Notes under the pieces: model-generated
The model's database searches: none
What the model saw: the letters and a program-made list of their open reading frames with translations, nothing else
What the model was told of the DNA's origin: nothing
Translations under genes and position numbers: made by a program
DNA from: Candidatus Nanoarchaeia archaeon
Lineage (GTDB): Archaea > Nanobdellota > Nanobdellia > Woesearchaeales > JANQNC01
Length of the DNA: 32,000 nucleotides
Direction of reading: 5' to 3'
Assembly (NCBI GenBank): GCA_028279745.1
Contig: JANQNC010000001.1
Location: 180,001-212,000, forward strand
In this document: positions 1 through 32,000 of the stretch, in pieces
Numbering within the stretch: position 1 is the first letter of the stretch
Layout of the letters: each line of letters begins with the position of its first letter

Positions 1-492
1 GGGGTAAGGCATATCAGACTTAGTAAGTTTATTTATTGTTCCCTTGGCACCTATTGTTGAAAGTGAGAATCTTGTATCTTCAACCAATTGTTCATGATCT
101 TTTATTGCTTTGATAACATTTCCACCATAAAGAGGTTCTCCAATGGCCATAAATGCATACTCAACAGACCCCTTTGAAACAACCTTCTTAAGGTTTTCAT
201 CTTGGGCTAATGTTAAAGAAATTTGTTTGTTGATCTCTTTAGAACTAAGAAAGCCATCAAAAGAAGTCATCATGTTCCTACACAAAAGACAGGAATAAAT
301 GCAACCCATCTGGGAGGATAGACAAAGAACATACTCTGGTTTATCATCTTCTCTTCCAGGAATATGCATAAACACACTTTCAATAGAACTTAACCCCTTT
401 GGTTTACCCCCAAGCGCAATTTTTTTGGGAACATCAAAAATATACTTAATTGTCGAATTGTCTTCAGAATAGCTTTTGGCTCTATACTTCAT
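1..492 (-). CDS. radical SAM enzyme, RlmN/Cfr-like; N-terminal 164 codons only, C-terminus lies beyond the window start
   Basis: Not in the ORF track because it runs off the edge. My translation from ATG 492-490: MKYRAKSYSEDNSTIKYIFDVPKKIALGGKPKGLSSIESVFMHIPGREDDKPEYVLCLSSQMGCIYSCLLCRN... It has a CX3CX2C cluster (GCIYSCLLC) preceded by SSQxGC, as in RlmN/Cfr. Confidence 0.55.
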   Translation of the reverse strand, partial: MKYRAKSYSEDNSTIKYIFDVPKKIALGGKPKGLSSIESVFMHIPGREDDKPEYVLCLSSQMGCIYSCLLCRNMMTSFDGFLSSKEINKQISLTLAQDENLKKVVSKGSVEYAFMAIGEPLYGGNVIKAIKDHEQLVEDTRFSLSTIGAKGTINKLTKSDMPYP

Positions 493-512
493 TTAAGAAA
501 AAAAAGAAAAAA

Positions 513-1526
513 TTATTCTCTTCCTGCCAGTACAGCAAAAAGAGTTGTTCCGCAAAGTATAACCAACAGTACAATCAAGATAGTCACTAGAGGATCTAAT
601 CCAGAATCCCTTGTCTTAACACTGTATCTTGTTGTTATGGCATCGCCAGTTGGAGATACAGTAGTTATCGTATTTACGGTTGTTGAATCTGAAGGTGCAA
701 CTGCATTATTAGCTGTATCTTGTTGCGAAAGACTGAACGAACACTGCCCCACATTAATTGTTTTTGTAGCTTCAACAGTCTCGCCAGCATATTCTGCAGA
801 AACCTTAACTAGATGATCCCCAATCACCTTCGTTTCAGGAACTTCAAAAGTAGATTTCTTTACAGTCTTGTATCCTGAATAAACTCTGAATGATGAAGTT
901 TTTTGTTCACCAAACGCTTCAAAAGTTATTGTTCCAGTTTCTTCATTTCTACCTTCATTAACCAAATTTGCTTCTAAGCTTAATGTCTCTCCACACTTAA
1001 CTATGGATTTACTTGGAACTATATCAGAGATTATCAGACTGTGTGCTGGCTTGATAACAACCATGTCAACACTAACACTTGACTTAACATCATCGTTATC
1101 CTCGTCTTCCCCTCTTGCTGTGATCCTTATCCTATGCGAACCGTCTGGCGCATTTGAAGGAATTTGGAAAGTAAATGTGAATTCGTGATCTTCACCATCA
1201 TCAAGATTGTCAACTTCTTCACTTTTAATTATCAGGTCATCAGTTGGACCTTTAAGGTTATCTACATTAATCTCAACAAAGTTATCATCCAGATCCATAC
1301 GCTCAAAAGTGTTTTTTATTGTGACTCTGATTGTGATGTTATCTCCCACTTTAACAGGATCGAAATCTCCCCCATCTTCATCAACATCACTTTGAAAATT
1401 ATCATTAATGTACGCATCTACATCATCAATCTCTAGATCTCCTTCTTCATCTGTTGCTGCAAAAGCAGCTGTCGCAAGCAATAACACTAGAAATGCTGAA
1501 AATAATATTGTTTGTTTCATATACAT
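513..1526 (-). CDS. secreted acidic cell-surface protein with CARDB-like beta-sandwich repeats and a C-terminal TM anchor
   Basis: N-terminal signal (MKQTILFSAFLVLLLATAAFA). Very D/E-rich. Repeated strand-like segments (ITIRVTIKN, HEFTFTFQIP, SHRIRITARG, TLSLEANLVNEG). T/S-rich linker, then the hydrophobic tail LVTILIVLLVILCGTTLFAVLAGRE. Confidence 0.6.
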   Translation of the reverse strand: MYMKQTILFSAFLVLLLATAAFAATDEEGDLEIDDVDAYINDNFQSDVDEDGGDFDPVKVGDNITIRVTIKNTFERMDLDDNFVEINVDNLKGPTDDLIIKSEEVDNLDDGEDHEFTFTFQIPSNAPDGSHRIRITARGEDEDNDDVKSSVSVDMVVIKPAHSLIISDIVPSKSIVKCGETLSLEANLVNEGRNEETGTITFEAFGEQKTSSFRVYSGYKTVKKSTFEVPETKVIGDHLVKVSAEYAGETVEATKTINVGQCSFSLSQQDTANNAVAPSDSTTVNTITTVSPTGDAITTRYSVKTRDSGLDPLVTILIVLLVILCGTTLFAVLAGRE

Positions 1527-1622
1527 TACCCCCTACGGTTAATGAATAATCGGTATTATATATAGTATAAAAATGTTTTGCTATTATAGAGAGGTAACTA
1601 TGTTATCGTTGATAAGTAATGA

Positions 1623-2456
1623 TTATTCAGAAATTTTTGCGACAGTTGTTGAATATTTTGGTTTGAAGACTCTTGCAAAGATTGGTGCCAACTTTTCAGG
1701 TATTAAGGAAGGGTCAGCTATTGCAAATTCTCCAAGGTAAGGAAAGACTTCTCTCTCTAAGAAGTGATTAGCATCATATTTGCTTGCAATCTCAGTAAAT
1801 AAAAATTCTTCAAAACCTATTGAGTTTGAAGGATTATCACAACATTTACCCAGCATTCTTTTTTCATTTTCACCGATTGAATCACTGTTGTATAACTCAT
1901 ATTTTTCTTTTGCATAGCTAAGCAAAGTATTTTTTTCATCTTTAGTTAAGAACTTGTGCCAAATGTCATGGAGGTTTTCGTGGTTTAAAGTTCTAATTGC
2001 AAGCTCAGTTGGAGTGTTCATCCACTCATATACTGCTAGATCCAATGAATCCATAAGTGATTGTGGTACTTGTTCATTTTTACCATGATACTCACCAACT
2101 TTTGCCATTACATTCTCAAGTTTAGACCTTTTATTTTCTTTTTCTCTTAAGAATTTATCACCATTAATTAAAACCATGTCTCCATCTTCCATCGGGAAAT
2201 AGTGTCCACATATGGTATCGCCCAAGTCTTGTGAACAGTAAAAATTATCCTTTAGAACAGCTTTAGCACCATCTGTAAATACATTTAAAGTATCGTTAAG
2301 TTCATGCATCGCCTTGTTAAAAATGTAATCCTGTTTTGAACAGACAACTGAATCCCCATTAACTAAGAATTTTTCTTCAGCTTTAATGCTGGAGTAACCT
2401 ATCAAAACTGATGCAAGTGCAATCAGTACCTTTTTAGAGATGGATCCAGGGTTCAT
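1623..2456 (-). CDS. hypothetical secreted/membrane-anchored protein with an HEXXH motif
   Basis: 277-aa ORF with an N-terminal hydrophobic segment (KKVLIALASVLIGYSSIKA) and an internal NHENLHDIWH. I recognise no family. Confidence 0.5.
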   Translation of the reverse strand: MNPGSISKKVLIALASVLIGYSSIKAEEKFLVNGDSVVCSKQDYIFNKAMHELNDTLNVFTDGAKAVLKDNFYCSQDLGDTICGHYFPMEDGDMVLINGDKFLREKENKRSKLENVMAKVGEYHGKNEQVPQSLMDSLDLAVYEWMNTPTELAIRTLNHENLHDIWHKFLTKDEKNTLLSYAKEKYELYNSDSIGENEKRMLGKCCDNPSNSIGFEEFLFTEIASKYDANHFLEREVFPYLGEFAIADPSLIPEKLAPIFARVFKPKYSTTVAKISE

Positions 2457-2567
2457 TATAAAACGTATATTTCTGTTATTTATAAACCTTTCTATTTTTT
2501 ATCACTATTGAGTGGTTATATGGCCTTTTTGATTAACTTTTTAAATAATCAAGTTTAAGCACAGATT

Positions 2568-3449
2568 ATGCTAGAAAACGAAGACAAATGGATACAAGCA
2601 GGAAAGATAACAGGCGAAGCATTAGCTTTTGGAAAAACATTAGTAAAACCAGATGCTAAAATTCTAGATGTTGCAAACCAGATTGAAGAAAAGATAAGAG
2701 AGTTGGGAGGAGAGATAGCATTCCCAGTAAATATTTCTTTTAGTACAACTGCAGCACATGATACCCCCGCACCAGATGACGAAAGAGTTTTCGGAGAAGA
2801 GATAATCAAACTAGATTGTGGAGCGCATGTAGAGGGATGCATAGGCGACTCAGCATTAACAGTAGACTTAACCAAACAAAATGAAGATTTACTGAAAGCA
2901 TCACGAAATGCAGTGAATGCTGCTTTGAAAATTGCTATACCAGGCACAACACTAGGACAGATGGGAGAAGTGATAAATTCAGAGATAGAAGCGTTGGGGT
3001 TTAGACCTGTTGTAAATTTATCAGGACACTCACTAGATGAATATGATTTACATGCAGGAGCATCAATACCAAACTATGACAACAAAGATGATTCTGAATT
3101 AGAGGAAGATGACACAATCGCAATAGAACCATTCGCGACAACAGGGGCAGGAAAAGTTGTAGATGGATCAAACCCAAATATATTCTCTTTAACTGGAATC
3201 AAACCAGTAAGATCTGACTCATCAAGAATGTTCTTGAAACAAGCAGCACAATTCACAACATTACCATTTGCAAAAAGATGGATACAGATGCCTGCAATGA
3301 AAATAAACTTAGCAGTTGCTGAACTAAGTAATTTGGGAATACTTCATAGATATCCTCCACTGGTTGAAAAAGAAAAAGGTTTAGTAAGTCAAGCAGAACA
3401 TTCTGTTATTGTTAAGGATAAACCTATTATTACAACTAAAGTTGATTAG
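2568..3449 (+). CDS. map: methionine aminopeptidase, type 2 (archaeal)
   Basis: 293 aa. Pita-bread signature segments: FPVNISFSTTAAHDTP, KLDCGAHVEGCIGDSALTV, NLSGHSL, AIEPFATTG, QAEHSVIV. TATA tttaaata at 2540-2547 ends 21 nt before the ATG. Confidence 0.9.
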   Translation: MLENEDKWIQAGKITGEALAFGKTLVKPDAKILDVANQIEEKIRELGGEIAFPVNISFSTTAAHDTPAPDDERVFGEEIIKLDCGAHVEGCIGDSALTVDLTKQNEDLLKASRNAVNAALKIAIPGTTLGQMGEVINSEIEALGFRPVVNLSGHSLDEYDLHAGASIPNYDNKDDSELEEDDTIAIEPFATTGAGKVVDGSNPNIFSLTGIKPVRSDSSRMFLKQAAQFTTLPFAKRWIQMPAMKINLAVAELSNLGILHRYPPLVEKEKGLVSQAEHSVIVKDKPIITTKVD

Positions 3450-3637
3450 GGTTCTTTACATGAACAACATTGCCAAACTTTGCATAGCTTAGGTCTTCTG
3501 GGATAGATAGAGCATGAATTATCTTTAAGGAGTTTACACACTTTGTTGAACATAAGAGTTTTTGTGTGAAGTGAAATCCTAATCCTGTCTTCAAAAGACA
3601 GTTGTTTACAACATTCAGCACATCTTTTGCAAGGCAT
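3446..3637 (-). CDS. YkgJ-family CxxCxxCC cysteine-cluster (zinc/iron-chelating) small protein
   Basis: MPCKRCAECCKQ... plus C-terminal CSIYPRRPKLCKVWQC. The ORF track starts at 3721, but the internal ATG at 3637 lies about 21 nt downstream of an A/T TATA-like box (leaderless pattern). Confidence 0.6.
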   Translation of the reverse strand: MPCKRCAECCKQLSFEDRIRISLHTKTLMFNKVCKLLKDNSCSIYPRRPKLCKVWQCCSCKEP

Positions 3638-3732
3638 GATAAAAACTTCATGCTGATTAAATAAATATTTATTCTGGGATATACACGTATAATAAGATAA
3701 GTTTAAATATAAAACACGCATTTCACGCTTTT

Positions 3733-4263
3733 ATGAGAAAAGAAAAGATAGAGACACCAAAGTACGAGCCAGGGATACATTATGGAGATCAGTACAAGTT
3801 TGACAAATACGATAAACTAATTCTGAAAGAATTGGATGAGAATGCAAGAAAATCTTTAGCAGAATTAAGCAAGAGAGTAGGACTGTCAAGGGATGCAATA
3901 AGAAACAGGATAAAAAAGTTAGTAGATGCAAAAGTTATCGAAGCATTTAAGCCAATCTACAACACGCCAAACATGGGTTTTCCGGTGATAAACTATGTCG
4001 TAATATCTTTGTATAATCCAAGCGAAGAAAAAGAAAAAGAGTTATTGAAATTTCTAAAGAACAATAAGAATGTAACTTATATTGGAACAATTATGGGCAA
4101 ATGGGATCTGATAATTGACATAATGGCAGAAAACCAAGGACAGTTTGACAGAATAATGAAAAACATAAGACAAAAATTTCCTGATTTGATCAAAGATTAT
4201 GAGATATTTGGCGTATTGCAGGAATACAAATATGAAGAGATTGGAAGACTAATTTATGACTGA
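3733..4263 (+). CDS. Lrp/AsnC-family transcriptional regulator
   Basis: HTH region YDKLILKELDENARKSLAELSKRVGLSRDAIRNRIKKLVDAKVI followed by a RAM-like C-domain. TATA 3702-3709 ends 24 nt before the ATG. Confidence 0.85.
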   Translation: MRKEKIETPKYEPGIHYGDQYKFDKYDKLILKELDENARKSLAELSKRVGLSRDAIRNRIKKLVDAKVIEAFKPIYNTPNMGFPVINYVVISLYNPSEEKEKELLKFLKNNKNVTYIGTIMGKWDLIIDIMAENQGQFDRIMKNIRQKFPDLIKDYEIFGVLQEYKYEEIGRLIYD

Positions 4264-4267
4264 TTCT

Positions 4268-4294
4268 GGTAGCAAAGATTTAAATATCACTACC
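4268..4294. promoter_or_regulatory. inverted repeat GGTAG-N17-CTACC bracketing the TATA box of the SLT/LysM gene
   Basis: ggtag (4268-4272) and ctacc (4290-4294) flank atttaaata (4278-4286). That TATA ends 25 nt before ATG 4311. The site lies just downstream of the Lrp/AsnC gene. Confidence 0.4.
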
Positions 4295-4310
4295 GCAAAA
4301 TGGTGTCAAT

Positions 4311-5750
4311 ATGAGCGAGGATAGTAAATCTGGAAATAGAAAAAAAACTGTTAAGAAAAAAGCAGCTAAAAACAAGACTGCAAAGAAGAAAACAGACAAG
4401 AAAAAGCTAAACATAGCTGGGACATTAGAAAGACAGATGAGAGCTGCTGAAACCAAAGGAGCTCCAAAATTTATTCTAGAAGAAGATGACAAACCAAAAG
4501 AAGCATTTGTTGAATTTCCAAAATATACCCCGCCTGAAAACAAGAATTGGATTGAAAGATTAAAAGAAAATGCGCTTGCTAAGATAGGCATAGGGATTGC
4601 TTCAGCAGCTCTTTTAATATCATCATACAACTTCTTCAACAAACCAAAAGAGATCATAAAAGAAAAAGAAACAATAAAACCAGTAACAGTACAAGTTACA
4701 AAACCTCAACCATTCAAGTTCAAAGGATTGGAGCCTGGCGTGGAGTTCTGGAAAAGGGTTTTCACTTTAGATACTTCTCTCTCATTAGTATATGATAGAA
4801 AAACATACTTTGTATACGGAACAGTTCCAGCAAAAGTAGAAAGCCTAGCAGCAGAAATTGTAAGAGTAAGATTAGAGGATTTGGGAAACAAAGTAATGAT
4901 AAGAAGAGATAGAAAACCTCCTGCAGAATACATCGAATCGCCAGACATAATCTTATCAACAAAGTGGGGGATGAAACAAGGAACAGAAGCAGCAATAAAA
5001 CGATCAAGAAAATACAAGTTCATAGAAGACACACTAAAAGCTTACAGCTTAGAACCCGATCTAAAATGGCTTCCAAGAGTAGAGAGTGAGTACAACAACA
5101 TAGCAAGATCAATCAAAGGTGCAGGAGGACTTTGGCAATTTATGCCTTCAACAGCAAGAATGTTTGGGTTGACAGTAAGAAAAGGAAAAGATCAAAGACT
5201 GTGGCCAAAAAAAGCAACATCCTCATTTGCACAATACATGAGAAGCATACTAAGAAAGTTCGGTTATGATTATGGGTTGGCACTAACAGGATATAACCAT
5301 GGAGAATACGGACTAAGACTAAAACTAGAATCAGTAAACGGCAGAGAGTTAAAAGATGTACTTCCACTTTTAGGATTTGCATCAGCAAATTTTTACGTGG
5401 AATTTTTAGCAGCAGCAGATGTTTGTAACAATTACAAAGTCTATGGATTAGATGCAGATCCAGAAAAAGAACCAACACCTGCTGTAGAATACATCACAAA
5501 AACAGAACCCGAAAGAATACCTTTAAGTCCTCTTGAAAAACACATCTTTCCATTCCAAGAAGCAGATGAAGAGCATACAAACATTCCTGAAGTAGGAGTT
5601 CCTGAAATATATGTTGTCAAAAGAGGGGATGCTTTGGAAAGAATAGCGCACGAGTATAATGTTAAACTAGCTGATCTGATGAAATTTAACAATCTAAAGA
5701 ATCATAACATAGACGTAAATGATACCTTAAGAATACCTCCAATGGACTAG
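4311..5750 (+). CDS. membrane-anchored lytic transglycosylase (SLT domain) with C-terminal LysM
   Basis: K-rich N-terminus and one TM segment (IGIGIASAALLISSYNFF). SLT catalytic motif ESEYNNIARSIKGAGGLWQFMPSTARMFGL. C-terminal LysM: YVVKRGDALERIAHEYNVKLADLMKFNNLKNHNIDVNDTLRIP. Confidence 0.75.
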   Translation: MSEDSKSGNRKKTVKKKAAKNKTAKKKTDKKKLNIAGTLERQMRAAETKGAPKFILEEDDKPKEAFVEFPKYTPPENKNWIERLKENALAKIGIGIASAALLISSYNFFNKPKEIIKEKETIKPVTVQVTKPQPFKFKGLEPGVEFWKRVFTLDTSLSLVYDRKTYFVYGTVPAKVESLAAEIVRVRLEDLGNKVMIRRDRKPPAEYIESPDIILSTKWGMKQGTEAAIKRSRKYKFIEDTLKAYSLEPDLKWLPRVESEYNNIARSIKGAGGLWQFMPSTARMFGLTVRKGKDQRLWPKKATSSFAQYMRSILRKFGYDYGLALTGYNHGEYGLRLKLESVNGRELKDVLPLLGFASANFYVEFLAAADVCNNYKVYGLDADPEKEPTPAVEYITKTEPERIPLSPLEKHIFPFQEADEEHTNIPEVGVPEIYVVKRGDALERIAHEYNVKLADLMKFNNLKNHNIDVNDTLRIPPMD

Positions 5751-6325
5751 ACAACTGTTACGCCTTCAGCAACATCTTCAAACTCATCTTCTTGTTTGTC
5801 TTTAATAACATCGATCATTTCTTTCACTACTGATTCCAATCTTTTAAGTTCGTGCTTAAGTCTGGAAAACTTAACCCCATACTTATCCTTTAAAACGTAG
5901 GTTGAAAGTATGGCAGAAGCTTCATACACCTCTAAAGACTCTTCAGATAAATTTGATCTTTCAATAAAGTACATCAACTGGAAATTAGTAAGCTTTTCAG
6001 CATCTGCCTTTTGAGCCACTATCGAATAGGTGTTGCAAACATAGTTACAACAACTAATAATTTCATCTAATGCCTTTGTGCCAGTTGCTGCTTCGTAAGC
6101 TTTTATTTCGTCATCTTCTCTTAACTTTTCAATAACACTTATTAGACTGTCTGATCTTTCATAAATGCTGTCTTTGTAAACTTGAGCTATACTGTCTACG
6201 GTGTAATTATATTTAGCAATCGCGCCAAGAGTCATATCAAGCTGAGTAGGTTTTGTTAAGTTAAAATACAACAACGCAGAAACACCTAGTGCAGCTGCTG
6301 TTTTAAAAATTGTCTTAAACTTCAT
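5747..6325 (-). CDS. hypothetical helical protein with N-terminal signal/anchor
   Basis: 192-aa ORF with N-terminal MKFKTIFKTAAALGVSALLYF. A consensus BRE/TATA ends 23 nt before the ATG. The stop codon overlaps the stop of the convergent SLT gene. Confidence 0.5.
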   Translation of the reverse strand: MKFKTIFKTAAALGVSALLYFNLTKPTQLDMTLGAIAKYNYTVDSIAQVYKDSIYERSDSLISVIEKLREDDEIKAYEAATGTKALDEIISCCNYVCNTYSIVAQKADAEKLTNFQLMYFIERSNLSEESLEVYEASAILSTYVLKDKYGVKFSRLKHELKRLESVVKEMIDVIKDKQEDEFEDVAEGVTVV

Positions 6326-6347
6326 TTGTAATGAAAACTAGGTTAAT

Positions 6348-6363
6348 TATATAAATGTTTCAG
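6348..6363 (-). promoter_or_regulatory. BRE/TATA promoter (leaderless) of 5747-6325
   Basis: The reverse complement reads ctgaaacaTTTATATA and ends 23 nt before ATG 6325. Confidence 0.55.
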
Positions 6364-6368
6364 AAGAG

Positions 6369-7607
6369 TTAAAAACTGTCTAACTTGACTTTTTCTTCCT
6401 TGCCAGACTCTAAATCTCTAACGGTAACTTTCTTTTCAGCCAAATCTTTTTCACCGATGATTATTGCTTTCTTTGCGTTTATGGCAGAAGCATAGTTAAG
6501 CTGTTTTCCTAAGCTTCGTTTCATCATCTCAATCTCAACAGAATGTTTCTTCCTAAGTTTTTTTGCAATCTTTAATGCAGCAGGCAAGACAGATTCAGAA
6601 ATTGCTGCAATAAAATAATCCGGAGCAGTATCAACTTCAGGTAATCTTTCTAGTTCAGTCAGGTAAAGAGTAAGAGTTTCTGTGCCTATAGCCATGCCAG
6701 TTGCAGGACATTTCTCTCCGCCAAAAGATTCGATCATATCATCATATCTTCCACCACCACATAAAGATCTAAGTTTTCCGTTAGCGTCAACTGCCTCAAA
6801 AATAGTTCCAGTGTAATAACCCAACCCTCTAATGATAGACACATCAAACTCAACAAACTTATTATCAGTGAAGTCTAAAACTTTTCTAAGCTCCTCAACA
6901 CCTTCAGTAGAAAGTTCGTTAAGGTTTAATCCATCAAGCTCTTCAAGTTTAGTTATTTCTAATATAGGAATTATCTCTTTTATGTTTAACAGTTCACAAT
7001 CCGCTGCAAACTGAGCTTTTGTCAATTTCTTTTTTTTGTCAATAAGCCTTAAAGCTTCATCAAGTTTCTTCTCACCAACCATCTCAGTCAAGATACCTTG
7101 TAGAATTTTTCTGTTGTTGACCTTAACTTTAACTTCTTTACTTGTAACTTTCAGCTCTTTGAAAAAATCAACTATCACCGATATAACTTCAGCATCAGCC
7201 AAAGGCGATTTTGAACCAAATAATTCAACACCTAGCTGATAAAACTCTCTAAGTCTTCCTTTCTGTGGAGCCTCATACCTCCACAATCTTCCAGAATAAC
7301 TCCACTTTATGGGCTTAGGAGCCTCTTTTTGGATATCAATAAACATCCTGGCAGTTGATGCAGTGTATTCAGGTCGTAAAGCAAACTCTTCATCTCCACG
7401 TTTTTTCAACATGAAAATCTGTTCTGCTAATTCAGGACCTGATTTAGAACTTAACAGATCAAAATGTTCAAATGCAGGAGTTTCTATCTCATTAAAGTTA
7501 TATCTTGATGTGACTTTTTGAAAAATCTGAACTAACTTATTATGTATGGATCTTTCCTCAGGAAACAAGTCTTTAGTACCTTTAGGTCTTTGAAACTTCA
7601 TAAACAT
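6369..7607 (-). CDS. hisS: histidine--tRNA ligase
   Basis: Class II aaRS motifs: RPKGTKDLFPEE, FALRPEYTASTARMF, WRYEAPQKGRLREFYQLGVELFG, GGGRYDDM, AIGTE. TATA rc(7625-7632) is 24 nt from the third-codon ATG (7601), so the true start may be 7601. Confidence 0.9.
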   Translation of the reverse strand: MFMKFQRPKGTKDLFPEERSIHNKLVQIFQKVTSRYNFNEIETPAFEHFDLLSSKSGPELAEQIFMLKKRGDEEFALRPEYTASTARMFIDIQKEAPKPIKWSYSGRLWRYEAPQKGRLREFYQLGVELFGSKSPLADAEVISVIVDFFKELKVTSKEVKVKVNNRKILQGILTEMVGEKKLDEALRLIDKKKKLTKAQFAADCELLNIKEIIPILEITKLEELDGLNLNELSTEGVEELRKVLDFTDNKFVEFDVSIIRGLGYYTGTIFEAVDANGKLRSLCGGGRYDDMIESFGGEKCPATGMAIGTETLTLYLTELERLPEVDTAPDYFIAAISESVLPAALKIAKKLRKKHSVEIEMMKRSLGKQLNYASAINAKKAIIIGEKDLAEKKVTVRDLESGKEEKVKLDSF

Positions 7608-7640
7608 AATATCTTGATTCTTAGTATTTAAATGTTATCC

Positions 7641-8744
7641 TTACCTAATAACATTTACACCTTTAGCATTAAGAATCCTTTCAACAGAATCATCAATCCT
7701 TTCTTCTTTGATCTCTCCTTCAATAACTGCTTTCTCGACAACAGAAATCATGTGCTCAAGGTTATCCAGATTAATATCAAAATTAAGAATAACATCATTT
7801 TCTGCCTTAAACAAATCTATGTACATCTGGTCAACATCAGAATAATAATCACTTAAACCAAGCATCCTGATCTCATCAGTAATGATCAAACCAGTAAACT
7901 TATTTCTTAATTCCCCAATTAATTTCTCAGAAACTACTGAAGGCTTATTTTCTGAATTCGCATATCCATCCGCAATTATATGAGAGACCATTATTGCAGA
8001 AACTTCTCCTTCAATACTCTTCTCAAAAGGCATAAGGTCATTACGGGAGATTGGAGCATGAACAACATATTTATGAGGATCCCAAAGCATCAAAGTTTTA
8101 CCAGGATAGTGTTTGGAGGTTGCAACTATACCATTTTCCTGCAAACCATCTATGTAATACTTCGCTTTTTCAGAAATCTCTTCAGGAGAACCCTCAAAAC
8201 TTCTACACTTCCAGATCTTATCATCAAGATCTACTACTGGTGCAAAGTTTATACTGAAACCCATCTCCTTGAGAAGTTTTCCTTCATCATAGCCAACCTT
8301 AAACGCCTCTTCTTTTGTATTAATTTCATTCAATGCAGGAAACTCCTGAAAGTTTTCAAAAGGATTAGCGCAACCTTCTAAATCAACTGAAATAAACATA
8401 GGAATTATACTCCCATCTTGAAAGTTATCAATTGAATTCATGAATTCTTCTTTTGAAGTCTTAGCACCCATGTGGATGCCACCTATAAACAAATCCTGCA
8501 ACCTTTCTTTATTAGTTTCTTTATGATATGTTATTACCATCTGAGCAATTTTCTGTTTGAGTGTCAAAGAATCCAGATAAAGTGTGTTTGTGCTTTCTTC
8601 ATACTGAATATTGTCGGTATTTGCAGCTTCACCCGAGACACCATAGCTGTCAAAATTAAAAAATATAAGAATAATCACAACTACAACAAGAACTATCATC
8701 AATTTAACATCTTTAGACATATCCTCAGATAATTTTGACATCAT
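7641..8744 (-). CDS. glycoside hydrolase family 3 N-terminal-domain protein (beta-N-acetylhexosaminidase/NagZ-like), membrane-anchored
   Basis: N-terminal TM (LMIVLVVVVIILIF). GH3-like segments: FISVDLEG, NFAPVVDLDDKIWKCRSFEGSPEE, KHYPGKT, IMVSHI, GLIITDEIRMLG. Confidence 0.7.
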   Translation of the reverse strand: MMSKLSEDMSKDVKLMIVLVVVVIILIFFNFDSYGVSGEAANTDNIQYEESTNTLYLDSLTLKQKIAQMVITYHKETNKERLQDLFIGGIHMGAKTSKEEFMNSIDNFQDGSIIPMFISVDLEGCANPFENFQEFPALNEINTKEEAFKVGYDEGKLLKEMGFSINFAPVVDLDDKIWKCRSFEGSPEEISEKAKYYIDGLQENGIVATSKHYPGKTLMLWDPHKYVVHAPISRNDLMPFEKSIEGEVSAIMVSHIIADGYANSENKPSVVSEKLIGELRNKFTGLIITDEIRMLGLSDYYSDVDQMYIDLFKAENDVILNFDINLDNLEHMISVVEKAVIEGEIKEERIDDSVERILNAKGVNVIR

Positions 8745-9045
8745 ACCCTCCCACCTTACAATAGTTCAAAGCGTTTGCGTTTACAACATAATATCTTTCA
8801 GAACTTTCTGAGGTGTAACATCTATAGTCTTTAGATGTTTTTTTACACTCTAACTGTTTCTGAACTTCGTAACAACAACCATCAATAGGAATATCATTAC
8901 TAACTCCCGAGTTTACAAAATAACACTCTGCATCTGATAAGTCAGCAACAGAACTGCCAGTAATCGATAGTGGTTTCATAAGGTTTACAGATAGAATAAG
9001 GATTGCAATAGCTAAAAATATATTCACTGTCTTAATAACCTTCAT
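8725..9045 (-). CDS. small secreted 6-Cys protein
   Basis: The ORF track starts at 9069, but that ATG lies inside a TATA box, rc(9069-9076). The ATG at 9045 (MKVIKTVNIFLAIAILILSV..) is 24 nt downstream of it. The mature part has 6 Cys. The 3' end overlaps the GH3 start by 20 nt. Confidence 0.45.
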   Translation of the reverse strand: MKVIKTVNIFLAIAILILSVNLMKPLSITGSSVADLSDAECYFVNSGVSNDIPIDGCCYEVQKQLECKKTSKDYRCYTSESSERYYVVNANALNYCKVGGYDVKII

Positions 9046-9134
9046 CAATATACTATAGTGTATTGTCATTTAAATAATTTACCAAACAAAAACCTTTTAA
9101 ACAATAAGTTTAGAGAATTGAAATGGGTGTTTAG

Positions 9135-9893
9135 ATGTTAAGAAATTCATTTGTTCATATTCCCGGAATAGGGAAAAATACTGAGGAACAGATCTGGAAG
9201 AATGATGTTTATAGTTGGGAAGAGTTTCTAGAGAATAAAAATAAAGTCAGACTAAGTAAAGGAAAAAAAGAGATGATTGCCTACAACGTACAAAAATCAA
9301 TGGAAGCTTATGAAAAAAAAGATCACAGGTTTTTCCATAACAATTTCCCAAATAACTTGCATTGGAGAGCGTATAAAGACTTCAAAGATAAGTGCTGCTT
9401 TTTAGATATTGAGACTACCGGGTTGGATAAGCACAATGATGAAGTTACAGTTATAGGAATCTATGACGGCAAAGAAAGTAAGATCTTTATCCAAGGAAAA
9501 AACATGGATGAGTTTGAAGAAGAGATGCAAAAATATTCTCTGATAGTAAGTTTTAACGGCAGATGTTTCGATATTCCCTTTCTGAAGAATAAATTTCCAA
9601 ATGTTGACTTTGACAAATTACATATTGATCTAAGATTTGCAATGAGAGAGTTGGGTTTTGCTGGTGGATTAAAGAGAATTGAACAAGAGATAGGAATCGT
9701 GAGGGATGATGATCTGCAAGAAGTAGATGGATTTGAAGCAGTAAGGCTATGGTATAAATACAAAAGAGGAGATGAAGAAGCACTTGATCTATTGGTGAAG
9801 TATAACAAAGCAGATATTGAAAACTTGAAAGTGATGATGGAATTTGCATTTGAAAAATTAAAACAAAAAGATTTTCATGAGGTGATCACATGA
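9135..9893 (+). CDS. RNase H-like 3'-5' exonuclease-fold protein (YprB/COG3359-like)
   Basis: N-terminal HhH-like IPGIGKNTEEQIW. Exo motifs: CFLDIETTGL, SFNGRCFDIPFL, YNKADIENL. Confidence 0.6.
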   Translation: MLRNSFVHIPGIGKNTEEQIWKNDVYSWEEFLENKNKVRLSKGKKEMIAYNVQKSMEAYEKKDHRFFHNNFPNNLHWRAYKDFKDKCCFLDIETTGLDKHNDEVTVIGIYDGKESKIFIQGKNMDEFEEEMQKYSLIVSFNGRCFDIPFLKNKFPNVDFDKLHIDLRFAMRELGFAGGLKRIEQEIGIVRDDDLQEVDGFEAVRLWYKYKRGDEEALDLLVKYNKADIENLKVMMEFAFEKLKQKDFHEVIT

Positions 9894-10273
9894 TAAAAGA
9901 GTTAAGTGTTAAGACAAATTCAAGAAATGAGTTAGTTGACATAACTTCTGAAATTGAAAAATTAGTAAATGAAATTGAAGAAGGCGTCTGTTTTATTTTT
10001 GTACCACATACAACTGCAGCAGTAACTATAAACGAAAATGCAGATCCAGATGTTAAGTCCGATATACTGAAAAAGTTATCTGATCTAATTCCAGAACATG
10101 ACGACTACAGACATTCAGAGGGTAATTCAGACGCACATCTGAAGTCTTCTTTAATGGGCTTTTCTGAAACAGTAATAATAAAGAATGGAAGTCTTGTTTT
10201 AGGCACCTGGCAAAGCATTTACTTTTGCGAATTTGACGGACCAAGAAACAGGAAGATAATAATAAAATATTAA
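9890..10273 (+). CDS. YjbQ/UPF0047 family protein (secondary thiamine-phosphate synthase-like)
   Basis: VDITSEI...GVCFIFVPHTTAAVTINENADPDV...GNSDAHLKSSLMG...LGTWQSIYFCEFDGPR. Start overlaps the upstream stop (ATGA). Confidence 0.8.
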   Translation: MIKELSVKTNSRNELVDITSEIEKLVNEIEEGVCFIFVPHTTAAVTINENADPDVKSDILKKLSDLIPEHDDYRHSEGNSDAHLKSSLMGFSETVIIKNGSLVLGTWQSIYFCEFDGPRNRKIIIKY

Positions 10274-10274
10274 A

Positions 10275-10460
10275 TTATTTTTCAACAATCTTAACTTTAG
10301 AACTTAGACCGTGTCTAAGTCTAACAAGTTCAAAACTCTTGATACCTTTTGATTCTGCATATTTGTTAGCAGCTTCTTCTGATTTAAAGGTTTTAGGTCT
10401 AGGTTTTCTATTTCTGCCGTTCTTAATTACGATTTCTCTGTTTTGTATGTGTGTACTCAT
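10275..10460 (-). CDS. small basic hypothetical protein (61 aa)
   Basis: ORF with SD-like agaggt upstream. Sequence MSTHIQNREIVIKNGRNRKPRPKTFKSEEAANKYAESKG... No family recognised. Confidence 0.45.
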   Translation of the reverse strand: MSTHIQNREIVIKNGRNRKPRPKTFKSEEAANKYAESKGIKSFELVRLRHGLSSKVKIVEK

Positions 10461-10502
10461 TTTAACCTCTTGAAATAACTGATCATTTATAAGACTTTTC
10501 TT

Positions 10503-10518
10503 ACTTAGCTTGCTAAGT
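10503..10518. promoter_or_regulatory. 16-bp palindrome ACTTAGC-TT-GCTAAGT between bud32 and the 61-aa gene
   Basis: 7-bp perfect arms, 12 nt past the bud32 stop and upstream of the TATA-like cttataaat of 10275-10460. It could be a terminator hairpin or an operator. Confidence 0.3.
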
Positions 10519-10529
10519 TGAAAAAATCC

Positions 10530-11129
10530 TCAAGATTTTTTCTTATTTCTACCACGTTGCTCAACTAAATTAAGCCTTTGGATAACTTCTTCTGAGTTTT
10601 CATAATCATTGTATCCTCTCAAAACATTCTCAAAAGCAGTATCATAAACTTTGAAGTGTTTACTTTCTAATGCTTGTCTTAGTAAGTGCAGATCAACTGC
10701 TTTGTCTTCAACTTTATTCGAGATAAAACTCAGACCAAAGTCTAAAAAGTGAACTTCATCTTTAAGGATCATGTTAGATGTTGTCAAATCGCCATGAATG
10801 ATGTTATGTTGATGCAGTAAAGCAATCTTTCTACCTATCTCCTCACAGATCTTAACATTATCATCTAATACATCTCTAACTTTAGGACCTTCTAAGAAAT
10901 CCATCGCTATAAGCATTCTTTTGTCACAAACTTCTCTAAGTCTAGGGCTTGGAAAGTTAAGCTCTTCTAACTTGTTGATAATTTTAGCTTCTCTTCTTGT
11001 TCTAGCTTTTCTAAGCTTGTTATCTAGGATCGGCAATCTGTAATCTTTTGCTAATCTTTCTTTTAGAACTTCAGCTCCTTTTTTACTGACTACTGCTTCC
11101 GCGCCTTGGCCGATGACTTCCATTTTCAA
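10530..11129 (-). CDS. bud32: Kae1-associated serine/threonine kinase Bud32 (KEOPS subunit)
   Basis: GAEAVV, KERLAKDYRLPILDNKLRKARTRREAKI, IIHGDLTTSNMIL, LDFGLS, EDKAVDLHLL. Starts 6 nt after the S3Ae stop. Confidence 0.85.
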   Translation of the reverse strand: MKMEVIGQGAEAVVSKKGAEVLKERLAKDYRLPILDNKLRKARTRREAKIINKLEELNFPSPRLREVCDKRMLIAMDFLEGPKVRDVLDDNVKICEEIGRKIALLHQHNIIHGDLTTSNMILKDEVHFLDFGLSFISNKVEDKAVDLHLLRQALESKHFKVYDTAFENVLRGYNDYENSEEVIQRLNLVEQRGRNKKKS

Positions 11130-11134
11130 AAGAA

Positions 11135-11842
11135 TTACTCTTCTTGTTTAGCTTCCTTTGCAGGAGCTTCGTTTTCGGTTTTAGCTTCTTCTTGTTTAGG
11201 TTCTTCTTTTTTCTCTTCTAAAACAATCTTTGCCTTTCTAACCTTAGCTTTTTTAGATGTTGGGCTTGTAACTTCTAAAACCTTAACTTCAACCATCCTT
11301 ACAGGGTAAACCTTTTTACAAACTCCTGAAACTTGCCTCTGGAACTTTGTAGAGATTATATCTCTCAAAAGATTTTCGTAAGTTGATTTTTTAGCGTAAT
11401 TGATTATGAAACTAGCAGCTCTTTCTCTTAGTGCTGTTTCAATAGAACCTTTTAGCTTTGAGTTAACAAGCATCATAGGCTTGATTCTTACTAAAATGTT
11501 ATCAGATGTTTTACACACAAAGCTGTCATCAACTCTGCTCTTTCCCTTTCTCACTAATCTTTTTAGTGCCACAGGAATAACTTCATATCTTGAAACTTCA
11601 GTAAAAGCAGTTTCTCCTTTTACTTCTTTAACTTTCAGATGTACTTTGTTGTTTTGTTTCTTAATATCACCCATAATATTCATCAGACTTAAAGAAACAA
11701 CTCTTCCATTAAGTTTTTCAGGACTTTCAGCTAAAGTGTCGCCCACAACTCGATTATTGAATAGCTTAGGTGCTTGTAACTTAAACCATAATTTCTTCTT
11801 TACTTTTGCGCTTGTTTGTGCTGTTTTTTTTGCTTTTGCCAT
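11135..11842 (-). CDS. rps3ae: 30S ribosomal protein S3Ae (eS1) with K/E-rich C-terminal extension
   Basis: KKKLWFKLQAPKLFNNRVVGDTLA...GRVVSLSLMNIMGDIKKQN.. is typical of S3Ae. An extra tail of about 45 aa follows (SKKAKVRKAKIVLEEKKEEPKQEEAK..). Confidence 0.9.
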   Translation of the reverse strand: MAKAKKTAQTSAKVKKKLWFKLQAPKLFNNRVVGDTLAESPEKLNGRVVSLSLMNIMGDIKKQNNKVHLKVKEVKGETAFTEVSRYEVIPVALKRLVRKGKSRVDDSFVCKTSDNILVRIKPMMLVNSKLKGSIETALRERAASFIINYAKKSTYENLLRDIISTKFQRQVSGVCKKVYPVRMVEVKVLEVTSPTSKKAKVRKAKIVLEEKKEEPKQEEAKTENEAPAKEAKQEE

Positions 11843-11965
11843 CTTATAAGTCGAAATGATTAAGGAGTCCTATTTAAAGCTTACTGTTTTTAGTATATTA
11901 TATAAAGGGTAAACAAAAAAACCCTCCCTATTTTTGCAAGTAAAAAAGAACTTTTTATTTGAAGT

Positions 11966-12778
11966 TTAATTTTCCTTTTTCTTTGGCCTGATTATGTAAT
12001 AATTGTTTATCTTTTGTGTAATAGTTTCTAATTTTCCAACGTATGTTTCTGGGTTTTTCTTCTTAAATTCTTCAAAATCTTTTTTGAATTTATCATAAAT
12101 ATCATTTCTGACAGCAACTAATGCACTTTCCATATCTAAAGGAGTCAGATCATTTTTCTTTTCATGGTCTTTTTCAGCATAATCACTACACCACATGAAG
12201 AACTTGGAGTTGGTGAGTTCCGCTATTTTTAAGCAGAGATTTACGCAAGAGTCATAATGGTCTAGATCTTTTTCATCTAAATCTATTTCTTTTTCTCCAT
12301 AACCATAAGGACCATACCAAACTGCTCCAATGTTGAATCTCACTCCTTTTTCACAGTTAATATTAAAAATGAGCTCGTTCTTCATACGTAATGTAATTCT
12401 TTTATGTTTTTTTGAAAGCTCAGCGATCTTTTTAGGGATATCTTTTATGTCAGTAGGATATCTGTTTACTTTAAGCATTTTTGCCCCCTTATTGGCAAGG
12501 TCTATATGCTCCATTTCTTGTTTCCCATGTTTTTTTTCATCCCATTCTCTTGCATCAATCCATTCATTAGCCTCAATATTTGCTTTGATGTATGTGGATG
12601 GGTCAAACTTGTCAACCTGGTGTTTGGAGACATCTATATTGATTGGTTTTCCTTTAATATCAATCAGAGGAGGAGGAATCATATTCTTTATCTTTGTATC
12701 TGACAATAGAATAGAGAAAAAGCTCTCTAAATCCTTAATAAATTCGTTTTCAAAAAAGATATCTAAGCTAGCTGCCAT
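11966..12778 (-). CDS. hypothetical protein (270 aa)
   Basis: Long ORF. TATA rc(12802-12809) ends 24 nt before the ATG. No family recognised. Confidence 0.5.
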   Translation of the reverse strand: MAASLDIFFENEFIKDLESFFSILLSDTKIKNMIPPPLIDIKGKPINIDVSKHQVDKFDPSTYIKANIEANEWIDAREWDEKKHGKQEMEHIDLANKGAKMLKVNRYPTDIKDIPKKIAELSKKHKRITLRMKNELIFNINCEKGVRFNIGAVWYGPYGYGEKEIDLDEKDLDHYDSCVNLCLKIAELTNSKFFMWCSDYAEKDHEKKNDLTPLDMESALVAVRNDIYDKFKKDFEEFKKKNPETYVGKLETITQKINNYYIIRPKKKEN

Positions 12779-12973
12779 ACAAGTTGTGTGATTAAATATG
12801 TTATATAATTCTTTTTAAAAAAACCCACCAGTTATCCGATACAGAAGGTTACATACAAAAAAAAGTTGTTTGTACAAAGGCAGGTTTATTTAAAAACAAA
12901 AACCTTTTTATACTAGTATTTTCAGTTTAAATACAAAAAGAGGTGATGGAAGATAGAGCTAGATAAAAGTAAC

Positions 12974-13915
12974 ATGTTCTCTGATATATTTACATTCGAT
13001 AAGCACTGTGAGAAAGCTTTTGAGACAAAAGTAAAAGTTAATTTCAAGCCAGACAAGATAATATTATGCGGTATGGGCGGCAGTGCAATCATGGGAGATA
13101 TTGCATCAGCTCTAGTTGAAAAGATTCCATTAATCGTAGTAAGAGGATACGATCTGCCAAAGTATGCAGACAAAAACTCATTAGTAATAATCTCATCATA
13201 CTCTGGAGATACAGAAGAAACACTAAGTTGTTTTGAACAGGCAAGAAAAAGAAAACTAAAAGTTGTAGCAATCACATCAGGTGGATCAATATTATCAAAG
13301 TGTAAAAAAGGAAAAGTTCCATTTATACAACTGCCAACAGGATACCAACCAAGAGCAGCATTAGGATATGGATTATTCTCATTATTAGGACTATTACAAA
13401 ATTCAGAAATAATCAGCGTAAAATTAGATGCAAAAGAGGCAATAAAACTTGTAAAGAAAAACAAACCAATAATGGAAATAGCCCATAAGATGGCAAGCAA
13501 TCTTACAATGAGTGTGCCAGTTATTTATGCATCAAGCACTTACTACGGTGTTGCGATGAGATGGAAAACACAAGTTAACGAAAATGCAAAACAGATGGCA
13601 TTCTTCAACGTGTTTTCAGAGCAGAACCACAACGAGATAAATGGTTATCAGTTTGTACCGCCAAACTTTCATGTTGTTCTATTGAGAGATAAGAAAGACA
13701 GTGCAAGAATAAGAAAAAGGATGGACATACTAAAGCCAGCAATGTCAAAAACACATCTTACTGAAGTTTACTGTAAAGGAAAATCATTATTGGCAAGAAT
13801 TCTTTATCTAATACATCTAGGAGATTGGGTTTCATATTACTTGGCATCATTCAACCAGGTAGATCCAACACCTGTGCCAGTAATAGATAATCTAAAAATA
13901 AAGTTAAAAAAATAA
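12974..13915 (+). CDS. bifunctional phosphoglucose/phosphomannose isomerase (SIS domain, archaeal type)
   Basis: ILCGMGGSAIMGDI, VIISSYSGDTEET, VVAITSGG and a C-terminal PGI/PMI-type region (RWKTQVNENAK, NHNEING). Confidence 0.8.
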   Translation: MFSDIFTFDKHCEKAFETKVKVNFKPDKIILCGMGGSAIMGDIASALVEKIPLIVVRGYDLPKYADKNSLVIISSYSGDTEETLSCFEQARKRKLKVVAITSGGSILSKCKKGKVPFIQLPTGYQPRAALGYGLFSLLGLLQNSEIISVKLDAKEAIKLVKKNKPIMEIAHKMASNLTMSVPVIYASSTYYGVAMRWKTQVNENAKQMAFFNVFSEQNHNEINGYQFVPPNFHVVLLRDKKDSARIRKRMDILKPAMSKTHLTEVYCKGKSLLARILYLIHLGDWVSYYLASFNQVDPTPVPVIDNLKIKLKK

Positions 13916-13921
13916 AAAAAA

Positions 13922-14092
13922 TTAGTTGTAACTAAACATTAAGTAATGGCGTTCTTCATTACCTCCTGCTTCACCGCTGTTAAGGTAGTTAATGATACTA
14001 GCTTCATAGTCAGAAACCAGTTTCAACCTTCTCCTCGCTATTTGTCTTTGACTTTGTTGTTCTGCAACAACACTGTTTGCTATATCACTCAT
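13922..14092 (-). CDS. small hypothetical protein (56 aa)
   Basis: Below the ORF-track cutoff. My translation: MSDIANSVVAEQQSQRQIARRRLKLVSDYEASIINYLNSGEAGGNEERHYLMFSYN. Strong SD (acGGAGGGGaaaATG). It looks more protein-like than the overlapping + strand ORF 13946-14134. Confidence 0.4.
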   Translation of the reverse strand: MSDIANSVVAEQQSQRQIARRRLKLVSDYEASIINYLNSGEAGGNEERHYLMFSYN

Positions 14093-14208
14093 TTTCCCCT
14101 CCGTGCAAACTCTTCTTTATTCTTATCGACCTGAAAATTTAATAGAAATAACCCCATAAACCCCCAAGCCCGAAAAGAAACCTGAGAGTTTACTGTTTTG
14201 TCTTTACA

Positions 14209-14252
14209 GCTACAACTACCTTAAATGTAATTATTGTAAATGTAGTTGAAGC
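14209..14252. repeat. 11-bp inverted repeat (10/11 pairing) with 22-nt spacer
   Basis: gctacaactac (14209-14219) pairs with gtagttgaagc (14242-14252). The spacer contains a direct taaatgta duplication. Confidence 0.6.
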
Positions 14253-14280
14253 CATTAAAGAATCATATTGGTAAAACTAG

Positions 14281-14294
14281 TATTTAAACATTTC
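14281..14294 (-). promoter_or_regulatory. orphan BRE/TATA-like element pointing into the 14.1-14.26 kb gap
   Basis: The reverse complement reads gaaatgTTTAAATA, a 14-mer identical to the 14778-14791 element. It overlaps the stop codon of 14294-14614. Confidence 0.4.
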
Positions 14295-14614
14295 TAGGTT
14301 TTTTTGGATTTTTCTTGCTGTTTTCTCCAATAGGCTATCTCAGAATCAAAAGGTTGTTCCCACTTGCCTTTTTCTTTCTCTGCTAAAAGAACATCGCAAA
14401 GAAAAGTGAGTTCTTCACCATCAATCTTAAGAAATCGTTCTACATTTTTCTTTAGGCTTTCTTCACCCTCACTAAGCCAGTTCCTTATGAGCTTGTATGA
14501 AACAGAAACATGATTGATATTGCACAAACTGTAATCATTACCTATAACCATAAATCTGCTAGTAGACTCTCTTGAAGGTAGCTTTTGTCCATAACTTAAG
14601 TATGCCATTTTCAA
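14294..14614 (-). CDS. hypothetical protein (106 aa; the ATG at 14608 may be the true start)
   Basis: The ORF follows the zinc-ribbon mini-gene after 15 nt on the same strand. No family recognised. Confidence 0.5.
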   Translation of the reverse strand: MKMAYLSYGQKLPSRESTSRFMVIGNDYSLCNINHVSVSYKLIRNWLSEGEESLKKNVERFLKIDGEELTFLCDVLLAEKEKGKWEQPFDSEIAYWRKQQEKSKKT

Positions 14615-14629
14615 ATTGGTAGTAAAGAA

Positions 14630-14755
14630 TTACTCTCCGAGCTTTCTAGCTCTAGCACGTTCGACAGCCAGCTTTTTTCTGCAGTCAACACACCATTTTC
14701 TCATCTTGCTGAACGTCTGTATCTCTTCATCACATCGTTGACATTTGACTACCAT
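14630..14755 (-). CDS. zinc-ribbon mini-protein (41 aa)
   Basis: Below the ORF-track cutoff. My translation: MVVKCQRCDEEIQTFSKMRKWCVDCRKKLAVERARARKLGE (CxxC-13-CxxC plus a basic helix). BRE/TATA rc(14778-14792) ends 23 nt before the ATG, the leaderless pattern. Confidence 0.5.
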   Translation of the reverse strand: MVVKCQRCDEEIQTFSKMRKWCVDCRKKLAVERARARKLGE

Positions 14756-14777
14756 TATCGAAGGGAATGAAGGCTTC

Positions 14778-14792
14778 TATTTAAACATTTCG
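14778..14792 (-). promoter_or_regulatory. BRE/TATA promoter (leaderless) of the zinc-ribbon mini-gene
   Basis: The reverse complement reads cgaaatgTTTAAATA and ends 23 nt before ATG 14755. Confidence 0.55.
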
Positions 14793-14821
14793 TAATTTAC
14801 TACTTTTAAGTAAGAACAAAA

Positions 14822-14836
14822 CGAAACATTTATATA
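14822..14836 (+). promoter_or_regulatory. BRE/TATA promoter of the GGDEF gene
   Basis: cgaaacaTTTATATA. The 16-mer cgaaacatttatatac is identical to 15764-15779. It lies back-to-back with the minus-strand promoter at 14778-14792. Confidence 0.55.
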
Positions 14837-14882
14837 CTAGTATCTATTACCACTTACTAATGACAAATAATTGGTATTGAAA

Positions 14883-15710
14883 ATGGTCAGAGCAGACAGC
14901 TTAAACAAAACTGAGATAGGATATGCCTTTAAGGCGCAGAATAAGCTAAAAATAGCTCCAAATTTGCCAAATAAAGTGTCAGCAGACGTTCTAGACAGTT
15001 ACACCAAACAAGCCCAATCAGTCATCTCTGAAGCCGAAAGAGAGATGGGCGTTAAAGTAGCAGACTACCTAAAAAACCACGTTCAGGAGCAAATAGGTGT
15101 ATTAGCTCACATGGTCGAAAAAGAAGGTAAAATCGACAGCTTAGAGAGTAAAGTTGGTGATTTAAATGCCGAACTTGGAATAGATCCACTAACTCAGATA
15201 CCAAACTACAAAGCACTTAGAGGAAAGCTCGACAGAGAAGTTGAGAGAGTACAAAGAGGCTATTGGAGAACAAATAACGCAGAGGAAGCAAAAAAAGTAC
15301 TGCCCACCTCAGTAATTATGATCGATGCAGATGACTTCAAAAAATATAACGACAGCTATGGGCACCAAGCAGGAAACGATGCACTGAAAAAGATTGCAGA
15401 AATAATGAAAAAAGAAGTAAGAAAGATTGATCTTGTCGGAAGATATGGTGGAGAAGAGTTTGTTGCTGTACTGACGGAAGCAAACAAAGAACAAGCTTAC
15501 AATGTAGCAGAAAGAATAAGAGAATCAGCAGAAAATTCTGGGCTAAAATACCCCATATCATTATGTCTTGGGATAGCAGATACATCAGATGTTACGTTTG
15601 GAGAAAACACGGTTGACGAGCTTATCGAAAAAGCAGATAAAGCTATGTATCATTCAAAAAATAGCGGAAAAAATCAAACTACAATCTATAACGGCCGCAT
15701 TGATGAATAG
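14883..15710 (+). CDS. GGDEF-domain diguanylate cyclase-family protein with N-terminal coiled coil
   Basis: DPLTQIPNYKAL linker, VIMIDADDFKKYNDSYGHQAGNDALK, I-site RKID five residues before RYGGEEF, SLCLGIAD, KADKAMYHSKNSGKNQ. The ORF track starts at TTG 14871. ATG 14883 is preferred. Confidence 0.85.
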   Translation: MVRADSLNKTEIGYAFKAQNKLKIAPNLPNKVSADVLDSYTKQAQSVISEAEREMGVKVADYLKNHVQEQIGVLAHMVEKEGKIDSLESKVGDLNAELGIDPLTQIPNYKALRGKLDREVERVQRGYWRTNNAEEAKKVLPTSVIMIDADDFKKYNDSYGHQAGNDALKKIAEIMKKEVRKIDLVGRYGGEEFVAVLTEANKEQAYNVAERIRESAENSGLKYPISLCLGIADTSDVTFGENTVDELIEKADKAMYHSKNSGKNQTTIYNGRIDE

Positions 15711-15763
15711 CCATAAATTCTAATAGTTTAAGTTAAATTATTCCTTAATAGTAGTTAAAACTG

Positions 15764-15778
15764 CGAAACATTTATATA
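15764..15778 (+). promoter_or_regulatory. BRE/TATA promoter of the 183-aa GGDEF-like gene
   Basis: cgaaacaTTTATATA. The TATA ends 30 nt before ATG 15808. Confidence 0.55.
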
Positions 15779-15807
15779 CCTATTCCAGTATACTATCTCA
15801 TCGGGGA

Positions 15808-16359
15808 ATGAATAACATGGGGGAAAACAATACAGCAAAAGATATTGGCAATACATTAGAAACCGTATCAACACAGTCCATACACCAAAAAGTGCAAGAA
15901 TCTGAGTACATAATGGGTATTGACGTATCGATGATAGTCGAGAAGCATTCTTCAAAAGATATTGGTTCAACAATATCTAAAATTATTGACATCACAGATT
16001 TCTTAGAAAGAGACAAACTAGTCTTTATATCTCACGGAGACACCAATCCAACATATAGAAATCAAGATCTAAATGCAACACAAAAAGTGGTTGCATACTT
16101 CAACATGGAAGGTTCATACCAAGGAGTAGAAGCAAAAGCTCACGAGATAAAACAGACCATCAACGATAAATACTTTTTACAATCAGGAGATGAAAGGATA
16201 CCAACAAGAATAGGTATAGTTGCAGTAAAGCCAACAGAAGAAGAAAGAAAAGTGGCTCCAAATTCTCAATATCCTTTAGTTATCCACACAGTAGACCACA
16301 TGTTAATAAGCTCAGTTGAGAAAGACAGAGTAGAAATACATTCATCAACTGAAAAATAG
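15808..16359 (+). CDS. hypothetical protein, possibly a degenerate GGDEF/palm-like domain
   Basis: 183-aa ORF with its own BRE/TATA. By eye it is collinear with the neighbouring GGDEF domain: IMGIDVS vs IMIDADD, KLVFISHGDTN vs DLVGRYGGEEF, PTRIGIVAV vs ISLCLGIAD, TVDHMLISSVEKDRVEI vs KADKAMYHSKNSGKNQT. The domain assignment is inference. Confidence 0.45.
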   Translation: MNNMGENNTAKDIGNTLETVSTQSIHQKVQESEYIMGIDVSMIVEKHSSKDIGSTISKIIDITDFLERDKLVFISHGDTNPTYRNQDLNATQKVVAYFNMEGSYQGVEAKAHEIKQTINDKYFLQSGDERIPTRIGIVAVKPTEEERKVAPNSQYPLVIHTVDHMLISSVEKDRVEIHSSTEK

Positions 16360-16360
16360 C

Positions 16361-16376
16361 AAAACATTTATAAATA
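16361..16376 (+). promoter_or_regulatory. BRE/TATA promoter of the coiled-coil operon
   Basis: aaaacaTTTATAAAta, followed by the purine-rich SD-like aagaaggtggtggag. Confidence 0.5.
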
Positions 16377-16418
16377 CAAAGAGGCCTAAATTCTCAGATC
16401 TTAACTAAAAAAAAGAAG

Positions 16419-17033
16419 GTGGTGGAGAACATGGTGGATGATTACGAACTAGTGGCTAGTAAAAGAATTTCTAAATTAAGAGATGATCTAGACAGATTAA
16501 AAGAAAACAGACCAGGCACAAATACGATGGAAGGTTTACAAGACTCAATCGAGAAACTGAGCCAAAACTTATCCAACGTACTATCCGTATTTGAAGAAGC
16601 AGCAGAAGAGATGAAACTAGAGGACAGAGAGACAGAAGTGATAGCGCAGAAAATAGACCCTCTAATGGACAAGCTAGATGCTGTAATGGAACAAAACAAA
16701 AAAATAGCACAAGGAGTTGTTGCTGTTGCAGATATGATAAATGAGATGAAAGCAAATAAACCAATGGCAGCGCCAAAACCAAAAATGATGCCAGAAGCAC
16801 CAAAGCCTGAAGTGCCTCCTATGGCACCACCAAACTTCAAGATGCCTGAGACAACAACAATGGGTGTGCCGCCACCACCTGGAATGGCACCACCGCCAAT
16901 ACCAGAACAACCTTTACCAAATAATCCTCCAATGCCGCCGCAAGGAGCTCCACCGATGCCTCCAATAGGTGAACCGCCAAAAGAGGAAAAGAAAGAAAGC
17001 AAAGGTTTTTTAGGAATTAAGTTTACCAAATAA
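16419..17033 (+). CDS. coiled-coil protein with Met/Pro-rich C-terminal half
   Basis: N-terminal ~110 aa has heptad-like helices. In residues 115-187 I count about 31 Pro and 9 Met of 73 (PPPPGMAPPPIP, PPMPPQGAPPMPP). It ends with the basic tail KGFLGIKFTK. ATG 16431 is an alternative start. Confidence 0.6.
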   Translation: MVENMVDDYELVASKRISKLRDDLDRLKENRPGTNTMEGLQDSIEKLSQNLSNVLSVFEEAAEEMKLEDRETEVIAQKIDPLMDKLDAVMEQNKKIAQGVVAVADMINEMKANKPMAAPKPKMMPEAPKPEVPPMAPPNFKMPETTTMGVPPPPGMAPPPIPEQPLPNNPPMPPQGAPPMPPIGEPPKEEKKESKGFLGIKFTK

Positions 17034-17035
17034 AA

Positions 17036-17821
17036 ATGATTGATACAGAAAAGCACGTTTCTACACCACGTATGAAACGATTCTTAAAACACTTAGGTAA
17101 AGCATCAGAAAAAAGACATGAAGAGAAAAAAATAGATGCAAGGAGGCAATTTGTAGAGAAGATAGATTCATTATCTGATGAACCTTCATCACTACATGAA
17201 GATTTCTTAAAAGCAGATGCAAAAACAATAGAATCGCAAATCAAGAAAGCGTTAGATATAGAAAAAAGATTATTTGAAAGACAGCAAAAAGATGAAGCTG
17301 AACTCTCACAAACACAACATGTTATAGATAATGAACACGAAAGTATTGAGAGGTTGAGAGATGATCTAAGACATGTACAACACCAAGTTGTATCAACACA
17401 ACAAGCAGACGAACAGATGATACATCAGAATGATGATAGAATAAGTAGAATAACTGAAATGATGGCTCAGTTAAGCGCTAAAGTAGATGAGTTATCAGGA
17501 ATAAAATCAAGCGCAGAAGATAGGTTAAGAGAGATGGAAGAGAAAGTTAGCCAAACTGTTGCAAGAGAAGCAGAAACTGAAGCAAAACTAGCTGAAAAGA
17601 AAGAACCGACAGTTTTCTTAGTTAAAGAGAAGGACGTTCCTGTAAAAGTCAAGCCTAAAAAGGTTGAGAAAGAAGATAAGGTGAGTAAACGAGAGTTGAA
17701 AACGTATCTGAAAGGATTAGAAGCACACCATAAAAAGATGGTCAAAGCAGGATTCCATTCTAAAGGTGATTTAGGCAAGTTAAAAAGAAAGATAACTTCA
17801 TTGAAGAAGAAGTTGAAGTGA
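17036..17821 (+). CDS. coiled-coil protein (261 aa) with K-rich C-terminus
   Basis: Starts 2 nt after the upstream stop. Long E/Q/K/R-rich helical stretch. No family recognised. Confidence 0.6.
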   Translation: MIDTEKHVSTPRMKRFLKHLGKASEKRHEEKKIDARRQFVEKIDSLSDEPSSLHEDFLKADAKTIESQIKKALDIEKRLFERQQKDEAELSQTQHVIDNEHESIERLRDDLRHVQHQVVSTQQADEQMIHQNDDRISRITEMMAQLSAKVDELSGIKSSAEDRLREMEEKVSQTVAREAETEAKLAEKKEPTVFLVKEKDVPVKVKPKKVEKEDKVSKRELKTYLKGLEAHHKKMVKAGFHSKGDLGKLKRKITSLKKKLK

Positions 17822-18126
17822 TTTATATGAAAGAATTAACAGCTTACTTACTGCAATTTCATAGCAAGAAAAAGAAACTAAACGTAATCTATGCAGCACC
17901 AACAGGAACAGACAGAGACAAGTTATTTGCACAACTAGCAACATGTCATGCAGTTCTAAAAGAAACAACAAACCCAACAGAAATGAGTATGGAGGAAGTA
18001 TCAGGACTTGTTCAAAAAGTAATACTTACTGATTATGACTTCAAACAGCTAACAGGGATCAAGACCAATTTGACAAATTATAAAGGAATAATCAATCCAG
18101 CTTACACTTATCAGTTTAAGTTTTAG
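17818..18126 (+). CDS. hypothetical protein (102 aa)
   Basis: GTG 17818 overlaps the upstream stop. ATG 17827 is an alternative start. No family recognised. Confidence 0.5.
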   Translation: MIYMKELTAYLLQFHSKKKKLNVIYAAPTGTDRDKLFAQLATCHAVLKETTNPTEMSMEEVSGLVQKVILTDYDFKQLTGIKTNLTNYKGIINPAYTYQFKF

Positions 18127-18164
18127 GCTAAAAACTTAAAAACAAGTACTCTTCTACCACTAAT

Positions 18165-18674
18165 ATGAAAATAGGTGTGACTTCAGAAAACAAATTAAAA
18201 GTGGATGCTGTAAAAAAGGCTTATTCATTCTTAGGAAGTTCAGTTGAAGTGATAGGATATAAAGCAGATTCTGGCGTTGGAGAACAACCTGTTGAACAAC
18301 AGACATTAGAAGGAGCAAAAAACAGAATTTCAGATGTTAATTCAAGAGTTAAAGGTCTTCATAGGATAGTTTCTATCGAAAATGGAATTTTCAGAGAAGA
18401 TGAAAAGTGGTTAGATAAAGCAGTCATTGTCATCTACGATCCTACCAAAGATTCAGAACATGTTGCTTATTCAGATTCAATCATATTTCCAGATGAATAT
18501 GTTGAAAAGGCACGCCAGCTAGGATTTGATAAGATAACTGTTGCAAAAGTGATGGCAGATGAAGGTTATGTGACTAATCCAAAAGATCCCCACCTAACAA
18601 TTGCAGGAGTATCAAGACAAGTTTATATAGAAAAAACAGTCCAAAAACTTGTTGAACAAGTTGAAAAGGCATAA
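18165..18674 (+). CDS. inosine/xanthosine triphosphatase-type NTPase (YjjX/PF01931-like)
   Basis: MKIGVTSENKLKVDAVKKAY...ADSGVGEQPVEQQTLEGAKNRI is collinear with E. coli YjjX (SGVPEQP..EET..GA.NR). Confidence 0.75.
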   Translation: MKIGVTSENKLKVDAVKKAYSFLGSSVEVIGYKADSGVGEQPVEQQTLEGAKNRISDVNSRVKGLHRIVSIENGIFREDEKWLDKAVIVIYDPTKDSEHVAYSDSIIFPDEYVEKARQLGFDKITVAKVMADEGYVTNPKDPHLTIAGVSRQVYIEKTVQKLVEQVEKA

Positions 18675-18703
18675 ATATGCGGTTTCTACCTCAGAGTAAC
18701 TAA

Positions 18704-18717
18704 CAAACATTTATATA
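18704..18717 (+). promoter_or_regulatory. BRE/TATA promoter of the HAD-IIB-like gene
   Basis: caaacaTTTATATA. SD gaggggtg lies before TTG 18755. Confidence 0.5.
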
Positions 18718-18754
18718 AAATCAAGCATTATTAGTGCTTAGAGGGGTGTAAATT

Positions 18755-19534
18755 TTGCAAAAAGTAGTATTTACAGATTTAGGTGGAACACTATTAGATG
18801 ATAAAAATTCTTTAAATAAAGCATTGCCTGCTGTCAAGCATCTGAAGAAAAAGAACATTCCTTTAGTGATGTGTTCAAGCAAGACAAGAGCTGAAATAGA
18901 ACACTATCAAAACAAATTAGGAATAAATGAACCATTTGTAGCAGAAAATGGTGGGGCAATATTTATTCCGCCAGGATACTTTGACTTCGTATTCAAGTTT
19001 GACAGAAAAATATCAGGGTACTTAGTAGTACAACTAGGAACAGAGTATTCTAAACTATGTTCAATGGTTAAAAGACTAAAACTACAAGGCATACCAATCA
19101 AAAGCTTTTCAGAAATGCCTGCAAAGCAGATAGCACACGATTCAGGAATGTCAATGACACAAGCGAAACTAGCAAAACAATGCGAGTTCAATGAACCATT
19201 TAAGATGTTTAAAGAGGACGAACCTGAAGTTTCCAGAATATTGAGAGCAAACGGGATGGACTACATCAAAAGAGGAGATTACTATCATCTTGTCGGGAAG
19301 AATGATGAAGCAAAAGCAATCAAAATATTGACACAACTGTTTAAGAAAAAACACAAACAGATAAAGACAATAGGGTTTGGGTGTGAGGAACACCATCTGG
19401 GAATGTTAGAAAATGTTAAAGTTCCACACCTGTTAATGAAGAAAGACAAAACTTACTCTTCTAAAAAATTCAAGAAAATAAAAGACAAAGGACCAGACGG
19501 CTGGAAGAAAGCTGTTAAAACAGTTTGTAAATAA
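18755..19534 (+). CDS. HAD-IIB family protein, mannosyl-3-phosphoglycerate phosphatase (YedP)-like, with non-canonical catalytic motifs
   Basis: TTG start with SD gaggggtg. VVFTDLGGTLLD, IPLVMCSSKTRAEIEHYQNKLGINEPFVAENGGAI closely parallel YedP/MPGP. Motif I reads DLGGT and motif IV reads GFGCEEHH. Confidence 0.75.
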   Translation: MQKVVFTDLGGTLLDDKNSLNKALPAVKHLKKKNIPLVMCSSKTRAEIEHYQNKLGINEPFVAENGGAIFIPPGYFDFVFKFDRKISGYLVVQLGTEYSKLCSMVKRLKLQGIPIKSFSEMPAKQIAHDSGMSMTQAKLAKQCEFNEPFKMFKEDEPEVSRILRANGMDYIKRGDYYHLVGKNDEAKAIKILTQLFKKKHKQIKTIGFGCEEHHLGMLENVKVPHLLMKKDKTYSSKKFKKIKDKGPDGWKKAVKTVCK

Positions 19535-19545
19535 AATTCTTTAAT

Positions 19546-19944
19546 TTAAATCTTAAGAGAATAAATCTTTCCAGTTCTTTTGTAAAGTTTAACAACCTTA
19601 ACTAAATTGTAAATTAGCACAGAAAGCATAACAACAAACACAGGGAAAACTAATGGATTAAAATTGTAAGCACCTGTTAAGTCACCATGCAATAACCTTG
19701 ACATCCCTCTAGTCATGCCGCATGCAGGACAGTTGCAATTGTTGAATAACCCTCCTTCAGGACAAACACCTCCAAACATCAAAGGTAAAATAAAATGTTT
19801 GAAAACACATTTGAAAGGATAATACTTCAAAGTCTCTGTGGGAAGTGAAGCTAAAATTGCAAAGATTAAACTTAAATTAAAAAATTTGAAAAAAGGAGAA
19901 TTAAAAGAAATAAAATCAAAAAAGATTTGTTTTAGTCTACCCAT
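19546..19944 (-). CDS. DUF2752-family membrane protein
   Basis: CPACGMTRGMSRLLHGDLTGAYNFNPLVF motif plus flanking TM segments. The start overlaps the TM2 gene end by 13 nt. Confidence 0.7.
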   Translation of the reverse strand: MGRLKQIFFDFISFNSPFFKFFNLSLIFAILASLPTETLKYYPFKCVFKHFILPLMFGGVCPEGGLFNNCNCPACGMTRGMSRLLHGDLTGAYNFNPLVFPVFVVMLSVLIYNLVKVVKLYKRTGKIYSLKI

Positions 19945-20135
19945 TGTATTCCTTCAAACTTGTGTTTTGTAGCAATCAAGATTATATCAATAATCCACCA
20001 GATACCACACCCACCTAATGTCAATAGTTTTAGAATACCTAGGCCAATATGTCCCATGATAAATCTGTCAACTCCAAGCTGTCCAAAAATGATAGACATT
20101 ACAAGAGTTAAAACCCAACTTACTTTTTTAACCAT
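19932..20135 (-). CDS. TM2-domain membrane protein
   Basis: IIFGQLGVDRFIMGHIGLGILKLLTLGGCGIWWIIDIILI. SD ggaggtac upstream. Confidence 0.75.
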   Translation of the reverse strand: MVKKVSWVLTLVMSIIFGQLGVDRFIMGHIGLGILKLLTLGGCGIWWIIDIILIATKHKFEGIQWVD

Positions 20136-20187
20136 TTTAGTACCTCCAAATTGAATAATTATATATTTGAGCTTTTATAAAACTTTC

Positions 20188-20547
20188 TCAATTTTGACTG
20201 TGTTCTATTTCTGTTCTATGATGGTCCACATACTTGAAAAAATCAGTGATCAAATCTTTCAAAGGAATCTTCAAGAACGGGTTAACATTTCCCAATGTTT
20301 TAGATTTTCTGTATGCTGCTCTAAGACTTTCTTCGGGATGATTGTTGTCAATGGGAACAACATCCCTTGAAGTACAAACAACTCTAGAAAAACCATCTTT
20401 ATCCATGCCCGCAACTTTATCCATGATATAGAATCCTAGACCTTCAACTTGTTTGTTGTAGATAAGTTTGCCTTTTGCATTTATCGGTTTTCCAAAATGA
20501 CTCACATAACAATCAGTCACAACCATACACACAGAGTTATTTTCCAT
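20188..20547 (-). CDS. hypothetical protein (119 aa)
   Basis: The ORF starts 2 nt after the aroB stop. No family recognised. Confidence 0.5.
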   Translation of the reverse strand: MENNSVCMVVTDCYVSHFGKPINAKGKLIYNKQVEGLGFYIMDKVAGMDKDGFSRVVCTSRDVVPIDNNHPEESLRAAYRKSKTLGNVNPFLKIPLKDLITDFFKYVDHHRTEIEHSQN

Positions 20548-20549
20548 TT

Positions 20550-21671
20550 TTATCTTGTCCTCCTTAGTGCTTCAGTAACAAACTGGTTATCTATAAAGTC
20601 AGCATAGACTCCTGAGTAATCATTCATCTCCCCAATTCGTTTAGGTAAACAATATCTTGCTTTTCCGCCTTTAGCTTTTTTATCATTTGAAGTTACTGCG
20701 ATTATGTTTTCATCTGTTATGTTTTCAGGAATCTTTACAGGGAAATTCAATCTTGAAAATAAAGTTTCCTGTCTTGTAAGATCATCTTCAGAAAAGAATC
20801 CCAAAGCGTTTGCAATCCTTCCAGCAACCATCATACCCATGCTTACACATGCACCATGCGCCAAACCATAATCACTTAGCTTTTCTATCGCATGACCTGC
20901 AGTGTGACCATAGTTAAGTATCCTTCTTAATCCTTTTTCGTGAGGATCTTTCTCAACAACAGTTCCTTTGATCCTGCAGTTTGTCTTTGCGATATGCATC
21001 AACACGTTATGATCTAACTCTAATGCTTTTTGTGCATTCTCCTCAACATAAGCGAAGAAATCTTTATCCTGAATTACGCCATGTTTTACAGTTTCTACCA
21101 ATCCATTTTTTACTTCCATTTCAGGTAAAGTTCTTAATGTGTTAATGTCAACATAAACTCTTGAAGGTTGTTTGAATGAACCAACAAGATTCTTCCCGTA
21201 CTCTGTGTCAACTCCCGTCTTCCCACCTATAGAAGAGTCAGCTTGCGAAAGAATTGTGGTCGGGATCTGTATATATGGTATCCCTCTTAGATAAGTTGCT
21301 GCTACAAATCCTGCTAGATCTCCAACAACACCCCCGCCTAACGCGAGTACTGCAGACCCTCTGCCATATTTGTGTTTTGATAAATTGCCTATAAGAGACA
21401 TAGCCACATCAGTGTTCTTGCTTTGTTCTCCTGCTTCAAAAACAAACACTTTAGATTCAACACCTTCAGAGAATAATTTTTTCTCCAACTCATAAGAATA
21501 AAGTTCTGCGACATTTGAATCGGTTATGATTGCATATCTGGAACCTATCGGGTTATTCTTCAGATCTTTAGCGATCTTGCTAAACATACCCGAACCAAAA
21601 ATAATATCATAAGAATCATCAACCTCTCTTTTAAGATTTAAGTGTATTCTGTCTTCATATTGTTCTACCAT
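20550..21671 (-). CDS. aroB: 3-dehydroquinate synthase (type I, AroB family)
   Basis: Collinear with E. coli AroB: LALGGGVVGDLAGFVAATYLRGIPYIQIPTTILSQADSSIGGKTGVD, GKNLVGSF, ETVKHG, GLRRILNYGHTAGHAIE, AHGACV. Confidence 0.85.
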   Translation of the reverse strand: MVEQYEDRIHLNLKREVDDSYDIIFGSGMFSKIAKDLKNNPIGSRYAIITDSNVAELYSYELEKKLFSEGVESKVFVFEAGEQSKNTDVAMSLIGNLSKHKYGRGSAVLALGGGVVGDLAGFVAATYLRGIPYIQIPTTILSQADSSIGGKTGVDTEYGKNLVGSFKQPSRVYVDINTLRTLPEMEVKNGLVETVKHGVIQDKDFFAYVEENAQKALELDHNVLMHIAKTNCRIKGTVVEKDPHEKGLRRILNYGHTAGHAIEKLSDYGLAHGACVSMGMMVAGRIANALGFFSEDDLTRQETLFSRLNFPVKIPENITDENIIAVTSNDKKAKGGKARYCLPKRIGEMNDYSGVYADFIDNQFVTEALRRTR

Positions 21672-21683
21672 TTTCTCATTACC

Positions 21684-22106
21684 TCATTCGTTATCTTCAC
21701 TAAGTTCTCTGCTTAACTTATCATAGTATAGTTTAACATTACTTACTATCTCTTTAACAATTCCTGTGTGAGGATTTGAGTTTGTCTCTACGAGATACGC
21801 AATATCTTTTTTTCTGTCAATAGTCTCCACCTTGAATATCGGTGCTTCAGTTTCTGTTGGAACGAATGAGTTCATAGGACTAAGAACAACATAGGCAGAG
21901 CCATGAAAACTTGAAATAAAATATTCATCCCTTTCAGAATTCTCAAAAGTCATCTGAAGAATCCCTTTTCTCTGGCCTCTAAGAATCAAAAGAATATCAT
22001 CTTCTTCTTTATCAAGACAAGAACCCAAAGCATCTCCAATGATGCCTTTCATTGCATAAGTTTCAGTTAAATTGTAGTTTACTTTTTGTCGTTCTGATGG
22101 TTTCAT
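21684..22106 (-). CDS. hypothetical protein (140 aa)
   Basis: The ORF lies 18 nt downstream of the thermosome gene and 12 nt upstream of aroB. No family recognised. Confidence 0.5.
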   Translation of the reverse strand: MKPSERQKVNYNLTETYAMKGIIGDALGSCLDKEEDDILLILRGQRKGILQMTFENSERDEYFISSFHGSAYVVLSPMNSFVPTETEAPIFKVETIDRKKDIAYLVETNSNPHTGIVKEIVSNVKLYYDKLSRELSEDNE

Positions 22107-22124
22107 TTTCTACTCCAACATCTA

Positions 22125-23750
22125 TCACATCATTGGAGGCATTCCGCCACCCATTCCAGGGTCCATGTCTCCCTTAGGTGTGCTTCCTGCAATAACATCA
22201 TCTATTCTCAAAATCATAACAGCAACTTCTGAAGCTGAGCTAATAGCTTGAGTTTTGATCTTTAATGGTTCGATAACTCCTGCGCTCCAAGCATCCATAA
22301 CTTTGCCAGTGAACACGTTAACACCTGCCCACTTTTTACCTTTAGAATGGTGTGCCCTAACGTCAGTCATGATATCAATAGGATCCAATCCTGCATTTTC
22401 AGCAAGAGTTACAGGAACTGCTTCTAACGCATCAGCAAAAGCTTGAACTGCTAACTGTTCTCTTCCAGATAAAGAGCTGCTGAATCTCTTTAGGTATCTT
22501 ACAAGTTCAACTTCAATTGAGCCTGCACCACCAACAACTTTACCAACTTTCAAAGCAGCAACTAAATCCCCAATGGCATCTTCCATAGCTCTTTTTACTT
22601 CATCGACAACATGTTCTGTGCCGCCTCTGATCAACAGAGTTACTGATTTTGGATTTTTGCATCCTGTAACATAAGTCATTTCTTCATCACCAACTTTTTT
22701 CTCTTCAACGTTAGCGGATTTTCCTAAGTCTGAAGAGCTTAGATCTTCTAAGTTGTTAACGATGTTTGCGCCTGTTGCTTTTGCAAGCTTATCCATGTCA
22801 GACTTTTTCACTCTTCTACACGCATAGATGTCTGCTTTTGATAAGAAGTGTTGTGCTAAATCATCGATTCCTTTTTGGCATATAACAACGTTAGCTCCAG
22901 AAGCAATTATTTTGTCAACCATCTCTCTGATCATCTTTTCTTCTTGATCAATGAATGCTTGCATCTGAGCAGGATCTGTAATTTGTATTTTAGCATCAGT
23001 TTCAGTGTCTTTCATCTCGATAGCTGAATCAATCAAAGCTATTCTTGCATCTTCAACTTTTCTAGGCATTCCAGAATTAACTTTTTCCTTGTCAAGAATA
23101 ATTCCTTGAACTAATTCTGAGTTTTCAACACTTTCTCCAACTTTCTTTTCGATCTTAATATCTTCTTTATCGATGTGAACTCCAGATTCTCTTTCTTCTG
23201 CAACACCTTTAACTGCTTTAACAGATAGTTCTGAAAGCAATTCTTTATTTGACTCTGCACCTTTTCCAGTCATAGCAGTCATAGATATCTTTTTCAGTAA
23301 AGAATCATCTTTCTTACTAACATCTTCTGCAATAGAATTTAGAACAGACTGTGCTTTAATAGCTGCGGCTCTGTAACCTTTAACAATAACTGTTGGATGG
23401 ATATTTTGTTCTAACAATGATTCTGCTTTCTTTAACAATTCTCCAGCCAGAATAACTGCAGTTGTAGTGCCATCACCAACCTCATTCTCTTGAGTTTTAG
23501 CAATCTCAACAATCATCTTAGCAGCAGGATGCTCAATCTGCATCTCATCAAGAATTGTTGCACCATCATTTGTGACAATAACATCACCTAATGAATCAAC
23601 AATCATCTTGTCCATACCTTTAGGACCTAATGTTGTCCTAACAGTTTCAGCAACCAATTTACCAGCCAAAATATTGATTCTTTGAGCCTCTTTTCCTAAT
23701 GTTCTTGTAGAATCTTCAGATAAAATTTGTCCTTGATTTTTATTAACCAT
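22125..23750 (-). CDS. ths: thermosome subunit (group II chaperonin)
   Basis: [57 protein letters not shown], and the GGGMPPMM tail. Confidence 0.95.
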
Positions 23751-23911
23751 TCTCTATATCCCCCATCATCTAAACTAAGTTTCAGAAGTAAGAAGTTGTT
23801 TATAAAGGTTATCCAGGAAAATGTCCTGTACAGTGGTTAATAGTCACTTAATAGGGGTTAGTTTAATAAAAAACATAAATGTATAAATACCTCTTAAACC
23901 ATCTGATACAA

Positions 23912-24241
23912 ATGTTTGAAAAGTACAAGAAAGGCGAAGTGTATCATATTGAAAATGTTCTAATAGATAATGAGCTATACAAAAAACTACATAATGAAAA
24001 TTTAGTCATAGCATATCATCAAAAAAAGAGTTTTATGTCTTATGAGTACATGATATTCTCAACATATCAAGAGTTAGGAGTTACACTAAAAGTATTTGGA
24101 GTTTTTTCACAAGAGCAGCTAGACAGTTTTTTCCAGCTAAAGAAAGTAAACAAGATCAAGCTTGATAGAGACAACCAACAAGTTAAGATAAAACTAGAAT
24201 GGATGCCTCCAAAAGATCTAGAAGGATTAATAAAAAAATAG
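23912..24241 (+). CDS. hypothetical protein (109 aa)
   Basis: The ORF-track start 23879 lies inside TATA tataaata (23882-23889). ATG 23912 is 23 nt downstream of it, the leaderless pattern. Confidence 0.45.
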   Translation: MFEKYKKGEVYHIENVLIDNELYKKLHNENLVIAYHQKKSFMSYEYMIFSTYQELGVTLKVFGVFSQEQLDSFFQLKKVNKIKLDRDNQQVKIKLEWMPPKDLEGLIKK

Positions 24242-24270
24242 AATAAAAAAAATAAAATGAAGAAAAGAGT

Positions 24271-24618
24271 TTATCTTTTCTTCTTCTTTTTAGCTTTCTT
24301 TTTAGCTTTTTTCTTCACAGCTTTCTTTTTAGCTTTCTTTTTCACAGCCTTCTTCTTAACAGCTTTTTTCTTTTTTGAAGCTTTTTTCTTTTTTCCGCCT
24401 CTAGCCATCTTAGCACAAGCTATGTTTCCAGCCTTGTCTATGAAGTATAGCATACCAGATTCTCTTTTGATACCTGCTTTTACCAATACTTCTTGTTTTT
24501 TGCTAGTCTTAACTCCTTTTCGAGCCATCTTAACTCTAGCTGCGTTTCCTTTCTTGTCTACAAAATAAAGCCAGCCTTTCTCTCGCTTTATCTTACATTT
24601 TACTAATACTTTAGCCAT
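24271..24618 (-). CDS. small tandem-repeat protein with H1-like Lys/Ala-rich tail (candidate nucleic-acid-binding protein)
   Basis: Two 32-aa repeats, residues 4-35 and 44-75, with 22/32 identical: VLVKCKIKREKGWLYFVDKKGNAARVKMARKG and VLVKAGIKRESGMLYFIDKAGNIACAKMARGG. A 40-aa KKKA(V) tail follows. SD ggaggt upstream. Confidence 0.6.
   Translation of the reverse strand: MAKVLVKCKIKREKGWLYFVDKKGNAARVKMARKGVKTSKKQEVLVKAGIKRESGMLYFIDKAGNIACAKMARGGKKKKASKKKKAVKKKAVKKKAKKKAVKKKAKKKAKKKKKR
24274..24393 (-). repeat. coding low-complexity AAG/AAA/GCT tract (poly-Lys/Ala tail)
   Basis: The plus strand reads ctt/ttt/agc-type triplets, including the imperfectly duplicated unit cacagctttctttttagctttcttttt. 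It encodes KKKKASKKKKAVKKKAVKKKAKKKAVKKKAKKKAKKKKKR. Confidence 0.7.
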
Positions 24619-24639
24619 TTTTTTCGTACCTCCATTTTT

Positions 24640-26610
24640 CTAAAAAATTGGTGAAGAGAATAGTGTAACAAAAATCAAAGACACTATACTCATCAATTTG
24701 ATCAAGATATTCAGACTAGGTCCTGAAGTATCTTTAAAGGGATCACCTATCGTGTCCCCAATAACTGTAGCGGAATGAAGTTCCTTCCACTTTTTGTCCT
24801 TTTTTCCACCCTCAACAGCTTTCTTAGCATTATCCCAAGCACCGCCTGAATTGGATAACATTATCGCTAAAGCAATTCCAGTGACTAAGGATCCAACCAA
24901 TAGTCCCCCAACTGCTTCGGCCCCAAACAATATCCCAATAATAATTGGCGAAGTTATTGCCACTATGCCTGGAACGATCATCTCATACAATGCAGCATGA
25001 GTGCTAATCTCAATACATTTGTGATAGTCTGCTTCTGCTTTTCCCTGCAATAATCCTTTTATTGTGGAAAATTGTCTTCTTACTTCCTCAACCATCTTGA
25101 AAGCAGCACTGCTCACAGACTTAATTGTTAATGATGTGAAGAAGAACGGAAGCATACCTCCAATAATAACACCAAGCAAGATCCTAGGATCTGCAACGTT
25201 TATAGATTTCAGATTTGCAGCATTAACAAAAGATGAGAATAAAACTAAAGCTGTTAAAGCAGCCGAACCTATTGCAAAACCTTTACCCATCGCAGCAGTT
25301 GTATTTCCTACCGCATCAAGCTTATCAGTAACTTTCCTTACTTTTGCAGGGAGATGAGCCATCTCCGCAATTCCTCCTGCGTTATCAACAACAGGACCAT
25401 ACGCATCAATCGCTAATGAAATTCCCAAAGTTGAAAGCATAGCAACTGCAGCTATAGCAATACCAAATGTTCCCCCAAAGAAGTATGAGAAGAATATTGC
25501 TAAGCCCATAATAATCATGGAGTTCTTAGTGGAACGCATACCCACAACCAATCCTTGAAGGATAGTTGTTGCAACTCCAGTCTTTGCAGATTCTTTAATT
25601 GAGCTGACATACTTCTGCTTTTCAGAGGTGTATCTTTGAGTATTCAATCCAAGCAAGATTCCCGTTCCAAGACCTATAACTATGCTGTAAAAAATGTTTA
25701 TGTCGTTAAGCATAAATAATGAAATAAAGAATCCTGCCACCGCCACCAACACGCTTGAAAGAACCAAGCCTTTGTGGAATGCCTCTTCAGGATCTGTAAA
25801 TTCATCAACTCTAACAACAAACGAACCTATGATTGAAGCAACAATGCCTATTGCTGCCAATAATAGTGTAAAATTAACTGCAACAACCCCAATTGCAAAT
25901 AATCCAATTGCCATCGCAGCAAGAATGCTTCCAACATATGATTCAAACAAGTCGGCACCCATCCCTGCAACATCACCCACATTATCACCTACATTGTCTG
26001 CGATAACTGCAGGATTTCTAGGGTCATCTTCAGGAATGTTCTGTTCTACTTTACCAACTAAGTCAGCTCCAACATCTGCTGCTTTAGTGAAGATCCCTCC
26101 GCCAACTCTAGAGAATAAAGCTATTGATGAAGCTCCAAATCCAAACCCAAATATTATTTGCGGGTCATTGTATATGAAATATAGTACAGTAACTCCAAGC
26201 AAACCAACTGAAACACAAGTTAACGCAAGAACTTGTCCTGCGTTAAACGCTATCTTCAAAGCAGGATTCATACCCTGCTTAGCTGCTTGTGCTGTTCTAA
26301 CATTTGCTCTGGTCGCAATGTTCATCCCAACAATACCTGCAAGACCCGAACTAAATGCACCCGCAATAAATGATAATGCTGTGCCTGAATCTATAAAATA
26401 AAATAACGCACCAGCAACTATTAATGCGAATATAACTAAAAAAGTATACTCCTTCTTAAGAAATGTCAAAGAACCTTTATGTATCTTGTGGGCAATGTCT
26501 TTCATCTTATCATTGCCGTCATCTTTAGAAAGAATCTTTAGCGAGAGCAGTATTGCATACACAACCCCCAAAACGGTTGATCCTATCACCACCTGATTTA
26601 TCACTATCAA
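24640..26610 (-). CDS. hppA: membrane-bound pyrophosphatase (H+/Na+-translocating), K+-dependent subtype
   Basis: 656 aa, multi-TM. Motifs: [95 protein letters not shown]. Ala in GNTTAA is the K+-dependent signature. Confidence 0.95.
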
Positions 26611-26702
26611 ACACCTCCCCCTTTTTCCCCAAAATATTTTTTTGGTTTAGACGATAAACGGAAGAGGTAGTATTTAAACTTAGTGTTTTTTATGCCCTTT
26701 TC

Positions 26703-26733
26703 ACCCTCGGAGACTGCCACCACTACCGAGGGT
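26703..26733. repeat. perfect 8-bp GC-rich inverted repeat with 15-nt spacer in a divergent intergenic region
   Basis: accctcgg (26703-26710) and ccgagggt (26726-26733). It lies between the hppA start (26610, minus) and the 26801 gene (plus). Confidence 0.6.
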
Positions 26734-26800
26734 AAAGCTAAAATAACGACAAATTTTTAAACTAAAACATGAATTTTACTATCTAAGGGGTGATTTTACA

Positions 26801-27292
26801 ATGGCAAAAAAAGAAAGCATATTACAAAAATATTGGAAAATAATCAAGGTGCCAGTTCTTATCTTTATAGGGTATAGCATATTGGCAAGCATAGTTGCAG
26901 CAATCTCATTTGAGACCTTCATGACATTTTTTGGAGGGTGGAGCGGGCTAATAATCACAGTGGTAGTTTTTGGCTTTATAGGATACACAACAGTAAAAGA
27001 ACACAAACAAGGAATTGGACAAGCAGCCGCGGCAGGTGCAATTGCAGGAGTGATTGCAGGGTTAGCGGGAGCGGTGCTTAGTATTCTAATGTCATTTATT
27101 GCACCGCACGTTATTGAACAAACCGTTCAGCAAATTGTTGCGCAAGGAGGAATGGCAAGAGAACAGGCAGAAAGCTTAGTTACCTTGTTGACTTATTTGG
27201 GACTCGTCATAGGACCAGTAAGACAAGCAATCATCGGAACAATACTTGCATTAATAGGTGGAGCATTAGGGCTAATTGGTAAGAAGAAATGA
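26801..27292 (+). CDS. Gly/Ala-rich integral membrane protein (about 4 TM)
   Basis: Hydrophobic segments rich in G/A/I (AAAAGAIAGVIAGLAGAVLSIL, IIGTILALIGGALGLIG). SD aaggggtga. No family recognised. Confidence 0.55.
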   Translation: MAKKESILQKYWKIIKVPVLIFIGYSILASIVAAISFETFMTFFGGWSGLIITVVVFGFIGYTTVKEHKQGIGQAAAAGAIAGVIAGLAGAVLSILMSFIAPHVIEQTVQQIVAQGGMAREQAESLVTLLTYLGLVIGPVRQAIIGTILALIGGALGLIGKKK

Positions 27293-27603
27293 GATTAGCA
27301 TATTTTTTTATTTTATTTTCTTTGATTTTTATAGTTGGATGTGAAGAAACAATAACCAGTAATACTACAGAGATTGATAATTTTACAGATGATGGGTTGC
27401 CAATCCCCAAAGAGTTCTGCGGATGGAACACTGGAGCAGAATGTGAAAAAGATTCAGAGTGCGTGGTGGGAGGTTGTTCAGGGCATGTTTGCGGTTCAAT
27501 AGGTGAGGAAATCATAACAACATGCGAGTACACAGAGTGCTACAATGCAGAAAGATATAATGTTAAGTGTGAATGTGTTGAAGGAATCTGTAGCTGGAAT
27601 TAA
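27289..27603 (+). CDS. Cys-rich lipoprotein-like small protein
   Basis: ATGA overlap with the upstream gene. Lipobox-like FIVGC after a hydrophobic signal. Ten further Cys in about 65 aa (CGWNTGAECEKDSECVVGGCSGHVCGS...CEYTECY..VKCECVEGIC). Confidence 0.55.
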   Translation: MRLAYFFILFSLIFIVGCEETITSNTTEIDNFTDDGLPIPKEFCGWNTGAECEKDSECVVGGCSGHVCGSIGEEIITTCEYTECYNAERYNVKCECVEGICSWN

Positions 27604-28232
27604 CTTTGATGATTATATCTCAATGATTTGAACCTTCTCTTAAGCCTGTTTTCAACTTGCGAACCAAACCTTAACCAGAACTGTAAAGGGTATACTCTTG
27701 CACCCATTCTTTTGTAATCTACGAAAACAGGACTGTAATCTCCGTTCTCATCTTTTTTTGCAACCACATTATTACCTCTCAAATCCATTATATGAATTCC
27801 TTGATCTAAACACATCTCTTCTAGCAAGTACATTCTACGCCAGAAACGACCATTTCTTATTACACTTAACTCTTTAAGACTTCTGGAAGGCTTGCCGTCA
27901 TAGTCTTTAACCAATTCACAAACAGACACACTGTTGTCCCCATACAGCTCAAGATGTAAAATACGCTGAAAATTCTCTCTGAATCCGTGAGGAATCTTAT
28001 TCATAAACTGATGATAGTTCTTGTATTCTATCTGATTAAGGTCTCCATCACCAAATTTCATACTATAATAAAGAGAAGCAAGAAAAGTATCCTTTTGAAA
28101 AAATTTACTGTGCCCATTTGAGGGTTTTAACACTTTAACTGCGTAATCTCCCACAGCATAAACAGATCTGTGGCCCCCTTCTCCAATTTTCTCCTCAGAG
28201 TCAATTTCCTTAATGTCAAATTCTAATTTCAT
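27600..28232 (-). CDS. YrbL-family protein-kinase-like protein
   Basis: EKIGEGGHRSVYAVGDYAVKVLK and IHIMDLRGNNVVAKKDENGDYSPVFVDYKRMG resemble PF10707. The ORF-track start 28337 overlaps polX. The internal ATG 28232 is 21 nt downstream of a TATA-like box. Confidence 0.5.
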   Translation of the reverse strand: MKLEFDIKEIDSEEKIGEGGHRSVYAVGDYAVKVLKPSNGHSKFFQKDTFLASLYYSMKFGDGDLNQIEYKNYHQFMNKIPHGFRENFQRILHLELYGDNSVSVCELVKDYDGKPSRSLKELSVIRNGRFWRRMYLLEEMCLDQGIHIMDLRGNNVVAKKDENGDYSPVFVDYKRMGARVYPLQFWLRFGSQVENRLKRRFKSLRYNHQS

Positions 28233-28304
28233 CTGAAAAAAAATTAACAACTTATTTAATAATCTTTCCAAAGCCGCAAAAGTTAAATACTCCCAAATTA
28301 AGAT

Positions 28305-29273
28305 TTGGATAAAGAGGTAAACAAGTTGAAAAATCAAGAAATTGCTGCAATATTCTTTGAAATGGCAGAAATTCTAGAGATGAAAAATGTACAATGGAAA
28401 CCGAGAGCATATAGACAGGCAGCAAGAGCCATAGAATCTTCCAAAGACATAGAAACGATATACAAAAAAGGAGGAGAAAAGTTACTAGAAGAGATTCCAG
28501 GTGTTGGAGAAGGGATAGGAACTAAGATAGTTGAGTACATAGAGACTGGAAAAATAAAAGAATATGAAAAATTACTGAAAACAATACCTTCTCACATCAA
28601 TGTTTTGTTAAAGATACCGAGTATGGGTCCAAAGAAAGTAAAGAAATTAAATGAAGAATTGAAGATATCAAATCTTGCTCAACTTGAGAGTGCAGCAAAG
28701 AAACACAAAATAGCTTCTTTACATGGGTTTGGTAAAAAGTCTGAAGAAGACATACTGGAAGGGCTATCTTTGATGAAAAGTTCTAGAGGAAAAATTGTTT
28801 TGAAAGAGGCAGAGAAAGTTGCCAAGGGAATAATTAATGAACTCAAGAAACTGAAAGAAATCAGGCAGATTAGTGTTGCAGGCTCAGTAAGAAGAAAAAA
28901 AGTGATGATAAGAGATATTGATGTCATAGTTTCTACTGTTAATCCTGAAAAAGTGATTGATGCATTTGTTCGGTTAAGAGATGTCAAGAAAGTGATGGCA
29001 AAAGGAAAAACAAAGGCGATGATTATACTGAAGTCAGGAATCCAAGTAGATTTAAGAGTGTTCAAACCAGAATCATGGGGAGCAGGTCTATTCTATTTTA
29101 CAGGAAGCAAGAACTACAATATTGAGATGAGAAAAACTGCAATAAATCTTGGATATAAGCTTAATGAGTATGGCGTTTTTGATAAGAAAACAAATAAACT
29201 TATTGCAGGAAAGACAGAAAAAGAAATTTGTCAAAAATTAGGCGTTAAGTATTTAAATCCAGAACAGAGATAA
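28305..29273 (+). CDS. polX: family X DNA polymerase, Pol-beta-like core only (no PHP domain)
   Basis: NQEIAAIFFEMAEILE, HhH IPGVGEGIGTKIVE and IPSMGPKKVKKL, palm SVAGSVRRKKVMIRDIDVIV, IQVDLRVF, FTGSKNYN. It ends ..KYLNPEQR, where PHP-containing PolX proteins continue. An in-frame TTG at 28326 may be the real start. Confidence 0.8.
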   Translation: MDKEVNKLKNQEIAAIFFEMAEILEMKNVQWKPRAYRQAARAIESSKDIETIYKKGGEKLLEEIPGVGEGIGTKIVEYIETGKIKEYEKLLKTIPSHINVLLKIPSMGPKKVKKLNEELKISNLAQLESAAKKHKIASLHGFGKKSEEDILEGLSLMKSSRGKIVLKEAEKVAKGIINELKKLKEIRQISVAGSVRRKKVMIRDIDVIVSTVNPEKVIDAFVRLRDVKKVMAKGKTKAMIILKSGIQVDLRVFKPESWGAGLFYFTGSKNYNIEMRKTAINLGYKLNEYGVFDKKTNKLIAGKTEKEICQKLGVKYLNPEQR

Positions 29274-29279
29274 AATAAA

Positions 29280-29759
29280 ATGGTAACAGTAAAAACATCA
29301 GTAAGAAAAGGACTAGGATTTGGGTTAACATCTGGAATAATCACCACACTAGGACTTATTGTAGGATTAAACTCCAGCACACACTCACGAAACGTAATTC
29401 TAGGAGGAATATTGGTCATAGCGATAGCAGATGCAATGTCTGATGCATTAGGGATACACGTAGCAGAAGAGGCAGAATTAAAACACTCAACAAAAACAAT
29501 CTGGGAATCAACAATTGCAACATTCCTATCAAAATTCATATTTGCACTAACATTTGTGATACCTGTGTTATTGCTGCCATTAAGCACAGCGATACTGGTG
29601 AGCGTAATATGGGGTTTGCTGCTAATATCTGTGTTCAGCTATTATATTGCAAGCAAACAAGATGCAAACCCATTCAAAGCAGTTTTTGAGCATTTGTTGA
29701 TAGCAGGCATTGTAATTATCGTGACAAACTACATTGGAAATTGGGCTGCACTGATCTAA
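29280..29759 (+). CDS. VIT1/CCC1-like small membrane protein
   Basis: GLGFGLTSGIITTLGLIVGL, AIADAMSDALGIHVAEE, and three further TM segments. Family call is tentative. Confidence 0.5.
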   Translation: MVTVKTSVRKGLGFGLTSGIITTLGLIVGLNSSTHSRNVILGGILVIAIADAMSDALGIHVAEEAELKHSTKTIWESTIATFLSKFIFALTFVIPVLLLPLSTAILVSVIWGLLLISVFSYYIASKQDANPFKAVFEHLLIAGIVIIVTNYIGNWAALI

Positions 29760-31594
29760 TCAGTTCTAGAAAGATATTTTTTTACTTTTTCAGCTAAAAT
29801 AGAGAGGGGCATGAAAGGTTTCTGAATAAAAGCTGACGCACCATCATCTAATATCTGTTTAACTTTATCGTCCATCTCATAACCACTTGTTACGATCACA
29901 TTCATATTAGGATCCGCTTCTTTAATATTATAGAAAAGCTCTTCTCCACCTCCATTAGGCATTATAAGATCAGTCACAACACCATCAATATCGCCTTCTT
30001 TAAACTTTTCAAATCCTTCACTTCCTCCTGAAGCTAACACAACATCATAACCCACCGTCTCAAGGTAATCTTTAGCCAGGTCTCTTATAAACTCTTCATC
30101 ATCAACAAAAAGGATTGTGCCTTTGCCTGATCTTGCTTCAACAACATTTTCTAGTTTAGGCTTTTCTCTTTCAACTGCAGGAAAATATATATCAAAAGTT
30201 GATCCCACACACATATAAGTAGTTACATCTATGTACCCCTTATGGTTTTCAACAATCCCCCAAACATTAGAAAGACCCAGTCCTGTGCCTTTCATGCTGT
30301 CCATATCTTTAGTGGTGAATAAAGGATCAAAAATCTTTTTTAGATTTGTGTCAGATATGCCCGTTCCACTATCAGCAATAGACAACATAACATATTCACC
30401 TTCAGGAATCTTATGATACTTTGTGACCATCGTTCTTCTAAGAGTCTTATCTTTAACATTCACCCATATCTTTCCTCCTTCAGGCATAGCATCTCTCGCG
30501 TTTATTGCAATGTTTTGAATAACCTGCAACATCTGGGTGCTATCAGCATAAATATTCTTGGTAGAATCAAGACTGCTCTCAATCTCATAGTTTACAGTGG
30601 ATGAAAAACCTTTTTTAGTTACGTCTATAGCTTCTTTAGTTATAGTATTCAAGTTTATGTTCTGAGGGTTATACTTTCCTTTTCTTGCAAAACCTAAAAT
30701 CTTCCCCACAAGATCTTTGGCCCTACCCACACTTTGAAGAATATTTCCTGCCTGCTTTTCACACGATTCGGCAGAGAATCCGGTTTTAGTCTTGCCCCAG
30801 ATCTGCATACGAATCAGATCTGCATAACCTGATATTGATGCTAACATGTTATTGAAATCATGAGCTATGCCCCCCGCCAAGTACCCTATAGATTCCATCT
30901 TTTGAGCTTGAATGATCTGCTCTTGAAGACTTGCATTCTCTTCTTCCCTATGCCTTCTATCAATTGCAAGAGCGATATTGTTAGCTAAGATCTCATCTAC
31001 CAATGCTACCTCGCTTTTGTTAAATGAATTATATTTCTTCTTTGAGATAAGCAAAGCACCGATCCTCTCCTTCTTATGATTAAACAAAGGAGAGAGAAGC
31101 ATCTCACCAAACAAGTTTCCTGACATATACTTTAACAGAGGCTTCAAGAATCTTGAAGGAACATCCTTTTCTTGTAAGATCAGGTCAGATAAAACCTCAT
31201 CTGTTATTCTTGTTGACCTGTCCAAACTGTAAAATATGTCCGCTGCTTTCTTATTCTCATTAAAATCAAACTTGACAGATTTCATCGCAGTCTTTATCAA
31301 GTTTGGCCAAGGTGTTGAAGCTGCCTTAACATATAAACAATTTTCATCTTTGTCTAATATTCCTATGTTAGAACCATACAGATTAAGTCCTTTTAGAATT
31401 ATTTCTGCAACATCATCTAAATTTGTTTCTGGAGTATTAAGTGCTATTGAGACATCACTAGCAATCTTAAAATAACCGACCTTGCTCTGAAGCGCTTCTA
31501 TCTCTAGATTGATCTTATCCCTATTCTGATCTATCAAGAATTTTTTTACATCTTCTGGAACGTCTTCACGCTTCAGTATGTCGTCTAGTTCCAT
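29756..31594 (-). CDS. hybrid sensor histidine kinase (GAF-like sensor, HisKA, HATPase_c, C-terminal receiver)
   Basis: H-box ESIGYLAGGIAHDFNNML. N-box NIAINARDAMPEGG. G-boxes DSGTGI and GTGLGLS. REC: ILFVDDEEF...VVTDLIMP...VTSGY...IQKPF. Confidence 0.9.
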   Translation of the reverse strand: MELDDILKREDVPEDVKKFLIDQNRDKINLEIEALQSKVGYFKIASDVSIALNTPETNLDDVAEIILKGLNLYGSNIGILDKDENCLYVKAASTPWPNLIKTAMKSVKFDFNENKKAADIFYSLDRSTRITDEVLSDLILQEKDVPSRFLKPLLKYMSGNLFGEMLLSPLFNHKKERIGALLISKKKYNSFNKSEVALVDEILANNIALAIDRRHREEENASLQEQIIQAQKMESIGYLAGGIAHDFNNMLASISGYADLIRMQIWGKTKTGFSAESCEKQAGNILQSVGRAKDLVGKILGFARKGKYNPQNINLNTITKEAIDVTKKGFSSTVNYEIESSLDSTKNIYADSTQMLQVIQNIAINARDAMPEGGKIWVNVKDKTLRRTMVTKYHKIPEGEYVMLSIADSGTGISDTNLKKIFDPLFTTKDMDSMKGTGLGLSNVWGIVENHKGYIDVTTYMCVGSTFDIYFPAVEREKPKLENVVEARSGKGTILFVDDEEFIRDLAKDYLETVGYDVVLASGGSEGFEKFKEGDIDGVVTDLIMPNGGGEELFYNIKEADPNMNVIVTSGYEMDDKVKQILDDGASAFIQKPFMPLSILAEKVKKYLSRTD

Positions 31595-31637
31595 GTCTGT
31601 TTACCCCCAAACTTGCATAGGTAGAATATTTGTTTCA

Positions 31638-31653
31638 TTTATAAATGTTTGCG
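31638..31653 (-). promoter_or_regulatory. BRE/TATA promoter of the hybrid histidine kinase
   Basis: The reverse complement reads cgcaaacaTTTATAAA, 44 nt upstream of ATG 31594. Confidence 0.45.
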
Positions 31654-31750
31654 TAGTTTCACTACTTTTTAGAAGTGATGATATAGAAGTAAAGAATGAT
31701 CAAATTAGGTTAAAAAAAAATGAAAATATAAAGAAAAAGAAAAGAAGAAA

Positions 31751-32000
31751 CTATTTCTTCTTAGGTTTCCTAGACTTGCCTTTGTACTTAGCGACAATCC
31801 TGTCAATGTCTGCTCCTCGTTGCAAGGAAGACGACAAGAATGCCAGCACCAAAAGTGCTAAACCAGTCATAACCATCCAGAACGCGAAGCTTCCAGACAA
31901 CTGATCCCACATTGATTGTGGTTCGGGTGTTTGTGGTTCGGGTTTTTCAAGCTGCTCAACAATATCTTCAGGAATTACTTCTGTAGGTTGTTGTATCGCT
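31751..32000 (-). CDS. C-terminal part of a membrane-anchored protein (5' end beyond the window)
   Basis: My translation: ..IVEQLEKPEPQTPEPQSMWDQLSGSFAFWMVMTGLALLVLAFLSSSLQRGADIDRIVAKYKGKSRKPKKK*. The frame stays open to the window edge. It has a TM segment plus a basic tail. Confidence 0.45.
   Translation of the reverse strand, partial: AIQQPTEVIPEDIVEQLEKPEPQTPEPQSMWDQLSGSFAFWMVMTGLALLVLAFLSSSLQRGADIDRIVAKYKGKSRKPKKK

What the first reader, a model, noticed from the sequence alone, without database searches (positions are those of the whole stretch)
14294..18126. GGDEF-cyclase-centred gene cluster in an archaeal chromosome (candidate archaeal cyclic-dinucleotide module)
14883-15710 encodes a coiled-coil N-domain plus a complete GGDEF domain (DPLTQIPNY linker, IMIDADDFKKYND, RYGGEEF, SLCLGIAD, KADKAMYHSKNSGKN). 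S3Ae, Bud32, the thermosome and BRE/TATA/leaderless promoters in the same window make the host an archaeon. GGDEF/c-di-GMP signalling is generally considered rare to absent in archaea.

I recognise no EAL, HD-GYP or PilZ domain anywhere in the 32 kb, so product turnover and receptor are open questions.

The cyclase sits head-to-head with a zinc-ribbon mini-gene plus a 106-aa gene. Four unassignable genes follow on the same strand: a GGDEF-like remnant, a coiled-coil Met/Pro-rich protein, a 261-aa coiled-coil protein and a 102-aa protein. None resembles a described effector family that I can name.
Basis: partly seen in the sequence, partly recalled or inferred. Interest (0 to 1): 0.75.

Follow-up and report, generated by a model that had tools for sequence, protein, structure and literature searches.

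The report
Lone GGDEF cyclase in an archaeon
A small DPANN-like archaeal chromosome carries one natively integrated, bacterial-type GGDEF cyclic-dinucleotide synthase gene, a family whose presence in archaea has long been doubted, but the surrounding "cluster" is unrelated lineage-specific genes, not a signalling module.

Summary
The GGDEF gene at 14883-15710 is real (Pfam PF00990 E=1.3e-35; AlphaFold pLDDT 90; RMSD 1.6-2.0 Å to WspR/GcbC). It lies in a genuinely archaeal chromosome (S3Ae, Bud32-type kinase, thermosome; the identical protein sits on a 1.3-Mb contig). It carries an exact copy of the host BRE/TATA box and has host-like codon usage, so it is neither contamination nor a chimera.

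Its nearest relatives (at most 48-51% identity, domain only) are bacterial wherever context could be read, which points to horizontal acquisition. The protein is a helical stalk plus GGDEF. It has the Mg-binding Asp, GGEEF and an RxxD inhibition site. The guanine-specifying Asp (PleD D344 / GacA S348) is Asn here, so the product is uncertain.

The "cluster" reading fails:
- Each gene has its own promoter.
- The "GGDEF-like remnant" is an ORFan (no homologue in 1.84 billion representatives; hhalign probability 0.4%).
- The 106-aa gene is also an ORFan.
- The 204/261-aa coiled-coil pair is conserved in two relatives, but the closer one (77% identity) has LonB and other genes upstream, not the cyclase.

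No EAL, HD-GYP, PilZ or riboswitch occurs in the 32 kb, and the rest of the genome was unavailable. Verdict: a well-supported archaeal GGDEF gene with moderate interest, not a new system.

The parts
14824..14843 (+). Host-type BRE/TATA promoter box of the GGDEF gene (AAACATTTATATACTAGTAT)
   Evidence: Exact copy of the window's 13-mer consensus. It is 18/20 identical to the promoter of the housekeeping PGI gene at 12900-12919 (family D9).
14883..15710 (+). GGDEF cyclase gene (275 aa), identical to database protein P0001
   Evidence: PF00990 E=1.3e-35; TIGR00254 2.4e-40; PDB GGDEF hits down to 4.5e-25; AF2 pLDDT 90.1; Foldseek RMSD 1.6-2.0 Å to WspR, GcbC and 3IGN.
14883..15179 (+). N-terminal helical region (residues 1-99) ending in a long stalk helix (57-98); no sensor domain detected
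   Evidence: AF2 secondary structure H9-21, H34-55, H57-98. No Pfam or PHROG family. Structural matches to the stalk+GGDEF proteins GCN4-WspR (3i5c), SiaD (7e6g) and Caulobacter DgcB (6ttr).
15180..15710 (+). GGDEF catalytic domain (residues 100-275)
   Evidence: Columns invariant across 30 homologues are kept: D148, D150, K153, N156, D157, G160, H161, G164, R180, D183, R187, G189, G190, E192, K259.
15375..15377 (+). Codon AAC = Asn165 at the base-specificity position (PleD D344 / GacA S348)
   Evidence: The HMMER alignment puts GHQAGN opposite GHQAGD, GHNTGD and GHLAGD, and opposite GHLVGS of the Hypr enzyme 6d9m. Among 102 homologues the position is D in 97, N in 3 and S in 2. The role of the position is from PMC6456294 and PMC7288161.
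15420..15431 (+). RxxD allosteric inhibition (I-) site, R180-K-I-D183, five residues before GGEEF
   Evidence: Read from the sequence. R180 and D183 are invariant in the alignment.
15447..15461 (+). GGEEF active-site motif (residues 189-193)
   Evidence: Read from the sequence; aligned to GGEEF/GGDEF of solved cyclases.
14630..14755 (-). Adjacent, not shown to belong: 41-aa CxxC-13-CxxC zinc-ribbon mini-gene, divergent from the cyclase
   Evidence: Only sub-threshold zinc-ribbon Pfam hits; no homologue search was possible.
14294..14614 (-). Adjacent, not shown to belong: 104/106-aa ORFan downstream of the zinc-ribbon gene
   Evidence: It finds only itself in 5.8 billion proteins; no Pfam, NCBIfam, PADLOC or PHROG hit.
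15808..16359 (+). Adjacent, not shown to belong: 180/183-aa ORFan with its own promoter box at 15766-15778; not GGDEF-like
   Evidence: self only in 1.84 billion representatives; hhalign probability 0.4%; AF2 pLDDT 43.
16419..18126 (+). Separate three-gene unit with its own promoter box (16362-16374): p204 (coiled coil plus Pro/Met-rich tail, likely start 16431), p261 (coiled coil) and p102. The three genes abut or overlap.
   Evidence: The p204-p261 adjacency is conserved in L024 (p261 49% identity). p204 is 77% identical in L025, where LonB and two unrelated ORFs lie upstream instead of the cyclase. p102 has no family or viral hit.

Best explanation
A single bacterial-type GGDEF gene was acquired horizontally by a small-genome, DPANN-like archaeon and domesticated. 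It is driven by a standard host BRE/TATA promoter and has host-like codon usage.

The protein has no sensor domain. An N-terminal helical stalk is inferred to form a parallel dimer that brings two GGDEF half-sites together. Each half-site binds one Mg-NTP, and the pair is condensed into a cyclic dinucleotide, most likely c-di-GMP. Product binding at the intact RxxD I-site is inferred to cap output. Control would therefore be mainly transcriptional, or through an unknown stalk-binding partner as in SiaD/SiaC.

The flanking genes are not part of the system. They are lineage-specific ORFans plus an independently conserved coiled-coil gene pair.

Shown: gene identity, fold, motifs, native chromosomal context, and lack of conserved linkage. 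Inferred: dimerisation, activity, product, and feedback inhibition.
For: Family, fold and motifs.

Archaeal context on both sides: S3Ae 3 kb upstream and thermosome 6.4 kb downstream. The identical protein lies on a 1,301,350-bp contig.

Native integration: exact host promoter 13-mer, also found before orf192 and MPGP, with near-exact copies before HisRS and HK-REC. The promoter is 18/20 identical to the PGI promoter. Synonymous-codon z = -1.1 and GC3 0.32 against 0.286±0.035. No plasmid or phage similarity and no bounding repeats.

Bacterial origin: the best hits are 41-51% identical over the domain only. Every neighbour whose context was read is bacterial: P0002 next to LacI, P0007 with RuvABC/YebC, P0031 with fab genes and L32p, P0016 with RF-1/FtsEX. 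The one confirmed archaeal homologue (P0063, L001, uS10 archaeal type) ranks 33rd, so it is not a sister.

Not a cluster: separate promoter boxes at 14824, 15766 and 16362. p183 and p106 are ORFans. L025 has a p204 homologue at 77% identity with a conserved promoter, but LonB and unrelated ORFs upstream. PADLOC and PHROG gave nothing meaningful.
Against: - The guanine-recognising Asp is Asn165. D344 of PleD is reported as essential for activity (PMC7288161), so activity or GTP specificity may be altered.
- No phosphodiesterase, receptor or riboswitch occurs in the 32 kb, and the other ~1.27 Mb could not be examined.
- c-di-GMP has never been detected in an archaeon (PMC10249747).
- The domain phylogeny is unresolved (best sister group 35% bootstrap), so the donor is unknown.
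- Absence of the gene from relatives rests on fragmentary metagenome contigs.
- It is a single-genome observation, and Asn (AAC) is one transition away from Asp (GAC).
Confidence: 0.55

Rival explanations
1. Same enzyme, different product. The Asp-to-Asn change at the Watson-Crick-face position relaxes or switches base specificity. The archaeal enzyme would then make cGAMP, c-di-AMP or a mixture, as a new specificity class alongside the Ser/Thr Hypr GGDEFs.
For: Asn165 aligns with Ser348 of the Hypr enzyme 6d9m and with Asp of canonical cyclases. This residue sets GTP versus ATP acceptance (PMC6456294). Asn is rare (3 of 102) and recurs in a bacterial REC-GGDEF with an almost identical motif, DDFKKYNDSFGHQAGN (P0007/P0010). 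That argues against a random error. Asn has the same length as Asp, so the Asn/GGEEF pair should satisfy the 'Goldilocks' distance rule (inference).
Against: No Asn variant has been characterised in the papers I could read. Natural Hypr enzymes use Ser/Thr with GGDE[F/Y] exclusively, whereas this one has GGEEF. The conserved RxxD I-site is a c-di-GMP-binding feature. Asn can still accept guanine N1-H/N2-H hydrogen bonds.
Confidence: 0.2
2. Catalytically impaired GGDEF acting as a nucleotide sensor or receptor. It would bind c-di-GMP at the I-site, or GTP at the half active site, for example to sense a bacterial partner's messenger.
For: D344 is reported as essential. The I-site is intact. No turnover enzymes are nearby. 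The host has peptidoglycan-degrading enzymes that suggest contact with bacteria.
Against: Every other catalytic residue is conserved, including GGEEF, both Mg-binding acids and the phosphate-binding Lys. Degenerate receptor GGDEFs usually lose the GGDEF motif itself. There is no output domain.
Confidence: 0.12
3. One reading: the cyclase and its neighbours (zinc ribbon, p106, p183, p204, p261, p102) form one functional cyclic-dinucleotide module with novel effectors.
For: Physical proximity. All are unassigned, soluble proteins. p183 shares the exact promoter 13-mer with the cyclase.
Against: The same promoter 13-mer is used by housekeeping genes. p183 and p106 have no homologues at all, so nothing is conserved to define a module. 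p204-p261 is conserved without an adjacent cyclase in L025. The other archaeal GGDEF locus (L001/L002) has none of these neighbours. There is no PADLOC hit.
Confidence: 0.1
4. Artefact: bacterial contamination or a chimeric join in a metagenome assembly, the default suspicion for archaeal c-di-GMP genes.
For: Literature precedent (Galperin 2018; Galperin & Chou; ComFB paper).
Against: Archaeal marker genes lie on both sides within one 1.3-Mb contig. The gene has the exact archaeal host promoter box and PGI-like promoter. Codon usage and GC are within the host range. No identical or near-identical bacterial sequence exists in 5.8 billion proteins.
Confidence: 0.03

Closest known systems
Canonical diguanylate cyclase GGDEF domains (PleD 1W25, WspR 3BRE/3I5B, GcbC 5EUH)
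   Same: Same Pfam family and fold (RMSD 1.6-2.0 Å). Shares GGEEF, the Mg-binding Asp, Asn at the sugar-face position, the phosphate-binding Lys, and the RxxD I-site with PleD-like spacing.
   Different: Asn replaces the guanine-binding Asp344. The second phosphate-binding residue is Lys rather than Arg (GKN versus GRN). There is no REC or other sensor domain. The host is an archaeon.
Stalk-plus-GGDEF cyclases: SiaD (7E6G), Caulobacter DgcB (6TTR), GCN4-WspR (3I5C)
   Same: A short protein with a long helix running straight into the DxLT start of the GGDEF domain. The NCBIfam SiaD model aligns over residues 87-265 (5.9e-34, far below the equivalog cut-off). Foldseek TM is 0.79-0.81 to 3I5C.
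   Different: No SiaA/B/C-type partners (PP2C phosphatase, kinase, SiaC) are nearby. The extra N-terminal helices 9-55 have no homologues.
Hypr GGDEF (GacA, 5VS9/6D9M)
   Same: Non-Asp residue at the base-specificity position; aligned residue-for-residue.
   Different: Asn rather than Ser/Thr, and GGEEF rather than the obligatory GGDEF/Y. No cGAMP riboswitch or any other Rfam family in the window.
Previously listed archaeal GGDEF genes: Methanocella arvoryzae RCIX2274 (CAJ37382) and the MAG-encoded Nanoarchaeia protein HJX49897.1 (P0063)
   Same: A GGDEF domain encoded on archaeal DNA. P0063 is likewise a ~273-aa stand-alone GGDEF on a contig with archaeal uS10.
   Different: RCIX2274 is a multidomain REC-PAS-PocR-GGDEF-HD-GYP protein. 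P0063 is only 38-41% identical, not a sister, has Asp at the specificity position, and sits in a different context next to T4SS-like genes.

Membership tests
GGDEF domain family (PF00990 / TIGR00254) | Profile-HMM score above the curated threshold | tested here: met
   123 bits against a 23.8 cut-off; 138 bits against 37.4.
GGDEF domain family (PF00990 / TIGR00254) | Ferredoxin-like alpha/beta cyclase fold | tested here: met
   AF2 pLDDT 90.1. Foldseek E about 1e-15, TM 0.88-0.89 and RMSD 1.6-2.0 Å to isolated GGDEF domains.
Catalytically active diguanylate cyclase | GG(D/E)EF motif and Mg-binding Asp (PleD D327, E370) | tested here: met
   MIDAD (D148) and RYGGEEF (residues 189-193), aligned to solved cyclases.
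Catalytically active diguanylate cyclase | Guanine recognition by Asn335 and Asp344 (PleD numbering) | tested here: not met
   N156 is present, but the D344 position is Asn165. D344 is reported as essential. The consequence is unknown.
Catalytically active diguanylate cyclase | Phosphate-binding Lys442 / Arg446 | tested here: inconclusive
   K259 is conserved. The Arg position is Lys263 (SGKN), as in the solved active enzyme 6d9m (QGKN).
Catalytically active diguanylate cyclase | Dimerisation that juxtaposes two half-sites | tested here: inconclusive
   A monomer model shows a 42-residue stalk helix like WspR, SiaD and DgcB. No multimer prediction or experiment was done.
Catalytically active diguanylate cyclase | Conversion of 2 GTP to c-di-GMP | not testable with these tools
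   Needs an enzyme assay with LC-MS.
Feedback-inhibited DGC (I-site) | RxxD five residues upstream of GG(D/E)EF | tested here: met
   R180-K-I-D183 followed by LVGRY-GGEEF. R180 and D183 are invariant in 30 homologues.
Hypr GGDEF (cGAMP synthase) | Ser/Thr at position 348 combined with GGDE[F/Y] | tested here: not met
   Asn165 with GGEEF.
Complete c-di-GMP signalling system | EAL or HD-GYP phosphodiesterase encoded with the cyclase | tested here: not met
   None in any ORF of the 32-kb window.
Complete c-di-GMP signalling system | Known receptor (PilZ, MshEN, degenerate GGDEF/EAL, riboswitch) | tested here: not met
   No Pfam hit in the window (same calls). No Rfam family at E<=1. p183 is not GGDEF-like. 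The whole genome was not testable.
SiaABCD-type module | Adjacent SiaA (PP2C), SiaB (kinase) and SiaC partners | tested here: not met
   The neighbours have no such domains. The SiaD equivalog score is 117.6 against a 290 cut-off.
Conserved gene cluster / operon around the cyclase | Co-transcription and conserved synteny in relatives | tested here: not met
   Separate promoter boxes. L025 has p204 without the cyclase or p183. L001/L002 and 16 PGI-anchored DPANN/CPR loci lack the neighbours. p183 and p106 have no homologues.
Anti-phage defence system (PADLOC) | Hit to a defence-system protein model | tested here: not met
   Only coiled-coil noise at E>1e-4.

The most novel reading that the evidence does not exclude
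This is a functional GGDEF-type cyclic-dinucleotide synthase operating in a DPANN archaeon. Its rare Asn specificity residue would give it a product spectrum different from both canonical (Asp) and Hypr (Ser/Thr) enzymes. The messenger would be read by non-bacterial receptors, or exported to manipulate a bacterial partner's c-di-GMP circuitry. The same chromosome encodes SLT/LysM and GH3 murein-degrading enzymes. That would be the first cyclic-di-GMP-type signalling in Archaea and a third specificity class of GGDEF enzymes.
Probability: 0.1. Interest if true: 0.8.

Novelty: new member of a known kind. Interest (0 to 1): 0.42.

Why it matters
Reviews and censuses by the c-di-GMP field state that GGDEF, EAL and HD-GYP are essentially bacterial. 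They treat the archaeal MAG instances as possible contamination that "need to be confirmed".

This locus is a clean case for confirmation. The gene lies inside a 1.3-Mb archaeal contig, between ribosomal-protein and thermosome genes, under an exact host BRE/TATA box, and with host codon usage. A second, independent DPANN case (L001) was also verified as archaeal.

Together these show that DPANN archaea do acquire and keep bacterial cyclic-dinucleotide cyclases. They also give a concrete, small (275 aa), sensor-less enzyme to express, so that one can ask whether any archaeon makes c-di-GMP. The Asn at the base-specificity position is a testable side question about how GGDEF enzymes choose nucleotides.

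It does not reveal a new system. No receptor, turnover enzyme or conserved partner was found.

Tried and rejected
- Retrieving the source contig to census the whole genome: the identical protein P0001 is indexed, but the look-up of encoding contigs returned nothing. The genome is not among the GTDB representatives scanned through the adjacent PGI gene.
- Synteny via PGI-anchored loci: 16 DPANN/CPR loci, at most 43% PGI identity, with no cyclase or neighbour homologues. They are too distant to be informative.
- 'GGDEF-like remnant': rejected by BLASTP, hhalign and an exhaustive HMMER search. The AF2 single-sequence model was too poor (pLDDT 43) to fold-search.
- Defence-island idea: PADLOC gave only coiled-coil noise.
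- Viral or mobile origin: PHROGs, two viral-contig scans, plasmid and phage blastn, and a repeat search were all negative.
- P0002 as a possible orthologue in a relative: rejected, because its neighbour is a LacI-type bacterial regulator.
- Domain phylogeny: NJ with 100 bootstraps was unresolved, and a first attempt timed out.
- Looking up Hallberg 2016 for residue statistics at the specificity position: the paper is not held.
- Riboswitch or ncRNA in the 200-bp gap at 14093-14293 and elsewhere: nothing in Rfam.

Full report
**1. What is at the coordinates**

It scores 123 bits on Pfam GGDEF (E=1.3e-35, cut-off 23.8) and 138 bits on TIGR00254. It matches 45 solved GGDEF chains (best 4.5e-25; PleD 1.2e-19).

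An AlphaFold model built on 30 homologues has mean pLDDT 90.1. It superposes on isolated GGDEF domains of WspR, GcbC and 3IGN with RMSD 1.6-2.0 Å and TM 0.88-0.89. The observation of a GGDEF gene is therefore solid.

**2. Is the host archaeal, and is the gene native?**

The window encodes S3Ae, a RIO/Bud32-type kinase, a thermosome subunit (800 bits on the archaeal models), an archaeal-type PGI, a membrane H+-PPase and a PolX. The identical protein (P0001) is recorded on a 1,301,350-bp contig. The adjacent PGI is most similar (42-43%) to Woesearchaeota and other DPANN MAGs. The window also holds an SLT+LysM lytic transglycosylase and a GH3 enzyme. From these I infer a small-genome, DPANN-like archaeon.

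Several results argue that the gene is native:
- GC content is even across the locus.
- The gene's synonymous-codon score (z = -1.1) and GC3 (0.32 against 0.286±0.035) lie inside the spread of the window's 34 genes.
- The 13-mer AAACATTTATATA occurs 13 times at up to 2 mismatches, against 4.5 expected (0 of 100 shuffles reached 13). It sits 20-50 nt upstream of gene starts.
- Exact copies precede the GGDEF gene, p183, MPGP and orf192. Near-exact copies precede p204, HisRS, orf337 and the histidine kinase.
- The cyclase promoter is 18/20 identical to the PGI promoter.
- There is no similarity to plasmids or phages, and no bounding repeats.

Contamination or a chimeric join, the field's default explanation for archaeal c-di-GMP genes, is therefore very unlikely here.

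**3. Origin**

In 5.8 billion proteins the next-best hit is 48% identical over half the query, that is, the GGDEF domain only. Every close hit whose contig I could read is bacterial:
- P0002 lies next to a LacI-type regulator.
- P0007 lies with RuvABC/YebC and a histidine kinase.
- P0031 lies with fatty-acid synthesis genes and L32p.
- P0016 lies with RF-1 and FtsEX.
- P0069 and P0041 lie in multi-GGDEF neighbourhoods.

One hit, P0063 (NCBI: Nanoarchaeia), sits on a 173-kb contig whose uS10 scores 141 bits on the archaeal/eukaryotic model against 73 on the bacterial one. It is a second genuine DPANN GGDEF. However, it ranks only 33rd in similarity (38%) and is not a sister in an NJ tree. The tree is poorly resolved (at most 35% bootstrap), so the donor is unknown. 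The pattern fits independent transfers from bacteria.

**4. Anatomy and likely mechanism**

Residues 1-99 are helical (H9-21, H34-55, H57-98). The last helix runs straight into the DPLT start of the domain, as in WspR, SiaD, Caulobacter DgcB and the GCN4-WspR fusion. No sensor domain is detectable.

The catalytic domain keeps the residues that are invariant in 30 homologues: D148/D150 (Mg), K153, N156, G189-G190-E191-E192-F193, and K259. It also keeps the RxxD inhibition site (R180-K-I-D183) with PleD-like spacing.

The one departure is Asn165 (codon AAC, 15375-15377) in GHQAGN. Canonical enzymes have Asp here (PleD D344) and Hypr enzymes have Ser (GacA S348); the alignment to 6d9m is direct. 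This residue contacts the Watson-Crick face of the base and sets GTP versus ATP acceptance (PMC6456294). D344 is listed as essential (PMC7288161).

Among 102 homologues the position is Asp in 97, Ser in 2 and Asn in 3. The three Asn cases are the query and two versions of a bacterial REC-GGDEF with the nearly identical motif DDFKKYNDSFGHQAGN.

I therefore propose a stalk-dimerised, sensor-less, product-inhibited cyclase that most likely makes c-di-GMP. Altered specificity is the main rival, and a non-catalytic sensor role is a lesser one. Dimerisation, activity, product and feedback are inferences.

**5. The 'cluster'**

- The genes have separate promoter boxes at 14824, 15766 and 16362.
- p183, the 'GGDEF-like remnant', finds only itself among 1.84 billion representatives. 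It gives hhalign probability 0.4% against a GGDEF profile and models poorly.
- p106 finds only itself.
- The 41-aa gene is a CxxC...CxxC zinc ribbon with only sub-threshold hits.
- p204, p261 and p102 abut or overlap one another and look like one unit.
- p261 has a single homologue (49% identity, full length) on a 951-bp contig. There it is preceded by the Pro-rich...FLGIRFTK end of a p204 homologue, so the pair is real and conserved.
- A metagenome scan with p204 found L025, which is 77% identical and has the promoter conserved. Its 2.5 kb upstream encodes an intein-containing LonB and two unrelated small ORFs. There is no cyclase and no p183.
- The other archaeal GGDEF locus has none of these neighbours.
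- PADLOC, PHROGs and NCBIfam gave only coiled-coil noise.

The cyclase is thus a solitary gene among lineage-specific genes, not the centre of a conserved module.

**6. Rest of the pathway**

No EAL, HD-GYP or PilZ domain was found in any ORF of the window, including leftover small and edge ORFs. No Rfam family was found at E<=1. The other ~1.27 Mb could not be retrieved, so whether a pathway exists remains open.

**7. Comparison with what is known, and novelty**

The field's position is that c-di-GMP has not been detected in archaea and its enzymes are 'almost exclusively' bacterial (PMC10249747). The only GGDEF from a finished archaeal genome is the Methanocella arvoryzae multidomain ORF, and MAG cases may be contamination (PMC5847659; Galperin & Chou preprint; PMC10086821; PMC12448109).

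This locus is a well-controlled positive case and a convenient enzyme to test. It is still a new member of a known family, not a new kind of system. I score interest at 0.42. The most novel reading not excluded is a functional archaeal cyclic-dinucleotide signal with a new Asn specificity class or a host-directed role. I give it about 10% probability.

Noticed in passing
window 4311-5750 (+) and 7641-8744 (-): An SLT lytic transglycosylase fused to LysM, and a GH3 (NagZ-like) glycosidase. Both are peptidoglycan-degrading enzymes, here in an archaeal chromosome, which suggests interaction with bacterial cell walls.
   Followed up: no
window 29756-31594 (-), promoter box 31638-31650: A hybrid histidine kinase (HisKA-HATPase_c-REC, 612 aa) under a near-exact host promoter box. 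It is a second bacterial-type signalling gene in this small archaeal genome.
   Followed up: partly
L001 1-9725 (Nanoarchaeia contig CAZBPV010000001.1): The other confirmed DPANN GGDEF gene lies beside a VirB4/TraC-like ATPase, TrbC/T4SS-pilin genes, two N6/N4 DNA methyltransferases and an HATPase_c_3 protein. This may be an integrated conjugative element that delivered the gene.
   Followed up: no
L025 1737..1 (-): An archaeal LonB protease gene is interrupted by an intein with a homing-endonuclease-like insert directly after the P-loop (GEPGTGK|C...VHN|S).
   Followed up: no
window 12900-12919, 14824-14843, 15766-15778, 16362-16374, 18705-18717, 6348-6360 (-): AAACATTTATATA is a very sharply conserved BRE/TATA consensus for this organism. 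It is useful for annotating transcription units and true start codons.
   Followed up: yes
window 16419-17821; L024; L025: p204 (coiled coil, Pro/Met-rich linker, conserved C-terminal FLGI[KR]FTK) and p261 (highly charged coiled coil with conserved termini) form a gene pair conserved in two uncultured relatives. Its function is unknown. JGI's label 'mechanosensitive channel' for P0126 looks spurious, because no hydrophobic segment was found in its homologue p261.
   Followed up: partly
L019 10001-10870 (P0007): A bacterial REC-GGDEF directly downstream of a HAMP histidine kinase shares the rare Asn at the base-specificity position and the motif DDFKKYNDSFGHQAGN. It is a second natural Asn/GGEEF enzyme, suitable for the same biochemical test.
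   Followed up: partly
window 19935-20174 (-), 3449-3730 (-), 1-492 (-): Small or edge ORFs missed by the 90-aa cut: a TM2-domain membrane protein, a CxxCxxCC metal-binding protein, and a partial radical-SAM-like gene at the window edge.
   Followed up: no
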